Source: Desulfobacterales bacterium (GTDB taxonomy: Bacteria > Desulfobacterota > Desulfobacteria > Desulfobacterales > JAEINQ01). Taken from it: DNA of 64,000 bases. The notes under the pieces were generated by a model, which did not search any database, was not told where the DNA came from, and saw only the letters and a list, made by a program, of their open reading frames with translations. The translations under genes and the position numbers were made by a program. The stretch covers positions 7,841-71,840 of the forward strand of contig JAEINQ010000027.1 of the NCBI GenBank assembly GCA_016342285.1. The letters run 5' to 3'. This document shows, in pieces, positions 1 through 64,000 of this stretch (the first letter of the stretch is position 1; every line of letters begins with the position of its first letter).

Positions 1-454
1 GTTTTGCCTGCAGGATCACACGGTTTAAAACCTCTGCGATGCGGGACGGATGAAGCACTTCTTCCTGATAGGCAACCATGTCCTCAAACACGGCCATCTG
101 TGGAATTTCCTGGAAACCACCCTGCCCCATGGTCAGGTTTGCCGCCTGGGGGGTGACCAGCAGAAGCGGGGTATGGTTCCAAAAGGCGGTTTTCACAGGG
201 GTAACGAAGTTGGTGATGCCGGGGCCGTTCTGGGCCACCATCATCGACATCTTGCCGGAGGCACGGGTGAAACCGTCGGCCATCATACCGGCATTGCCTT
301 CATGCCCGCAATCCCAGAAAGTGATGCCTGCCTTGGGAAACAGGTCGGAAATCGGCATCATCGCCGAACCGATAATACCAAATGCGTGTTCGATTCCGTG
401 CATCTGGAGAACTTTAACAAAGGCCTCTTCAGTGGTCATCTTCATTTTTCCCAT
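1..454 (-). CDS. xsc: Sulfoacetaldehyde acetyltransferase (ThDP-dependent), N-terminal part; the 3' end lies outside the window
   Basis: Absent from the ORF track because the window edge truncates it. Reverse translation from the ATG at 454 gives MGKMKMTTEEAFVKVLQMHGIEHAFGIIGSAMMPISDLFPKAGITFWDCGHEGNAGMMADGF...NGPGITNF...LLLVTPQA. I recognise this as the Xsc/ThDP-enzyme N-terminal domain. AGGAGG lies 6 nt upstream of the ATG. Confidence 0.75.
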   Translation of the reverse strand, partial: MGKMKMTTEEAFVKVLQMHGIEHAFGIIGSAMMPISDLFPKAGITFWDCGHEGNAGMMADGFTRASGKMSMMVAQNGPGITNFVTPVKTAFWNHTPLLLVTPQAANLTMGQGGFQEIPQMAVFEDMVAYQEEVLHPSRIAEVLNRVILQAK

Positions 455-523
455 ACCATTCCTCCTTATAACGTCATCGCATCGATTCCGGGTTGGCCGG
501 CAGGGTGCCGGACCGGCGAGTCA

Positions 524-551
524 CTTGATATCTGATATATCAGATATCAAG
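524..551. promoter_or_regulatory. Perfect 28-bp palindrome, candidate operator upstream of xsc
   Basis: CTTGATATCTGATA|TATCAGATATCAAG read directly, 70-97 nt upstream of the xsc start codon. Confidence 0.5.
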
Positions 552-647
552 CACGGTCAAGGGATTTCCCCGCTTATGGATGGAAAATAGATAGGAGCAA
601 GACCCCGTGACGGGTCCGCCAGTAAAAACAGAATTTTGACAATTCAT

Positions 648-675
648 ACAAAACCGATTGCCGATGGCAATACGG
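648..675 (-). terminator. Rho-independent terminator after the hybrid kinase gene
   Basis: On the minus strand: CCGTATTGCC-ATC-GGCAATCGG followed by TTTTGT, 25 nt after the stop codon at 701. Confidence 0.5.
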
Positions 676-700
676 CGTCTCAATCGGGCTCAAAACGCTT

Positions 701-2935
701 CTACTGGCGATCGAGCACACTGCGGATTTTTTTCGACAACTGCTCAAGATTGTAGGGCTTTTGAATGAACCCCTGGCAGCCCCGATCAAGAATTTTCGTG
801 GCCTTGCCGTTGATGCTGTATCCACTGGACAGGATAACCCGGACCCCGGGGTTGATCGCCTTGAGCCGGTCAAAGGTCTCGCTACCCCCCATATCCGGCA
901 TGATCATGTCCAGAATCACCAGATCAATCTCGTCTTGATGCTGCTGGTAGATCTCAAGGGCCTGGGCTCCGCCTTGGGCGATCATCGCCCGGTATCCCAG
1001 GGTCTCCAGCATCTTGCTGCCCACATCGATAACCATGGGCTCGTCATCGGCCAACAAAATGGTCTCGCTCCCCCTGACGACGGTTTTGGCAACCGGGGTC
1101 TCTTCCACCACCGTCTTGTCCGAAGCGGGCAGATAGATCTGAAATGTGCTCCCCTCGCCTTTTTGGCTGGTTACGCTGACGCTGCCGCCATGGTTGGCGA
1201 TGATGCCATAGACCGATGCCAGGCCGAGCCCGGTCCCCCGGCCCATCTCCTTGGTGGTGAAAAAGGGGTCGAAGATACGCGCCTGGGTGGCCTGGTCCAT
1301 GCCGACGCCGGTGTCGGTCACCGTAATCCGCACGTACCGCCCCGGCTTGAGCTGGCGGGCCTCGGCTTCGGAGGCGTCCATGGCCACCACGTTCTCGGTT
1401 TCCAGGTAAAGGTCGCCGCCGCCCGGCATGGCCTGCCAGGCATTGACGAACAGGTTCATCAGTACCTGCTCGATCTGGCCCTGGTCGGCTTCGACCGCCC
1501 ACAGTCCTTTTGGATACTTCCCGTGGATATGGACCTCCTTCTTGGTCCGGCCGAACATGCTGGCCGACTTTTCCACCAGGGCGGCAAGATCGGTCGGTTT
1601 GACCTCGTACTTGCCGCCTCGGGCAAAACCGAGCAACTGGCGGGTCAGCTCGGTGGCGCTGACAATGTACTCTTCGATGCCCAACAGGTGGTCATGATGG
1701 GGTTGACCCGGCCGTGAATCCATCCTCATCAGCGACGTTCGACCCTGGATACCCATAAGCAGATTGTTGAAATCATGGGCGATACCGCCGGCAAGGGTCC
1801 CGATGGCCTCCATGCGCTGGCTGCGCTGGAGCTGATCTTCGAGCTTTCTCTCCTGAGACAGGTCCCTTAGAAAGTTCAATACAGCCGGGCGGCCCTCCCA
1901 TTGAATACGAACGGTGTTGACTTGTGACCAGATCTGTTCGCCCTCCCGGGTCAGCACCCGGAAGGTGTAGGTGGCGGACAGGTCGTCACCTGAAAACCAT
2001 CGCGGCATCAGACCGCGATCCTCTTCGTAGACCAGGTCGGCCAGGGGAATCTGTCCCAACTCATGGGCCGTGTAGCCGATCAGCGCCTCGGCCCTGGGAT
2101 TGGAAAACTTGATGACACCGTCCTGGGCGATAAAGATGGCGTCGCTGGCATTTTCCACCAACAGCCTGTACTTCTCTTCGCTTTCCCGCAGCGCCTTTTC
2201 AGCCTCTTTGTGATCGGCAATCTCCTTTTCCAGCCGCCGGTTCAACTCATTTAACGACTTTTCCCGCGCCCGTACCTGATCGGCCATGAAATTGCATCGT
2301 GACAGGATCACATCGATCTCCGTCTGCTTGCCGCCGTCAAAGCGGTATTCATAGTCTCCATGGGCGATCCGGTCGATGCCGGCCACCAAGCTGTCGATGG
2401 GGTTGCGCAGGAACACGCGAAGCAAAATACCGGTCAGGCCGAGCAACACGAAAATACTTACCAGCATGGTTAGAATGCTGGACCAGATCAGCCGGCGGTT
2501 GTTTTCCGCATAAAGCCGCGACGTCAGTCCGATTTCGATCTGCCCGATGATCTGGTCGTTATGACGCACGTTTCGCACCCGTCTTACAGCCGGGTCATTT
2601 TCGCCGGGCTTGGTCTGATCGAAAAGCACGGTACCCGTTGTCTCTTGAATTCGAAGCCGGGCGATCAGCTCGTTGTTGAAGTAGGACCGGGCAATTTTCC
2701 GCACCCCTTCCCCGTCCACATGCCAGATGGGCAGTTCGAGGCTGTCCATCAGATATGAGGCGTACTCATCGGCTTTCTGGCCGAGTTGATCGCTGGCGGT
2801 TCGGGCCGAGACCAGATAATTGACGACAATGGCCAGGCTGGATGCGAACAGCACGACGAAAACCAGGGCAAGGGTCAGATCGCGAGATATGGATCGTTGG
2901 GCTAATTTCATTATAAGTCCAAGGCTGTCCGTCAT
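701..2935 (-). CDS. Hybrid sensor histidine kinase (2 TM + periplasmic loop, HAMP, PAS, HisKA, HATPase, C-terminal receiver)
   Basis: 744-aa ORF. H-box GIAHDFNNLL, G-boxes DTGVGM and GTGLGL, receiver ILLADDEP...DLVILDMIMPDMGG, PAS region after a coiled coil. The start may instead be the ATG at 2911. Confidence 0.9.
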   Translation of the reverse strand: MTDSLGLIMKLAQRSISRDLTLALVFVVLFASSLAIVVNYLVSARTASDQLGQKADEYASYLMDSLELPIWHVDGEGVRKIARSYFNNELIARLRIQETTGTVLFDQTKPGENDPAVRRVRNVRHNDQIIGQIEIGLTSRLYAENNRRLIWSSILTMLVSIFVLLGLTGILLRVFLRNPIDSLVAGIDRIAHGDYEYRFDGGKQTEIDVILSRCNFMADQVRAREKSLNELNRRLEKEIADHKEAEKALRESEEKYRLLVENASDAIFIAQDGVIKFSNPRAEALIGYTAHELGQIPLADLVYEEDRGLMPRWFSGDDLSATYTFRVLTREGEQIWSQVNTVRIQWEGRPAVLNFLRDLSQERKLEDQLQRSQRMEAIGTLAGGIAHDFNNLLMGIQGRTSLMRMDSRPGQPHHDHLLGIEEYIVSATELTRQLLGFARGGKYEVKPTDLAALVEKSASMFGRTKKEVHIHGKYPKGLWAVEADQGQIEQVLMNLFVNAWQAMPGGGDLYLETENVVAMDASEAEARQLKPGRYVRITVTDTGVGMDQATQARIFDPFFTTKEMGRGTGLGLASVYGIIANHGGSVSVTSQKGEGSTFQIYLPASDKTVVEETPVAKTVVRGSETILLADDEPMVIDVGSKMLETLGYRAMIAQGGAQALEIYQQHQDEIDLVILDMIMPDMGGSETFDRLKAINPGVRVILSSGYSINGKATKILDRGCQGFIQKPYNLEQLSKKIRSVLDRQ

Positions 2936-2978
2936 TCACGGTGAAAAGAAAAAGATGGAACTGGGTACCAACGGGAAA

Positions 2979-3776
2979 TCACGGGCCTTCAGCGGCTCGG
3001 ACGATTCGGGCGTATGGTTCGCTGACACGGACCCGCTCGATGGCCGAATCGATCTTTGTAACGGTTTGTTCATCGACCCCCAGGCTGAACATGATAGGGC
3101 GTTGGTTCCCCTCGGGGGCGTCGGCAATGCGGACGATCCGTCCCATGACCGCGGCCCGGTCATTCCGGGCCAGAATGTTCATGGCCTCTTCCATGGCAAT
3201 GAGCATGTAGTCCACGCGGGATCGAAGGACCATTTCCAAAAGGCTGCCCTGGCTTCCGGCCAGACGATAGGTTTTCGGTTTAAAGCGGGCCATCTGCCCG
3301 TCAGCCCACAAACCATAGGAAAACTCGTCCAGCACCCCCAGGGTCAAGTCACTGGACAGGATCCGGGCCATTTCCGGTGCTTCTTCAAACCGCGGGGCCA
3401 GCTGCCGGTTGATGATGATGCACAGCGGACGGTTGCGATAGATGGGCTGACTGAACCGGGCGAATCGCTGCCGTTCCGGCGTTTTGAACCACCCGGGTGA
3501 GCTGACCCGGCGATGTTCCCTCAGCCGGCTGAGAATGCGCTTGTGGGGCATTTCCTCAAACTGGAACGGAACCTGGGCTTCGCTCAGGATCAGTCGCGTG
3601 ATCTCTACCAGAAAACCGCCGGCCTGCCCGGCCTCGTCTGTCTCATAGTAGGGCGGGCGGTGAAAATAATAGACCGTCAGCGATTCGCCTGCAGCGACCG
3701 GGGCAGCCGCCAGCAAAAGACCGGCCAACACCCCAGCAATCGTCCATCTGGCCGCCACGTTCATCATACTGCCCAT
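2979..3776 (-). CDS. Periplasmic solute-binding protein (family 3 / PBPb-like), orphan (no permease or ATPase nearby)
   Basis: The track ORF 2979..3806 starts at a GTG inside the upstream gene. The ATG at 3776 lies 7 nt after the upstream stop and yields signal peptide MGSMMNVAARWTIAGVLAGLLLAAAPVAAG. Alternating pattern typical of amino-acid-type SBPs. Confidence 0.75.
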   Translation of the reverse strand: MGSMMNVAARWTIAGVLAGLLLAAAPVAAGESLTVYYFHRPPYYETDEAGQAGGFLVEITRLILSEAQVPFQFEEMPHKRILSRLREHRRVSSPGWFKTPERQRFARFSQPIYRNRPLCIIINRQLAPRFEEAPEMARILSSDLTLGVLDEFSYGLWADGQMARFKPKTYRLAGSQGSLLEMVLRSRVDYMLIAMEEAMNILARNDRAAVMGRIVRIADAPEGNQRPIMFSLGVDEQTVTKIDSAIERVRVSEPYARIVRAAEGP

Positions 3777-3783
3777 TTTTTGC

Positions 3784-5649
3784 CTAAATTGAACGGGCTC
3801 CCCCACTGTTGACGGCCAGGCTCAAATACCGGCTGTTTTCCTCGAACATCAGCCGCTTTGCCACCATCTCTCTTAAAAAAGGCATCAACCGGCCCGCATC
3901 GATTCCCCCGAACCTCTGAAGAATCGATGGCACCGATCGATGATGCAGACAATAGAGGTATATCTTTCGAGACAATCCTGTCAATCGGTGATTGAGCCGG
4001 TCGGCGTTGACACGGCGCTGGTAAATGATGATGAAATCCCGGCCGTCGCGATAGCTCAGCGGCTGTTCCCGGCCGTTGCCGGAAAGGGCATTGTACTGAC
4101 TTTTCCATTCGGCCACCCCCCGGCGTACCGGTCGCCACAAAACACGCTGGTGCCCGCGGTCCCCACGGTAGGCCTGAATCATGTGGCAAAGCCCTCGAAG
4201 GGGGCCTTCGGGAAAAATCGCCGCATAGTTGGGGTGGTTGAATACCGCCCGCATGCCGTAACCGCGGCGCGCCTGCCACACCGGCGAACCGCACCCCAGC
4301 CAGAAGGAAACCGGCCGCAAGGGCTTAAACCATGTGGCAAAGGTCAGGTTTTGAAGGGTTTCTGCCACATCGTCCGCATCGCTTCCCGGAAACTCAAGGA
4401 GAAGGTTGGACCGGTTGACGATTCCCAACTCCTGACAATGGCGCATGATCTCCAGGTTGTCGATGGCCCGGGTCCCCTTGTTTAACTTTTTAAGAAGCCG
4501 GCTGCTCAGGGCTTCGATGCCGATCTGAACCTCGCGCAGTCCGGCCCGCCGCATGATTTCCAGGTCATCCCGAGCCGTGGTGGCCCGGATCTCGGCAAAG
4601 AGCGCCAAGTCCATTTTCAGCGCGGCAAGACCACCAAAGGTCTCCGGCCCCCCGGAGAGCGGAAGGACATTGTCCATGAAGGCCACCGACAGGACCTGGT
4701 GGCGCCGGGTGAGGGCCGCCACTTCGGCCACCACCTGGCCAGCCCCTTTGAACCGATACCCCTGCCACTGAAGGTTGAGGTTGCAAAAACGGCACCCGGA
4801 CAGGCCGTCTTCGGCATGTCGGCCACGCCACCAGCACCCCCGGGACATTTCAACCCCTAAAGTTGGAAAAAAGCGGTCCTTGGATGAAAAGGTACCCAGC
4901 AGGGCAAAATAGTCTTCGTAGTCCGGTACGGGCAGGTCGGCAAGGTCCGGCATCTGGTCAAAGCCCGCCCCGTCCGATTCGCTACCTGGCGCGTTGACCC
5001 CGGCCACGGGCGTCACGGCACTGGCCGGACGGCCTTGGAGCAGGTGGGCAACCAGGGCGGCCAAGGGCCTTTCGCCCTCACCGCTCACCACAAAATCGAT
5101 TTCGGGGAAAGCGACCCGCAGGCTGTCAGCTGCGGCCGGGACCAGCCCGGCACCGCCCAGCACCGTGGGCAGGGCCGGCCATCGTCTTTTGAGACAACGA
5201 ATGAAATAGAGGGTGGCGGTGAATTGGCAGAGACTGTTGGAAAAACCGGCAAGCAGCCAGCTCGACCCGTCGACGGAATCGAGCCAGCGCTCGGCCAGTT
5301 CACCGACAGTGATGACCAGCCGGTCAAAGTCGGCGCCCGCAAGGCGCCGGGGTCCCCTGGATTCCCTTACAAACAGCTTTCTGGCTTCGCCGTGTCGATC
5401 CGGAAAGAGCAAGGCGGCAAAAACGGATTCGGCCAGCCAGGTCCGCGCCGATATCTGTTCGTAGAGCTTATAGCCAACCTCCCGGGCCACGCTGAGATAA
5501 AGGTGATGGGCATCCACCTGAAGACTGGGAAACTGCTGTCGAAGGTAGGCCTTAAGCACGCCAAGCTGAACCGACGGCCGGCTGTGGAGCGGCCACGGCG
5601 CCGAGATCAGGGCCAGGGCTTTAACCGGTTCTGAAGGCGAAGAGGGCAT
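3784..5649 (-). CDS. B12-binding-domain radical SAM protein resembling the RiPP-maturation radical SAM family (TIGR03975-like)
   Basis: ORF 3784..5664; the ATG at 5649 is preceded by GGGGGTG. N-terminus ALISAPWPLHSRPSVQLGVLKAYL. Core SRGCWW...GCRFCNLN...DNVLP...LFAEIRA...GLREVQIGIEALSSRLLKKLNKG...NLLLEFPG matches my memory of that family's signature. Confidence 0.75.
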   Translation of the reverse strand: MPSSPSEPVKALALISAPWPLHSRPSVQLGVLKAYLRQQFPSLQVDAHHLYLSVAREVGYKLYEQISARTWLAESVFAALLFPDRHGEARKLFVRESRGPRRLAGADFDRLVITVGELAERWLDSVDGSSWLLAGFSNSLCQFTATLYFIRCLKRRWPALPTVLGGAGLVPAAADSLRVAFPEIDFVVSGEGERPLAALVAHLLQGRPASAVTPVAGVNAPGSESDGAGFDQMPDLADLPVPDYEDYFALLGTFSSKDRFFPTLGVEMSRGCWWRGRHAEDGLSGCRFCNLNLQWQGYRFKGAGQVVAEVAALTRRHQVLSVAFMDNVLPLSGGPETFGGLAALKMDLALFAEIRATTARDDLEIMRRAGLREVQIGIEALSSRLLKKLNKGTRAIDNLEIMRHCQELGIVNRSNLLLEFPGSDADDVAETLQNLTFATWFKPLRPVSFWLGCGSPVWQARRGYGMRAVFNHPNYAAIFPEGPLRGLCHMIQAYRGDRGHQRVLWRPVRRGVAEWKSQYNALSGNGREQPLSYRDGRDFIIIYQRRVNADRLNHRLTGLSRKIYLYCLHHRSVPSILQRFGGIDAGRLMPFLREMVAKRLMFEENSRYLSLAVNSGGARSI

Positions 5650-5797
5650 AACACCCCCTACCACACCTTTTTCTTGACAGTCCAGGCCCTCGTTCAGTAG
5701 TCAGCCAGGACCGGTTGACGTCTAATGACCGGAACCCTGGCCCGGAGAAACGGGCTTCCAAGCTGAAAAGACGACCCTGTATAGGTCTAAATCTAAA

Positions 5798-8788
<2,991 letters not shown>

Positions 8789-8790
8789 GG

Positions 8791-8868
8791 CGTCACCCGC
8801 TAAGCGGTTGGCCTCAGGAGGCCCTCTATAGGAGGGCTTAATCTCCAATAGCCAATTCTCAATTTTAG
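8791..8868 (+). repeat. Repeat family E (double hairpin) + D-arm fragment directly after the SNF2 stop
   Basis: CACCCGC-taa-GCGGTTG, cctcagg, AGGCCCTC-tata-GGAGGGCT, then taatctccaatagccaattctcaatttt. Related copies at about 40960, 53198 and 55645. Confidence 0.7.
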
Positions 8869-9004
8869 AACTAACGAACGCCCTTTGACCGCAGCTTGCC
8901 AAAGTGCCAATCCATGTTAGATTGATAACTGCAACCATACAAAATCAATGGATGGCCCCATCCCACCAAGTCCTCCCGGGGCGATCCATACAAGGAGCAA
9001 AGTT

Positions 9005-9337
9005 ATGGACCGTGTTGATATCCTGATCATCGGCCAGGGACCGGCGGGGCTTTCGGCTGCCATCTACGCGGGAAGGGCCGGCATGAAAACCCGGATCCTG
9101 GGGTGCGATCCCAAGGTGGCCGGAGACTACACCATCGACAATTATTTCGGATTTCCTGAACCGCTCACCGGAAAGGAACTCATCGAACGCGGGGTGCGCC
9201 AGGCGAAAAAATTCGGCGTGGGGCGGTTTCTTCAGATCGCCGTGGCCGTAGGCGAAGGTGCCCTGGCAGCCAGGGCTGTCATCGGTCACGTGAAAAAAGT
9301 CTGTCGAGCAACGCCAAAACAGATTGCCGGATCATGA
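9005..9337 (+). pseudogene. Internally deleted thioredoxin-reductase-like FAD oxidoreductase remnant (110 aa)
   Basis: MDRVDILIIGQGPAGLSAAIYAGRAG (FAD GxGxxG N-terminus) runs after about 85 aa straight into a C-terminal-type segment QIAVAVGEGALAARAVIGHVKK. The NADPH domain and CxxC region are missing. AAGGAG precedes the ATG, so it may still be translated. Confidence 0.55.
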
Positions 9338-11371
9338 CGCCTGGGTCGGGCCGTTGGCCTCATCCCCGCCTTCTACAGGATCGACGCTGACGGCTCGACC
9401 CGCATCCAGTACGTTCCGGACCATTTGGGCCATATCGGATTTAACAATCGGTTTCATCAAGAACCCCTTTATGCCAATGGCCGCGGCCTTGTCCCGGCTT
9501 ATCCGCTCGCTAAACCCCGTACAAATGATAACCGGCAGGCCCGGCTTGATGGAAAGCAATTCCCTGGCAAGCTGGTCCCCGGTCATATTCGGCATGGTCA
9601 CGTCCGTAATAACCAGATCAAAGCTATCCGGATTGGCCCGGAAGGCTTCCAAGGCCTCCAGGCTGCTGACGCGGGATGTCACCTTGTAACCGAGACGTTC
9701 AAGCATTTGTTTTTCAAGCCGCACAATCGGTTCTTCATCGTCAACCAACAAAACCCGTTCATTGCCGGTTTGATAGATCGCCGGCTTTTCGACCGATGGC
9801 GTGCCAGGGTATTTTTGCATTAAAGGCAGATAGACATTGAACGTCGCGCCCTTTCCCGCCTGGCTGAAAACCTTGATGTCGCCCCGGTATTCTTTGACAA
9901 TTCCGTAAACAACGGCAAGCCCGAGGCCCGTCCCTTTCCCTTTCGCCTTTGTCGTGAAATAGGGTTCGAAAATCTTATCGAGCACGGCCGGATCAATACC
10001 GGATCCGGTGTCGGAAACCGTCAGCATGGCATATGTGCCCGGTTCGAGGGAACGGCCGGCCGGAACCCCATCGACCACATCCGTTTCCTTTAGTTGGACG
10101 GCTATTTCCCCACCCGTGGGCTCCACGGCATGGTAGGCGTTGGTCAGCAGGTTCATGGCGATCTGGTGCAATTGCGTTGGGTCTGCCATGACCAGACCAC
10201 AATCGACTTGGATATCGTGAGTCATTTCGATATTTGACGGAATGGTCGAACGAACAAGCCCCAAGGTCTCTTTCAATATCTGCTGAACTCGAACCGGCAT
10301 CATCTTGTGCTCGGTCTGGCGGCTGAAGGCAAGAATCTGCTGGACCAGCTCACTTCCTCTTTTTCCGGCTTTAAGGATTTCTTGAACGTTGTCATACGCC
10401 AGGCTGCCGGGCGACAAATCCTCCAGGAACAGCTCGGACAGTCCGATGATAGGGAACAGGATATTGTTGAAGTCATGGGCAATTCCGCCGGCCAAAGTGC
10501 CTATGGATTCCATTTTCTGGGCTTGTTGAAGACGCTCTTTGAGTTCTTTTTGTTCGGTGATATCCTGAAATATTCCTTTCACTTTGACGCAGTTGCCGTC
10601 CTTGAATTCGGGTCGGCCAATGGCACGCGACCAAAACAACCGCCCTTTGGCCGTGGTACCACGCAGCTCCAGATCGAACTGTTCGCCGGTTTCCATGGCC
10701 CGTCGGTAGGCTTTCTCAAGAACCGCCCGGTCCTCTGGCGGGTAATAATCCAAATGCTCTTCGGGGCCCGGAACAGGCCCGGATTCGATCCCCACGATCT
10801 TGTAGGTCTCTTTTGTCCAGGTCGCCTTGCCGGTGATCAGATCGTGCTCCCAACCGCCAATCTTGGCAATGGACCCCATCTCGTTGAGAAGCTGTTCGCT
10901 GCTTTTTAGCTGGTCTTCGGCCCGCTTTCGGTCGGTGATGTCGGTGAGAACGCCGATCAGGCCGCCATCCCGATCCCCGTCGCGAACCAGCCGACTGGAG
11001 GTTCGTATCCAGCGATATCCGCCGCTCTTTGCCCGCAACCGGTACTCGCTCGGGCGATGCAGACCCTGCAGCACATCGTTAAATGCCTCAAGAATCGCGG
11101 GCAGATCATCGGGGTGAATGAGATGCGCAAAGGGACTGCCGATGAGTTCGGAGGGGGCATAGCCAAGAACCGACTCGACCCGTGGGCTCAAATAGGTAAT
11201 GGTTCCACCGGCATCGACCGCGTAGAGCACATCATTGATCCTTTCCACAAGCTCACGGTATTTTTCCTCCGATCGCCGAAGCTCTTCTGTTGCCCGTTTT
11301 CGGCCCAATTCCGCCTCTTCCAGCACCTGGACCCGTTTTTCCAATTCTTCATAGGTCGGCTTTTCATTCAT
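9332..11371 (-). CDS. PAS/PAC hybrid sensor histidine kinase with C-terminal receiver
   Basis: 679 aa. Two PAS/PAC modules (coiled-coil leaders, DITDRKRAE, DITEQKELKE), H-box GIAHDFNNIL, DTGSGI, GTGLGL, receiver LLVDDEEP...DLVITDVTMPNMTG. Confidence 0.9.
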   Translation of the reverse strand: MNEKPTYEELEKRVQVLEEAELGRKRATEELRRSEEKYRELVERINDVLYAVDAGGTITYLSPRVESVLGYAPSELIGSPFAHLIHPDDLPAILEAFNDVLQGLHRPSEYRLRAKSGGYRWIRTSSRLVRDGDRDGGLIGVLTDITDRKRAEDQLKSSEQLLNEMGSIAKIGGWEHDLITGKATWTKETYKIVGIESGPVPGPEEHLDYYPPEDRAVLEKAYRRAMETGEQFDLELRGTTAKGRLFWSRAIGRPEFKDGNCVKVKGIFQDITEQKELKERLQQAQKMESIGTLAGGIAHDFNNILFPIIGLSELFLEDLSPGSLAYDNVQEILKAGKRGSELVQQILAFSRQTEHKMMPVRVQQILKETLGLVRSTIPSNIEMTHDIQVDCGLVMADPTQLHQIAMNLLTNAYHAVEPTGGEIAVQLKETDVVDGVPAGRSLEPGTYAMLTVSDTGSGIDPAVLDKIFEPYFTTKAKGKGTGLGLAVVYGIVKEYRGDIKVFSQAGKGATFNVYLPLMQKYPGTPSVEKPAIYQTGNERVLLVDDEEPIVRLEKQMLERLGYKVTSRVSSLEALEAFRANPDSFDLVITDVTMPNMTGDQLARELLSIKPGLPVIICTGFSERISRDKAAAIGIKGFLMKPIVKSDMAQMVRNVLDAGRAVSVDPVEGGDEANGPTQAS

Positions 11372-11535
11372 CTGAAGAACCCCAACGGTTCGGATCGTTA
11401 CATCGGTTTAGGTGTCTTGCGGACACTTCAGTCTTCCCAAAGATATCGACTGGATATTATAGCGTCTTCTATTTTTATCAAGGCATTGGGCGGAGCCTTT
11501 GATTGACTCAGTCTTCGCTCCGGCCACTCGAAAAT

Positions 11536-11859
11536 TCTTTTTCCACATGAAACAAGGTGGCGCCCACCGGTGCCAAGGAAAGTAAGAGAATGTTGATGCC
11601 GGGAGGGCAAAAACCACAGCCCAAAGCCCAAGTGAAAGGGAGGTGCTTGAGCAGGAAGGAAAAACGGTCGCCAAAGGACACCATTGCCGGACCGGCACCA
11701 GGTCAGGGTTATCCAGGCCAGGAAGATCACAGCCACCCCAACGGTCGGAGCCACGGGGTCAAAACGAGCCGCGCAAGACCCAGGGTCAACAGCCGGGGCA
11801 TTTTCAACCCCTGGCCCAGGCCCCCGTCAATCGTATGCCATGCCGCTAAAAAATGGCAT
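11536..11859 (-). pseudogene. Decayed, internally deleted paralog of the CysZ/EI24-family gene at 17980..18690
   Basis: Nucleotide similarity to both the 3' about 190 bp and the 5' about 190 bp (plus leader up to about 11905) of 17980..18690. The middle about 380 bp are missing (junction near 11728-11735 at a gccacc repeat). TGG to TGA nonsense at codon 11 (11827-11829) plus frameshifts. Confidence 0.8.
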
Positions 11860-12070
11860 GGCATGAATGGAACCCCAAAGCGATGGACATGTCAACAGAT
11901 TTTCACGCTCACCCCCAGGGGAATCGCGTGTCGCTTTGGCACAAAGCGTGCTCAACCGACGTGAAGCCGTTAGCCCGGAACAATTCCGACAACATATTGC
12001 TTCGGATTCCCCGAACCGGTCACCGGCAAAGAGCTCATGGAACACGGTATTCGCCAGGCTCAAATCGCAA

Positions 12071-12907
12071 TTAAAACCGGTACGCCTCCCCGGCCGATCC
12101 GGCAGACACCCGCCGGCCCAGGGCATCCCCCAGAATTCCCACCGCCTCATCACCGGTACAATGACACGGAATGATGGTTTCGATATCCATGGCGTCCAGG
12201 TCAGCAATGGTTTGATCCAGACGCTGGCGACTGGCCGCATTGAGGTGGAAACCGCCGATAACAGCCCGCACCTTTGGTTCTCCGGAAAGATGCCGGGCGT
12301 GGTTCAAGGTATTCACCACACCGGCATGGGCACAGCCCACACAGACCACCAGTCCCAGGTCGGTTTGAATCCAGATGGCAAGGTCGTCTTCAACCGGATC
12401 GGCCCGGTGCCCCTCGGGGTCTAGAAAAAAAGGACCGCCGGAATCTTCATAGGATGTTTTCCGGGGAATGGGTCCGGTGATGCCGATGCGTTCGGTCAGC
12501 ATCAGCGGCTGCTGGACCCAGTGAAGCCGGGGTGAGGGAAGATGATCAATGGCCGACATGGATGCCCTCGGCATGCCGATGGAAGCCGATGTGCCGTTAC
12601 GGATGGCGTAATGCGGTGTGACAGCGCCCGAATGGCAATAGACATGGACTTTGCCGGCGCCATTGACCACCAGCGGAATCCCCCCGGTGTGATCGTAGTG
12701 CCCGTGACTCAATACCAGGGCGTCGGTTCGGCTCAAGTCCACGCCCAGAGCCGGGGCGTTGAAAGCCAGGGCAGCCCCTTGCCCCGTATCAAAGAGGATC
12801 CGCTGGTCATCGGTTTCGATCCAGAGCGAAAAGCCGTGTTCGGCCATCAATCCGGGGCGAATATTGTTGTCGACCAAAACGGTGATTTCAACGGAGGGTG
12901 AACTCAT
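12071..12907 (-). CDS. MBL-fold metallo-hydrolase (family often annotated dihydropterin-aminobenzene-phosphate synthase-like)
   Basis: 278 aa. ITVLVDN...[10 protein letters not shown]...LFDTGQG...[15 protein letters not shown] overlap with the upstream gene. Confidence 0.85.
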
Positions 12908-13878
12908 GGCAGGTTCTTCTTTCGGTTATTTGCCATCGTTGCCGAAACGCCGGCGCCACTCAGGGCCGCGATGGGTTCGATGATGCGTTGCATGAGGGTT
13001 GCCGTGGACGTCTCGGCGTAACGCGCCACAAAAGCACGGCCGCTGTCACAGGCTTCGGCGATGTTCGGGTCGATGGGAATGGTGCCGAGAAACGGCACGC
13101 CCATGTCCCCGGCCATCCGCCGGCCTCCCCCTGAACCGAGGATCGCCGTGATCTCACCGCACTTGGGACAGACAAAACCGCTCATGTTTTCAACGACGCC
13201 GAGCACCGGCACCTGAAGGCGCCGACAGAAGGTGATGGATTTTCTCACATCAACCGCCGCCACTTTTTGCGGGGTGGTGACCACCACGGCGCCATCGAGT
13301 TGGCCGATAAGCTGACAGACCGAAAGGGGTTCATCCCCGGTCCCCGGAGGGGAGTCGATGATCAGATAGTCCAGATCGCCCCAGGCCACATCCTTGAGAA
13401 ACTGTTTGATGGTCCCCATTTTCCTGGGGCCCCGCCAGATCACGGCCTCGTCCGGGCTTTGCAGCAAAAACCCCAGGGACATCACCCGCATGCCGTCCAG
13501 GTCCACCGGACACACCCCGTCTTGGCCCTCTTCCAGCGTCTTCCCCTCCAGACCCAGCATGGTCGGGATGCTCGGACCATGGATGTCCACATCCAGCAGG
13601 CCCACACGCTTTCCAGCCATCTTCAAGGCCATGGCGATATTCACGGCCATGGTACTCTTGCCCACGCCCCCCTTGCCCGACAGGACCACCACCGTGTGGC
13701 CGATACGGTCCAGCCGGGAGCGGAGCTGGCGTCGATCCGCCGCTTTCTTTTCGCCGCCATCGGCCGGATGGGCGGAACCCGCCCGTTCCCGGTGCCCATC
13801 AGCCCCGCAGGCCGTTGGTGCTCCGCCCGGTGCCGTGGGTTTGACAACATTTGCCTTCATTGCGTCGATTCCAATCAT
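12904..13878 (-). CDS. Mrp/NBP35/ApbC-type Fe-S cluster carrier ATPase
   Basis: 324 aa. Deviant Walker [11 protein letters not shown], DxPPGTGD, CPKCG CxxC motif. ATGA overlap with the upstream radical SAM gene. Confidence 0.9.
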
Positions 13879-14822
13879 CGTTCGGCCACGGTGTAAAAAT
13901 GCCGTCCACCGACAACCGTTGGGCGCGCCTTGCCGCCGACCATCAACCGATCGAGGTGCTTGAGCGCTTCGTTAATGTGAATGTTCAGCCCGCCCGCCAC
14001 ATCGGCAGCGGTGCATGGCCGCCGACCCAGCATGGCCAACACCGATTCGGTCCGGGTACCGGAAAGAACGGCGGTCATGGACCCCTCGGCAGCCCCCTTT
14101 CCGATCAGTTCCACCAGTCCCGAAAAGAGGCCCTTGAGAGCGACCAGACGCTCCGAAGAAAGGGATCCGGCGTCGGTCTCGGCAGGTGGCCGGATGACCG
14201 TGCCGAGCTGTATGCGATCCGGCCCGATCTGCTCGGCCAGGGCGGCAATCTTTTTCACATGGGCGTCTGTCCCGGTCTCCCCGGCCAGAAGAAGCACTTC
14301 CAACCACACGTCACCGTCAAACCGTTCGGTAAAATTGACAAGGCCTTCGGTCATGGTTCCAAAGGCGATATCCCCGTGGGGACGGTTGACCCGCCGGAAC
14401 GTGTTTTCATCGCCGGCATCGAGAGAAGGGACCACCAGGTCGGCCGCCATGAGTTCATCCTGGACCGATTTCATCCACAGAAGCGATCCATTGGTCAACA
14501 CGGCCACCGGCACACGGGTCACTTTTTTGATGGCACGGATCAGGCGCCCGATGCCGCTATTAAGGGTGGGCTCCCCCGATCCGGCAAGACCGATATAATC
14601 CGGCGGGGCGCCGTGGCTCAGTGCCCGTTCCAGTTCAGGCACAATCGCCTCCACCGGCACATATTCCCGCCTCTCCATGGTTTTTTGTGTCGTGCGCCCC
14701 AATTGGCAGTACACACAATCATAGGTACAGACCTTGAACGGGACCAGATCGATTCCCAAAGATCGGCCCAGGCGCCGTGACGGCACCGGACCGTAGACAT
14801 GGGAAAAACCGTTCGTTGACAT
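13875..14822 (-). CDS. Radical SAM protein (small, COG0731-like) with a C-terminal winged-helix-like tail
   Basis: 315 aa. [33 protein letters not shown] (CxxxCxxC), GSGEPTL. GGGGGTG SD before the ATG. Confidence 0.85.
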
Positions 14823-14858
14823 TTGTCACCCCCTGTTTGGGCCATCGGGTTCATTTTT

Positions 14859-14977
14859 CGTAAGCGTTTACAGGGCATCACGCCGAGGCGTGACTTTGTT
14901 CCCGGGCATGTAAGTACGAATGAGTACGCCTGCATGCCCGGCGCCTCGCATCTACGGCACCCTGTGAACGCTTACCG
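14859..14977 (-). other. About 120-nt nested inverted-repeat (multi-stem) element inside the operon spacer
   Basis: Outer arms cgtaagcgtttacagggc / gcaccctgtgaacgcttaccg. Inner hairpins tcacgcc-gag-gcgtga and ccgggcatg...catgcccgg. No ORF. Confidence 0.6.
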
Positions 14978-15037
14978 TGCGAGGGGTTGGAATTTCTTGA
15001 GCGTTTCAGCCCCGTGAACCGTTATCATTTCTCAAAT

Positions 15038-15409
15038 TCAAGGCACCGGATCCGGCCCACGGCCCCGGGTACCACCGCGGCAGCCGGGCATGATGAAACG
15101 GTCCTGCCCCAGTGTTCCGGCCTGCCATGCTGAAATGACCTCCTGCAGATCACCAACGACAAAGGACATGACGTCAATGCCATAGCCCTCAATGGCGCGG
15201 CGCACCGGCCGGGAAATCGCCCCGCAGACCAGGACGGAGACCCCCAGTTCTGCCAGGCGCAGCGCCTTTTGCAGAGAAATGTCGCTGTCCAGAGAAGCCA
15301 TGGATTCCCCGACGATCCCTCCGGCGTCAACCTCTACGATATGGACCTGCCGGGCAACGTCGAATACCGGTGAAATGCGATGGCTCCATGTCGCGAAAGC
15401 CACTTTCAT
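15038..15409 (-). CDS. NifX/NifB-C-terminal family (dinitrogenase FeMo-cofactor-binding domain) small protein, orange-protein-like
   Basis: 123 aa. MKVAFATWSHRISPVFDVARQVHIVEVD...VLVCGAISRPVRRAIEGYGIDV is typical of PF02579-type proteins. Confidence 0.8.
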   Translation of the reverse strand: MKVAFATWSHRISPVFDVARQVHIVEVDAGGIVGESMASLDSDISLQKALRLAELGVSVLVCGAISRPVRRAIEGYGIDVMSFVVGDLQEVISAWQAGTLGQDRFIMPGCRGGTRGRGPDPVP

Positions 15410-15424
15410 GGATGGGAAGACCTT

Positions 15425-15907
15425 TCATTCGGCCTGGGCCCGGCCCTGCCGTATCTGTCTGGCCATGTGGTCATCCACCGCGGCCCTAAGGGACGCCGCG
15501 GCCAGAAAGGCACAATGCTCGTGATCCTCGGGAAGGCCGCCGACATCCGCCAGGATGGCCTCTCCGGTGATGTCGAGAATCTCTTCGGCTGTTTTCCCCA
15601 GGGCCTTTTCAGCCGCAAACGACCCGCAAATGAGACTGGGGCCGCACCCGTCGGTTTGGAAGGCAGCCTTGGCCACCACCGAACCGTCAAATTTGAGATA
15701 GACCGTAATCCGGTCACCGCAATCACCCCGCAGGGACCCCGTTCCGTCGGCACTGGGCAACACGCCCACGAAAAGCGGGTGCTTCCAGCGCTGAAAGGCG
15801 ATCTCCCCCCAGTCCTCTTTGGTTTCCTCATCAATGCTCGATTGCAGGGACTGGACAAAGGCATCCAAGGAATCATTCATGCTTTGCGCCTCCGTTTCCT
15901 TATCCAA
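15425..15907 (-). CDS. NifU-N/IscU-like Fe-S scaffold protein
   Basis: 160 aa with the three scaffold cysteines in GDCGD, TDGCGPS and HEHCAFLA. Confidence 0.8.
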   Translation of the reverse strand: MDKETEAQSMNDSLDAFVQSLQSSIDEETKEDWGEIAFQRWKHPLFVGVLPSADGTGSLRGDCGDRITVYLKFDGSVVAKAAFQTDGCGPSLICGSFAAEKALGKTAEEILDITGEAILADVGGLPEDHEHCAFLAAASLRAAVDDHMARQIRQGRAQAE

Positions 15908-16277
15908 AGGATTCCGGTCGATACCCCTGGGGTAAATGCGCCGAACCCTTTACGCAGGCAATGTCTGCTTCTTGGGCAATCCGCGCCAGCAGGTCATCCA
16001 CATGATCACAAAATCCCCGGCCCGAGACCCACTGCCCGTCCTCTTTATGGGCAAAGGTGCAGGTACAGACATGGATCGCCTCGGCACCTTTGCTTTTCAG
16101 GATCTTGCCCATTTCGACCACATGGTCTCCCGGGCACCGACAGGTAAACACACCAACGAGCTGGGCCTCGTCATAGCGTTCAAATCCCTGAACGGTGGTG
16201 TTCAAACAGTTGATGCAGCCGGTCAAAGGACAGCGCGTCTCGTTTTTTTCGCAGCGGATGATGCCGATCCTGGCCAT
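15900..16277 (-). CDS. CGGC-domain protein
   Basis: The track ORF extends to 16436. The ATG at 16277 (MARIGIIRCEKNETRCPLTGCINC...FTCRCPG...HVCTC) is preceded by AAGGAGG. Cys-rich CGGC-type pattern. Confidence 0.75.
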   Translation of the reverse strand: MARIGIIRCEKNETRCPLTGCINCLNTTVQGFERYDEAQLVGVFTCRCPGDHVVEMGKILKSKGAEAIHVCTCTFAHKEDGQWVSGRGFCDHVDDLLARIAQEADIACVKGSAHLPQGYRPESFG

Positions 16278-16420
16278 TGACGCCTCCTTGATGGTGATGG
16301 ATTCCCATAAAGCCGAAGCCATCGGTTTAAAGTTTTGAATTATTATGTTGATGGTTTCATCCATATTCGGCAGCATACCGGTTTCAAGCCGAACCCGCAG
16401 CCGGCCGCATAATAGAGACA

Positions 16421-16435
16421 GCATTTGCCGTGCCA
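16421..16435 (-). promoter_or_regulatory. Sigma54 (-24/-12) promoter for the CGGC...MBL operon
   Basis: The minus strand reads TGGCACGGCAAATGC (TGGCAC-N5-ATGC), about 145 nt upstream of the CGGC start and directly downstream of the sigma54 activator gene. Confidence 0.65.
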
Positions 16436-16548
16436 AAAGCAGGCGACCATCAAAATAATTTTAAGCTTTTGTTTTTATATGTAATTTGAATTTAGGAACC
16501 GGAGAGGAAATCCCTATTTAGTAGCGCATATGCAGCACTACGCGCCAA

Positions 16549-16572
16549 GACGGTAGCATTAACGCTACCGTC
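16549..16572. promoter_or_regulatory. Perfect 9-bp inverted repeat overlapping the activator stop codon (possible UAS or weak terminator)
   Basis: GACGGTAGC-attaac-GCTACCGTC. No T-run follows on the minus strand. Confidence 0.3.
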
Positions 16573-17965
16573 TATGGGTGGATCGGCCGTCTTGTTCGGG
16601 AAGGATGATGCCCAGCCGGCGAATTCGACGAAAAAGGGTGGTTTTGTGGATACCCAGGGCCCGGGCCGCGGCCGATCGGTTATACCGGCTGCGCTCCAGG
16701 GCGGCCCGGATGGACTGGGCGTCCAGCAGATCGTGGGCCGTCCGGACGTGGGAATCGGCAGCGCCGGCCATGCGGTGTGCCGTCAACTCCTCGGGCAGAT
16801 GGGCAATCTCGATCAGCCCCGAGCCACACAAGATAAAGGCGCGTTCGATGGCATTTTCCAGTTCACGAACGTTTCCGGGCCAGTCATGGGCCATGAGCAA
16901 GGAAAGCGCCTGGGCCGCGATCCCATCAATGGCCTTGCCGTGAAGCCGGTTAAACCGTTTAATAAAAGCATCCACCAGAAGCGGGATATCCTCCTTGCGT
17001 CGCCTGAGTGGCGGCAGTTGCACACGAACCACATTGACGCGGTAGTAAAGGTCTTCCCGAAACAGCCCCCGCCGGGTCTGGTCAGCCAGATCTTTGTTGG
17101 TGGCCACGATGATGCGGGCATCGGTTGTCCGGGACCGGGTCGCACCCAGGGGATCGTAGGTCCGTTCCTGGAGCACCCGCAACAACCGCACCTGAAGCGC
17201 CGGGCTCACCTCGCCGATTTCGTCCAGCAGCAGGGTACCACCCTCGGCCATGGCAAACCGCCCGGGCTTGTCACGGGTCGCCCCGGTAAAGGCACCGGCC
17301 TTGTAGCCAAAAAGCTCGGACTCCAGCAGGGTGTCGGGTAGCGCCCCGCAGTTCACGGCAACAAAAGGCCCCCGTTGCCGCAGGCTCAGATCGTGGATGG
17401 TGCGGGCCACCAACTCCTTTCCCGTCCCGGTTTCCCCGAGAATCAAAACCGTGCTGGGGCTGGCGGCAATGGCCGGCAGGACCTCGAACACCCGCTGCAT
17501 CAGCGGGCTGCGGCTCGTCAGGTCGCCAACCTGAAAGCGGCCCTCCAGTTCACGGCGCAGGGCCTCCACGTCGGAAAGATCCCGAAAGGTTTCCGCGCCG
17601 CCGAACACACGCCCGTCAGCATCCCGCAAAACGGCCGTGGAAACGCTGATGGGCCTCCGGTCACCTTCCGCGCCGATGATGTACCCGGACTTGCCGATGA
17701 CCGGCTTGCCCGTTTTCAGCGTCTGCTGCAGCGCACAATCAGCCCCGCACATGCTGGAACGGAACACTTCCGAACAGGGCCGGCCCAGGGCGTCGCCGCG
17801 CATCACGCCCGTAATCTCTTCGGCCGCGCGATTGAACGAGGCGATGCGCCAGTCCGAATCCACCGTGAACACCCCGTCGGAGATGCTCTCAAGGATGGCT
17901 TCGGTGGGCGTCGGAACCGTCGGTTTCGACGCCTTCTTCAGCCTGCCTTTTTCGTTTCTTCCCAT
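16565..17965 (-). CDS. PAS-domain sigma54-dependent transcriptional activator (Fis-type HTH)
   Basis: The track ORF 16565..18721 is an artefactual fusion with an alternative frame of the upstream gene. The true start is the ATG at 17965 (MGRNEKGRLKK). PAS (FTVDSDWRIASFNRAAEEITG), AAA+ GETGTGKE, GAFTGA, C-terminal HTH AAARALGIHKTTLFRRI. Confidence 0.9.
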   Translation of the reverse strand: MGRNEKGRLKKASKPTVPTPTEAILESISDGVFTVDSDWRIASFNRAAEEITGVMRGDALGRPCSEVFRSSMCGADCALQQTLKTGKPVIGKSGYIIGAEGDRRPISVSTAVLRDADGRVFGGAETFRDLSDVEALRRELEGRFQVGDLTSRSPLMQRVFEVLPAIAASPSTVLILGETGTGKELVARTIHDLSLRQRGPFVAVNCGALPDTLLESELFGYKAGAFTGATRDKPGRFAMAEGGTLLLDEIGEVSPALQVRLLRVLQERTYDPLGATRSRTTDARIIVATNKDLADQTRRGLFREDLYYRVNVVRVQLPPLRRRKEDIPLLVDAFIKRFNRLHGKAIDGIAAQALSLLMAHDWPGNVRELENAIERAFILCGSGLIEIAHLPEELTAHRMAGAADSHVRTAHDLLDAQSIRAALERSRYNRSAAARALGIHKTTLFRRIRRLGIILPEQDGRSTHRR

Positions 17966-17979
17966 ATCCGGCCGCACGG

Positions 17980-18690
17980 TCACTGTTTTTCCAGATGAAA
18001 GAGGGTGGCACCCACCGGTGCAAAGGAAAGAAAGAGGATGTTGATACCGGGAATCAGAAACCACAGCCCAAACCCCAAGTGAAAGGGAAGGTGTTTGAGC
18101 AGGAAGGCAAAACGATCGCCAAAGGGGACCAGACGCCGGGCCGGCACCAGATCGGAGTTGTCCCAGGCCAGAAAAATCACCGCCACCGCCGAGGAAAGGA
18201 CGGCAATCACCGGCCCGGCCGGGGTGAGCCATCCGGCCACCATGAGCACCAGGGTCAGCAGGATCGGAATCAGGGCACGGGGCACCTCCTGTTTGACCAG
18301 GAAGACAAACTGACGGATGACCGGCATGGGCTCGGCCGCCGCCACCTCTCCAGTCACCATTTTTTCGGTAATCCGGCTCATGAGGTCCATGAGAAAGACG
18401 GCAAAGAGCACCTGGGCACACAGGTAGGAGACCACGGCGGAGACACCCACCAGAACCAGGGCAAGCCCCCATGAAACCAGATACCAGAGCCAGACAACCC
18501 AGGCGCTGTCGGGTCGGGTCCAAACCTGTTCGACAATCTCCAGGTGGTGGGAAAGAACCACGACAGCCACCCCAACGGTCAGGGCCACGGTCAAAACGAG
18601 CCGCGCAAGACCCAGGGCCAGCAGCCGGGGCGTTTTCAGCCCCAGGCCCAGGCCCCGCCAGTTGTATGTGATGCCGCTGAAAAATGTCAT
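17980..18690 (-). CDS. CysZ/EI24-family integral membrane protein (putative anion transporter)
   Basis: Start chosen at MTFFSGITYNWRGLGL (ATG at 18690). Multi-TM protein whose architecture and C-terminal LIPGINILFLSFAPVGATL resemble the E. coli CysZ ...IPLLNLFIMPVAVCGAT. Confidence 0.75.
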   Translation of the reverse strand: MTFFSGITYNWRGLGLGLKTPRLLALGLARLVLTVALTVGVAVVVLSHHLEIVEQVWTRPDSAWVVWLWYLVSWGLALVLVGVSAVVSYLCAQVLFAVFLMDLMSRITEKMVTGEVAAAEPMPVIRQFVFLVKQEVPRALIPILLTLVLMVAGWLTPAGPVIAVLSSAVAVIFLAWDNSDLVPARRLVPFGDRFAFLLKHLPFHLGFGLWFLIPGINILFLSFAPVGATLFHLEKQ

Positions 18691-19070
18691 GGCATGGATG
18701 GAACCCCAAAGCGAAAGACAAGTCAACAGATTTTCATGCCTGCCCAACCCGCTTTCGTGCCCTGCCCAGGGACTTTGACCCTCCCCATCGTCCCGCTTTC
18801 CAAAGTCAGTCCCGGCGCAGCCAATTGACCTGACAGCGCCATTGTGTTAGTTTTCCTTAAATCCTTTTGGGGAAAATCGATCCGCCGGCCTTCCGGGGCA
18901 AGGGGATTGGTCCTGCCGTTGCCCGTTCCAAGGCTTTCTGCATTGATTGTCTGCCGAGATATCCCCCCGGGCTGACATGTTCTGCGCGCAAACGCTTATC
19001 GCCATTGCCCGGTTGCGCCCTTCGACGCACCTGCGTTGATCCGCGGCCGAAGGGTTTGCGCCTCGACTCT

Positions 19071-19086
19071 CCGGCAACATTGCCGG
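19071..19086. promoter_or_regulatory. 16-bp palindrome upstream of the KamA-like gene
   Basis: CCGGCAA-CA-TTGCCGG, 35 nt upstream of the ATG at 19121. Confidence 0.3.
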
Positions 19087-19120
19087 GTAACGGGGGAAAA
19101 AACAAGATGCAAGGAGAACC

Positions 19121-20926
19121 ATGACCATGGAGATGGAAAAACACCAGCGCCGATTCATGCGGATTCTTGATAACGCGCCGGAAATCAAAGCTATTTTTCT
19201 TTCCGAAGCCCCTCTGGAAGAAAAACGGGTGAAAATTCTAGGCTTTCTCGCTCGCATGCAGGCCAAAACCTTCAGCGACGACCCCGGCATCCCCCCCCTG
19301 GAATGGGTTCTGGCCCGAGACGCCATTCAGGTCTTTCGCAGCCTGATCTCCACCCGCAGCGAACGCCTGGCCGGATACAGCTTTCTCAGCTATCTTGACA
19401 ACCTGTTGCATCGGGTCCCACCAGGGGACCAGCCCCTCCCCCATGCGGGATTTTTCAACGAACTGGAGCACCTGATCCGGGGCATCGTGGGCAAAACGGG
19501 CATCTACCCGGAGAAGGCCCCGGGTTTCCTCAAGTTGCACGGCGCCCGTGCGGCCCGGCTCCGATCAGCGGATCTGTCGCGAATGTCCGCGGCAGCCCAG
19601 GAACAAATGGCCCGGTTCACCTCCGGGCTGGAGAACGAGACCGTCCGCAGGCGAAGCCGGAACAAGGCCCGCATCCTCAAACACTTCGACGCCACGGACC
19701 TGGAATGGGAAAAATGGCAGTGGCATGTCCGAAACGCCATTCAAGACGCCGAGACCCTCGGCCGACTGGTGGAGCTCACCGCCGATGAACGCCGCGCCGT
19801 TGAAATGGCCCGCCAGCAGCGCATCCCATTCGGCATCACCCCGTATTATCTCTCGTTGATGGATTATCGAAGCGGCTCGGCCCGGGACCGGGCGGTCCGG
19901 GCCCAGGTGATCCCGCCCATGAATTACGTGAAAACCCTGCTCAACCAACCCAGAGACGCCCACTCCGGCCAGGATTTCATGCTGGAGCACGACACCTCGC
20001 CCATCGAAGGGATCACCCGGCGGTATCCGGAAATCGTCATCTTAAAACCGATCCTGACCTGCCCCCAGATCTGTGTCTACTGCCAGCGCAATTGGGAAAT
20101 CGAAGAGATCGATTCTACCCAGGCCGTCCTTTCCGCCGACAAACTCCAAAAGGCCATTGAATGGATCGCCGACACCCCCGAAATCCAGGAGGTGCTGATC
20201 ACCGGTGGCGACCCACTGCTGCTCTCCAACTCCCGGATCGAAAAGATTCTCTACCGCCTCTCCAAGATCGACCATGTGGTCCGCATCCGCATCGGCACCC
20301 GGACCCCGGTCACCCTGCCCCAGCGAATCACCGATACCCTGGTCCGAAGCATCAACCGGTTTCACATTCCGGGGAAACGCGAAATCATCATCATCACCCA
20401 TTTCGAACACCCCTACGAAATTTCCCCCCAGGCCATGGAAGCAGTGCAAAAATTCCGCCGCTACGGCATCGACGTCTACAACCAGATGGTCTACACCTTC
20501 TACAATTCGAAAAAATTCGAGGCCGCCGCATTGCGGAAGCAGCTCCGACTCATCGGCGTCACCCCCTACTACACCTTCAATGCCAAGGGTAAGGAAGAGA
20601 CCGACGACTACCGGGTCCCCATCGCCCGGCTGCTTCAGGAGCAGCACGAGGAGGCCCGTCTTCTGCCGGGGACGGTGCGCACCGACGAAATCGTCTTCAA
20701 CGTGCCCCGGCTGGGAAAGAACTACTTGCGGGCCCGGCAGCACCACGACGTGGTCTCCATCCTGCCGGACGGGCGCCGGGTCTACGAGTTTCATCCCTGG
20801 GAGAAAAAACTCTTCCTGGTGGACACCTACACCTATACCGATGTCTCCATCCACAGGTACCTGCAGCGGATGAAGGCGGCCGGGGAAAACATCACCGCCC
20901 TGAAAACCATCTGGTATTATTATTGA
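19121..20926 (+). CDS. KamA-family radical SAM aminomutase-like protein with an about 220-aa N-terminal extension
   Basis: 601 aa. AAGGAGA SD. Core ...RYPEIVILKPILTCPQICVYCQRNWE...LITGGDPL... is typical of lysine-2,3-aminomutase/EpmB relatives. I do not recognise a domain in the first about 220 aa. Confidence 0.85.
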   Translation: MTMEMEKHQRRFMRILDNAPEIKAIFLSEAPLEEKRVKILGFLARMQAKTFSDDPGIPPLEWVLARDAIQVFRSLISTRSERLAGYSFLSYLDNLLHRVPPGDQPLPHAGFFNELEHLIRGIVGKTGIYPEKAPGFLKLHGARAARLRSADLSRMSAAAQEQMARFTSGLENETVRRRSRNKARILKHFDATDLEWEKWQWHVRNAIQDAETLGRLVELTADERRAVEMARQQRIPFGITPYYLSLMDYRSGSARDRAVRAQVIPPMNYVKTLLNQPRDAHSGQDFMLEHDTSPIEGITRRYPEIVILKPILTCPQICVYCQRNWEIEEIDSTQAVLSADKLQKAIEWIADTPEIQEVLITGGDPLLLSNSRIEKILYRLSKIDHVVRIRIGTRTPVTLPQRITDTLVRSINRFHIPGKREIIIITHFEHPYEISPQAMEAVQKFRRYGIDVYNQMVYTFYNSKKFEAAALRKQLRLIGVTPYYTFNAKGKEETDDYRVPIARLLQEQHEEARLLPGTVRTDEIVFNVPRLGKNYLRARQHHDVVSILPDGRRVYEFHPWEKKLFLVDTYTYTDVSIHRYLQRMKAAGENITALKTIWYYY

Positions 20927-21015
20927 CGATCCTGTAAAAACATTCCCGGCAAGCTGGTAAGAAATCCACAGGGGAGGGGGTCTTGGGTGCGCCCTGAAAG
21001 AGGGCATCATGGTCC

Positions 21016-21178
21016 ACGCCCAGAGAACGTGGCCTTGGGTTGCCTCTGGAAGGGGCTTGGATACTGTCCCAAACTGCGTTCACTTTAGTCACTGGCAACA
21101 TAGGCGTATCGGCATAGCCAGTTTACTCTGACCACGCCACAGGACATGGATTCCAACTGCGAATTGAAATTTCATTTG
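21016..21178 (+). repeat. Composite intergenic repeat (family B variant + family A copy A1)
   Basis: cccagagaacgtggccttgggttgcctctggaagggg (B-like), then cactttagtcactggcaac...ggcatagccagtttactctgaccacgccacaggacatggattcc...gaattgaaa (A). Confidence 0.8.
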
Positions 21179-21286
21179 GCCGTTTCCCTGAAGAAACGGG
21201 TGAACCTGTCCGGATCCGCCATTGGAAGTGCCGGCTCCATGTCAGCGTGACAACGGGCCGCAACAGGCCCCTGCGCAGGAGGTTCT

Positions 21287-22396
21287 ATGAAGGTTGACGG
21301 AAAGAACGTCCGGCCCATCTGGCTGGACGAACCGACGGACACGGTCAAAATCATCGACCAGCGGCTGCTTCCCCACGAATTTACCGTGATCGACCTGGCC
21401 ACCGTGGACGACGCCATCATGGCCATCGCGGACATGGCGGTGCGAGGGGCGCCGCTGATCGGCGCCACCGGTGCCTGGGGGGTCTTCCTGGCTGCACGCG
21501 CGGCCAAAGAGAGCGAGGCCGGGATCAAGACCTTTGCTTTGGACTGTCAACGGCTCAAGGCGGCCCGACCGACGGCGGTCAACCTGGCCTGGGCCGTGGA
21601 CCGGGTCGTGGCAAGGGTCCGGAACCTGGAATCGGGCGCTGACCGGGTCGACACCGCCCGCGTCGAGGCAGCGGCCATCGCCGAAGAGGAAGCGGAAAAC
21701 TGCCGCCTCATCGGCGTTCACGGCCTGCCTCTGATCCAGGCCCTGAGCCGGGCAAAGGACGGGGCCCCCGTCAACCTGCTGACCCACTGCAATGCCGGAT
21801 GGCTGGCCTGCGTGGAATGGGGCACGGCCACGGCACCCATGTACGCGGCCTTTGATGCCGGCATCGACATTCACGTGTGGGTGGACGAAACCCGCCCGTT
21901 GAACCAGGGAGCCCGGCTCACCGCCTGGGAGCTGGGAAAATACGGCATTGCTCACACGGTCATCACCGACAACGCCGGCGGGCATCTCATGCAACACGGC
22001 CTGGTGGACATGGTCATTGTGGGCACCGACCGCACCACCTACACCGGAGACGTGGCCAACAAGATCGGTACCTATCTCAAGGCTCTGGCCGCCAGGGACA
22101 ACGGCCTTCCCTTTTACGTGGCTCTGCCGTCGAGCACGTTTGATTGGACCCTGACCGACGGGGTGGCCGAAATCCCCATCGAGACCCGGGACCCCGATGA
22201 GGTCCGCATGATTCAGGGTCTCGACCAGGAAAAGATCCGCCAGGTACTGATCCCGCCCGAGACAAGCCCGGCGCGAAACGACGCCTTCGACGTCACACCG
22301 GCCCGTCTGGTAACCGGTTTTATCACCGAACGGGGGGTCTGTGCGGCCAGTGAGGCGGAAATTTTGAGCCTTTTTCCTGAGAAGAGAAACGGATGA
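21287..22396 (+). CDS. mtnA: S-methyl-5-thioribose-1-phosphate isomerase (eIF-2B alpha/beta/delta family)
   Basis: 369 aa. [11 protein letters not shown]...[16 protein letters not shown]...[38 protein letters not shown]. Confidence 0.85.
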
Positions 22397-22403
22397 AAAG
22401 AAC

Positions 22404-22493
22404 GTGTTTGGTGTTTTGTTTTTGGTGTTTCGGCCCGCAACTTCAGCGTTGAATCAATGGGCCATCCAAACACAAAATACCAAACACCAAACA
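22404..22493. repeat. About 90-bp hairpin repeat (GTGTTTGG-type arms)
   Basis: gtgtttggtgttttgtttttggtgttt ... aaacacaaaataccaaacaccaaacac; imperfect 27-bp inverted arms around a 35-nt loop. Confidence 0.8.
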
Positions 22494-22538
22494 CGAATCC
22501 CCCTTGACAATTGGCCCCGGAGCCCCTTAAATCGCCCC

Positions 22539-23021
22539 ATGCTGACCGAACTGGAAAAAAAGATCATCGCCTCCATTCAGGGGGATATGGAGATCACCGA
22601 ACGCCCTTATCAAAAGATCGCCGATGACCTCGGCATCAGCCAGGCCCTGCTTCTTGACACCCTTCAGGGCTTGTGCGACCGGGGCGTCATCCGTCGCTTC
22701 GGGGCCACCTTGAGGCACCAGAAGTCCGGCTACAAGGCCAACGCCATGGTGGCATGGCAGGTGCCCGAAGAGCGGGTGGCGGACGTAGGGCAAGCCATGG
22801 CCGGCTTTAACCAGGTGTCTCACTGCTATCGCCGCGACCCCTCAGCCGACTGGCCGTACAACCTCTATACCATGGTTCACGCCGCCAGCGAGACGACCTG
22901 CCGCGAGACCGTCCGCAAAATGGCCCAAAAGACCGGCGTCGACCGATACAGCCTGCTGTTCAGCCGGCAAGAGTTGAAGAAAACCTCCATGACCTACTTT
23001 CCCTCCGATGAAGAAGACTGA
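22539..23021 (+). CDS. Lrp/AsnC-like siroheme-decarboxylase-family protein (AhbA/AhbB/NirDLGH-like), single copy
   Basis: True start is MLTELEKKIIASIQGDMEITERPYQKIADDLGIS... (ATG at 22539). C-terminal half ...NAMVAWQVPEERV...VSHCYRR...WPYNLYTMVHA...SRQELKKTSMTYF is typical of that family. Confidence 0.75.
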   Translation: MLTELEKKIIASIQGDMEITERPYQKIADDLGISQALLLDTLQGLCDRGVIRRFGATLRHQKSGYKANAMVAWQVPEERVADVGQAMAGFNQVSHCYRRDPSADWPYNLYTMVHAASETTCRETVRKMAQKTGVDRYSLLFSRQELKKTSMTYFPSDEED

Positions 23022-24372
23022 ACCGGGCAGCGACCCCCACATTCTTCTGGTCAATCCCTGGATCCATGATTTCGCCGCCTATGATGTCTGGGCCAAGCCC
23101 CTGGGCCTGCTTCAGTTGGCGGCCATATTGCGCCTTCACGGCTTTCGGGTCTCCTACGTCGACTGCCTGGATCGGTTCCACCCCAAAGGGGGGCACCCGC
23201 CGTTTCCGCGAGCCCGACAGGGGCGCGGACCGTACCTGAAAACACCCGTTCCCAATCCGCCGGGATTGGAAGACATACCGCGGACGTTCAGCCGCTACGG
23301 CATCGCGCCCCAGTGGTTGTCCGAGGATCTGGCCGCACTTTCGCCGCCGGACCTGGTCCTGGTCACCTCCCTGATGACCTATTGGTACCCGGGGGTGGCC
23401 GAGACCATCGCCGTCATTCGCCGCGCCTTCCCCCGGGCACCCATCCTCCTGGGAGGGATCTACGCCACCCTCTGTCCGGACCACGCCGCTGCCTGCTGCG
23501 GTGCGGACCGGGTGGTCACGGGCATGGCCGAGTCGGCTATCCTGTCCCTGGCGGCCGAATATACCGGCCGCAACCCCTCCCTGCGATTCGATCCCCAGAA
23601 CATGGACACCTGGCCCTACCCGGCCCTGGACCTGGAACGGCAAATCCCCCATGTGCCGCTGCTCACCTCCCGGGGGTGCCCCTTTTCCTGCGACTATTGC
23701 GCCTCGGGCTACATCAACCCTGTCCGAATGCGCCGAAGCCCGGCGTCGGTGGTGGAAGAGATCCGATACTGGCACGAAGCCTTCGGGGTGATCGATTTCG
23801 CCTTCTACGACGACGCCCTGCTGATCGACGCCGACCGCCATGTGGTGCCAATGCTGGAGCAGATCGTGGCCGCCGGCCTGCCGGTTCGGTTTCACACCCC
23901 CAACGCCCTGCACATCCGCCGCATCACCGCCGAAGTGGCCCGTCTAATGTTCGCCGCTGGCTTTGCCACCCTTCGCCTCGGCCTGGAAACAACGGCCGCG
24001 GACCGGCGGCGGCAAATGGACGGCAAGGTCGAGCAGGCCGAGTTCGTTGAGGCTGTGGCCCACTTGAAACGCGCCGGCTTTACCGGCGACCGGATCGGCG
24101 CTTACCTGCTGGCCGGTCTGCCCGGCCAGCCCCTGGCTGAGGTGGAAGCGTCAATCCGCCTGGTTCGAGACTGCGGCATCACCCCCATACCGGCCTACTA
24201 CACCCCCATTCCCCACACGGCCATGTGGGAAAAAGCGAAAGCCGCCTCGCGCTACGATCTGGAAAAAGATCCTGTATTTACCAACAACGCGGTCTGCCCC
24301 TGCAGCAAGGATCCTTTTTCCTGGGCACCCCTGACCCGGCTCAAGCAACTGGTCCGGGGCGACATGCCATGA
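23008..24372 (+). CDS. B12-binding-domain radical SAM protein (BchE/methyltransferase-like class)
   Basis: 454 aa. HILLVNPWIHDFAAYDVWAKPLGLLQLAAILRLHGFRVSYVD (B12-like N-domain), TSRGCPFSCDYCAS (CxxxCxxC). 14-nt overlap with the upstream gene. Confidence 0.85.
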   Translation: MKKTEPGSDPHILLVNPWIHDFAAYDVWAKPLGLLQLAAILRLHGFRVSYVDCLDRFHPKGGHPPFPRARQGRGPYLKTPVPNPPGLEDIPRTFSRYGIAPQWLSEDLAALSPPDLVLVTSLMTYWYPGVAETIAVIRRAFPRAPILLGGIYATLCPDHAAACCGADRVVTGMAESAILSLAAEYTGRNPSLRFDPQNMDTWPYPALDLERQIPHVPLLTSRGCPFSCDYCASGYINPVRMRRSPASVVEEIRYWHEAFGVIDFAFYDDALLIDADRHVVPMLEQIVAAGLPVRFHTPNALHIRRITAEVARLMFAAGFATLRLGLETTAADRRRQMDGKVEQAEFVEAVAHLKRAGFTGDRIGAYLLAGLPGQPLAEVEASIRLVRDCGITPIPAYYTPIPHTAMWEKAKAASRYDLEKDPVFTNNAVCPCSKDPFSWAPLTRLKQLVRGDMP

Positions 24373-25337
24373 CCATTCGAAAAACCATCGTCAAATCGGT
24401 TCGAATCACCGCTGTCTCCATTTTTCTGGTCGTCTGGACGACCCTGGCGTCAGCCCCTGGCCAGGCTGCCGGACTGAAGATCGCCCTGCTCCCCATCGTT
24501 GACAGCCTCCCTTTTTATGTGGCCGCCGCCCAGGGCTACTTCAAGGAAGCGGGCATGCCGATTACCGCCCTGCCGGTGGACAGCGCCCTGGAACGCGACC
24601 AGCTCATGCAGGCCGGAGCCGTCGACGGCGCACTCAACGAGATGATCGCCGTGGCCAATGTCAATCGGGAGACCGTCCAGGTCAAGGTGATCGGCGTGGC
24701 CCGAAAGGCCCGGCCCGGGGTTCCCCTGTTTCGCCTGCTGGCAGCGCCAGGCAGCGGGTTGAGCCGGCCGACCCACCTGGCCGGAGTCCCCATCGGCGTC
24801 TCTGCCCACACCACCAGCGAATACGTCACCGACCGGGTTCTGGTTGCCCTGGGACTGCCGCCCCAACGCATTGAAAAGAAATCGGTGCCGTCAATTCCCG
24901 AGCGGTATCAACGGCTGCTTCAGGGGCAAATTCGTGCGGCCACCCTGCCCGACCCCCTGGCCCTGAGCGCCATCCGGGCCGGCGCCATCGAGGTGGTCAA
25001 CGACAGCTCCTTTTCCCGATACAGTTTCAGCGTGCTGAGCTTCACCGACAGGGCCCTCGGGGAAAAGGCCGACGCAGTAAGGATTTTCCTGGCCGGCTGG
25101 TACCGGGCAGCGGCCGACATCAACGCCGATTCCGAGGCATTCCGCCCCCTGGTCATGAAGCATATCCGCGTGCCGGGCAACATTGGCAACACCTTCCGCG
25201 TGCCGCCCTTCCCCAAAGCCGGTGTCCCGGACGCAGGCCAGTGGGCCGATGTCATGGACTGGATGACGGCCAGGGGGCTCATCGACAAGCCGGTCTCCTA
25301 TGAAGGGTCGGTGACCGACGCGTATCTGCCCCGATAG
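24369..25337 (+). CDS. Periplasmic NMT1/SsuA/TauA-like substrate-binding protein, orphan
   Basis: ATGA overlap with the radical SAM stop. Signal peptide MTIRKTIVKSVRITAVSIFLVVWTTLASAPGQAAG, then LKIALLPIVDSLPFYVAAAQGYFKEAG. No permease or ATPase gene adjacent. Confidence 0.8.
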   Translation: MTIRKTIVKSVRITAVSIFLVVWTTLASAPGQAAGLKIALLPIVDSLPFYVAAAQGYFKEAGMPITALPVDSALERDQLMQAGAVDGALNEMIAVANVNRETVQVKVIGVARKARPGVPLFRLLAAPGSGLSRPTHLAGVPIGVSAHTTSEYVTDRVLVALGLPPQRIEKKSVPSIPERYQRLLQGQIRAATLPDPLALSAIRAGAIEVVNDSSFSRYSFSVLSFTDRALGEKADAVRIFLAGWYRAAADINADSEAFRPLVMKHIRVPGNIGNTFRVPPFPKAGVPDAGQWADVMDWMTARGLIDKPVSYEGSVTDAYLPR

Positions 25338-25490
25338 ATTTGCTGGCGCAAATCTATGAAGCGCGGCTTCGCCGCTATTTGATTCTCTATTTTGCCATTG
25401 AAGCGCCCGAACGCCGGGTTAACTGTTTTCAGGCCAGGGAGAAGTGATGATTGTCTATTTTCAGAAACCACCGAGAAGAAATGGTTTGAA

Positions 25491-25563
25491 ACCACACGAA
25501 GCACACAAAGAAGAAATGGTTTCTTCGATATTGTGGCCTTTGTGCCTTGGTGCCTTTGTGGTT
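25491..25563. repeat. Repeat family F hairpin (CACAAAG arms), copy F1
   Basis: accacacgaagcacacaaagaag...cctttgtgccttggtgcctttgtggt. Confidence 0.8.
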
Positions 25564-25598
25564 AATCCAAAGCATCAATTACCGCAAAGAGCCACATC

Positions 25599-26300
25599 AT
25601 GATGAAGCCGACCGACCACGGCAAAACGATCCAGGCCATGTTCAGCGGCATCGCCGGCCGATACGATCTGGTGAACCGGCTCATGACCCTGGGCCGGGAT
25701 GCAGCCTGGCGCCGCTCGGTGGTGATCGCAGCCGGGCTCCCGCCGGGCGGACGCCTTCTGGACATCGGTACCGGCACAGGGGCTATCGCCACCGAAGCCC
25801 TGGGCCGGGACCCGGCCGCAACGGCGGTCGGGGCCGATTTTACGATCGACATGATGCGGGCGGGAAAAAGCGGAGACCTTGGCCGGCGCATTCTCTGGTG
25901 CGCCGCCGACGCCGTCGGCCTCCCCTTTGCCGACAACACCTTTGACGCCGTCACCTCGGGCTACCTGATTCGAAACGTCACCGATCCCCTGGCAGCCTTT
26001 GGTGAACAGGTCCGGGTGGTCCGACCCGGCGGCCGGGTGGTCTGCCTGGACACATCCCCGCCGCCGAAAAACCTCATTTACCCTTGCCTGACCTTTTTTC
26101 TCAGTCGTGTCATCCCTTTTTTGGGGGAACGGATTTCAGGAGACCGGGACGCCTACACCTACCTGCCCGAGTCGACACGGAAGTTCATGAGTCCCGAAAC
26201 CCTGGCCCGGGTCATGGCCCGGGCCGGAATGATCCAAATCCGTTACCAGGGGTTCATGTTCGGCACCATGTGTGTGCACCAGGGGACCAAACCAAAATAA
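25599..26300 (+). CDS. ubiE: Demethylmenaquinone/ubiquinone C-methyltransferase
   Basis: 233 aa. FSGIAGRYDLVNRLMTLGRDAAWRR, SAM motif LDIGTGTG, GGRVVCLD. Confidence 0.85.
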   Translation: MMKPTDHGKTIQAMFSGIAGRYDLVNRLMTLGRDAAWRRSVVIAAGLPPGGRLLDIGTGTGAIATEALGRDPAATAVGADFTIDMMRAGKSGDLGRRILWCAADAVGLPFADNTFDAVTSGYLIRNVTDPLAAFGEQVRVVRPGGRVVCLDTSPPPKNLIYPCLTFFLSRVIPFLGERISGDRDAYTYLPESTRKFMSPETLARVMARAGMIQIRYQGFMFGTMCVHQGTKPK

Positions 26301-26483
26301 ATAGGGATGCTTGAAGAAATAAAGCATTTCTTTTACACCCCTTACATACTTTTCGTGAATCCACAAATAAAGACGGTTTTGCTTTTTCCCCCGGTTCCGT
26401 GTAAGAAATAGCATTCGCCACATGGGAGGTTAAAATCCGCCAACCCAAAAGCCAAAGGCCGAAACAAGCAGGAGAGAATCGAC

Positions 26484-27779
26484 ATGGATATTCAACAGGC
26501 CGCCGCCCGCGCCAAAGAGGCCGCCATTCGACTGGCCGCCGTGAAAACCGACGTAAAGAACCTTGCGCTGACGAAAATCGCCAAAGCGCTGGAAGAAAGA
26601 GCGGAAGAGATCGTCGCCGCCAACCGGGCCGACCTGGCACGTGCGGAAACGGAACAGCTGGCCGCGCCCCTGCTCAAACGGCTTCGGTTCGATGCCGACA
26701 AGATCGCCGAGGCCTGTACCGGTATCATGAGCCTTGTCGCCCTGCCCGACCCGGTGGGCATCACCTTAAGCGCCACGGAACTCGACGCGGGCCTGGAGCT
26801 CTATCGCGTGAGCTGCCCCATCGGGGTAATCGGGGTCATCTTCGAATCGCGCCCCGACGCCCTGGTACAGATCTCCTCCCTGTGCCTGAAAAGCGGCAAC
26901 GCCGCGCTGCTCAAGGGCGGCAGCGAGGCGGTGGAAACCAACCGGATCCTGGCCGGGATCATCAACGCGGCCGCCATTGAAGCCGGTATTCCCGGCGGCT
27001 GGCTGGCCCTGCTGGAGACCCGGGACCAGGTGGCCGAGATGCTGGCCATGGACGAATCCATCGACCTGATCGTCCCCCGGGGAAGCAACGCCTTTGTCAA
27101 GCATATCATGGACAACACCAACATCCCGGTGCTGGGGCATGCCGACGGCATCTGCCACGTCTATGTGGACAAGGGGGCGGATCTGGATATGGCCGAAAGG
27201 ATCGTCGTGGACAGCAAGTGCCAGTATGTCGCAGTCTGCAACGCCGCCGAGACCATTTTGGTCCACCAGGCAGTTGCCGCCGCTTTTTTGCCGCAAATGA
27301 AAAAGGCATTGGAAGAAAAAGGGGTGGCGATCCGCGGCTGTGAAAAGACCCGGGAGGTCATCGACGTTGCCGCGGCCACCGAAGCGGACTGGGCCACGGA
27401 GTATCTCGATACCATCGTATCGGTGCGGGTGGTGAAGAGCATGGATGCGGCCATGGCCCACATCAACCGTTACGGCTCGGGCCACACCGACGTGATCGTT
27501 TCCGCCGACCGGGCAAGGGGAATCCGGTTCATGGATTACGTGGACTCGGGCGACGTCTTTTTCAACTGCTCCAGCCGCTTTTCCGACGGATTCCGCTACG
27601 GCCTGGGAGCCGAAGTCGGCATCAGCACCAACAAAATCCATGCCCGGGGTCCCGTGGGCCTTGAAGGCCTGATGATCTACCAGTGGCGGATGATGGGCAC
27701 CGGCCAGATCGTGGCCGACTATGCCTGCGACAACGCCCGCCCCTTTACCCACCGGAAACTGGAAAAAGATTTCAGATAG
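26484..27779 (+). CDS. proA: Glutamate-5-semialdehyde dehydrogenase (gamma-glutamyl phosphate reductase)
   Basis: 431 aa. N-terminus MDIQQAAARAKEAAIRLAAV..., ...GVIGVIFESRPDA...LKGGSEA...CNAAETILVH... GGAGAGAA SD. Confidence 0.9.
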   Translation: MDIQQAAARAKEAAIRLAAVKTDVKNLALTKIAKALEERAEEIVAANRADLARAETEQLAAPLLKRLRFDADKIAEACTGIMSLVALPDPVGITLSATELDAGLELYRVSCPIGVIGVIFESRPDALVQISSLCLKSGNAALLKGGSEAVETNRILAGIINAAAIEAGIPGGWLALLETRDQVAEMLAMDESIDLIVPRGSNAFVKHIMDNTNIPVLGHADGICHVYVDKGADLDMAERIVVDSKCQYVAVCNAAETILVHQAVAAAFLPQMKKALEEKGVAIRGCEKTREVIDVAAATEADWATEYLDTIVSVRVVKSMDAAMAHINRYGSGHTDVIVSADRARGIRFMDYVDSGDVFFNCSSRFSDGFRYGLGAEVGISTNKIHARGPVGLEGLMIYQWRMMGTGQIVADYACDNARPFTHRKLEKDFR

Positions 27780-27891
27780 AACACTATCTGACAGAACGCA
27801 AAGGTCCTGGCCTCGGTCCGCACGAGACGCCGGGATCTTTTTTTTCAGGTTGACATGGCGGCAAAAAGAGAGTCTAAAATGAATTCTTAAA

Positions 27892-28542
27892 TTGAAACAA
27901 TGTTTCATTTTACCCCATAACCGTTGGCTACCCTTCGTGAACCCAGACAAAAACCCACCGACGCGACCGCTCGTTCCGCAAAAGCTCAAAGAGCGCCTCT
28001 ATCCGGTGGTGCTCGACTTTTTTGCCGAGAACGACTTTCACCAGGTCAACATTCGCAAAATCAGCCAGGTCTCGGGCCTGAGCACCGGCACCATCTACAA
28101 GTATTTTCGGAGTAAGGAAGAGCTGATTCTCGATATTCTTGAAGAGAAGATCGAGGAATTGAAACAACTCACCCGCTTTCATCTCCAGGGACTGGAGAGT
28201 ACCCGGGAAAAATTCCGAAAAGCCTTCTGGGTGCTCATGGACTACTACGACCGGAATCCGGGGCTGGCCATCACCTTTTTCATCACCGTTCCCACCCGCA
28301 CCTGGATGCAGCGCGAATCCTACGCCCGCTACGATGTCCATGACATCGTCAGCGCCATCGCAGGAATCGGCCGGAAGCGTGGAGACATTGATCCCGACCT
28401 GACCGACGCCCAGATTACCGGCCTCTATTTCATGCACTGCCACCGGGAGGTCACCATCTGGTACTACCGGGGAATGCAATGGAAACTGGTCGATGCCATC
28501 GACAGGTTCTTCCCGTTGTTCTGGAAGGCGGTCGCGGCCTGA
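27892..28542 (+). CDS. TetR/AcrR-family transcriptional repressor
   Basis: HTH FHQVNIRKISQVSGLSTGTIYKYFRSKEEL. The track start is a TTG inside the operator. The GTG at 27937 (VNPDKNPP...) is a more plausible start. Confidence 0.85.
   Translation: MKQCFILPHNRWLPFVNPDKNPPTRPLVPQKLKERLYPVVLDFFAENDFHQVNIRKISQVSGLSTGTIYKYFRSKEELILDILEEKIEELKQLTRFHLQGLESTREKFRKAFWVLMDYYDRNPGLAITFFITVPTRTWMQRESYARYDVHDIVSAIAGIGRKRGDIDPDLTDAQITGLYFMHCHREVTIWYYRGMQWKLVDAIDRFFPLFWKAVAA
27893..27907. promoter_or_regulatory. TetR operator O1 (perfect palindrome)
   Basis: TGAAACA-A-TGTTTCA, just downstream of a TTGACA...TAAAAT promoter-like pair at about 27849-27881. Confidence 0.6.
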
Positions 28543-28586
28543 ATGCCCTTCATGTAATAGCATCAAAAGTTTATATTGACTTAATA

Positions 28587-28631
28587 TGAAACAATGTTTT
28601 ACATGTGGCCGCATAATAAAACATTGTTTCA
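28587..28631. promoter_or_regulatory. TetR operators O2 and O3 upstream of the acyl-CoA synthetase operon
   Basis: TGAAACAATGTTTTA (28587-28601) and TAAAACATTGTTTCA (28617-28631); same half-site as O1. Confidence 0.6.
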
Positions 28632-28643
28632 CGCAAAGAATGC

Positions 28644-28680
28644 TGGCCCACAGGACGTGAATTTCTATTTCGAATTAAAG
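28644..28680 (+). repeat. Family A repeat, 3' part (copy A5), fused to the ribosome-binding site
   Basis: tggcccacaggacgtgaatttctatttcgaattaaag, followed directly by GAGG ccac ATG of the next gene. Confidence 0.7.
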
Positions 28681-28688
28681 GAGGCCAC

Positions 28689-30347
28689 ATGACCGAGATG
28701 CTGTCCTACCAGAAATACGATCCGGCCTGGGGCGCCCGCCCCATCCCCACACCCCCTGAACAACCGGTATTTGAAATCCTGCGGGACACCGCAAAAAAAT
28801 GGCCTGAAAAGGATGCCGTTATCTTCCTTCACCACCGGCTCAGCTACGCGGATCTGGACCGACTCAGCGACCGGTTTGCCGCATACCTGGCAGGCCTGGG
28901 CCTGCAAAAAGGCGACCGTGTGGCCACCATGCTGCCCAACTGCACCCAGCAGATCATCGCCATCTACGGCATTCTCAAGGCCGGATGCGTCATGGTCCCT
29001 TTCAACGTCATGTTAAAGGGGCAGGAAATTCAATACATTCTCGAAGAATCCGAGGCCCGGGCCATCGTCTGCCTCGACCTGGTTTTTCCCATGGTCCAAC
29101 CCGTGGCCCAAGCCCTTGGATTGGAACAGATCGTCACGGTCCACGCCAAAGACTTTTCAGAAGCCTCCGCCAACATTCCGCTGCTGCTGTCCGGCGACAA
29201 GCAGGCGGTGGACGGGGCCGAGGACTTCATGGACGTCATCGGTATGGATCGTGGAAAAGCGCCCCGGATCCAAATCGACCCGAAACAGGATCTGGCCTGC
29301 CTGCTATATACCTCCGGCACCACCGGATTCCCCAAGGGCGCCATGATCACCCACCACAACTACAACCATGTGGCCGCTCTGGTGGCCAGCGGCCTGGATG
29401 TCCGCGAAACCGACGTCCTCTACCTGCTTTTTCCCCTTTTTCACGTAGGCGGCCAGGCCCTGATCCTCTTCCCGGCCGTTCTGGCCGGCGCCACCTGTAT
29501 GCCCATCCCCATGTTCGACGCCGGAGACCTGCTGGAATCGATCCAGCATTTTGGCCTCACCTTTGGCTTTGCCCCGCCCACCGCTTATATCGGGCTGCTC
29601 AACCACCCTGAATTTGACCGGTTCGACCTGTCGAGCCTACGCATGACCGCGGCCAGCGGGGCCCCGGTGCCGGCAGCCCTTCAGGCTGAATGGCAGGAAA
29701 AAGTCGGCACCTATCTCTTTGCCGGCTACGGCTGCACGGAATCAACGGCAGCCGGTCCGGGCGCCATGGAAATGGCCCACAAGAGAAACCCGGGCACCGG
29801 CACCCTGGGGGTGACCACCGGAGAGATACGGGTGGTGGATGAAAAGGGGAACACCGTCCCCCGGGGAACGGTGGGCGAATTCCACCTTCGGGGCGAAGGG
29901 ATCGCCCAAGGCTACTGGAAAAAGCCCGAGGAAACAAAAAAATGTTTCCTCGAAGACGGATGGTGGGCCACCGGTGACGCCGGAACCATGGACGAGGACG
30001 GTTTTCTCTTTTTCGTTGAACGGATCAAGGATCTCATCGTCGCTTCCGGCTACAACATCGCTCCGGCAGAAGTGGAAAATTACCTCTACCAGCACCCGGC
30101 CGTTCAGGAGGCCGCTGTGGTAGGGGTGCCCGATGAATACCGCGGAGAAACGGTCAAGGCCTTTGTGGTACTCCGAGAAGAAGCCAAAGGAAAAGTGACC
30201 GAAGATGATATCATCGCCTTTGGAAAGGAGAAAATGGCTGCTTACAAAGCGCCCAAGCGGGTGGAATTCATCGACGAGCTGCCCAAAAACATCACCGGCA
30301 AGGTCCTTCGCCGGGTGCTCAGGGAAAGAGAGGTCGAGGAGAAATAG
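28689..30347 (+). CDS. AMP-forming acyl-CoA synthetase/ligase
   Basis: 552 aa. LLYTSGTTGFPKGA, GYGCTE, TGDAGTMDEDGFLFFVERIKD, ...KNITGKVLRR. Confidence 0.9.
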   Translation: MTEMLSYQKYDPAWGARPIPTPPEQPVFEILRDTAKKWPEKDAVIFLHHRLSYADLDRLSDRFAAYLAGLGLQKGDRVATMLPNCTQQIIAIYGILKAGCVMVPFNVMLKGQEIQYILEESEARAIVCLDLVFPMVQPVAQALGLEQIVTVHAKDFSEASANIPLLLSGDKQAVDGAEDFMDVIGMDRGKAPRIQIDPKQDLACLLYTSGTTGFPKGAMITHHNYNHVAALVASGLDVRETDVLYLLFPLFHVGGQALILFPAVLAGATCMPIPMFDAGDLLESIQHFGLTFGFAPPTAYIGLLNHPEFDRFDLSSLRMTAASGAPVPAALQAEWQEKVGTYLFAGYGCTESTAAGPGAMEMAHKRNPGTGTLGVTTGEIRVVDEKGNTVPRGTVGEFHLRGEGIAQGYWKKPEETKKCFLEDGWWATGDAGTMDEDGFLFFVERIKDLIVASGYNIAPAEVENYLYQHPAVQEAAVVGVPDEYRGETVKAFVVLREEAKGKVTEDDIIAFGKEKMAAYKAPKRVEFIDELPKNITGKVLRRVLREREVEEK

Positions 30348-31316
30348 ATGACCGACCGCAAAATCATCGATGCCCTGTGCTACATTCCCACCCTGGAGGT
30401 CATGACCGATCTCATCGTGTCGCTTCCCCCCCAGATGGCCCGATATTTAAAAGATGTCTTCGGACCGCGGGTGGCTCCCCTCATGGGCATGGAGGCCGAA
30501 GAACTCTATGGCATGAAGGTGTCCCTTTCCCCCGAGGAACTGGGAAGAAAGCTCCGGCCTGCCCTGAAGCCGCTGACCATGGAACCGGCCGCCTTTATCG
30601 ACCAACTCGATGCCATGAACGTGGAAAAAGCAGTGATCTTCAACCTGGACGAAGCCTCGGCCAGCGGCATCCAAGGGCTGCCCAACGATTACTACGCCGA
30701 CCTGGTAAGGGCTTGGCCCGAACGGTTTTCAGGCTTTGCCGGCATCGACCCCAGCCTGCCCATGGCAGCCGTTCGTGAGATCCGCCGGTGTTACGACCTG
30801 GGGCTTCGCGGCGTGGCCCTGCGCCCGTTCATTTTCGGCCTGCCGCCGACCCATGCCAAAATGTACCCCATCTACGCTGCCTGCGTGGAACTGGACATCC
30901 CCATCTGGTTTCACCTCTCCATCAATTACTCCACCAATACCATGGAGGTGGAGCGGCCGGTCTATCTGGACGTGGTGGCCCAGGATTTCCCGGAGCTTAA
31001 AATGATCGCCGGCCACGGCGGATGGCCCTGGGTGGCGGAGATGACCGCCGTTGCCTGGCGCAACCCCAACATCTATATCGACATCGCCTCGTATCTGCCC
31101 AAATATCTGGCCATGGCCGGCAGCGGCTGGGAACCGCTGCTGAACCTGGGCAATTCCGTCCTTCAGGATCAGATCCTCTTCGGCTCGACCTGGCTCTTCA
31201 TGGGCCAGTCCATTCGGCAGTTGGCCGACGGTATCGAGGCCCTGCCCCTGAAAGAAGAGGTCAAGCGCAAGTGGCTCTACGAAAACGCCGCCCGGCTCCT
31301 GGGAAAGCCGTCTTAA
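30348..31316 (+). CDS. Amidohydrolase-2 (ACMSD/LigW-type metal-dependent hydrolase/decarboxylase) family protein
   Basis: 322 aa. The start abuts the upstream stop. ...GFAGIDP...GLRGVALRP...IPIWFHLS...AGHGGWPW... pattern. Confidence 0.75.
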   Translation: MTDRKIIDALCYIPTLEVMTDLIVSLPPQMARYLKDVFGPRVAPLMGMEAEELYGMKVSLSPEELGRKLRPALKPLTMEPAAFIDQLDAMNVEKAVIFNLDEASASGIQGLPNDYYADLVRAWPERFSGFAGIDPSLPMAAVREIRRCYDLGLRGVALRPFIFGLPPTHAKMYPIYAACVELDIPIWFHLSINYSTNTMEVERPVYLDVVAQDFPELKMIAGHGGWPWVAEMTAVAWRNPNIYIDIASYLPKYLAMAGSGWEPLLNLGNSVLQDQILFGSTWLFMGQSIRQLADGIEALPLKEEVKRKWLYENAARLLGKPS

Positions 31317-31443
31317 ACGGTTAACGTTGACAGTCTCGAAAAATGCTTTTCCAGGCCGCAAGCGGCCATCTATATGAAAGAAATCAGGATGTGGTAAATC
31401 TAGTTTTTTTACTCAACCATCAATCTTAACCCGAGGAAGAAAC

Positions 31444-31947
31444 ATGCCCAACCCCAGTCGATTCAAATTTTCCAGAAACCGCACAACCAGTGTTGAAGCT
31501 TCAGACGATGGAAGCCTGAGATCAACCAGCCGGCTGGTCGACACCTTCAATGACATGGAGGTCTCAATCCAGGTCAAGATTCCCGAAATGGAAATCAGTG
31601 GGATCGAAGCCGTAGTCCGGCGCTGTCTCGACCCGCAAGAGGAAAAGGTTGGCCAGGAACTGACCAAACTCATCGGCGTCCGGGTCGGCCCCGGAATGAC
31701 CAAAATTTTCAAGGGACTGGTCAGTGAAGCCGCTACCGATAGCCAGTTGCTCTTTATGGTCGAAGAAGCCTGCCACGGCGTGATCCTGAACTTTACCCGG
31801 GAGATGGCAACCCAGCTTCCCGACGATCAGGAACTGGGTGAGGATATTTTCCGGCAAATGGTCAAATCCAACATTCGGCTCTACAACCGCTGCGCCGCTT
31901 ATGGCCCGGGGTCTCCCCTGGTGGAAGGGATCGCGCCTCCAAAGTGA
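31444..31947 (+). CDS. DUF2889-like protein
   Basis: 167 aa. GAGGAAG SD. Shares the ...IGVRVGPG(M/F)...C(H/R)... layout with the N-terminal half of the next gene. Confidence 0.6.
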   Translation: MPNPSRFKFSRNRTTSVEASDDGSLRSTSRLVDTFNDMEVSIQVKIPEMEISGIEAVVRRCLDPQEEKVGQELTKLIGVRVGPGMTKIFKGLVSEAATDSQLLFMVEEACHGVILNFTREMATQLPDDQELGEDIFRQMVKSNIRLYNRCAAYGPGSPLVEGIAPPK

Positions 31948-32048
31948 TGTGCCAAGTTTTCACCGGGATCGAATTTGCAGTGCCTGCAAAACCCGGTGTA
32001 TTTCGATAGCGATACCGATTTCGCTTCGGAAGAAAAGGAAAATCGCCC

Positions 32049-33218
32049 ATGCTCAAATACCTGCGAAACAAAACAGTCAGTGTGGACCGGATCCCACCCA
32101 ACGAACTCCGCGTACACGGGATTTTAGACGACGACCTGTACGGCATCGAGATGGAAGCCGTGTTTGCTATGGACACCCTGGAAATCAGGACGGTCTCGGG
32201 CAAATGGCACCGGTATACCACACCGGCCTGTCCCCTGGCCTTGAACGCTCTCGGCGATGCCGTGGGCATTCGGGTCGGGCCGGGCTTCAGGGTCAAGCTG
32301 CAAAAGGGGCTCGGACGAAAGGGTTGCCGTCATTTTGCCAATCTGCTCATTGAAATGGGACATGCCGCCCGGTCGGCTGCCCTGATCATCGGGTATCAAC
32401 AGGCCAAAACCAACGACCCGGACCTGGCCCTGAAGGATTATGCCAAACAGGCCCCCACGGTCATGGAAACAACCGAACCACCCATGGCCGCGCAGCCCCC
32501 ATCCCCGACACCCGAACCCGCCTCGGTTATAGTCCGTGAGCCCGGTCCTTCGGCGGCGCCGAAACACCTCGCCCGTTCTTCGGGCGGATTCGTCATTGAT
32601 CTTCACGTCCACACAGCACCCGCCTCACCCTGCAGCGCCATCCATGTGGACGATCTCATTTCAGAGGCCAAACGGATCGGTCTGGACGGACTGGTGCTGA
32701 CCGACCACAACCATGTCTGGCCACCCAGCCAAATCGAAAACCTGCGACAAAAGCATGGGTTTCTCGTTCTGGGCGGAAACGAGGTCATCACCGATCAGGG
32801 CGATGTTCTCGTCTACGGCCTGGAACGCAACATTGCCGGTGTTATCCCCATAGCGGATCTGCAAAAGGAAGTTCAAGAAGCAGGCGGTTACATGGCCATG
32901 GCCCATCCTTTCCGCGGTTTTTTGATCTTTGACGCCCGGCAGTTGGGTCTGACCGTGGAAAAAGCGGCCGCCCGGAAGATGTTTCAATGGGTGAACGCCA
33001 TTGAGGTGTTAAACGGCAAGGTGACCGCCGATGAAAACGAATTTGCACGAGCGGTGGCAGAACACCTCGGTCTGCCCGGCCTGGCCGGAAGCGATGCCCA
33101 CGAGGCCGGCTCGGTGGGATGCTACGCCACGGAGTTTTCCGACGCCATCACCAACGAAGCCGATCTGGTCGCCGCCCTGCACGCCGGACGATTCCAACCG
33201 GTGGTTTTCAGGGAATAG
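32049..33218 (+). CDS. DUF2889-like domain fused to a PHP (polymerase/histidinol-phosphatase) metal-hydrolase domain
   Basis: 389 aa. N-terminal half is paralogous to 31444..31947. A Pro/Ala-rich linker follows, then VIDLHVHTAPASPCS...GLDGLVLTDHNH...GSDAH (PHP motifs). Confidence 0.7.
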   Translation: MLKYLRNKTVSVDRIPPNELRVHGILDDDLYGIEMEAVFAMDTLEIRTVSGKWHRYTTPACPLALNALGDAVGIRVGPGFRVKLQKGLGRKGCRHFANLLIEMGHAARSAALIIGYQQAKTNDPDLALKDYAKQAPTVMETTEPPMAAQPPSPTPEPASVIVREPGPSAAPKHLARSSGGFVIDLHVHTAPASPCSAIHVDDLISEAKRIGLDGLVLTDHNHVWPPSQIENLRQKHGFLVLGGNEVITDQGDVLVYGLERNIAGVIPIADLQKEVQEAGGYMAMAHPFRGFLIFDARQLGLTVEKAAARKMFQWVNAIEVLNGKVTADENEFARAVAEHLGLPGLAGSDAHEAGSVGCYATEFSDAITNEADLVAALHAGRFQPVVFRE

Positions 33219-33244
33219 ACAAGACCGCCAGTAAATACGCATGA

Positions 33245-33285
33245 CCCAGAGGACCAGGTTTTGGTTTGCCCCTGGAAACGGCTGC
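33245..33285 (+). repeat. Family B repeat, copy B1
   Basis: cccagaggaccaggttttggtttgcccctggaaacgg. Confidence 0.8.
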
Positions 33286-33347
33286 CCCGTATGCTTGAAG
33301 TTTGAAATGCCTAAAATGCCTACTCAGAAGTGAAAGGATCGCCCATC

Positions 33348-34778
33348 ATGCCAACCGAGAAAAACTGGGAACCCCTGATTCGAAGAATGGAGCTTTTGCT
33401 GCGGCTCAAGTCCTTTCCCGTAGCGTTCAAGCTCTTTGAAGAAATCGACCAATTGTCCGACATCCCCTTCATGCGCCGTATGACGGAAAAAAAGACCCTC
33501 TGCCAAATGGTGACCCTGGTCCGCAATTTCGACTGGACCGTCGGTGCGGATGTAGACGATTTCATCGGCGCCATGTGCCCGTCCATCATTGGCCTGTGCG
33601 ACATTCCGCGGGAAATGAAAGACGGCACCTTCCGCAGCATCGTCTGGGTACGCACCAAGGAAGAAGGGGCCAGATACGAAGCCGCGGTTACCCGACTACC
33701 GCTCGGCCGATACAAAGCCGTGGCCCTGGCACCTCTGGTCTACAACCCTTTTGATCCGGATATCGTTCTGATCTACGCCAACCCGGCCCAGATGATTCTG
33801 CTGATCAATGCCCTCCAGTTTGAGGACTACGAGGTAATGCAGTTCTTCTGCGTCGGTGAATCGTCATGCTCTGACGCCATCGCCCGTTGCTATTCGACCG
33901 GCAAACCATCGCTCACCATCCCTTGCTACGGGGAACGCCGCTACGGCCATGCCCAGGACGAAGACATGGTCATGGCCATCCCGGCGGCCATGATGAAAAA
34001 GGCCCTTCGGGGCCTGGAAGCCCTTTATCGAAGGGGCATCCGGTATCCCATCAGTTATGCCGGTGCCGAACAGGACGTGTCGGCAGCCTTTCCCGGCGCC
34101 TACGGCGGCGTCGAGCAGCTTCAGGCCATCCGGGGCAGCGACAACCGGCTGCTGTTGGGGGTGACCGGCACCATCGCCAGCGGAAAAACCACCGTGGCCG
34201 ACATGCTCACCCAAAAAGGGGCCTATCTCATCGATTTTGATCTCATCGCCAGGCAAGTCGTGGAACCGGGCCAGACGGCCTACAACCAAATTGTGGAATT
34301 TTTCGGAAAACAGGTGGTCGCCGATGACGGCAACCTGGACCGCCAGGCCCTGTCAGACATCGTGTTTCGGGATCTGGTGAAACGAAAAAAACTCGAAGGC
34401 TTCACCCATCCCCAGATCGCCCTGGAATTTATCCGCCAGCTCCAGGAGATCACGGCCGAGGACCCGGATGCCATTGTCCAGGTGGTAATCCCCCTGATGA
34501 TCGAACTGAACCTGCAGTATATGTTCCATAAGCTTCTGGTGGTCTCCATCCCCCAGGAGGAACTGAGCCGGCGCCTGATGGCCCGTGACCGCATCGACGA
34601 AGCCGAGGCCCATCGCATTATCTCCAGTCAGATCCCCATCGATGAAAAGGTCGGATACGCCGATTATGTCGTCGACAACAGCGGCAGCCTGGCGGAAACG
34701 CAAACACAGGTGGATGCCCTGTGGGAAACCCTCGAGGAGATTCGCCGGCAAGGGGCTCAAGACAAAACGGCACCCTAG
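33348..34778 (+). CDS. coaE: Fusion protein: N-terminal DUF169-like domain + C-terminal dephospho-CoA kinase
   Basis: Track ORF runs from a GTG at 33330; ATG at 33348 preferred. The first about 270 aa resemble DUF169 (...PVAFKLFEE...). The C-terminal part LLLGVTGTIASGKTTVADML...FDLIARQVVEPG... is a typical CoaE with a P-loop. Confidence 0.75.
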   Translation: MPTEKNWEPLIRRMELLLRLKSFPVAFKLFEEIDQLSDIPFMRRMTEKKTLCQMVTLVRNFDWTVGADVDDFIGAMCPSIIGLCDIPREMKDGTFRSIVWVRTKEEGARYEAAVTRLPLGRYKAVALAPLVYNPFDPDIVLIYANPAQMILLINALQFEDYEVMQFFCVGESSCSDAIARCYSTGKPSLTIPCYGERRYGHAQDEDMVMAIPAAMMKKALRGLEALYRRGIRYPISYAGAEQDVSAAFPGAYGGVEQLQAIRGSDNRLLLGVTGTIASGKTTVADMLTQKGAYLIDFDLIARQVVEPGQTAYNQIVEFFGKQVVADDGNLDRQALSDIVFRDLVKRKKLEGFTHPQIALEFIRQLQEITAEDPDAIVQVVIPLMIELNLQYMFHKLLVVSIPQEELSRRLMARDRIDEAEAHRIISSQIPIDEKVGYADYVVDNSGSLAETQTQVDALWETLEEIRRQGAQDKTAP

Positions 34779-34806
34779 GCACGGGATCTTCACTTTGTCA
34801 GGCCGT

Positions 34807-34850
34807 AAAAAAAAACGGGGAGGCTGCCGCCCCCCCGTTTTGATTTTGTT
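34807..34850. terminator. Bidirectional rho-independent terminator between convergent genes
   Basis: AAAAAAAAACGGGG-aggctgccgc-CCCCCCGTTTTGATTTT. Confidence 0.75.
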
Positions 34851-34888
34851 TCATTCCGCCGGCACCATGGGCAAAGCCGACGCCGGCC

Positions 34889-35407
34889 CTACTGCCGACA
34901 TCCGCCTGAGCCACGGCCTGAACCGTGATGGTAACCCTTGCCCTGACCGGCACCGCGCCCGGCATCGGGAAAGCTTTTTCGCATTTCCAACTGATGGGTC
35001 AGGCGTTTCTGGTCAAAGTCTCCCCGAAGCTTGGAAATTTCCGTCTGAAGACCGGCCGCCGTCTTGGTGTCGGGTTCGGCCTTGGCCAGCTCGCTTCTCA
35101 GTTCGAGTTGCTTCTGGTACAAATCGTTGCGGAGAGTTTTCGTGGCATCAAAAAACGCCTGGCGCTGGGCATCAAACGCCTCGGCATCTTCTTCGCTCAG
35201 GCGGTCCTGGCCACCGGCCCCACGCCCCGGTCCGTCGCCGCCGCCCCTGCGCGGACAGTCCTCGGGCCCGTTCTCGGGCCCGTTCATGGCCATATCTCCC
35301 CGGTGATGGTAACCCCACCCACCGCTTGCAAAGGCATAACCGGCAAAGCCAAGAATCCCCACAATAGCCACCACTGACAAGATTTTGATCGAAAAACGCT
35401 GTTTCAT
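34889..35407 (-). CDS. Periplasmic Spy/CpxP/ZraP-family metal-stress chaperone-like protein
   Basis: 172 aa. Signal peptide, His/Gly-rich ends (GWGYHHRG, GKGYHHGSGRGSGG), central helical LSEEDAEAFDAQRQAFFDATKTLRNDLYQKQLEL. Confidence 0.8.
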   Translation of the reverse strand: MKQRFSIKILSVVAIVGILGFAGYAFASGGWGYHHRGDMAMNGPENGPEDCPRRGGGDGPGRGAGGQDRLSEEDAEAFDAQRQAFFDATKTLRNDLYQKQLELRSELAKAEPDTKTAAGLQTEISKLRGDFDQKRLTHQLEMRKSFPDAGRGAGQGKGYHHGSGRGSGGCRQ

Positions 35408-35491
35408 GAAGTCCTCCGTTTGAATGGAAATAAGGTTTTGGGTGCACGCTCTGATCGTCTTGTTGACTCGCTATTCGGTCGACATGTAGAG

Positions 35492-35506
35492 CAACGTCCG
35501 TGCCAG
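35492..35506 (-). promoter_or_regulatory. Sigma54 promoter of the zraP-like gene
   Basis: The minus strand reads TGGCACGGACGTTGC (consensus TGGCAC-N5-TTGC), about 85 nt upstream of the ATG at 35407. Confidence 0.75.
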
Positions 35507-35811
35507 CCATGGAACATCGGCCTTAGAAAAAAACTTAACTGACCGTTTTAAAAGTGTTTTTATCTATTTTACCTGAAACTTCGGCGACTTTTGCTCAGAT
35601 TTCGGTTGCCATGGCAACGGTCAGGGCGGATACTTTCTATCCAGGCACATGGATACCGCCGGAACCATTTGGGTAAAAAGTATCCACCCCTGAAAAGCCT
35701 TTGTGCCCAACGGCCATGGCTCGGCAGTTCCCCGGTACCGGAAAAGCGCCGGCGGTAGGTTTGCATGCCGGTGGGTCCTTCCCATGGCCACGGCAGGTGC
35801 CATCGGCTGCT

Positions 35812-35826
35812 GGCATGCGAATTGCT
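35812..35826 (+). promoter_or_regulatory. Sigma54-type promoter facing the kinase/regulator operon
   Basis: TGGCATGCGAATTGC on the plus strand, about 510 nt upstream of the kinase ATG. The intervening leader consists of repeat elements. Confidence 0.5.
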
Positions 35827-35880
35827 CCAGGCAGGGGCCAAAATACTTGCGGGGACCGGTGACTATCGTAAGTAAAGAAT

Positions 35881-36010
35881 CCTGGCCCAGAGGACCAGGC
35901 TTTGGTTTGCCCCTGGAAGGGGCTGGGTTACCGACCCCATATCAGTGTGGAGTGACTAAAGTGAGCTAAAGTGACTAAAGTTGCGGAGTCGCTGCGCTCC
36001 ACCATTTTTA
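35881..36010 (+). repeat. Composite repeat B2 + C1 (inverted copy at 52604..52740)
   Basis: About 88% identical by eye to the reverse complement of 52604..52740. Contains three tandem gtgactaaag/gtgagctaaag units. Confidence 0.9.
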
Positions 36011-36087
36011 TATAATGGGCAGAATTCCTAATCCCGCCCTGGCGGGACTCACTCCAAACCTCTTGTCCGCCTCTGGCGGATTCGTTC

Positions 36088-36184
36088 ACTTTAGTCACTT
36101 GCAACAAAGCGGTCTCGGCATAGCCAATGGACTCTGACCACGCCCAAAGGACGTGGATTTCTACTTCGAATTAAAACATTGGCA
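36088..36184 (+). repeat. Family A repeat, copy A2
   Basis: cactttagtcacttgcaac...ggcatagccaatggactctgaccacgcccaaaggacgtggatttctacttcgaattaaaacattgg. Confidence 0.85.
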
Positions 36185-36228
36185 TGTCGATGACTTTGTA
36201 CCAGAGCATCAACTTTAGGCATTTCGAA

Positions 36229-36329
36229 CTTTAGTGCATTTTAGGCACTGCCCTGCAATCTTTGTGGCATAGCCGGTTGGCTCTGACCAGGCCCGAAGGA
36301 CGTGGATCCCAACCGCCAATTGAAAATGG
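36229..36329 (+). repeat. Family A repeat, copy A3, ending 7 nt before the kinase start codon
   Basis: ctttagtgcattttaggcact...ggcatagccggttggctctgaccaggcccgaaggacgtggatcccaaccgccaattgaaaatgg. Confidence 0.85.
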
Positions 36330-36335
36330 ACCACC

Positions 36336-38117
36336 ATGGAAACCCGGACAACCCCATACCGATTCTGGTCCCGCATCCCTCCCTGGATTTTCATCGGGGC
36401 CATGGCCGTTCTGTTGCCGATTCTCGCCTTGATCACCGTCACCAACATCAACCGCCAGAAAGAAAACAGCCAGCGCCTGCTGTTGGAAAAAGGAGCGGCC
36501 CTGATCCGCTCTTTTGAGGCAGGCACCCGTTTTGGAATGATGGGAATGATGGGCGGGCACTTCCAACTCCAGCGCCTTTTGGTGGAGACGGCCAGTCAAC
36601 CCGACATCGTCTACCTGCTGGTAACGGGCCTCGACAGCGTCGTGGAAGCCCACAGCGATCCGGAGCAGATCGGAACGGTTTTCAGCAGGGGATTGAATTC
36701 AGCCGATACGATAGAAGACGGCAACCTGCACTGGCGGCAGATCATCGACCCCCAAGGCAAGCCGGTTTTTGAAGTGTACCGACTGTTCCGCGCCGCCCCC
36801 CGACACATGGGCATGGGCGGTGAACCGGGCCGGGGCATGGGGCGAATGCGGCACGATCATTTGTCCTATCGCCCTGCCGAAAAAGGAGACCGGCCGCGAC
36901 CGGAACGGATTATTTTTGTCGGTCTGGACATGACCCCTGCCGAAACAGCCCGCCAGGCCGACATGCGCCACAGCGTTTTTATGGCCGTCATCCTGTTGCT
37001 GGTGGGTCTGGCCGGCATTGTTTTACTTTTCATGACCCAGGAATACCGGGCCACCCGCCAACGCCTGTCACACATCCGCGCCTTTTCCGACCAACTGGTG
37101 GATGCCATGCCCATGGGGCTGGTCTCGGTGGACCGAAACGGCCGGTTGGCCGCGGTCAATCCGGCGGCCAGACAGGTACTGGGTCTCAATCGCAATGCCC
37201 TTGTGGGCGCGGCGGCCGACACGGCCCTTCCATCGGAGCTGGTACAGGCGATCGAATCCCCGGAGACGGCAAACCCGCGCACGGAAAAAGAGATCGACTG
37301 CTGCATGAATGCCGGCCGGACTGTCCCCCTGGGCCTGTCCGCCTCGGTCTGGCACGACGAGGACGGTGCCGGTCTGGGACATATTCTACTGATCCGAGAC
37401 CTGACCGAAGTCCATGCCCTGAGACGGGAAATCGCCCGAAGCCAGCGACTGGCCTCCATCGGTAGCCTGGCCGCCGGCGTGGCCCATGAAATCCGTAACC
37501 CTCTGAGTTCCATCAAGGGGTTCGCCACCTATTTTCAGGAACGCTACAAGGACGTGGACGCCGATCGCGACACCGCTGCCATCATGATTCAGGAAGTGGA
37601 CCGGCTCAACCGAGTCGTGGGCCAGTTACTGGAACTCTCCCGACCCGTGGACATCGCACGCCAGCCCATCCAGATCGATGTCCTGGTGGCAAGATCCCTG
37701 GCCCTCATCGAGGCGAGGGCTAAAGAAGATGGGATTCGGATAGAACGCGACATCCCGGTGCCGTCCCCTGAAATCCGGCTCGATGCCGACCGCATGCAGC
37801 AGGTGCTGCTCAACCTCTTTCTCAACGCCATGGATGCCATGGAAATCGGCGGAACCCTTAAGGTTTCAGTCGGTATTGACAGGGACCGGCATCTCGAAAT
37901 CAGGGTCGCCGACACCGGACACGGCATCGCCCCCGACAGGCAACAGCAGATTTTCGACCCGTATTTTACCACCAAACCGACCGGCACCGGTCTCGGCCTG
38001 GCCATCGTTCACAACATCATGGAAGCCCACCAGGGGCAGATAGCGGTTGAGAGCCGCCCTGGCGGCGGAACGGTGACCACCCTCCGATTGCCCATGGACA
38101 TAGAGGAGACCGTCTGA
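36336..38117 (+). CDS. Sensor histidine kinase (ZraS/AtoS-like; 2 TM, PAS, HisKA, HATPase)
   Basis: 593 aa. H-box GVAHEIRNPL, N-box LLNLFLNAMDA, DTGHGI, GTGLGL. Confidence 0.9.
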   Translation: METRTTPYRFWSRIPPWIFIGAMAVLLPILALITVTNINRQKENSQRLLLEKGAALIRSFEAGTRFGMMGMMGGHFQLQRLLVETASQPDIVYLLVTGLDSVVEAHSDPEQIGTVFSRGLNSADTIEDGNLHWRQIIDPQGKPVFEVYRLFRAAPRHMGMGGEPGRGMGRMRHDHLSYRPAEKGDRPRPERIIFVGLDMTPAETARQADMRHSVFMAVILLLVGLAGIVLLFMTQEYRATRQRLSHIRAFSDQLVDAMPMGLVSVDRNGRLAAVNPAARQVLGLNRNALVGAAADTALPSELVQAIESPETANPRTEKEIDCCMNAGRTVPLGLSASVWHDEDGAGLGHILLIRDLTEVHALRREIARSQRLASIGSLAAGVAHEIRNPLSSIKGFATYFQERYKDVDADRDTAAIMIQEVDRLNRVVGQLLELSRPVDIARQPIQIDVLVARSLALIEARAKEDGIRIERDIPVPSPEIRLDADRMQQVLLNLFLNAMDAMEIGGTLKVSVGIDRDRHLEIRVADTGHGIAPDRQQQIFDPYFTTKPTGTGLGLAIVHNIMEAHQGQIAVESRPGGGTVTTLRLPMDIEETV

Positions 38118-38118
38118 A

Positions 38119-39486
38119 ATGGCCATACCCCAAACCATTCTGGTGGTGGACGACGATAACGCCCACCGCATCATGCTCAAGACCCTGCTGGGCGGATGGC
38201 AATACCGGATAACCGAAGCCGACGACGGTGCCGCGGCCGTTGCCGCCATCAAAGAAGGCGCCTTTGACCTGGTCCTGATGGATATCCGTATGATCCACGT
38301 GTCGGGAATCGAAGCCCTGACCCAGATCAAAGCCATCAACCCCTCGGTTCCGGTGATTCTCATGACCGCTTACGCATCGGTGGAAACCGCCATCGAAGCG
38401 CTGAAAAAGGGGGCCTACGACTACCTGACCAAGCCCCTGGATTTTGACAAGCTGCGGGTCACCATGGAGCGGGCCATGGAGCATTTGCGCCTCACCGAAG
38501 AAAACCGGTCCCTGCGCCAACAGATTGATAGCCGGTTCGACCGAAGCCAGATCATCGGCAACAGTCCGGCCGTTGTCGATTTACTGGAAACCGTCTACCA
38601 GGTGGCGCCCTCGGAAGCCACCGTTCTCATCGGCGGGGAGTCGGGTACGGGAAAAGAGTTGATTGCCGGCGCCGTTCACCACAACAGCGGCCGCCGCAAC
38701 GGTCCTTTCGTCAAAATCAACTGCGCCGCCCTGACCGAGACCCTGCTGGAATCCGAGCTCTTCGGTCATGAAAAAGGGGCCTTTACCGGCGCCGATCGAC
38801 GCAAGGAAGGCCGTATCGTTCAGGCTAACGGTGGCAGTCTTTTTCTGGACGAAATCAGCGAAATGCCCCTGACCATGCAGGTCAAGCTGCTACGGGTCCT
38901 TCAGGAACGTGAAGTTACGCGGGTAGGCGGAGATGCCGTCATTGCCGTCGATGTACGCATCATCGCCGCCACCAATCGGGATCTGACGGCCCTCATGGAT
39001 GACGGTCGCTTTCGAAAAGACCTGTTCTACCGTTTGAACGTGGTGGAATTGACCCTGCCTCCCCTGAGGCAACGCCGGGAAGATATTCCGCTGCTGGCCC
39101 AACACTTTCTCGGTGCGTTTTGCAAAAAGAACGACAAGGCCGTCAAAGGATTCTCGCCCCATGCCATGGACCGGATGATCCGATACGACTGGCCGGGGAA
39201 CGTTCGCGAGCTGATGAATGCCGTGGAGCGGGCCGTGGTGCTTTCCCGAGGGGCCTATCTGTCGCCCGAAGATCTTTCCATCGAAACGGCTTCGACCGTC
39301 CCCCCAATCCCGTCGGACCCGGTTCTTGCCGACCCAAATGTCGGCTCCCTTGACGAAGTCGAAAGAACGACTATTATACAGACACTGGAAGCCTGCACCG
39401 GCAACAAGAGCGAGGCTGCCAGAAGACTCGGCATCACCCGGAAAACCCTTCACAAGAAACTCAAGCAATACGGCGCCATGCCGTGA
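38119..39486 (+). CDS. Sigma54-dependent response regulator (NtrC/ZraR family)
   Basis: 455 aa. Receiver ILVVDDD...DLVLMDIRM, AAA+ GESGTGKE, GAFTGA, Fis HTH EAARRLGITRKTLHKKL. The start lies 1 nt after the kinase stop. Confidence 0.9.
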   Translation: MAIPQTILVVDDDNAHRIMLKTLLGGWQYRITEADDGAAAVAAIKEGAFDLVLMDIRMIHVSGIEALTQIKAINPSVPVILMTAYASVETAIEALKKGAYDYLTKPLDFDKLRVTMERAMEHLRLTEENRSLRQQIDSRFDRSQIIGNSPAVVDLLETVYQVAPSEATVLIGGESGTGKELIAGAVHHNSGRRNGPFVKINCAALTETLLESELFGHEKGAFTGADRRKEGRIVQANGGSLFLDEISEMPLTMQVKLLRVLQEREVTRVGGDAVIAVDVRIIAATNRDLTALMDDGRFRKDLFYRLNVVELTLPPLRQRREDIPLLAQHFLGAFCKKNDKAVKGFSPHAMDRMIRYDWPGNVRELMNAVERAVVLSRGAYLSPEDLSIETASTVPPIPSDPVLADPNVGSLDEVERTTIIQTLEACTGNKSEAARRLGITRKTLHKKLKQYGAMP

Positions 39487-39497
39487 AAAACAATTGT

Positions 39498-39553
39498 CGG
39501 ATTGGCGAATTGACGAATTGACGGATTGGCGGATTGGCGGATTGGCGGATTGA
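39498..39553 (+). repeat. Tandem 8-mer array (CGGATTGR/CGAATTGA x7) in the trx leader
   Basis: Seven phase-perfect 8-nt units, ending 20 nt before the ATG at 39574. Confidence 0.9.
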
Positions 39554-39573
39554 AAAACGGGAGCGAAGGCATC

Positions 39574-40029
39574 ATGGATGCGAATAAAAGCTACTTCTTC
39601 AGGTGTGCAAACTGCGGGACGAAAAACCGTATTCCCGCTGCCATGGTGGGAAAAGTCGGCAAGTGTGGCAATTGCGGCCAGACCCTTCGAACCCAGGAAC
39701 TGCTCTCCGGCGAACCGTTGATGGTCACCGACGCCAACTTCGACGCCGTGGTCGTCAAATCCCCCATGCCCGTGCTGGTTTACTGCTGGGCCCCCTGGTG
39801 TCCCACCTGCACCCAGACGGCGCCCATCATCGAAGGATTCGCCAATGATGCCAAGGGACGAGTGCGGGTCGGCAAGCTCAATGTGGACCCGAACCCCGCC
39901 CTTTCAGCCCGGTTCGACGTCCGCAGTGTTCCCTTCTTGATGATTTTCGATCATGGCCGGCTCGTGGAAAGCATTTCCGGCGGCCTGCCCAAGCACGAAC
40001 TGATGATGAAAATGGCCAAATTCCTCTGA
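39574..40029 (+). CDS. trxC: Thioredoxin 2-type thioredoxin with N-terminal zinc finger
   Basis: MDANKSYFFRCANCGTKNRIP...CGNCG (2x CxxC), then the thioredoxin fold with WAPWCPTC. Confidence 0.85.
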   Translation: MDANKSYFFRCANCGTKNRIPAAMVGKVGKCGNCGQTLRTQELLSGEPLMVTDANFDAVVVKSPMPVLVYCWAPWCPTCTQTAPIIEGFANDAKGRVRVGKLNVDPNPALSARFDVRSVPFLMIFDHGRLVESISGGLPKHELMMKMAKFL

Positions 40030-40032
40030 TCC

Positions 40033-40941
40033 ATGGAAACATACCCCCATCGATGCCGCCTGCTGGCCGATATCCTGCGCGGCTATCTGACTCAGGGCAT
40101 GCGGCTCACCCCCGAGACGGTACGATTCATTGATGCGACCGTTTCAGTGAAGGCCGCCGTCGACCTGTCCGTCCTTTTATTGGATCCGGATGACAGCGAG
40201 GCCGACTCGCTGCTGGAATTGATTTTCTACCCCGACCTCCCCATGCAAAAACGGATCGAAGATCTTCTGGTCGCACACCGCTTCACCCGGAAGGATCCGG
40301 CCATGGTGGTCCGCTCTCTTTCGGACCCGCCGATTTACGCCCGGTTGATATTTCCCGACAACCGGGGGGCGTTGACCCATCGACCCGCTCCGGCGGTTCT
40401 GGCCTCCATGGTGGACCGACTGCATATCTCCCGCATTATCGCCGAACCGATCCTTGCCGCCTGCCGGCGGTTTGCCCCGCAGACCGCCCTGAACATCCGC
40501 ATTCAAATCCGAAACGCCCACACAACCCCGGCAGAAAATGTGACCGGATTTATCGCCACATTTTTGGCCAACGCCGACCTGGATGCCGGCGAAATTCTCG
40601 ACTGCTTAAGGACGGCCCTGGAATTGACGGAGACCATTCCCGATGAAAACATATCCCTGGGTCTAATCCGTATCCAGCGCGACCTGGCCGAAGCCCTTGA
40701 CCGGGCCGACCGCTTGTCCCGGTCCGCATCAGGTCAAAACATGGAGACCCTGATGCTCAAAGGGGTACGCACCCCCCACATCAACAGGGCGGCCACGGAA
40801 GAAAGGATGCGCCGGATCGACCGGTTGTGCCGGTTCGGCTTCGACCGGGTTGATCATGACACCGGGGCAGCACGGGTGGAAGACCTGGGTTGCTTTGCCC
40901 CTGACCGCGACCTGACCGACCTGGTCCGTCGCCTCTCCTGA
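40033..40941 (+). CDS. Hypothetical protein (302 aa), translationally close-coupled to trxC
   Basis: Starts 4 nt after the trxC stop with coding-like codon usage. I recognise no motif. Confidence 0.6.
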   Translation: METYPHRCRLLADILRGYLTQGMRLTPETVRFIDATVSVKAAVDLSVLLLDPDDSEADSLLELIFYPDLPMQKRIEDLLVAHRFTRKDPAMVVRSLSDPPIYARLIFPDNRGALTHRPAPAVLASMVDRLHISRIIAEPILAACRRFAPQTALNIRIQIRNAHTTPAENVTGFIATFLANADLDAGEILDCLRTALELTETIPDENISLGLIRIQRDLAEALDRADRLSRSASGQNMETLMLKGVRTPHINRAATEERMRRIDRLCRFGFDRVDHDTGAARVEDLGCFAPDRDLTDLVRRLS

Positions 40942-40959
40942 TTGCGCCGGGAGCCGATA

Positions 40960-41040
40960 CCCCACCCACAGTGTGGACAGCCTCAGGTGCCATCCTGAAA
41001 GGGGTCATAATGCTCAATGTTCAAATCGGAATTCTGTATT
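40960..41040 (+). repeat. Family E/D repeat fragment after the hypothetical gene stop
   Basis: ccccacccacagtgtggacagcctcaggtgccatcctgaaaggggtcataatgctcaatgttcaaatcgg. Confidence 0.65.
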
Positions 41041-41228
41041 TTTCGTGATGTGCGCATATGGACGTTTCCAATTCATAAATGTGAATTTTTGTCCAAGATC
41101 AAGGAAATCAAGCCATTGCGCGGAGGCGTAGCCGGCTACGCCGCACAAGAAATGGCGCTGATTGACGTAGAGACTTGTCCGCCTCTGGCGGGTTGGGCAA
41201 AAAGGCCATTTATGGATGGAAGCCCCGC

Positions 41229-41336
41229 CTACCCCCCCAGAATCACGGTACCCAGGGAGACCATGACCACAATCATGACCATGACCGCAACGTCCAACGC
41301 ACCGTCCAGCAATCGATTCGGAGATATCTTTTCCAT
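41229..41336 (-). CDS. Candidate 35-aa single-TM peptide, coupled to the upstream zinc-ribbon ORF
   Basis: TAAGAATG junction. MEKISPNRLLDGALDVAVMVMIVVMVSLGTVILGG. Below the ORF-track size cutoff; no SD. Confidence 0.3.
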   Translation of the reverse strand: MEKISPNRLLDGALDVAVMVMIVVMVSLGTVILGG

Positions 41337-41338
41337 TC

Positions 41339-41503
41339 TTATCGCAGCTCGTCGATATGGATCCGTTGCCCACAGCAGGGGCAGCGGGTCACGTTGGCGC
41401 TCTGGGGCAGGTCGCCGGATCGAAACACGGCGATACAGTTGCTCGGGGTAAACCGATACTCCACCCATACCGAAAATCCGCAGGTACAAAACCGCTGTTG
41501 CAT
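41339..41503 (-). CDS. Small zinc-ribbon protein (54 aa)
   Basis: GGAGGAAGG SD, then ATG. MQQRFCTCGFSVWVEYRFTPSNCIAVFRSGDLPQSANVTRCPCCGQRIHIDELR (CxC...CxxC). Not in the ORF track (under 60 aa). Confidence 0.55.
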   Translation of the reverse strand: MQQRFCTCGFSVWVEYRFTPSNCIAVFRSGDLPQSANVTRCPCCGQRIHIDELR

Positions 41504-41537
41504 GGCCTTCCTCCATCTGTTTATAGATATTCGTTAT

Positions 41538-41555
41538 TGTTTATTTATATAAACA
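41538..41555. promoter_or_regulatory. Operator-like palindrome TGTTTAT-N4-ATAAACA upstream of the zinc-ribbon ORF
   Basis: Read directly, 35-52 nt upstream of the ATG at 41503. An extra half-site tataaaca lies nearby. Confidence 0.55.
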
Positions 41556-41706
41556 TTCACGGTAGTCGTTCTCACCGGGACGGTAGCGATAGCGGAACCT
41601 CTTCCGGTCCACCACTTGAAGTGGTGGTTTAATGCCAGAATTAAACGCCCCACGCCTGCACCCTTCTGTCCAGGTCCCAGGGCCTTCGGGCGTGGCTCTT
41701 ACCGTC

Positions 41707-42360
41707 TCACCTGAATTCCCGGCAGACCCAAACCACCTTTCCGATGATCCGAACGCTGTCCGTATGGTCACCATCAAGATAGATCGGGGCATAACGGGTA
41801 TTGTCGCTGAGAAGCACCAGTTTGTTGGGATGTTTCTCGATCCGCTTGACCATGATGGTATCGTCGATGCCCACGGCAAATACCGCGCCGGCCAGCACGT
41901 CCTTTTGAGACTGGTCCACCAGCACCGTATCACCGTCTTTGAGTTCCGGTTCCATGCTGTTGCCAAAGATATCCATGAGCACCATATGGTCGGCAACACC
42001 CTTTTGCTGCAGCCAGCTGGCCTCGAAAGCATAGTATCCCTCCACCCGGGAACCGACTTCAAAGGAGCCGCCGCCGGCACAGAGCCTTGCCCGAACCTTG
42101 GGCACGGTTTGGAAACCGGACTCCCCATCCCGACCGCCGCCCAGAAAAGGGGTGCCGTCCCCGGAGTCGAGCCAATCCGGATTGAGTCCGAACTGCCGAA
42201 ACAGCTGAAGTTTCCAGCGGTCCGGCACCCGGTCTTTTTTCCTGGCCTGGGTGATGGCCGAACGGTTGATGCCCAGGGCATCGGCCAGTTCATTCTGACT
42301 CGCAATCCCGGTGGCGTCGTGGATCCGCTTTAAAAACCCGTCAAATCGATGTTGGGCCAT
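41707..42360 (-). CDS. Phage-CI-type HTH repressor with an S24 (LexA-like) autopeptidase domain
   Basis: 217 aa. N-terminus IASQNELADALGINRSAITQARKKDRVPDRWKLQLFRQFGLNPDWL (CI-repressor-type HTH). Candidate Ala-Gly cleavage site LCAGGG. Catalytic Ser in GNSMEPEL and Lys in IMVKRIE. AGGAAGG SD. Confidence 0.85.
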   Translation of the reverse strand: MAQHRFDGFLKRIHDATGIASQNELADALGINRSAITQARKKDRVPDRWKLQLFRQFGLNPDWLDSGDGTPFLGGGRDGESGFQTVPKVRARLCAGGGSFEVGSRVEGYYAFEASWLQQKGVADHMVLMDIFGNSMEPELKDGDTVLVDQSQKDVLAGAVFAVGIDDTIMVKRIEKHPNKLVLLSDNTRYAPIYLDGDHTDSVRIIGKVVWVCREFR

Positions 42361-42439
42361 ATCGCCTTCCTCGCATGAAGCTTTCCGTATTTCTTGGGTT
42401 TCAAACCGCTTTTCAAGAGCGCATTGATGTTGTCAATGA

Positions 42440-42468
42440 ATAAACAACATTGTTTATATTTATAAACA
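42440..42468. promoter_or_regulatory. Two overlapping operator palindromes with the same TGTTTAT half-site in the divergent promoter region
   Basis: ATAAACA-acat-TGTTTAT and TGTTTATA-tt-TATAAACA. Confidence 0.55.
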
Positions 42469-42600
42469 GTTTTTTGCCTTGTCAACTATTTTTTTCAAGC
42501 CGGGCAGAAAACAGGTTTTGTTCTTGACAAAAAGAGAGGGGCGCTTTTAGACAGGATATACGGAAGAGACAAGTCAATCCACCCATGGAAGGAGCCCCAC

Positions 42601-42945
42601 ATGTATCGTCAACGGGTAATCGCTTCATGCCCCGCCTGCGGAGACGGCATACCGGCCTGTTGCCCTGCCACCTGCCATGGGATACATCTGCTGTTGAGCC
42701 TGGTCACCAAGGGGCTCTGGGTGGTGGTCTGGATGCTGCTGACAATCCGCTCGAGCCGTTGCCGATGCAGCCTCTGCGGTCGCCCCCTGTGGATCATAGC
42801 GAGTCGTACGGACACCCCGAGGCCGACCCTGGCCGCCCCGTGGATCGACCACCGGGCATGGCGCTGTCAGCGATCGCCACAAAACCGGTTCAGTGCATAC
42901 CTGGTGGAAAACGGCCTGGTCTATTACGCACCCACCCGCCAATAG
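42601..42945 (+). CDS. LITAF-like membrane-inserted zinc-ribbon protein (114 aa)
   Basis: GGAAGGAG SD. CPACG...HGIHLLLSLVTKGLWVVVWMLLTI (hydrophobic hairpin)...CSLCG. GC3-rich codons. The overlapping frame 42585..42983 looks non-coding. Confidence 0.6.
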   Translation: MYRQRVIASCPACGDGIPACCPATCHGIHLLLSLVTKGLWVVVWMLLTIRSSRCRCSLCGRPLWIIASRTDTPRPTLAAPWIDHRAWRCQRSPQNRFSAYLVENGLVYYAPTRQ

Positions 42946-42987
42946 GCCCCTCGCCTCCGACTTTAGGGCACTGGAAACATTAGATTT

Positions 42988-43069
42988 ACCACGAAGACAC
43001 AAAGTGCACAAAGAAGAAAACAACATTGTTTTAATCTCTTAACTTTGTGTCCTTTGTGCCTTTGCGGTT
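42988..43069. repeat. Family F hairpin, copy F2
   Basis: accacgaagacacaaagtgcacaaagaag...aactttgtgtcctttgtgcctttgcggt. The loop carries AAAACAACATTGTTTTA. Confidence 0.8.
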
Positions 43070-43243
43070 TCAAACAGCTTTAACAAGTACACAAAACCTC
43101 ATGATTCGGCAGACCCGTGTCCATCCCGATTGTACCTTGATGTCCCAGCGGCCAGATGGTATGAAAACGGCATCGAATACCGGCTGACCGCAGATCGCAA
43201 ATGACGATATCGAAACCCTTCCCAAGGATGATTCATCGACACC

Positions 43244-44641
43244 ATGAAGCCGCTGCAGCTCTATAATACCCTGACACGTACCAAGGAATCCTTCACGCCG
43301 ATCTTTAAAGACCGTGTGGGTCTGTACACCTGCGGACCGACGGTCTACAACTTCGCCCACATCGGCAACCTGCGGACCTATATCTTCGAGGACATTCTAA
43401 AACGGGTCTTGAGCTACAACGGATTTACCGTCCGCCATGTGATGAACATCACCGACGTGGGTCACCTGACCGGCGATCGGGACATGGGGGAAGACAAAAT
43501 GGAATCCGGCGCCCGGCGTGAAGGCCTCAGCGCCTGGGAAATCGCTGAATTCTACACCCAGGCGTTTCGCTCGGACATGGCCCGGCTCAACATCCTGGAG
43601 CCGGACATCTGGTGCAAGGCGACCGATACCATCGAGGACCAGATCGCCCTGGTCCGAACGCTGGAGGAAAAAGGATACACTTATCGCACGAGCGACGGCA
43701 TCTACTTTGACACCTCCCGATTCGCCGACTACGACAAGCTGTCCCGGCAAAACCGCGAGGCGCTCCAGGAAGGGGCGCGGGTCGAGAAGAACCTCCAAAA
43801 GCGCAATCCCACGGATTTCGCCCTGTGGAAATTCTCGCCCCAGGGCGTCCAGCGGCAGATGGAATGGGAATCTCCCTGGGGGGTCGGCTTTCCCGGGTGG
43901 CACATCGAGTGTTCGGCCATGAGCATGAAGTACCTCCAAGACCAGCTCGACATCCACTGCGGCGGTACCGACCACATCGACGTCCACCACACCAACGAAA
44001 TCGCCCAGTCCGAGGCAGCCACCGGAAAACGTTTCTTCAACTTCTGGATGCACGGTGAGTTTCTCAACATTGCCGGCGGCAAGAAGATGGCCAAGAGCGA
44101 TGACAACTTCCTGACCCTTGAAAACGCCTTTATCAAACAGGGTATCGATCCGCTGGCCTACCGCTACGCGGCGTTTCTGAGCCACTATCGCAAGCCCATG
44201 GAGTACAGTGACGAATCCATGACGGCGGCCACCAACGGCCTTCGCCACCTGCGCAATCAGGTCAGGCGGCTGGCGGAAGGCGGCCCCGTCGCCCTTGCCC
44301 CCGATCACGAATTCAAGATGCGGTTTCTGGAAGAAACAAATGACGATCTGAACATGCCCAGGGCCATGGCCGTCGTTCAGGAACTGATTCGGGCGGACCT
44401 GCCCGATGGGGTGAAACTGGCCACGGTCATGGAATTCGATCGGTCGGTGCTGGGTCTCGAACTGGACCGGCCGGTGGCCGAAGAAAACCTGCCCGACGCG
44501 ATCCGGGCCATGGGGCAACAGCGGCTCGAAGCCCGGGCTGACAAAGACTGGGCCAAGAGCGACCGCCTGCGGGATGAACTCCAGGCGCTGGGGTACACGG
44601 TTCAAGACGACAAGGACGGCATGAAGATTTTCAAAGAATAA
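43244..44641 (+). CDS. cysS: Cysteine--tRNA ligase
   Basis: 465 aa. HIGN (FAHIGNLRT) and KMAKS (KMSKS) class I signatures. Typical N-terminus MKPLQLYNTLTRTKESF. Confidence 0.95.
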   Translation: MKPLQLYNTLTRTKESFTPIFKDRVGLYTCGPTVYNFAHIGNLRTYIFEDILKRVLSYNGFTVRHVMNITDVGHLTGDRDMGEDKMESGARREGLSAWEIAEFYTQAFRSDMARLNILEPDIWCKATDTIEDQIALVRTLEEKGYTYRTSDGIYFDTSRFADYDKLSRQNREALQEGARVEKNLQKRNPTDFALWKFSPQGVQRQMEWESPWGVGFPGWHIECSAMSMKYLQDQLDIHCGGTDHIDVHHTNEIAQSEAATGKRFFNFWMHGEFLNIAGGKKMAKSDDNFLTLENAFIKQGIDPLAYRYAAFLSHYRKPMEYSDESMTAATNGLRHLRNQVRRLAEGGPVALAPDHEFKMRFLEETNDDLNMPRAMAVVQELIRADLPDGVKLATVMEFDRSVLGLELDRPVAEENLPDAIRAMGQQRLEARADKDWAKSDRLRDELQALGYTVQDDKDGMKIFKE

Positions 44642-44659
44642 ATTTTCTGGCGAAAATTT
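44640..44659. terminator. AT-rich hairpin between convergent cysS and the SPOR gene
   Basis: AAATTTTC-tggc-GAAAATTT. Confidence 0.35.
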
Positions 44660-44662
44660 ATG

Positions 44663-46114
44663 TCAGGGCAGTTGGTAGTTGGCCACGTAGAAATCGTCGA
44701 TGATTCCCTTGGCTTTGAGGGATTCGCCGTAGGCCCGGGCCGAAGCCTTGTCGGAAAAGTGGTGGATACGGACCTGGAACCATTGCTTGTTTTTTCCCGA
44801 CGCCTCCGCCCAGTAGGCATCGATCCCCTTTTCTCGAAGCTCTCCCACAAATTTTTCAGCATGAACCTTTTTGAGGTAGGCCGCCACTTGGATGGTGAAC
44901 CGATCGGCGACAGGTGCCGCCGCCGGTATGGGGGTGTGGGCCGGCCGGGTGCGTGGCTGAAGCAGATGACCGGCCGTGTTGACCAGAAAAACCAGGATCC
45001 CTGCCCCGGCCGCGGCAACGCCGATCCAAAGCATAATCCGCCGTGCCCGCGGTGAGTGTCCCACCCGCCTCAGGACAGATGCGGCCTTGCCGCACCCTGC
45101 GGCCGCAAAAGCAGCCATCCGACCCATCATCGTGGAAAAAACCCTTGCCGCACCCTTTGCCCCCGCCGATACCATCCGGGCCACACCGCTTTTTTCCGGC
45201 TCCGGTTCTCCGGTGTCCGGCGGTACGAATCCCACCCGCATGCGACTGAGCGCATCGGCATCGAAACCAGCCACCAGTTTTCTGGCCTTTTCCAAAGTCT
45301 GCGCGTTGCCGGACGTCTCGACCAGCCAGTGAACACAGGCGGCGGCGCCGCGAAGAAAATCCACGCCCTTGCCGTCGGTAGCGGCCTGAACGTAAAGGGC
45401 CATGGCCCAGTCGTCGACCCGGCCTTCCTTCAGAAAGAGTTCGGCCAGAGCCAGCGCCATCTCTGAACCGTCCGTATCGGATTGCTGAAAAACCCGACGG
45501 TAGGTGGCGAGGGCGGCAAAATCGGTCCGCCTGGCAGCAAGGTAGAGTCTGGCCAGCCGCAACTGGATGTCCGGACGGTCTGAATGGGCCTCTCCGATGC
45601 GGTGGGCGGCCTCCTGCTCCAGGGGACCAAGGGTGGAAACCCCCGCGGTTGCCCGCAGCCAGGCATCGGCCACCTCCCTGTCCTCGGGGTGGGACCGCAC
45701 ATAGGCCGTGACCATTGGCCGGTCCCGGCCATCCCCCTCGCCCCGGGCCAGGTAGAAACGGGCCAGGCGCGATGTGACGTGCTCCGAGCGATGACGACGA
45801 ACCCGGGGAGAGATGAGAAAGCTATCAAAAATCGCCACGGCATCGGCATAGGCGGTTTCGGCGGCATGGGGCTCTCCGGAACGCTCCCAGATGCCGGCCT
45901 CACGAAGCCGCCGTTCAGCCAGGGTCAGCCCGATCCGGTTGAGGGCCCAACCCGTCAGGAAAAAGGCGGCGACCAAAAGCAGTCCGGCGGGCAGCGGCGC
46001 CCATCCAAGGCCGAACCGGGCCTGGATCGCCGGCAGAACCATCAGGCTCACCGGAGCCCCCAGTGCGATGCTGGCCCAGATCCGAAGGGCCGTATGTTTG
46101 AGAAAATGCGTCAT
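44663..46114 (-). CDS. Membrane-anchored TPR-like protein with a C-terminal SPOR (septal peptidoglycan-binding) domain
   Basis: Start set at MTHFLKH (ATG at 46114); the upstream part of the track ORF runs through repeat DNA. C-terminus FTIQVAAYLKKVHAEKFVGELREKGIDAYW...QVRIHHFSDKASARAYGESLK. Confidence 0.8.
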   Translation of the reverse strand: MTHFLKHTALRIWASIALGAPVSLMVLPAIQARFGLGWAPLPAGLLLVAAFFLTGWALNRIGLTLAERRLREAGIWERSGEPHAAETAYADAVAIFDSFLISPRVRRHRSEHVTSRLARFYLARGEGDGRDRPMVTAYVRSHPEDREVADAWLRATAGVSTLGPLEQEAAHRIGEAHSDRPDIQLRLARLYLAARRTDFAALATYRRVFQQSDTDGSEMALALAELFLKEGRVDDWAMALYVQAATDGKGVDFLRGAAACVHWLVETSGNAQTLEKARKLVAGFDADALSRMRVGFVPPDTGEPEPEKSGVARMVSAGAKGAARVFSTMMGRMAAFAAAGCGKAASVLRRVGHSPRARRIMLWIGVAAAGAGILVFLVNTAGHLLQPRTRPAHTPIPAAAPVADRFTIQVAAYLKKVHAEKFVGELREKGIDAYWAEASGKNKQWFQVRIHHFSDKASARAYGESLKAKGIIDDFYVANYQLP

Positions 46115-46140
46115 CGTTGTTTTTTGTTGTAAAAATCCAT

Positions 46141-46316
46141 GCCCAGAGGACCAGGCTTTGGTTTGCCCCTGAAAGGGGTATAATGCTCCATGTTCAACTC
46201 TCAATGCTCAATATTCAAAGCGGCATTCTGCCATTTTTAGCTCTTTTAAAAAGGGGCGGAGCGAAGCGATCCCATCCTTGAAAATTGAGCATTGAGCATT
46301 AGAAATTGATAATTCA
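46141..46316. repeat. Family B copy B3 + MITE-like family D element D1
   Basis: gcccagaggaccaggctttggtttgcccctgaaagggg, then inverted arms ttcaactctcaatgctcaatattc / gaaaattgagcattgagcattagaa flanking ...ttctgccat...ggagcgaagcga. Confidence 0.85.
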
Positions 46317-46326
46317 CCTTTAAAAT

Positions 46327-48360
46327 TCACTGACCCGCCGGCGTTATCGCCGCGCCCGTTTCCTCCGGATTGCAGGGAGTCTGATCCTTGCGAAGGGCCA
46401 CCCGGATCGAGCCTGCGCTCTCAGCCGTCACCGTACATCCGGTAAGGGGGTCAACCGTTTCAAACCGAATACCCGACGGAATGGGAAATCGCCGGACCGG
46501 TTCGCCGGCCAAGGCCTGAATCATGAAATCCGCCCATATGGGCGCGGCCCCGCGGCCGCCGGTGATGCCACGCCCGTCCGGCATCCGAAGCCCACGCTGC
46601 CGGTCAAAACCGACCCATACCGAGGTGCTCAGGGTCGGGGTAAACCCGGTGAACCAGGCGTCCTTGTAGTCGTTGGTGGTCCCGGTCTTGCCGGCGGCAG
46701 GCAGGTCAAACCCCATGCGCCGGACCGTGGCCCCGGTACCGGCATCCATTACGCCTTGCATCATATCCACCACTTGAAAGGCCATGCCCGGGTCAAGCAC
46801 CCGCTCGCTGCCCACGATCCTCTCGTCCAGAACCCGCCCCAGGACGTCTTCCACCCGCCAGATCAGAAACGGCGCATGGTGAATGCCGCCGGTGGCAAAG
46901 GTGGCAAAACCGGCAGCCATCTCCATGGGGCTGACCGGGCTCGTCCCCAGAGCCACGGAATAGACCCGGTCAAGCTGACTGCGGACACCGCAACGGCGGG
47001 CCACATCGATGACCGCATCCGGCCCGGTATCGGCCACCAACTGGGCGGCAACGGTATTGACCGAGTGCATCAGGGCGGCCTTTAAAATCATGGGGCCGTT
47101 GCTGCGCCGCTCGAAATTACGCGGCCGCCAGTCCTTGGCCCCGACCACGGGAAGGGTCACGGATCGGTCCACCACCGCGGCAGCCGGAGACAGTCCCAGG
47201 GTCTCCATGGCCGCATAGTAGAGAAAGGGCTTGAAGCCGGACCCGGGCTGTCGGTTGTTCTGAACGGCCCGGTTGTAGGTCGTTGTCAGGTAATTCCGGC
47301 CGCCAACCATGGCTTTGACCGCTCCGGAATGGGTCTCCAGGGCCACCAGTGCCCCCTGGCAAAGCGCGCCCGGTTCCAGTTCTTCGGCATCGGTCACACC
47401 AAGCAATTTATCCAGGCCGGTAAGCCCCTTGGCAACGGCTCGGACAGCGGCCGACTGAAGCCGCGGGTCCAGGGTGGTCGTGACCCGAAGACCGCCGTGG
47501 TAGACCACCTCCGGTCCGTACTCGCTTTCCAGTTCCTGGACGACGGCATCAATAAAATAGCTGCCGGTGCGCCTGCCGCCCTGGCGATCGGCCAATTGCA
47601 GGGGGTCTTCAGCAGCCTGGCGGACCTGGTCGGCGCTGATGGTTCCCACGGCGGCCATTCGTCCCAGGACGGTCCTCTGGCGCGCCCGGGCCCGATTGAA
47701 ATGCAAGAAGGGGTTGTAACGGGTCGGCGACTTGGGAAGGCCGGCCAGCAGGGCGGATTCCGCCAGGGTCAACCGCGAGGCTGACTTTTGGAAGAACCGA
47801 CGGGCAGCCTGTTCGATGCCGTAGGCCCCGGGACCGAAGGGAATCTGGTTGAGATAGGCTTCGAGGATCTCCCGCTTGCTGTACCGGTGTTCGATCTGAA
47901 AGGCCGCCAGCAACTCCTTGAACTTGCGGCCGTAGGACCGCTCAAAGCTGAAAAAGAGATTCTTTGCCAGTTGCTGGCTGATGGTGGACGCCCCCTGAAT
48001 GCGGCCGGGTTCGAACAGGGTAATCCACAGGGCCTTGACCGTGCGCAGCTTGTCCACGCCGTGGTGCTCCCAGAAACGGTGGTCCTCGGTGGCCACAACG
48101 GCCTGAATAAAATGGGGTGAAATCTGATCCAGGGGGACAAACTCCCTTCCGCCCAGAACCATGATCCGCTCCCCCGAAGCCGCAAATATCTCCGTCGGCG
48201 GTGTCTCAATGATCTTTCGCAGAGGATCCGGAATGCGGGGAAGGTCTTCCACGGCCATCAAAACCATGGCAAACAGGGCCAGGGCCGCGCAGGCGGCACC
48301 CAGTACGCCCAGATAGAACAGCCCGGAAAGACGGCGGAGAAAAGAGGCGGCCGGCGTCAT
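46327..48360 (-). CDS. Class A penicillin-binding protein (PBP1A-type transglycosylase/transpeptidase)
   Basis: ATGA overlap with the upstream gene fixes the start at 48360. EDHRFWEHHGVD and RKFKELLAAFQIE (GT51). SGFKPF, SVN and KTGTT (transpeptidase). Confidence 0.9.
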   Translation of the reverse strand: MTPAASFLRRLSGLFYLGVLGAACAALALFAMVLMAVEDLPRIPDPLRKIIETPPTEIFAASGERIMVLGGREFVPLDQISPHFIQAVVATEDHRFWEHHGVDKLRTVKALWITLFEPGRIQGASTISQQLAKNLFFSFERSYGRKFKELLAAFQIEHRYSKREILEAYLNQIPFGPGAYGIEQAARRFFQKSASRLTLAESALLAGLPKSPTRYNPFLHFNRARARQRTVLGRMAAVGTISADQVRQAAEDPLQLADRQGGRRTGSYFIDAVVQELESEYGPEVVYHGGLRVTTTLDPRLQSAAVRAVAKGLTGLDKLLGVTDAEELEPGALCQGALVALETHSGAVKAMVGGRNYLTTTYNRAVQNNRQPGSGFKPFLYYAAMETLGLSPAAAVVDRSVTLPVVGAKDWRPRNFERRSNGPMILKAALMHSVNTVAAQLVADTGPDAVIDVARRCGVRSQLDRVYSVALGTSPVSPMEMAAGFATFATGGIHHAPFLIWRVEDVLGRVLDERIVGSERVLDPGMAFQVVDMMQGVMDAGTGATVRRMGFDLPAAGKTGTTNDYKDAWFTGFTPTLSTSVWVGFDRQRGLRMPDGRGITGGRGAAPIWADFMIQALAGEPVRRFPIPSGIRFETVDPLTGCTVTAESAGSIRVALRKDQTPCNPEETGAAITPAGQ

Positions 48361-49274
48361 GGCGTTTTCCATCCCCGAAGAATGTCGTCCACGGAAACGG
48401 CCGGACCATTCGGTGCTTCCAAAGCAGCCCGCAGCCGCCAGACGGCCCATCCCTGTCCCTGAACCTGAAGCACCGCCGTCCCTTCGGGGGTCTCGATTTC
48501 AAAGGCCAGTTCGATGTGCTCTGAAATCGTCTCGTCGGAAATGCCCACCCTCAGAATCTGGCCGGACAGGTCCAGCAACTGCCCGGGTCGGGGAAGAACG
48601 CCCCGCCGCACATCGTCAGGCTGACCGGACAGGGCTTCGAAAAAGGCGGCCGCCCCGTAGATACGATCCTTAAATTTTGTCAGGGCATCCAGGTTGCCGG
48701 GCTGGGCAACACCGCTGAGGGACGCCTGCTTCATCTGCAGGGCACTCAACTGAAGCTGTTGCAAAACCCGGTTTTCCCCGTCGAGAAAATAGACGGCCAG
48801 TCCGTCCGCAGAGCGCTCCAGATAGGTCCGACGCCACTGGCCCCGGCTGAGTATGCCCAGCAACACAACCGGCGGTATCATCTCACCGGCAACGGTTTCG
48901 GGGAGGCTTCGGTAAAGGCGGCAGAACCGGTCCGGGCCCAGCATGGCCCCCTGCCCGGGGGCCAGGCGCTCGGCGATCTGGCCGAACGTCTCCGCCTCCC
49001 GTGCCTCGCGAAGGGAATCCTGCCGATCAATGACAATCTTCTCCAGGGTCTGTCGGGCCGTTCGGGCCTGCCGGCCCTGGTCCCAGATGGCACCGGATTG
49101 GGGCCTTGCCTCGTTGGTGGTGGCCAGGTAGGCGCCCAGGGTCTGTTCGACCCAGTCAAATCGCAATTCGGAAAGGCCCGCCATCAGGATGATCAAACAC
49201 AGCACCACCGGCCGCGTCCCCAACAGACGTCGGCGCCACTCTCGCAGGTCTTTTGGCTCAGCCCAGCTTGTCAT
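48357..49274 (-). CDS. Hypothetical membrane-anchored protein co-transcribed with the PBP
   Basis: 305 aa from the ATG at 49274 with an N-terminal TM (VVLCLIILMAGL). No recognised motif. Confidence 0.6.
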   Translation of the reverse strand: MTSWAEPKDLREWRRRLLGTRPVVLCLIILMAGLSELRFDWVEQTLGAYLATTNEARPQSGAIWDQGRQARTARQTLEKIVIDRQDSLREAREAETFGQIAERLAPGQGAMLGPDRFCRLYRSLPETVAGEMIPPVVLLGILSRGQWRRTYLERSADGLAVYFLDGENRVLQQLQLSALQMKQASLSGVAQPGNLDALTKFKDRIYGAAAFFEALSGQPDDVRRGVLPRPGQLLDLSGQILRVGISDETISEHIELAFEIETPEGTAVLQVQGQGWAVWRLRAALEAPNGPAVSVDDILRGWKTP

Positions 49275-49416
49275 GGCCAGCAATTAGACATATTTTCCAC
49301 GATATCGCAACACCATTGACGTCCAGGCAGAGCGAAAGTGCGTAAAAACAGGCTTCGGTCGCGACAGGGCCGCCCGGCCGCGGGGCCTCGGGAATCGACG
49401 CCGGCAATATTTTCGT

Positions 49417-49445
49417 TTGCCGTCAATCGACGCCGCGGGTATAAT
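49417..49445 (+). promoter_or_regulatory. Sigma70-type promoter for the HDOD/kinase operon
   Basis: TTGCCG - 17 nt - TATAAT. Confidence 0.5.
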
Positions 49446-49542
49446 TGGGAACACCGATGGGTCCATGAGAACGCGGATGCTTAAAATCGGACAACAACAG
49501 TTGCCATGGACATGATGAAAGATTCATCTCCAGAGGAGCCAA

Positions 49543-50427
49543 ATGAACGCTGAAAACGACCGCCCCGCCGCCATGGATGCAATTTTCGAGCAGCTTGACC
49601 AATCCGACATCGCATCGATCAAAGGCGTGGTCTCGGGCGTCCTTCAGATCATCAGCGATCCAACATCCACGGCCAAAAACCTCAAGGAAATTGTCGAGAT
49701 CGACCCGCCCCTGACCGCGCGGGTTCTTTTTCTTGCCAATTCCGCCCATTACGCCCCCCGGATCAAGATTCTCGACATCATGCAGGCCATCATCTTCGTT
49801 GGCTTCGACGCCATCAAGGAACTGGCCCTGAGCCAGAAAGTGGCCAACATCTTCCAGAACGGAGCGACCGTCGGCGGTTATTCCAGCGAAGCCCTGTGGA
49901 AACACTGCCTGGCCACTGCTCTGTTCACCAAGATGATCTACCGGCGGGAATTCCGGGAACGGGGCGACAACGCCTATGCCTGCGGACTGCTGCACGATAT
50001 CGGCATCATCGCCCTTCAACAGTTTATGCCCGAAGTTTTTTACCGCATCCTGAAAACCGCGGAAGCGGAAAACATCGCCTTGACCGCCGCTGAAAAAGCG
50101 GCACTGGGTTTTGACCACGCCGACCTGGGCAGGGCCATCACCGAATACTGGAATTTCCCCGAAGATATCGTCCAGGCCATCGGTGCCCATCACGCCCCCG
50201 GCCAAGACCCTTCCCGCCTTGCCCAAACCCTGTTCATCGCCGACACCGTCACCCGCGGCAATGAGCTGGGCTATGAAAGCCGGCCCGCGGTGGAAAAAGC
50301 GCTCTTCCAAACCTGTCTCAACGAGCTGAACATAAACCACCAGGCCGTTGCGCTCGTATTGGCCGATGTTCAAAAAGAGATCGCCAACATGGAAACACAG
50401 GGAATGCTGAGCTATGGCAATCGATGA
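49543..50427 (+). CDS. HDOD-domain signalling protein
   Basis: 294 aa. ...LQIISDPTSTAKNLKEIVEIDPPLTARVLFLANSAHY...GLLHDIG... Confidence 0.8.
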   Translation: MNAENDRPAAMDAIFEQLDQSDIASIKGVVSGVLQIISDPTSTAKNLKEIVEIDPPLTARVLFLANSAHYAPRIKILDIMQAIIFVGFDAIKELALSQKVANIFQNGATVGGYSSEALWKHCLATALFTKMIYRREFRERGDNAYACGLLHDIGIIALQQFMPEVFYRILKTAEAENIALTAAEKAALGFDHADLGRAITEYWNFPEDIVQAIGAHHAPGQDPSRLAQTLFIADTVTRGNELGYESRPAVEKALFQTCLNELNINHQAVALVLADVQKEIANMETQGMLSYGNR

Positions 50428-51817
50428 TCCACGCCTCCGGGAACTGGAGGAAAAAAACGCCCTGCTGGAAACCCGGGTCAAACACCTGACCAACGATCTG
50501 CACCTGACCCGGGAAGAAAACGAGGCCTCCCTGGTCCGGTACCTGGACATCCACACAAACCTGGAAAAGAAGGTGGCCGAGCGGACCGCCGAACTGGCCC
50601 GGACCAACCAAACCCTTCAAAACGAAATCCTTGAGCGCCGAAGGGCCGAAACCCGGCTCCAGCAGAGCCAGAAAATGAAAGCCATCGGCACCCTGGCCGG
50701 CGGCATCGCCCATGACTTCAACAATATCCTGGCCGCCATCATGGGGTATACGGAGATGTCCCTGATGGATACGGACGAGGCCTCATCGGTTCACCGACGA
50801 CTGACCAACGTTTTAAAAGCCACCAATCGGGCCAAGGAGCTGATTCACCAGATCCTGACATTCAGCCGTCAGAATGACCCGGAAATACGGCCGATGGCCC
50901 CTCTGCCCATCATCAAGGAAACCATTAAAATGATGCGGGCCTCCCTTCCCGCGACCGTGGAGATCCGTCAGCGGATTCCCGCCAGCTCGGCCATGATCAT
51001 GGCCGACCCGGATCACATTCACCAGATCCTGATGAACCTGTGCACCAACGCCAGCCAGGCCATGGCAAAAAACGGCGGAACCCTGGAGCTGCGGATGACG
51101 GAAGTTGACTTTGACACCGAGACCGCCCATCGGGACCAGGACCTGTTGCCTGGCAAATACTTGAAGCTCACCGTGGCGGACACGGGCCGCGGCATGGACC
51201 GGGCCGAACTGGAACAGATTTTCGATCCTTATTTCACCACCAAACAGACCGTGGACGGTGACGGATCGGGGTTGGGGCTCTCCGTGGTGCACGGCATCAT
51301 TCACAGCCACGGCGGCACCATCGCCGTCAACAGTGAATTGGGAACAGGAACAACGGTGGACGTCTTTTTTCCCATCATCGAACCGGCCAAAACCGATCCG
51401 GCAGCAGTAAAAACACCGATCCCTTTAGGCCGGGAACGGATCCTGTTTGTGGATGATGAGCAAGCACTGGCCGATGTCGGCCTCCAGATGCTCCAGCGCC
51501 TGGGATACCATGTGGTGCCCCGGACCAGCAGTGTGGAAGCCCTGGAAGCCTTTCGGGCCCATCCCGATCGTTTCGATCTGGTCGTCACCGACCAGACCAT
51601 GCCCAACATGACCGGCACGGAACTGGCCCGGGAAATTCATCGCATCCGCCCGGACATCCCCATCATCCTGTGCACCGGTTTCAGTGAAAAATTTCCCGGT
51701 GAGCTGGGCCCCGGAATCGGCATCGACGATTTCCTTTTCAAGCCCATCGCCCTTCGCGATTTTGCCGACACCATCCGCCGGGTACTGGACCAGCCCCACA
51801 TTTCCATGACGTCCTGA
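50414..51817 (+). CDS. Hybrid histidine kinase (coiled coil, HisKA, HATPase, receiver)
   Basis: 467 aa. GIAHDFNNIL, DTGRGM, GSGLGL, receiver ILFVDDEQ...DLVVTDQTMPNMTG. 14-nt overlap with the HDOD gene. Confidence 0.9.
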   Translation: MAIDDPRLRELEEKNALLETRVKHLTNDLHLTREENEASLVRYLDIHTNLEKKVAERTAELARTNQTLQNEILERRRAETRLQQSQKMKAIGTLAGGIAHDFNNILAAIMGYTEMSLMDTDEASSVHRRLTNVLKATNRAKELIHQILTFSRQNDPEIRPMAPLPIIKETIKMMRASLPATVEIRQRIPASSAMIMADPDHIHQILMNLCTNASQAMAKNGGTLELRMTEVDFDTETAHRDQDLLPGKYLKLTVADTGRGMDRAELEQIFDPYFTTKQTVDGDGSGLGLSVVHGIIHSHGGTIAVNSELGTGTTVDVFFPIIEPAKTDPAAVKTPIPLGRERILFVDDEQALADVGLQMLQRLGYHVVPRTSSVEALEAFRAHPDRFDLVVTDQTMPNMTGTELAREIHRIRPDIPIILCTGFSEKFPGELGPGIGIDDFLFKPIALRDFADTIRRVLDQPHISMTS

Positions 51818-51825
51818 AACACCGA

Positions 51826-52422
51826 TCAGATTTTTTCCATCACCTCACACCGCTCCACAAAAACGGCAATCTGCTCCGTGGCACTGTGGAGTCCGGCCAA
51901 GGCGTTTTGGAGCTTGAGGGTCAGAGGATCCTCCTGGCCCAAGTCCGCTTCCGCTTCCTTTAGCAGCCCATGGCCGTCATTGAGGATTTTGCCCATTTTT
52001 CTCAGCAGCGTCTTTCGCCGGCGATGCTTCTCCTTCTCCTTTTCAATAATCGGCAACAGGCGCTGGATCGAATATTCCACCAATGCATCCCGTGGCGTTT
52101 CAAAGCTTCGGCATGTCCGTTCCAGAATCGAAAGGCTTCGGCGGCTCAGGACAAAGGTCTTTTGCACCCTCACGGCGATATCAACAGGATCGCTCCCCAC
52201 CTCTCTGGCAATATGTTCCAGGACACGGGCATCCTCAATGAGGTGGTCGAAAAGGGATTTTTGCTTAAGCCCCAGATGCACCGCGGCAATGCTCAGGGCA
52301 TCGATGGCCTGCCGGGACAGCCTGAAGGTCGCCCGGACCGACTGTTTCCCCCGCAGCCCCGAAGGTGCCGGAAACGGGAGATCGATGCCTTCACCGGCCC
52401 TCTTGTCATGCTTACCCGTCAT
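51826..52422 (-). CDS. Hypothetical protein (possible ribbon-helix-helix N-terminus)
   Basis: The track ORF extends to 52470. The ATG at 52422 has a GGAGGTG SD. SVRATFRLSRQAIDALSIAA resembles an RHH strand-helix. Confidence 0.55.
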   Translation of the reverse strand: MTGKHDKRAGEGIDLPFPAPSGLRGKQSVRATFRLSRQAIDALSIAAVHLGLKQKSLFDHLIEDARVLEHIAREVGSDPVDIAVRVQKTFVLSRRSLSILERTCRSFETPRDALVEYSIQRLLPIIEKEKEKHRRRKTLLRKMGKILNDGHGLLKEAEADLGQEDPLTLKLQNALAGLHSATEQIAVFVERCEVMEKI

Positions 52423-52477
52423 GGTCACCTCCATTGCGTCCCATGGTTTCAATTCGCCGCTGGCATCCATGTCCTCA

Positions 52478-52507
52478 GGTCAGGGTCAGGGTCAGGGTCA
52501 GGGTCAA
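52478..52507. repeat. (GGTCAG)x5 hexamer tandem repeat
   Basis: Read directly, upstream of the hypothetical gene. Confidence 0.9.
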
Positions 52508-52603
52508 ATGGCTACTCCGAGACACCGATGCTGCAAGTGCTAAAAGTATTGTCGAATTTGGAATTATCGAATTAAAGGAAGTCCGTCAATTCGCCAATCC
52601 GTT

Positions 52604-52740
52604 AATAAAAAATGGTGGCGCGTAGCGACTCCTCAACTTTAGTCACTATAGCTCACTTTAGTCACTCCACACTTATCTGATCCGGTATCCCAGCCCGCTT
52701 CAAGGGGCAAACCAAAGCCCGGTCCTTCGGGCCAGGATTC
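52604..52740 (-). repeat. Composite repeat C2 + B4 (inverted copy of 35881..36010)
   Basis: Its reverse complement aligns along the full length with 35881..36010. Confidence 0.9.
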
Positions 52741-53020
52741 TTTGATCCAAACCGGTTATTACTATATCCTAATATTATTTTTTAGTAATGCAACTTTGTG
52801 GCTTTCCCGCTATAGTCCCTTATGCGGGATGGCATCTGACGCCGTAGCTGTGGTACTATCGACCATCCCGACCTGTCGGGTAGAAGCTGAAAGCAAAGCC
52901 TGAAGGGGTTTCAATTTCGAAGGCTAAAATAAGACATTTATCTTTTATATTATTTGGTTATACCCCATTTCGAAATTTGTAACGCTCAGTTGGGTGGGAG
53001 CAACTGCACCGGAGACCCTC

Positions 53021-53197
53021 ATGTCCATTCGACTCATCGCCCAGGATCTGTACCGACTCATTCGGGAAGTGGAAGCGCTGCAGCAACGGATCGATGCGGC
53101 CCCTGAAAATCAAAAGGCGGCGCTGGAGGACACAATGCGGAAGAAAAAAGCTGAACGGGATCGGATGCGACGTGCCCTGGACGGCCGGAAGGAGTAA
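53021..53197 (+). CDS. Small coiled-coil protein (58 aa)
   Basis: GGAGA SD. MSIRLIAQDLYRLIREVEALQQRIDAAPENQKAALEDTMRKKKAERDRMRRALDGRKE. Followed by a double hairpin. Confidence 0.5.
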   Translation: MSIRLIAQDLYRLIREVEALQQRIDAAPENQKAALEDTMRKKKAERDRMRRALDGRKE

Positions 53198-53345
53198 GGC
53201 CCCACCCGCAGAGCGGGTGGCCTCAGGAAGCCCCCCGGAGGGGGGCTAAATGCTCAATATCCAATCCTCAATACTCAATGTCCAAGGCTGCATTCTGCCA
53301 TATCTTAGCTTAAAAAAACGGAACGAAGCGACTCCGCAATTTTGA
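53198..53345 (+). repeat. Family E double hairpin + family D element (D2, right arm missing)
   Basis: CCACCCGC-agag-GCGGGTGG, AGCCCCCC-gga-GGGGGGCT, then aatgctcaatatccaatcctcaatactcaatgtcc...ttctgccat...gaacgaagcga. Confidence 0.85.
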
Positions 53346-53368
53346 TGGTCCCGTAAAAAGTCCAGAAT

Positions 53369-53441
53369 TACCACAAAGACACAAAGTTAAGGCATTAAAT
53401 TCAAAGCGTTTATTCTTTGTGTTCTTTGTGCCTTCGTGGTT
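53369..53441. repeat. Family F hairpin, copy F3
   Basis: accacaaagacacaaag...ctttgtgttctttgtgccttcgtggt. Confidence 0.8.
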
Positions 53442-53467
53442 AAAAACGATTTTTACGAATGTATCAA

Positions 53468-53560
53468 TTTTAGGCACTGGCCAACGAATGAAACGGCATA
53501 GCCAATTGACTCTGACCACGCCCAAAGGACGTGGATTCCTACTTTGAGTTGAACATTGGA
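53468..53560 (+). repeat. Family A repeat, copy A4
   Basis: ttttaggcactggccaac...ggcatagccaattgactctgaccacgcccaaaggacgtggattcctactttgagttgaacattgg. Confidence 0.85.
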
Positions 53561-53640
53561 AATTCACCTGCCCGCTTTCTCGCGGCAGCGGTAAAACCTT
53601 TTCGAGGCCACCACGATCAGTGGTGGCTTGATTTCAGAGC

Positions 53641-53675
53641 AAAAAAGCCGGGCCCTTTCGGTGCCCGGCTTTTTA
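53641..53675. terminator. Strong bidirectional rho-independent terminator (ends the acyl-CoA dehydrogenase operon)
   Basis: AAAAAAGCCGGGC-cctttcggt-GCCCGGCTTTTT. Confidence 0.8.
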
Positions 53676-53695
53676 TTGATATCCTTGATTTCCCG

Positions 53696-53786
53696 AATTC
53701 GCCAATCCGTCAATTCACAATTAACAATTCGGCAATTCGCCAATCCGTCAATTCGCTAATCCGCCAATTCGCCAATTCCCAATTGC
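53696..53786 (-). repeat. Tandem 7/8-mer array (AATYCGYC family, about 11 units) in the 3' UTR of the acyl-CoA dehydrogenase gene
   Basis: aattcgcc aatccgtc aattcac aattaac aattcggc aattcgcc aatccgtc aattcgct aatccgcc aattcgcc aattccc. Confidence 0.9.
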
Positions 53787-53789
53787 TTT

Positions 53790-55604
53790 TCACCCCCCGA
53801 AAGCCGCATCCGTCATATCAACGGCCGCGGCCCCGCCGGCACAGACCGAATCCATCTTGCCCAGGGTGACCGGAAGGATGGTTTCGATGAAAAACCGGGC
53901 CGAACCGATCTGGCCCCGGTAAAAATCAATGTCTTTTTTCTTTGCCTGGCCCGCCAGTTTCTCCGTTGCGATACCGGCCCGCCACAGCAGCATCCAGGCC
54001 ATGATCACGTCGCCGAAAGCATCCTGGAAAGGGACGGCGTGGGCAAAGGCCGTTTTAAAGGCCGGGCTCATGGCCTTGCCGCCGATGGCCATGGCGGTCT
54101 CGCCCAACCGGTTGAGTGCCGTTTCCAGGGCTGACGAAAGACCGGCCAGGTCCTCGGTCTCCCGGGTAGCGGCAACGGTCTTCTGCATCTCCTGGATCAG
54201 GTTCATGAAAACCGCTCCCTTTTTCATCCCCAGCTTTCGGCCGAGCAGGTCCATGGCCTGAATGCCGTTGGTTCCCTCATAGATGGAGGCAATGCGCACG
54301 TCGCGCAGCAGTTGCTCCACCGGATATTCCTGGGTATAGCCGTAACCACCGAAAACCTGAACCGCTTCTGAACAGATCGAAAACCCCCGATCGGTGCAGT
54401 AGGACTTGATCACCGGGGTCAACAGATCGAGCAGGTCCTTGTAATAGACCCGCTCATCCTCGTCAGCGGCACACTTTTCCCGGTCCAGACAAAGCGCCCC
54501 ATAGTAAAGCAGGGATCGCATCCCCTCGATGTGGCTCTTCATCCACATGAGCATGCGCCGAACATCCGGGTGCTCGATGATGGGAACCTGGGGTGCCTCC
54601 TGGTCCATCATGTTCTCCAGTGCCCGACCCTGCTTGCGCTGCCGGGCATAGTCCAGGGCATAGAGATAGGCGGTCGACGCATTGGAAAATCCGATGCCCC
54701 CCACCAGAAGACGGGCGGCGTTCATCAGGTGAAACATCACCCGCATCCCCTTGTTCTCCTCGCCCAGCAGCAACCCCCGGCACCCGCCCTTGCTGCCGAA
54801 ACTCATGGAGCAGGTAGCGCTGGCGTGAATCCCCATCTTCTCTTCGATGCCGGTGCAGACCACGTCGTTGGGCTCGCCCATGCCGCCATCGGGATTGACC
54901 CAGATCTTGGGCACAATAAAGAGCGATATGCCCCGGGTTCCCTTGGGTGCGCCTTCGATCCGGGCCAGCACCGGATGGATGATGTTTTCCGTCAGGTCCT
55001 GCTCGGCGTTGGTGATAAATATCTTGTTTCCGGTGATGGTGTATGTGCCGTCCGGATTTTTCTTCGCGGTCGTGGAAAGATTGCCCACATCGGATCCGGC
55101 ATCGGATTCGGTCAACACCATGGTGCCACCCCATTGGCCGGAATACATTTTCTTCAAAAACATCGCTTTCTGTTCTTCGGTGCCGAAGATTTCGATCACC
55201 TCTCCGGCCCCAAAACCGCTCCATCCATACAGGGCAAAGGCGTAGTTGGCCCCAAGAAAAAATTCGGTGGCCGCCTGGGCGATAACGTAGGGCAGCCCCT
55301 GCCCCCCGACCTCGGGTCCGGCGGTCAGGGCGATCCATTCGCCTTCCGTGAAAAGTTTGTAGGGCCGATGAAAGCACTCGGGGACAAAGACCTGGTTGTT
55401 CTCAAACCGAAGCCCCTGCCGGTCACCTTCGGCAAACGTGGGCAGGATCTCTTTGACCGCCAGATTGCGGGCTTCTCCCAGAATCAGGTCAAGGGTTTTC
55501 CGATCCAGTTCCGCATACCGCTCGTGGCTGCAAAGCCGGTCCACGCCCAGTTGCTCGTAGAGGGCAAATTCCATATCCCGTCGATCGGCCAGGATCTGTG
55601 CCAT
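53790..55604 (-). CDS. Large acyl-CoA dehydrogenase (about 600 aa class with a C-terminal extension)
   Basis: 604 aa. ...GWSGFGAGE...LTESDAGSD...GIHASATC...IYEGTNGIQAMDLLGRK. Confidence 0.9.
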   Translation of the reverse strand: MAQILADRRDMEFALYEQLGVDRLCSHERYAELDRKTLDLILGEARNLAVKEILPTFAEGDRQGLRFENNQVFVPECFHRPYKLFTEGEWIALTAGPEVGGQGLPYVIAQAATEFFLGANYAFALYGWSGFGAGEVIEIFGTEEQKAMFLKKMYSGQWGGTMVLTESDAGSDVGNLSTTAKKNPDGTYTITGNKIFITNAEQDLTENIIHPVLARIEGAPKGTRGISLFIVPKIWVNPDGGMGEPNDVVCTGIEEKMGIHASATCSMSFGSKGGCRGLLLGEENKGMRVMFHLMNAARLLVGGIGFSNASTAYLYALDYARQRKQGRALENMMDQEAPQVPIIEHPDVRRMLMWMKSHIEGMRSLLYYGALCLDREKCAADEDERVYYKDLLDLLTPVIKSYCTDRGFSICSEAVQVFGGYGYTQEYPVEQLLRDVRIASIYEGTNGIQAMDLLGRKLGMKKGAVFMNLIQEMQKTVAATRETEDLAGLSSALETALNRLGETAMAIGGKAMSPAFKTAFAHAVPFQDAFGDVIMAWMLLWRAGIATEKLAGQAKKKDIDFYRGQIGSARFFIETILPVTLGKMDSVCAGGAAAVDMTDAAFGG

Positions 55605-55644
55605 GGGTCAATCCTTTCAATGGTTGGGTAAGCTTGCCGGTGAG

Positions 55645-55825
55645 GCTCCACCCGCAGAGCAGATGGTCTCAGTCAAGTCCCCCGGAGAGGGGCAAAATAT
55701 TCAATATCCAACTCCCAATTTCCAATTTCCAAGTAATGTATTTTGCCATTTATCACTTTCTGACAATGGCGGAGTGAAGCGACACTGGGTCATTGAACAT
55801 TGGGAGTTGGACATTCGAAATTATC
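55645..55825. repeat. Family E remnant + MITE-like family D element D3
   Basis: Arms aatattcaatatccaactcccaatttccaatttccaag / cattgaacattgggagttggacattcgaaatt around ...tttgccat...ggagtgaagcga. Confidence 0.85.
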
Positions 55826-55906
55826 TCTTAAAAGGCCGTTTGTTTTCTCACAACAATGGCTGCTCTTTTGGGGGCCGCCACAAATCGTGGCGGCCCGTGT
55901 ATCCCA

Positions 55907-57442
55907 TTACATCGTTCCTTTTTCCTTGAATTCATCGCGCATCTTGTATTTGAGCACCTTGCCCGAAACGTTTCGCGGCAGGGCGTCCACCACCTCCAGA
56001 AGCCGGGGGATCTTGTAGTCGGCAATGCGCGGCTTGAGAAACTCGCGCAGATCGTCCAGCGTCAGGCTCTTTCCCTCCTGAAGCACCACCACGGCCATGA
56101 CGGTCTCACCCCACTGCTCATGGGGCACCCCGATAATCACCGCATCGGCGATGGCCGGGTTCTCGAAAATGGCGTCCTCGACCTCCTTGCTGTAGACGTT
56201 TTCGCCACCGGTAATGATCATGTCCTTGGCCCGGTCCACCAGGGTGATGTACCCTTCATCGTCCAGGGTCCCCAGATCGCCGGTATGGACCCAACCGTCT
56301 TTGATGGTTTCCGCGGTCGCCTCGGGGTTCTTGTAGTACTCCTTCATGGTGGTCTCGCCTTTGATGACCAACTCCCCCACCACGCCGGGCTCGGCAATGG
56401 TGTTGTCCTCGGTATCCACCAGGCGGGTCTCCATGTTGACAATGTACCTGCCTCCGGCCCCGGCCTTGCGGATCTGGTCTTCGGGGTACAGGGCTACGCC
56501 GCCGGGGCCGCCCTCGGTCAGTCCGCAAAGACAGAAAAACCGGTCGGTCTTGAATTTTTCGATCATCTTTCGTACCGCCTCGGCCGCCATGGGGGCGGCT
56601 CCGTAGCCGAAGAACCGCATCGAGGAGAGGTCATACTTGTCAAAGTCAGGCACGCTCATCATAAATGAGTACATGATCGGCGCACCGAAGAACTGGGTGA
56701 TTTTCTCCTTTTGGATCAGATCCAATACCAGGTTCGGCACAAAATCCTTAACGATGACATGGGTAGCGCCCACATAAGTGCCCGGGTTGCAGTAAAGGTT
56801 CAGCTCCGCCGAGTGGAACATGGGAGCGGCGTGGAGAATGCGGTCGGTGGGCTGAAGCTGGACCAGGGTGGCCACGGTGGTGGTGGTCACCATCTGGGCA
56901 TGGTGGATCAACAGCGCCCCCTTGGGCTTACCGGTGGTTCCCGAGGTGTAGATAATTTCGCTGTCGTCGAATTCGTCGACCTTGATGTCAGGATCTTCGA
57001 TCTTCCCCGACGCCATGACATCGGAGAGCGAGGTGAAGCCGTCAAAGCGCTCGATCCCGGCGGAGAAATAAGCTTTGACCTGTTCGATCCGGGGTTTCAT
57101 TTCCCGCACGGCCGGCTCGAAGACATCGTCAAAAATCACCGACACGGCATCACAGTTGCCAAAGATGTACTCGGCCTCCCGGGCGGCCAGGCGGAAATTG
57201 ACCGGCACTGCCACGGCCCCGATCTTGACGATGCCGTAGAAGGCGAACATGAACAGGTCGGAATTGAACATCCACATGGCGACCTTGTCCCCCTTTTTCA
57301 CGCCGGCTTCGACCAGCGCATGGGCAACGGTATTGACCCGCTCGTTGACCTCCTTCCAGGTGTAACGGCTATCCTGAAAAATGATCCCTTCCTTGTCCGG
57401 AACCGTCCGGGCGTTACGTGCGACCAGTCCTCCGAGATCCAT
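55907..57442 (-). CDS. AMP-forming acyl-CoA ligase
   Basis: 511 aa. IIYTSGTTGKPKGA, GLTEGG, HTGDLGTLDDEGYITLVDRAKD, ...RNVSGKVLK. Confidence 0.9.
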   Translation of the reverse strand: MDLGGLVARNARTVPDKEGIIFQDSRYTWKEVNERVNTVAHALVEAGVKKGDKVAMWMFNSDLFMFAFYGIVKIGAVAVPVNFRLAAREAEYIFGNCDAVSVIFDDVFEPAVREMKPRIEQVKAYFSAGIERFDGFTSLSDVMASGKIEDPDIKVDEFDDSEIIYTSGTTGKPKGALLIHHAQMVTTTTVATLVQLQPTDRILHAAPMFHSAELNLYCNPGTYVGATHVIVKDFVPNLVLDLIQKEKITQFFGAPIMYSFMMSVPDFDKYDLSSMRFFGYGAAPMAAEAVRKMIEKFKTDRFFCLCGLTEGGPGGVALYPEDQIRKAGAGGRYIVNMETRLVDTEDNTIAEPGVVGELVIKGETTMKEYYKNPEATAETIKDGWVHTGDLGTLDDEGYITLVDRAKDMIITGGENVYSKEVEDAIFENPAIADAVIIGVPHEQWGETVMAVVVLQEGKSLTLDDLREFLKPRIADYKIPRLLEVVDALPRNVSGKVLKYKMRDEFKEKGTM

Positions 57443-57551
57443 GGAATGCCTCCTTGCTATGGGTTGTTGGGTGTTGTCTTCTCGATGATGTCCCGTTGTC
57501 TATTGCTTTTCGTGTCTGGTTTTAAACAACTTTTTGCGAATGTATCACATG

Positions 57552-57959
57552 TCAAGCCAGACGAAAGGTCAGGCTTCGCATGTCTCCGACGGCATAGATA
57601 TCGCCGGGGACCGATTTGCTGCCGATGGTCACGGCGCGGCCCATGAGGGCCATATCCACCGCGTCGGGATCGATCTCTTCCATGTTGCCCATGACCCAGG
57701 CCCCGGAGGCCGTCTCCACCAGGGCCACCACAAAGGGCGGGGTTAGCCCCTCGGCCGCCACCCGGATCACGGTGAAAGAACGCAGGGTACCGCGCATTTC
57801 CAGTTCTTCCACGGCAAGGTCGCGGCCGGCGCAACTTCGACAGACCGCCTGGGGCGGCACGGTGACGGTGGCGCAGGCCTTACAACGCAGTCCCAGCAGC
57901 CGGTCTTCTTCGAGGCCCTGCTGGTATTGATTAAAATCGAGAGTCCGGTTCATGATCAT
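57552..57959 (-). CDS. Zn-ribbon/OB-fold protein (DUF35 family, thiolase partner)
   Basis: 135 aa. CKACATVTVPPQAVCRSCAG, then OB-fold TLRSFTVI. 4-nt overlap with the thiolase-like gene. Confidence 0.8.
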   Translation of the reverse strand: MIMNRTLDFNQYQQGLEEDRLLGLRCKACATVTVPPQAVCRSCAGRDLAVEELEMRGTLRSFTVIRVAAEGLTPPFVVALVETASGAWVMGNMEEIDPDAVDMALMGRAVTIGSKSVPGDIYAVGDMRSLTFRLA

Positions 57960-59125
57960 CTCCTTAAAACGATGTTACAGATGGTACCGAAATCGCCACC
58001 TAGGGTATCTACCAGGCCGACCCGTGCCCCGCCGACCTGTCGCCCGCCCGCCTCGCCGCGAAGCTGGGTGACGATCTCCACCACCTGGGCGGCGCCCGTG
58101 GCGCCGATGGGGTGCCCCTTGGCCTTAAGCCCCCCGGACGGGTTCACGGTGACCCCCTTGCCGCCCAGGCGGGTCTCTCCGCGACTGGCCGCATCAAAAC
58201 CCCTCCCCGGCTCGTAGAAGCCCAGGGCCTCGATTGCCAGGATCTCGGCCATGGTGAAGCAGTCGTGCAGTTCGCAGACGTCGATGTCCGCCGGGCCGAT
58301 ACCGGCCTGTTTGTAAGCAGCCGCAGAGGCAGTTTCCCTGGATCTCACCCGGGTTAGGTCCTGCTGGAGGTTGAGCGGTCCCGCGGCCGCCTGACCCGTA
58401 CCGGCCACAAAAACCGGCTTTTCCACCAGTTGTCGGGCCTTGTCAGCCGAGGCAATCACCACAGCCGCAGCCCCGTCGGAAAAGGGGCAACAGTCGAGCA
58501 GTTGCAGGGGATCGGCGATCATGGCCCCGCCCAGTACCTTTTCCACGCTGATCTCTTTGCGGAAATGGGCCTTGGGGTTTTTGGCCCCGTGGAAGTGATT
58601 CTTCACCGCCACCTCGGCCATGTGACGTTTGAGGTCGGCCAGAGTCAGACCGTACTTGGCCGCATACATGTGGGTGGCCATGGCGAACACCCCGGGAAAG
58701 GTGATGCCGGTGGGGGTTTCATACTGGGCATGGCAGGCCATGGCAAAGGTGCGGGTGGCCAGGGGCGTGCCCATGGCTGCGGCCCTTTCGGTGCCGCCGA
58801 CCAGCACCACGTCGTAAACCCCGGCCGCCACCAGGAGGGCCGCATGGCGAATGGCAACAGTGGCCGTGGCGCATGCACTTTCAAAACGGGTGGCCGGCGC
58901 AGCCATGGGCAAACCGATGGCCGAATGGACAAAAGGGGCCATGTGAAGTTGGCCCTCCTCGAAATCCCCCAGGCAGTTTCCGAAGAACAGGGCTTCCATG
59001 TCCCCCGGTTCCAGGTTGGACCGGTCGATGGCCTCCAGGGCCGCATCCGAGAACATTTCGATGTTGCTGCGGTCCGATATGCCAAAAGGGGTCATGCCCA
59101 CCCCGGCAATGGCGACTTCTCTCAT
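57956..59125 (-). CDS. Thiolase-domain protein (SCP-x/non-specific lipid-transfer-type)
   Basis: Start at MREVAIAGVGMTPFG (ATG at 59125, AAGGAGA SD). ...CATATVAIRHAA...CELHDCFT...GGLKAKGHPIGATG. Confidence 0.85.
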   Translation of the reverse strand: MREVAIAGVGMTPFGISDRSNIEMFSDAALEAIDRSNLEPGDMEALFFGNCLGDFEEGQLHMAPFVHSAIGLPMAAPATRFESACATATVAIRHAALLVAAGVYDVVLVGGTERAAAMGTPLATRTFAMACHAQYETPTGITFPGVFAMATHMYAAKYGLTLADLKRHMAEVAVKNHFHGAKNPKAHFRKEISVEKVLGGAMIADPLQLLDCCPFSDGAAAVVIASADKARQLVEKPVFVAGTGQAAAGPLNLQQDLTRVRSRETASAAAYKQAGIGPADIDVCELHDCFTMAEILAIEALGFYEPGRGFDAASRGETRLGGKGVTVNPSGGLKAKGHPIGATGAAQVVEIVTQLRGEAGGRQVGGARVGLVDTLGGDFGTICNIVLRR

Positions 59126-59169
59126 GGGTCTCTCCTTGATGGTTCCTGTCGTGTCACCTGCGAAGTGAA

Positions 59170-59937
59170 CTACCGGGCCGCCATGCGGATGCACGAATCC
59201 AGCCGGATGGTTTCGCCGTTCAAAATGGGATTGGCGATGATCTGGCCGGCCAGCATGGCATACTCCTCGGGTTTTCCCAGACGTTTGGGAAAGGGTGCCA
59301 TCTGGGCCAGGGCGGTCCTGGCTTTTTCCGGCAGCCCCGCCAGCATGGGGGTTTCAAAGAGCCCCGGCGCGATGGTCATCACCCGAATGCCGTAGTCGGC
59401 AAACTCCCGGGCAATGGGCAGGGTCATGCCCGCCACCCCGGCCTTGGAAGCGCTGTAGGCCGCCTGGCCGATCTGCCCGTCAAAGGCGGCCACCGAGGCG
59501 GTATTGATGACCACCCCCTTTTCGCCGTCGGCATTGCCCCCATTGGCCGTCATCTTCCCGGCAGCGGCCACGATCACGTTCATGGTGCCGATCAGGTTGA
59601 TTCCCACGGTCCGGGCAAAACCGGCCATATCCATGGGCCCCTTCTTGCTGAGCACCTTGGCCGGCGTGCCCACACCGGCACAGTTGATGAGGACATGAAC
59701 CGCACCGAAGGCGTCGACGGCCCTATCCACGGCCGCCTGGACGCTGGTCATATCGACCACGTCGGTTTGGCGGAAAATCACGTCATCACCGAGCTCTTCG
59801 GCTATTTTCTCACCCCGGGCCGCGTCAAAATCGAGAATGGCGATTTTCGCCCCTTCGGCCAGAAATTTTCGAACACAGGCCTCGCCCAGACCCGACGCAC
59901 CGCCGGTCACCAGTACCGTGCATCCCTTGATATCCAC
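59170..59937 (-). CDS. SDR-family 3-hydroxyacyl-CoA dehydrogenase-like oxidoreductase
   Basis: 255 aa. GTG start with AAGGAGG SD. TGGASGLG, YSASKAG. Confidence 0.85.
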   Translation of the reverse strand: MDIKGCTVLVTGGASGLGEACVRKFLAEGAKIAILDFDAARGEKIAEELGDDVIFRQTDVVDMTSVQAAVDRAVDAFGAVHVLINCAGVGTPAKVLSKKGPMDMAGFARTVGINLIGTMNVIVAAAGKMTANGGNADGEKGVVINTASVAAFDGQIGQAAYSASKAGVAGMTLPIAREFADYGIRVMTIAPGLFETPMLAGLPEKARTALAQMAPFPKRLGKPEEYAMLAGQIIANPILNGETIRLDSCIRMAAR

Positions 59938-59949
59938 GCAATCCTCCTT

Positions 59950-59997
59950 AATCCGTCAATCCGCCAATCCGTCAATCCGTCAATCCGCCAATCCCCA
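59950..59997 (-). repeat. Tandem 8-mer array (AATCCGYC x6) running directly into the SD of the SDR gene
   Basis: Six phase-perfect units. On the coding (minus) strand the array reads ...GGATTGGCGGATTGACGGATTGACGGATTAAGGAGGattgcGTG. Confidence 0.9.
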
Positions 59998-60004
59998 CAT
60001 CCCT

Positions 60005-60102
60005 CATCCAGCATCCAGCATCCAGCATCCAGCATCCAGTATCCAGCATCCAGCATCCAGCATCCAGTATCCAGCATCCAGCATCCAGCACCCAGCATCC
60101 AG
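60005..60102 (-). repeat. Tandem heptamer array (CATCCAG x14; CTGGATG on the transcribed strand)
   Basis: 14 contiguous 7-nt units with 3 single-base variants, between the TetR stop (60107) and the 8-mer array. Confidence 0.95.
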
Positions 60103-60106
60103 ACCC

Positions 60107-60703
60107 CTACCGTCGAATACCGTCGAAAAGGATACGGCAAGTCCTTTCACAGATCGCATCGGCGTCTAAGGGCCGGTTGAAGATGAGGCTGGCCAGGGTT
60201 GAATGCTCAATGGTGCCGAACATGGCGTCCCGGATGGCCTCCGGGGCCACATCGTCACGAATCTCGCCATTTTCGATTCCTGTTTTAATGATGCCCAGAA
60301 TAATCCGGCTGTGGCGCCGAACCTCGGCATAGGCGCTGCTCTCAAAGAAACTAGCGGCGTTTCTCACCTCCAGCAGCAGGATTCGGGCAAAGACGCGATG
60401 GCGGTTATAGCTGTCCAGATAGGCATGCATGATGGCCCGCAATTTCAGCAGGGCCGTGTCCGCATCGGCGATGGCCGCCTCGCATTGGGTGATAAACCGG
60501 TTGAAGTGCGTTTCCAGCACATGGTAGAGCAGGTCCCGTTTGTTATCAAAATACTTGTAAATCAGCCCCTCGGTGACGCCGGCGGTGCGAGCGATCTCGG
60601 CCGTGGTGATGGAATTGAAATCATTGGTTTCAAGCAGCTTGCGAACGGACCGGACAATTTTTCTCCGGCCCGGCGGCTGGCTGCGCGGGTTGTTTTCGCT
60701 CAT
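60107..60703 (-). CDS. TetR/AcrR-family transcriptional regulator
   Basis: 198 aa. [34 protein letters not shown]. Confidence 0.9.
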
Positions 60704-60754
60704 GAAACCTCCAGGGTTCGGTCATGGGGCTGTGTTCCCATGGCCATGATGAGG

Positions 60755-60771
60755 TGAGTAATATTTACTCA
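60755..60771. promoter_or_regulatory. Palindromic operator candidate upstream of the TetR gene
   Basis: TGAGTAA-tat-TTACTCA, 52 nt upstream of the ATG at 60703. Confidence 0.5.
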
Positions 60772-60933
60772 TCTGCCGAATCCCTGTCAAGAAGTAAATC
60801 CATGAACCAGCCGTCCATGGCGCCAAAAAGCGTGTTTACATCACCCGGGGGTTGGGGTAACGTGATGGTCCGTTTGGCCCCGGCTTGCCGGAACGGACCG
60901 GCATTTTATTTCTAGCTATTGGAATTCGCCCCT

Positions 60934-61590
60934 ATGAAACCTCTGCGTTACCTGCTGTTTTCCTTGTTTATGGCCGCCGCCCTCCCTCTGTTTGCAACCG
61001 CAGCCGACCCGCCCCTGGATCGCATACTGGATGGCATCGAACAGCGATACGCCCCGGCCGGATTCTCTGCCCGGTTCACCCAGACAGCCACCCTCAAGGC
61101 GATGGACATCACCGACACGGCCTCCGGCACCATCAGGGTCAAACGTCCGGGCAAAATGCGCTGGGCCTACGAAACGCCGGAGCCCCAGCTCATTGTCACC
61201 GACGGCCAAATGCTCTGGATCTACCGGCCTGAAGACAACCAGGTCATGGTGGGGGCGGCGCCGGAATTCTTCGGCGGCGGCAAGGGAGCGGGGTTTTTGT
61301 CCGACATGAAACAGATGCGCGAGGATTTTGACATCGCCATGGCCCCGCCGGAAAGCGACGACCGTTTCCGCCTGAAACTGGTCCCCCGGCGGCAGGGGCT
61401 GGGCGTGGCCCAAATCTACGTGGGAGTATCAAAAAAGGCCTTTGATGTGGAGCAGATCCTCACCGTCAACGCCTATGGCGACGAAACCCGCATCACACTG
61501 AGCGACATCGCCTTTGAAAACACCATGGCCGACAGTGACTTCGTCTTCGCCATTCCCGAAGACGCCGAGATTCTCCAGCTTGACCAGTAA
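60934..61590 (+). CDS. lolA: Outer-membrane lipoprotein carrier protein
   Basis: MKPLRYLLFSLFMAAALPLFA signal peptide. ...RFTQTATLKAMDITDTASGTIRVKRPGKMRWAYETPEPQLIVTDGQMLWIY. Confidence 0.85.
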   Translation: MKPLRYLLFSLFMAAALPLFATAADPPLDRILDGIEQRYAPAGFSARFTQTATLKAMDITDTASGTIRVKRPGKMRWAYETPEPQLIVTDGQMLWIYRPEDNQVMVGAAPEFFGGGKGAGFLSDMKQMREDFDIAMAPPESDDRFRLKLVPRRQGLGVAQIYVGVSKKAFDVEQILTVNAYGDETRITLSDIAFENTMADSDFVFAIPEDAEILQLDQ

Positions 61591-62043
61591 AGCATGAGGA
61601 GGGTGCTTAATAAGACGCGTCAACCACCACACAAAGCGATTGCGCGGCATAGCCGCTACCAAAATGTGTATCACCGCAAAGCCGCAAAGATCGCAAAGTT
61701 TTTTTGACAGGATGAACAGGATATCCAGGATTTATTTGTTCGGCCGATCCCCTACAAAAAACTGCCGCAGGCGCTCCGGCCGAACAAATGGTGCCAGGCC
61801 CTTCGGGCAGGTGCTCGGCCTCACCAGACCTGGTGCCGTGTCGGAAGCCCCGATTCCCGTTATCTCTCCCGTCAGGGATCGCAGCTTTTACGGAATCGCA
61901 GCCTGTAATGGCCGCGTTTTGGCCAGTACAGGACCCGATTCCGTAAAAAGGACTTCTTAGCGTTCTTGGCGCCTTGAGCGAAGCGGGCGGTGAGATTATT
62001 AGGTTTAGTTTGATTTTTTTACGAATTCATCAGTGAGGAAAAA

Positions 62044-62937
62044 TTGAAAGAAAAGATAAAAGACCTGCTCAAAGAGAAAAACGCCATTCTTCTGGCCCAC
62101 AACTACGAGCCACCGGAAATCCAGGACATGGCCGACCTGTGTGGCGACTCCCTGGAGTTGAGCATCCGGGCCTCACGCACCGACGCTGCGGTCATCGTCT
62201 TTTGCGGGGTGCACTTCATGGCCGAGACCGCCTCCATCCTCTGTCCGGACAAGACGGTGCTGTTGCCCCGCCGCGAGGCAGGCTGCGAAATGGCCGACAT
62301 GATCACCGCCGAGGCCTTGAGGGAGAAAATCGACCAACTCCCGCCCATGCCGGTGGTCACCTATGTCAACTCCCCCGCCGATGTCAAAGCCCTGAGCACC
62401 GTCTGCTGCACCTCGGCCAATGTGGTCAAGGTGGCCCAAAGCCTGGATGCCGACGAGATGCTCATGATCCCGGACCGGAACCTGGCCCGTTACGCCGCCT
62501 CGCAGACCGACAAGAAGATCCACCTCTGGGACGGCTACTGTCCCTTCCATGACCGGCTCACCCCCCAAGAGGTTCTGGCCGCCCGAAAGGCCCACCCGGA
62601 GGCGGTCTTCATGGCCCACCCCGAGTGCCGGCCGGAGATTCTGGAGATGGCCGACATCGTCACCTCCACCTCGGGAATGATCCGCCATGCCGCCGAATCG
62701 ACCGACGAGGAATTCATCGTGGGCACCGAAGTCGGTATCCTCCACCCCATTGGAAAGGCCAATCCGGGCAAGCGATTCTATCCGGCCTCGGAAAAGATGC
62801 TGTGCCCGGATATGAAACGGATCTCCTTAGACGACGTGGTTCGAAGTCTGGAGGAGATGTCCGGCGAGGTCAAAGTCCCCGAAACGATCCGGGTGCCGGC
62901 CCTGGCCGCGGTGGAGCGGATGATCGCGATTGTATAA
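62044..62937 (+). CDS. nadA: Quinolinate synthase
   Basis: 297 aa. TTG start after GAGGA. ...ILLAHNYEPPEIQDMADLCGDSLELS...FCGVHFMAETA...CCTSAN... Confidence 0.9.
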   Translation: MKEKIKDLLKEKNAILLAHNYEPPEIQDMADLCGDSLELSIRASRTDAAVIVFCGVHFMAETASILCPDKTVLLPRREAGCEMADMITAEALREKIDQLPPMPVVTYVNSPADVKALSTVCCTSANVVKVAQSLDADEMLMIPDRNLARYAASQTDKKIHLWDGYCPFHDRLTPQEVLAARKAHPEAVFMAHPECRPEILEMADIVTSTSGMIRHAAESTDEEFIVGTEVGILHPIGKANPGKRFYPASEKMLCPDMKRISLDDVVRSLEEMSGEVKVPETIRVPALAAVERMIAIV

Positions 62938-63000
62938 AAAAAGGTAGAAGGCTGAAGGGGGAAGACTGAAGGAAAAACCTTTTTTCACGCCCCCCTTAGC

Positions 63001-63224
63001 CCCTCGACCCCTTGAACCCTTGAACCCTCGACCCCTCGACCCCTTGACCCCTTGAACCCTCGACCCCTTGACCCCTTGACTCCTCGACCCCTTGACCCCT
63101 CGACCCCTCGACCCCTCGACCCCTCGAACCCTCGACCCCTCGACCCCTCGACCCCTTGACCCCTTGACCCCTCGACCCCTCGACCCCCCGACCCCTCGAC
63201 CCCCCGACCCCTCGACCCCTCGGC
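63001..63224. repeat. Phase-perfect 8-mer tandem array (CCCYYGRM x28) between convergent nadA and yebC
   Basis: 28 consecutive 8-nt units (ccctcgac / cccttgac / cccttgaa ...) counted by hand. A GAAGG-rich stretch (62941-62980) precedes the array. Confidence 0.95.
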
Positions 63225-63310
63225 CCCTAAAAACAAACGCCCGGCAATGCCTCGTGAGGCGCGGCCGAGCGTTTGTGTATTCAACCGAAAGAGCGGGGAA
63301 GCCCCCCCCG

Positions 63311-64000
63311 TCAGCCGTCCATGATATCGTCAGGAATATCCGCGTTGGTGTAGACCTTCTGGACATCGTCGTTGTCGTCCAGGTTGTCGATGAGCCGGAT
63401 CATCTGCTCGGCCTCTTTGCCGGCCAGCGGGGCGGTGGTCTGGGGGAGCATGGTGACCTCGGCCCCGATGTGGGCGATGCCGGCGGCTTCGATGGCATCA
63501 AGGACCGCCTCAAAATCCTGGGGATCGGTAATCACTTCGAAATTGTCCCCGTCCTCGAGCACGTCCTCGGCCCCGGCTTCCAGGGCACACTCCATAAGGG
63601 CTTCTTCGTCGGCCGCGCTCTTTTCCACCACCAGGTATCCCTTTTTGTCAAAGAGGTAGCCCACGCATCCGCTGGCCCCTAAGTTGCCGCCGGCCTTGTT
63701 GAAGATGTGTCTGACCTCGGCCACGGTCCGGTTCTTGTTGTCGGTGAGCGATTCCACCATGACGGCGGCGCCGCCCGGACCGTACCCCTCGTAGACGATC
63801 TCCTCGTAGTTGACCCCTTCCAGATCACCGGTCCCCTTCTTAATGGCCCGGTCCATGTTGTCCTTGGGCATGTTCTCCGCCCGGGCAGCCAAAACGGCGG
63901 TGCGCAGTCGCGGGTTGGCGTTGACGTCGCCGCCGCCCATGCGGGCCGCCACGGTGATCTCCTTGATGAGCTTGGTGAAGCTCTTTCCGCGTTTGGCGTC
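63311..64000 (-). CDS. yebC: YebC/PmpR-family transcriptional regulator; the 5' end lies outside the window
   Basis: ...[56 protein letters not shown]... The reading frame continues to the window edge. Confidence 0.9.

Follow-up and report, generated by a model that had tools for sequence, protein, structure and literature searches.

A phage-derived S24 repressor and its predicted small-protein operon in the chromosomes of Desulfobacterales

We analyzed a 64-kb stretch of Desulfobacterales DNA (the window, meaning this stretch at its full length) and found in it a phage-derived, chromosomally encoded repressor that is conserved across the sulfate-reducing Desulfobacterales. In the best overall explanation, which we consider about 60% probable, the locus is a self-contained regulatory unit inherited chromosomally by this order, in which the repressor controls an operon of very small proteins and is probably released by DNA damage. 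Protein domains, catalytic residues, conservation and register of the operators, reality and linkage of the small genes, and absence of a prophage were computed directly. The features of the locus are as follows, with O_rep and O_small denoting the predicted operators of the repressor gene and the small-gene operon, respectively.

41229..41336, minus strand: ORF for a hydrophobic membrane peptide of 35 aa, joined to the zinc-ribbon gene by TAAGAATG
41339..41503, minus strand: ORF for a zinc-ribbon protein of 54 aa (MQQRFCxCG ... CPCCG..IxIDELR), first gene of the predicted repressed operon
41518..41524, no strand assigned: auxiliary half-site, ATAAACA on the minus strand, 13 nt downstream of O_small
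41538..41555, no strand assigned: O_small, TGTTTATTTATATAAACA, upstream of the small-gene operon
41556..41706, minus strand: spacer of ~150 nt separating O_small from the repressor stop codon, mostly an insertion relative to the closest relatives (clade alignment)
41707..42360, minus strand: ORF for the repressor of 217 aa, with an HTH (residues 8-72) and an S24 domain (residues 92-210)
42440-42446: extra half-site ATAAACA near O_rep
42451..42468, no strand assigned: O_rep, TGTTTATATTTATAAACA, overlapping the predicted -10 region of the repressor's own promoter
42480..42485, minus strand: candidate -35 of the repressor promoter, TTGACA, with an A-tract ahead of it and 11 nt between its end and the operator
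42524..42529, plus strand: candidate -35 of the 114-aa gene's own promoter, TTGACA, ~55 bp beyond the operator
42601..42945, plus strand: ORF for a Cys-rich protein of 114 aa, with CxxC, a hydrophobic stretch, and then CxCxxC

The repressor and its predicted operators

A Pfam search assigned the C-terminal part of the repressor to Peptidase_S24 (E = 5e-22) and its N-terminus to the Phage_CI_repr HTH (PF07022; E = 3e-9), and gave no match to the winged HTH LexA_DNA_bind. Against TIGR00498 the protein scored 54 bits (cut-off 110.95), with the alignment confined to residues 95-216. The CI-type N-terminus and this sub-cut-off score exclude a canonical LexA. The translation contains the motifs LCAGGG, GNSMEP, and MVKR, and the cleavage site Ala95-Gly96 and the catalytic residues Ser135 and Lys172 are invariant across 20 orthologues and align with Ala84-Gly85, Ser119, and Lys156 in the C-terminal domain of E. 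coli LexA. The initial annotation had described an intact repressor of the autocleavable type; with all self-cleavage residues retained, this description is borne out, and every sequence element that it had listed is present where it had been placed. The dN/dS values of the repressor gene range from 0.07 to 0.15. An exact-sequence look-up of the window's repressor returned no record.

The 18-bp palindrome TGTTTAT-N4-ATAAACA occurs in perfect form at 41538-41555 and 42451-42468. Allowing two mismatches revealed no further site in the window (0.05 expected by chance). Of the seven TGTTTAT heptamers across the 64 kb, six fall in the repressor locus. Likewise, an operator matrix (≥10 bits) detected only O_rep and O_small in the window, and only three weak extra matches in ~650 kb of related loci.

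Conservation at orthologous loci supports both palindromes as predicted operators shared by the two promoter regions, as had initially been proposed. In 66 of 83 orthologous loci, the operator at the position of O_rep matches at 12 or more of 14 positions, and L083, L084, and L001, which are close relatives, carry it in identical form. Upstream of it, 50 of 76 loci have a TTGCA(A/T) or TTGACA hexamer whose end is 14 nt from the operator; in a further 17 loci this distance is 11-13 nt. For the small-gene promoter, 51 of 70 orthologous loci have a TTGYCN hexamer resembling a -35 whose end is exactly 4 nt from the operator, and the candidate -10 is the promoter-proximal half-site of O_small (TAAACA on the minus strand), which reads TAAAC(A/T) in 50 of these 70. 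The auxiliary half-site, (A/T)TAAAC, begins 13 nt past the operator in 37 of the 70. A predicted palindromic operator is present, then, both in the repressor's own promoter and at the adjacent, putatively regulated unit, each in fixed register with candidate -35 and -10 elements. The palindrome had also been thought to wire three genes together. This part is not supported: the site at 42451-42468 is the predicted autoregulatory operator of the repressor itself and is found at orthologous loci whatever the divergent neighbor.

At most orthologous loci O_small begins 16 nt past the repressor stop codon. In the window, the insertion in the spacer displaces the T-run and TTGCCN -35 usual for the small-gene promoter, and a perfect hairpin, CCACCACTTGAAGTGGTGG, lies at 41610-41628 within the spacer. 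A generic sigma-70 scan found a consensus promoter nowhere in the region, so that our promoter assignments, including the candidate -35 hexamer of the repressor gene, are based on cross-locus conservation. Rfam contained no RNA family matching 40900-43400.

We also considered a third operator near cysS, where the 14-mer AAACAACATTGTTT at 43018-43031 is identical to 42442-42455, and rejected it: the half-sites are oppositely arranged, and the site remains below 10 bits with the operator matrix. It sits in the loop of a palindromic repeat element of ~80 bp that is missing from L083, L084, and L001; sister copies of this element lie near 25490-25565 and 53370-53440.

The small-protein genes and the divergent neighbor

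The first gene of the predicted operon encodes the 54-aa zinc ribbon (Cys pattern CxC...CxCC), with GGAGG located 8 nt upstream. Its dN/dS of 0.05-0.20 indicates strong purifying selection and confirms as a real gene what had been noted as a zinc-ribbon ORF with a strong Shine-Dalgarno sequence. The family comprises 145 representatives at 50% identity. At every examined locus that has one, distant members included, the zinc ribbon lies directly downstream of the repressor; members found at E ~1e-5 still follow a CI-HTH/S24 repressor that is 55% identical, with the same operator. Nearly all loci carrying the gene place its start codon 33-35 nt from the operator. Among 83 loci, the gene is intact in ~22 and decayed in ~17. 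An AlphaFold2 model of the protein (pLDDT 83) contains three strands; it found no match better than E = 3 in the PDB (Foldseek), and a comparison with the DksA/TraR zinc-finger family yielded none either.

The zinc-ribbon gene and the following gene for the 35-aa membrane peptide are apparently translationally coupled through their junction. The window's peptide is a diverged member of an order-wide 31-aa family, MFDRIIDGILDCIFMVMILILSILGTLVVGL, whose members (31-35 aa) have a C-terminal hydrophobic helix and are encoded downstream of the conserved predicted operator. At least 53 loci carry the peptide, and the ORF was also predicted by gene callers in L001, L083, and L084. In the close clade its dN/dS is noisy (0.2-1.3, near 1 in some close pairs); despite this, the pattern D-G-x-L-D...S-L-G-T is retained. 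What had been listed as a 35-aa ORF with a single transmembrane segment accordingly belongs to a membrane peptide family conserved across the order. An optional third member of the operon, a protein of ~57 aa that we refer to as the YEYHGNT protein, is encoded at 58 loci, is present in most relatives, and is absent from the window. Searches of Pfam, NCBIfam, and PADLOC produced no above-threshold match for any of the small proteins; as they match no known family or fold, the roles proposed for them below are drawn from analogy. These mini-protein families are often missed by gene callers, and at one related locus (L002) the annotation chose the wrong frame.

On the other side of the repressor lies the divergent 114-aa gene, which the initial annotation had counted as a LITAF-like member of the module. 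Its product has the pattern C10-xx-C13, hydrophobic residues 29-49, and C54-x-C56-xx-C59, conserved in four relatives. Pfam gave no match to LITAF (PF10601) at E up to 0.1 and only weak sub-threshold matches to other families, e.g., DUF7190 (17.6 bits, cut-off 27). The AlphaFold2 model places helices at residues 25-36 and 40-51, with a pLDDT of 45 that is too low for a structure search. The likeness to LITAF is one of topology only, i.e., of a predicted hydrophobic hairpin. Databases contain just three relatives of the gene, each at a syntenic locus of a close relative, and its dN/dS is 0.32-0.49. The window, L083, and L084 share a conserved block, CTTGACAA..GCT(T/C)TTAGA, of which L001 retains part; the TTGACA at 42524 is a candidate -35 of the gene, suggested by conservation, with no consensus match in the generic scan. 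Because of this conserved TTGACA of its own beyond the operator, and of its occurrence in a narrow clade, the gene is probably not wired into the module and is best regarded as a clade-specific divergent neighbor outside of it.

DNA damage, chromosomal residence, and alternative readings

The link to DNA damage that had been suggested from the window gains indirect support from related loci, where dinB or umuD(C) adjoins the repressor in four lineages. In L021 and L022, dinB is divergent from the repressor and both genes have an operator in common, with a TTGATA-N17-TAAACA promoter readable on the opposite strand. L007 and L013 carry a dinB-nfo pair upstream of the repressor, umuDC is adjacent to it in L067, and umuD in L035. 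In L007 and L013 the region upstream of dinB showed no operator, nor was one detected close to umuD in L067; the association with translesion polymerase genes may therefore be positional rather than regulatory. A tblastn search with E. coli RecA and LexA detected neither recA nor a canonical lexA in the window or the related loci. As the ~650 kb of related loci do not include the promoters of recA, uvrA, and other core SOS genes, the three weak extra operator matches found there make for a test of the regulon that is weak in both directions.

These neighbors raise the prospect of a wider role, in which the repressor is a non-canonical LexA and master SOS regulator with a genome-wide repair and mutagenesis regulon, and the small-gene operon is only its nearest target, a checkpoint gene. 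A CI-type S24 protein would then have replaced or supplemented canonical LexA as the damage master regulator of Desulfobacterales, and the 31-aa peptide, the zinc ribbon, and the YEYHGNT protein would form a previously unknown checkpoint acting by division or membrane arrest. The order-wide chromosomal distribution of the repressor, its invariant S24 machinery, the common operator with dinB in L021 and L022, and umuD(C) beside it in two other lineages are consistent with this, as is the precedent in Bacteroidetes (PMC8565304). However, only two local operators occur in the 64 kb, the extra matches in related loci are few and weak, dinB of L007 and L013 lacks the operator, and many related groups of deltaproteobacteria possess canonical LexA, which is widespread there (PMC8565304), so that we consider this wider role rather unlikely. 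If true, it would be the third case of a phage repressor independently rebuilding an SOS network, seen partway, while dinB and umuDC are being drawn in beside the regulator.

Relatives of the repressor are encoded in 194 species-representative genomes. The best 80 of these 194 show 63-72% identity and are nearly all labeled Desulfobacterales; their loci have neighbors that vary between lineages and a host-like base composition. Carriers of the module include MAGs related to cultured species, namely L039 and L057 (Desulfosudis oleivorans) and L050 (Desulfocicer vacuolatum). The identity among the best 80 of the 194 species, together with the host-like composition, argues for long vertical residence. 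In the window, the repressor is flanked by housekeeping genes, its neighbors being a histidine kinase with a sigma-54 response regulator, thioredoxin 2, CysS, a SPOR/TPR protein, and PBP1. No integrase, capsid, terminase, or transposase domain was found within ~10 kb of it, and no integrase, structural, or lysis gene was seen at those related loci whose neighbors were examined. IMG/VR (2.9 million viral contigs) contained no close relatives of the repressor. Its identity to sequenced phage repressors is at most 38%, with the repressor of Desulfovibrio phage ProddE (38%) and the c repressors of Mu-like Pseudomonas phages (30%) as the nearest characterized relatives, and the repressor region of ProddE has no zinc-ribbon or peptide genes alongside. 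JGI annotates relatives of the window's repressor as 'phage repressor protein C'. The initial view of a stand-alone module rather than a prophage is upheld by the lack of phage genes nearby and the empty IMG/VR search.

Small membrane proteins are common as phage exclusion factors. Together with the phage repressors as nearest characterized relatives and the different genomic neighborhoods across lineages, this would fit a relic of a prophage immunity region or a mobile cassette, with the small proteins providing superinfection exclusion or an abortive-infection-type defense and with a phage anti-repressor or another phage cue, not host DNA damage, as the trigger. This reading is very unlikely in light of the missing phage genes in the window and the examined relatives, the missing viral relatives, and the signs of long residence given above. 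Furthermore, the position of the operator suggests that the small genes are repressed by the repressor, unlike exclusion genes linked to immunity, which are usually co-expressed with it. The earlier idea of an abortive-infection-like role found no backing in PADLOC, which returned no significant matches and only two HTH matches at chance level (E ~0.03).

Least probable of all is a toxin-antitoxin-like or autoregulatory pair with the zinc ribbon as co-repressor or anti-repressor and the membrane peptide as a stress-released toxin: the position of the zinc ribbon directly behind the repressor wherever found, distant members included, the apparent translational coupling, and the co-repressor precedent of UmuDAb-DdrR (PMC11332147) speak for it, but neither an antisense RNA nor a known toxin family was detected, and most lineages have a decayed zinc-ribbon gene or none, with the repressor and both operators unchanged, so the zinc ribbon cannot be needed for repression.

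Proposed mechanism and comparison with known systems

For the preferred reading, a self-contained repressor unit, we infer DNA binding, repression, a RecA trigger, and all effector functions as follows. A dimer of the repressor would bind the 18-bp operator tGTTTAt-N4-aTAAACa at two places. At O_rep, which covers the predicted -10 region of its own promoter, it would regulate its own synthesis; at O_small, located between the candidate -35 and -10 of the promoter immediately downstream of the repressor gene, it would repress the payload, i.e., the 54-aa zinc ribbon and the coupled 35-aa membrane peptide that this promoter is predicted to drive. The most likely trigger would be DNA damage, with RecA on single-stranded DNA stimulating self-cleavage at Ala95-Gly96 by Ser135/Lys172. 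Cleavage would part the HTH from the dimerization domain and derepress both promoters. The membrane peptide, which of the payload genes occurs at the most loci, may then act as a small membrane effector that blocks cell division like SidA, YneA, and SosA, or may alternatively depolarize the membrane like TisB and DinQ. The zinc-ribbon protein, lost from many lineages, could have an accessory role as an effector in the cytoplasm.

Desulfobacterales contribute greatly to the cycling of carbon and sulfur in the sea, and how they respond to DNA damage is essentially unstudied. With a conserved regulator, an 18-bp predicted operator, and three unannotated mini-protein families, the locus offers a testable entry point. 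For so short a sequence, the 31-aa peptide shows striking conservation. It is a promising candidate for a new checkpoint or toxin protein of the small membrane type.

The initial annotation had named no described system with this exact gene set. We found close functional analogues in FddR, the non-canonical LexA of Bacteroidetes, PrtR-PtrB, and LexA-SidA. The genes for YneA and SosA sit beside lexA, and TisB (29 aa) and DinQ (27 aa) are SOS-induced membrane toxins. SidA is a 29-aa SOS-induced inhibitor of division in the inner membrane (PMC4211646), and small membrane-bound checkpoint inhibitors are common (PMC6051672), as exemplified by SosA (PMC6851548). Shared with all of these is a very small, single-pass membrane protein under the predicted operator of an S24 repressor. 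They differ in that no sequence similarity to the 35-aa peptide was detected and in that the regulator here is not a canonical LexA; no type I antisense RNA is evident at our locus.

On the side of the payload, PtrB is a small zinc-finger protein encoded beside prtR together with a second small ORF. In Pseudomonas aeruginosa, PrtR, a CI-like repressor encoded on the chromosome, undergoes cleavage once RecA is activated and keeps small regulatory genes next to it repressed (PMC6429228). Its targets ptrB and prtN feed into pyocin production and type III secretion, whereas pyocin or tailocin genes are absent here. UmuDAb-DdrR of Acinetobacter likewise pairs a non-LexA S24 repressor with a small lineage-specific partner encoded alongside (PMC11332147); there, DdrR is a co-repressor required for repression, whereas the zinc-ribbon gene at our loci was lost repeatedly with the operators persisting.

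In Bacteroidetes, CI-type S24 proteins act as LexA, which was reported as exclusive to that group (PMC8565304). Similarities to our repressor include the CI-type HTH with an S24 domain (the COG2932 type), the chromosomal location, and autoregulation through palindromes with a fixed spacer, the last being predicted here. The Bacteroidetes proteins control a full SOS regulon (recA, recN, umuDC, dinB, and others) via GGA-N5-TCC or CTAA-N5-TTAG, whereas only local targets were found for ours.

A close parallel by description is FddR of Francisella, a chromosomal S24 repressor of lambdoid CI phage origin that occurs lineage-wide, binds a palindrome within its promoter, and controls its own gene, a neighboring gene whose function is unknown, and in some genomes a divergent dinB (PMC13148647). 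Phage origin, lineage-wide occurrence, and a small self-contained regulon (here predicted) recur at our locus, as does dinB under the operator in L021 and L022. Differences concern the phylum, the operator (GTG-N11-CAC in FddR, tGTTTAt-N4-aTAAACa here), the arrangement of the target, which is divergent for FddR and a tandem downstream operon with a second operator here, and the payload, which here is a set of two or three orphan mini-proteins, one of them a membrane peptide.

With its CI-HTH, S24 domain, intact cleavage residues, chromosomal location, and conservation in the lineage, the repressor appears to fit among the co-opted phage-type chromosomal regulators FddR, Bacteroidetes LexA, PrtR, and HdiR. 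The locus is a new example of a recently recognized kind of system, not a new kind. It adds a third or fourth lineage to the damage units built on domesticated CI-type S24 proteins, and larger SOS networks may grow from such self-contained units (PMC13148647, PMC8565304).

Repressor and operators

The module and its divergent neighbour have the following features. Related loci fetched for comparison carry L numbers, with L083, L084 and L001 being the closest relatives of the window.

Features of the module and the divergent gene
42601..42945, plus strand: 114-aa ORF with CxxC, a hydrophobic stretch and CxCxxC
42451-42468: palindrome upstream of the repressor gene
41707..42360, minus strand: repressor, 217 aa, with Pfam matches to Peptidase_S24 and PF07022
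41538-41555: palindrome upstream of the small genes
41518-41524: auxiliary half-site, TGTTTAT in the window
41339..41503, minus strand: Cys-rich zinc-ribbon ORF, 54 aa, GGAGG 8 nt before the ATG
41229..41336, minus strand: hydrophobic membrane ORF, 35 aa, joined to the 54-aa ORF via the junction TAAGAATG

The initial annotation had described an intact repressor of the autocleavable type, and Pfam domains, sequence motifs and alignment to LexA all agree with this. Peptidase_S24 matched residues 92-210 (E 5e-22) and the phage CI repressor HTH (PF07022) residues 8-72 (E 3e-9). The motifs LCAGGG, GNSMEP and MVKR are all present in the translation, and Ala95-Gly96, Ser135 and Lys172 align with Ala84-Gly85, Ser119 and Lys156 in solved structures of E. 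coli LexA. The 20 relatives compared show no variation at the cleavage site, at the catalytic Ser and Lys, or in the HTH segment NRSAITQAR, and the repressor gene shows a dN/dS of 0.07-0.15 in the window's close clade. TIGR00498 scored 54 bits (cut-off 111) and aligned to the S24 half only; on its sequence, the repressor is not a canonical LexA.

Both palindromes are perfect copies of TGTTTAT-N4-ATAAACA, which has no further occurrence in the 64 kb even when two mismatches are allowed (0.05 expected), and the module locus contains six of the window's seven TGTTTAT heptamers. We surveyed 83 loci for these sites: that of the window, 80 from genomes, and two from metagenomes or genomes. The best palindrome match retained at least 12 of the 14 specified bases in 66/83 loci upstream and in 53/81 loci downstream of the repressor, so that the shared palindromes noted earlier in both promoter regions are conserved at orthologous loci. 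Upstream, a TTGCA(A/T) or TTGACA −35-like hexamer follows an A-tract and ends 14 nt (50 of 76 loci) or 11-13 nt (17 more, the window included) before the operator, which places the AT-rich operator centre at the expected −10 position. Downstream, a T-run follows the repressor stop codon in most loci, a TTGYCN hexamer ends exactly 4 nt before the operator (51/70 loci), and the far half-site reads TAAAC(A/T) (50/70); the two elements are separated by a 16-nt spacer, with a −10-like hexamer inside the operator. In 37 of 70 loci, a further (A/T)TAAAC half-site, the counterpart of the auxiliary half-site in the window, starts 13 nt past the downstream operator. A generic sigma-70 scan of the module region returned no consensus promoter. 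The conserved operators in a fixed promoter register suggest that the upstream site is autoregulatory and that the downstream site controls the small genes; judged by this geometry, the repressor would bind and repress at both. We assign this regulatory architecture a probability of about 85%.

Compared with its closest relatives, the window contains an insertion of ~150 nt (41556-41706) that separates the small-gene operator from the repressor stop codon and includes a perfect hairpin (CCACCACTTGAAGTGGTGG, 41610-41628). A different insertion occupies this position in L084; in L083 and L001 there is next to no inserted sequence. As the insertion displaces the T-run and the TTGCCN −35 typical of most relatives, the small-gene promoter in the window may be weaker or partly reliant on read-through.

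A position weight matrix built from the surveyed sites (core GTTTA-N6-TAAAC, threshold 10 bits) recovered nothing in the window beyond the two operators, and ~650 kb of related loci added just three weak hits. These numbers bear on the possibility that the repressor is a master SOS regulator, for which the non-canonical LexA of Bacteroidetes sets a precedent (PMC8565304): all that the scanned sequence offers such a regulator are local operator sites.

Distribution and genomic context

A protein search yielded 1,724 repressor relatives at E ≤ 1e-10. Among the matches listed, full-length identity to the repressor was 66-79%, with one match at 97%, and the named organisms were Desulfobacterales, Thermodesulfobacteriota or similar. 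In a scan of one genome per GTDB species, 194 genomes encoded a relative; the best 80 of these showed 63-72% identity and were nearly all Desulfobacterales, including MAGs assigned to Desulfosudis oleivorans, Desulfocicer vacuolatum, Candidatus Desulfatibia and Desulfosarcina, as well as an Olavius symbiont. The complete Desulfobacterales genomes CP070789.1, CP070768.1 and OY762721.1 are among the carriers of the module. Gene neighbourhoods around the repressor vary from lineage to lineage. The top match among sequenced phages was the repressor of Desulfovibrio phage ProddE (38% identity), followed by c repressors of Mu-like Pseudomonas phages (30%), and a search of 2.9 million viral contigs yielded no relative. 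The resulting picture is that of a repressor with phage ancestry, long resident in the chromosome. The module may also be read as a phage-immunity relic or a defence cassette, but none of the loci examined had phage genes beside the repressor, viral relatives were not found, conservation is order-wide, and PADLOC gave no significant match.

The genes flanking the module are ordinary, i.e., a PAS histidine kinase, a sigma-54 response regulator, thioredoxin 2 and a 302-aa protein, with CysS, an SPOR/TPR protein, PBP1A and CoaE farther away. The 64-kb window harbors neither tRNA genes nor a marked compositional island. The earlier description of the locus as not an obvious prophage therefore holds, given these flanks and the lack of phage genes beside the repressor.

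Several further elements were observed around the module. The 302-aa protein (40033-40941, plus strand), located between thioredoxin 2 and the small-gene operon, has no Pfam or NCBIfam match and occupies the same position in L001, L083 and L084. In one sub-clade, a Cys-rich protein of ~206 aa ending in ...LFDDLEKYF.AAGYSSPLMYL.NSPGLLR is encoded just upstream of the repressor on the same strand (L011 3208-3828; equivalents in L015, L017, L028, L037, L038, L040 and L051), again with no Pfam match. An interspersed palindromic repeat with a variable loop occurs at 42988-43068, about 25490-25565 and about 53370-53440, its arms being ACCAC(G/A)AAGACACAAAG(T/G)(G/A)CACAAAG and CTTTGTG..CTTTGTGCCTT.G.GGTT. 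It resembles a REP- or MITE-like element, Rfam gave only a chance-level miRNA hit, and the copy between the 114-aa gene and cysS is missing from L083, L084 and L001. The loop of this copy holds a 14-mer, AAACAACATTGTTT (43018-43031), identical to 42442-42455 beside the repressor operator; its half-sites are arranged opposite to those of the operator, the 43018 copy is window-specific, and the identity may reflect chance or local sequence transfer. Upstream of cysS (43244), the window, L083 and L084 share most of a block at 43120-43175 (CCCGATTG.ACCTTGATGTCCC...CAGATGGTATGAAAA), and L001 shares part of it. The block is a possible conserved leader or promoter element, and Rfam returned nothing for it.

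Small genes and the divergent gene

Downstream of the repressor, the 54-aa ORF with a strong SD and the coupled 35-aa ORF reported initially were both recovered, and the two appear to be coupled in translation. The zinc ribbon follows the pattern MQQRFCxCG ... CPxCG..L.I..LR, and its start codon lies a constant 33-35 nt past the downstream operator. About 22 of the 83 loci have an intact gene preceded by a strong ribosome-binding site, about 17 have a decayed one (frameshifts, cysteine loss, or truncation to 5-20 codons), and the remainder have none. Its dN/dS in the window's close clade (0.05-0.20) is as low as that of the repressor. With a profile, 145 members were retrieved from 1.84 billion representative proteins, almost all of them stand-alone and 51-60 aa long. 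Two of the most distant members (E about 1e-5) are encoded immediately downstream of a CI-HTH/S24 repressor; one of these repressors is 55% identical to that of the window and keeps the TGTTTAT-N4-ATAAACA operator. The AlphaFold2 model is three-stranded and zinc-ribbon-like (pLDDT 83), with no meaningful neighbour in the PDB. Decayed remnants, placed 33-35 nt past the downstream operator and, where cut to 5-20 codons, still starting with MQQ(R/H)F, were seen in L003, L006, L007, L009, L012, L014, L016, L045 and others; they mark repeated independent gene loss, or possibly conversion to a short leader ORF. This repeated loss, with the operators unchanged, speaks against the zinc ribbon being a co-repressor and against a toxin-antitoxin-like pair of small genes; many lineages do without the zinc ribbon, which makes a role as a required co-repressor unlikely.

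The second family, the YEYHGNT protein (53-63 aa, motif YEYHGNT...RDWILFDSVEEAQ.FF), is missing from the window and its closest relatives. Its gene is present in 58 of the 83 loci (seen across L003-L082, e.g., L007 4813-5004), always downstream on the repressor strand, between the operator and the membrane-peptide gene. The third family, a membrane peptide of ~31 aa (consensus MFDRIIDGILDCIFMVMILILSILGTLVVGL), was recognised in at least 53 loci and is the payload gene with the widest presence. The 35-aa peptide of the window (MEKISPNRLLDGALDVAVMVMIVVMVSLGTVILGG) is a diverged member that retains the pattern D-G-x-L-D ... S-L-G-T. Over only 31-35 codons its dN/dS in the close clade is noisy (0.2-1.3). 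The low zinc-ribbon dN/dS and the spread of the peptide family indicate conservation of both ORFs. Where no member of the three families is recognised, the first ORF downstream may nonetheless encode a small membrane protein (L019, L065). None of the small payload proteins matched Pfam, NCBIfam or PADLOC.

These mini-genes are systematically under-annotated. In the complete genome CP070789.1 (L002), a 55-aa zinc-ribbon ORF (5723-5890) and a 32-aa membrane peptide (6086-6184) are omitted from the called genes, the only small gene called being the 59-aa YEYHGNT gene (5904-6083), which lies in a long frame (5751-6083) overlapping the zinc-ribbon ORF.

The divergent 114-aa ORF was found with the cysteine and hydrophobic pattern described initially. 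A set of 5.8 billion clustered proteins contained only three relatives of it, and those with readable flanks come from close relatives whose loci show full synteny (L083, L084 and the short contig L085); L001 has a more diverged copy. With a dN/dS of 0.32-0.49, conserved cysteines and a conserved C-terminal motif (NRF..LVE.GLVYYAPTR), it looks like a real gene. A clade-conserved block, CTTGACAA...GCTTTTAGA, starts 55 bp beyond the operator and is the obvious candidate for its own promoter. The −35-like TTGTCA by which a plus-strand promoter would lie over the operator is not conserved in the clade. The likeness to LITAF is one of topology only, because the LITAF profile gave no match and the structure model has low confidence (pLDDT 45). 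Other lineages have entirely different genes in the position divergent from the repressor. On these grounds, the 114-aa gene, which the initial annotation had counted as part of the module, is probably a bystander.

DNA damage and comparison with known systems

Translesion-synthesis or repair genes adjoin the repressor in four lineages. The first is represented by L021 and L022, in which dinB is divergent, its ATG 95 bp from that of the repressor, and a single operator in the shared intergenic region covers a plausible dinB promoter (TTGATA-N17-TAAACA on the dinB strand). In L007 and L013, a dinB-nfo pair (endonuclease IV family) lies upstream of the repressor on the same strand and has no operator of its own. 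Furthermore, umuD-umuC is divergent from the repressor in L067 and a umuD-like gene in L035. A bacterial genome holds only a handful of such genes among thousands, so four independent adjacencies in about 75 loci lie far above chance by a rough estimate, made with no formal test. We regard DNA damage as the probable trigger of the module, with less confidence than in the case of its architecture.

In undamaged cells, repressor dimers would occupy both operators and hold down the repressor's own promoter and that of the small genes. Upon DNA damage, activated RecA would stimulate self-cleavage at Ala95-Gly96, both promoters would open, and the zinc-ribbon protein and the membrane peptide would be made, apparently by coupled translation. 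By analogy with SOS small membrane proteins, the membrane peptide would be the best candidate effector. Such proteins include the SOS-induced membrane toxins TisB and DinQ. The division inhibitor SidA, an SOS-induced protein of 29 aa in the inner membrane, acts on FtsW (PMC4211646), SosA is a further small membrane checkpoint inhibitor (PMC6851548), and checkpoint inhibitors that are small and membrane-bound are generally common (PMC6051672). That the peptide likewise acts in division or membrane arrest is a tentative idea, and a rather doubtful one.

The initial interpretation was thus right in outline, apart from its inclusion of the 114-aa gene and its supposition that comparable systems are lacking. 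A literature search found no description of this repressor family, but analogues exist. Francisella FddR, a co-opted phage S24 repressor, controls its own gene and a neighbouring one of unknown function; in some species this control extends to a divergent dinB (PMC13148647). The repressor described here resembles FddR, as far as can be read from sequence, in having an operator at its own promoter, an adjacent target and, in some loci, a divergent dinB. The module belongs with the domesticated CI-type S24 regulators of Bacteroidetes and Francisella and with PrtR of Pseudomonas; new are the Desulfobacterales lineage, the operator sequence, the layout of two operators in tandem, and three mini-protein families that lack annotation, among them a strikingly conserved 31-aa membrane peptide.
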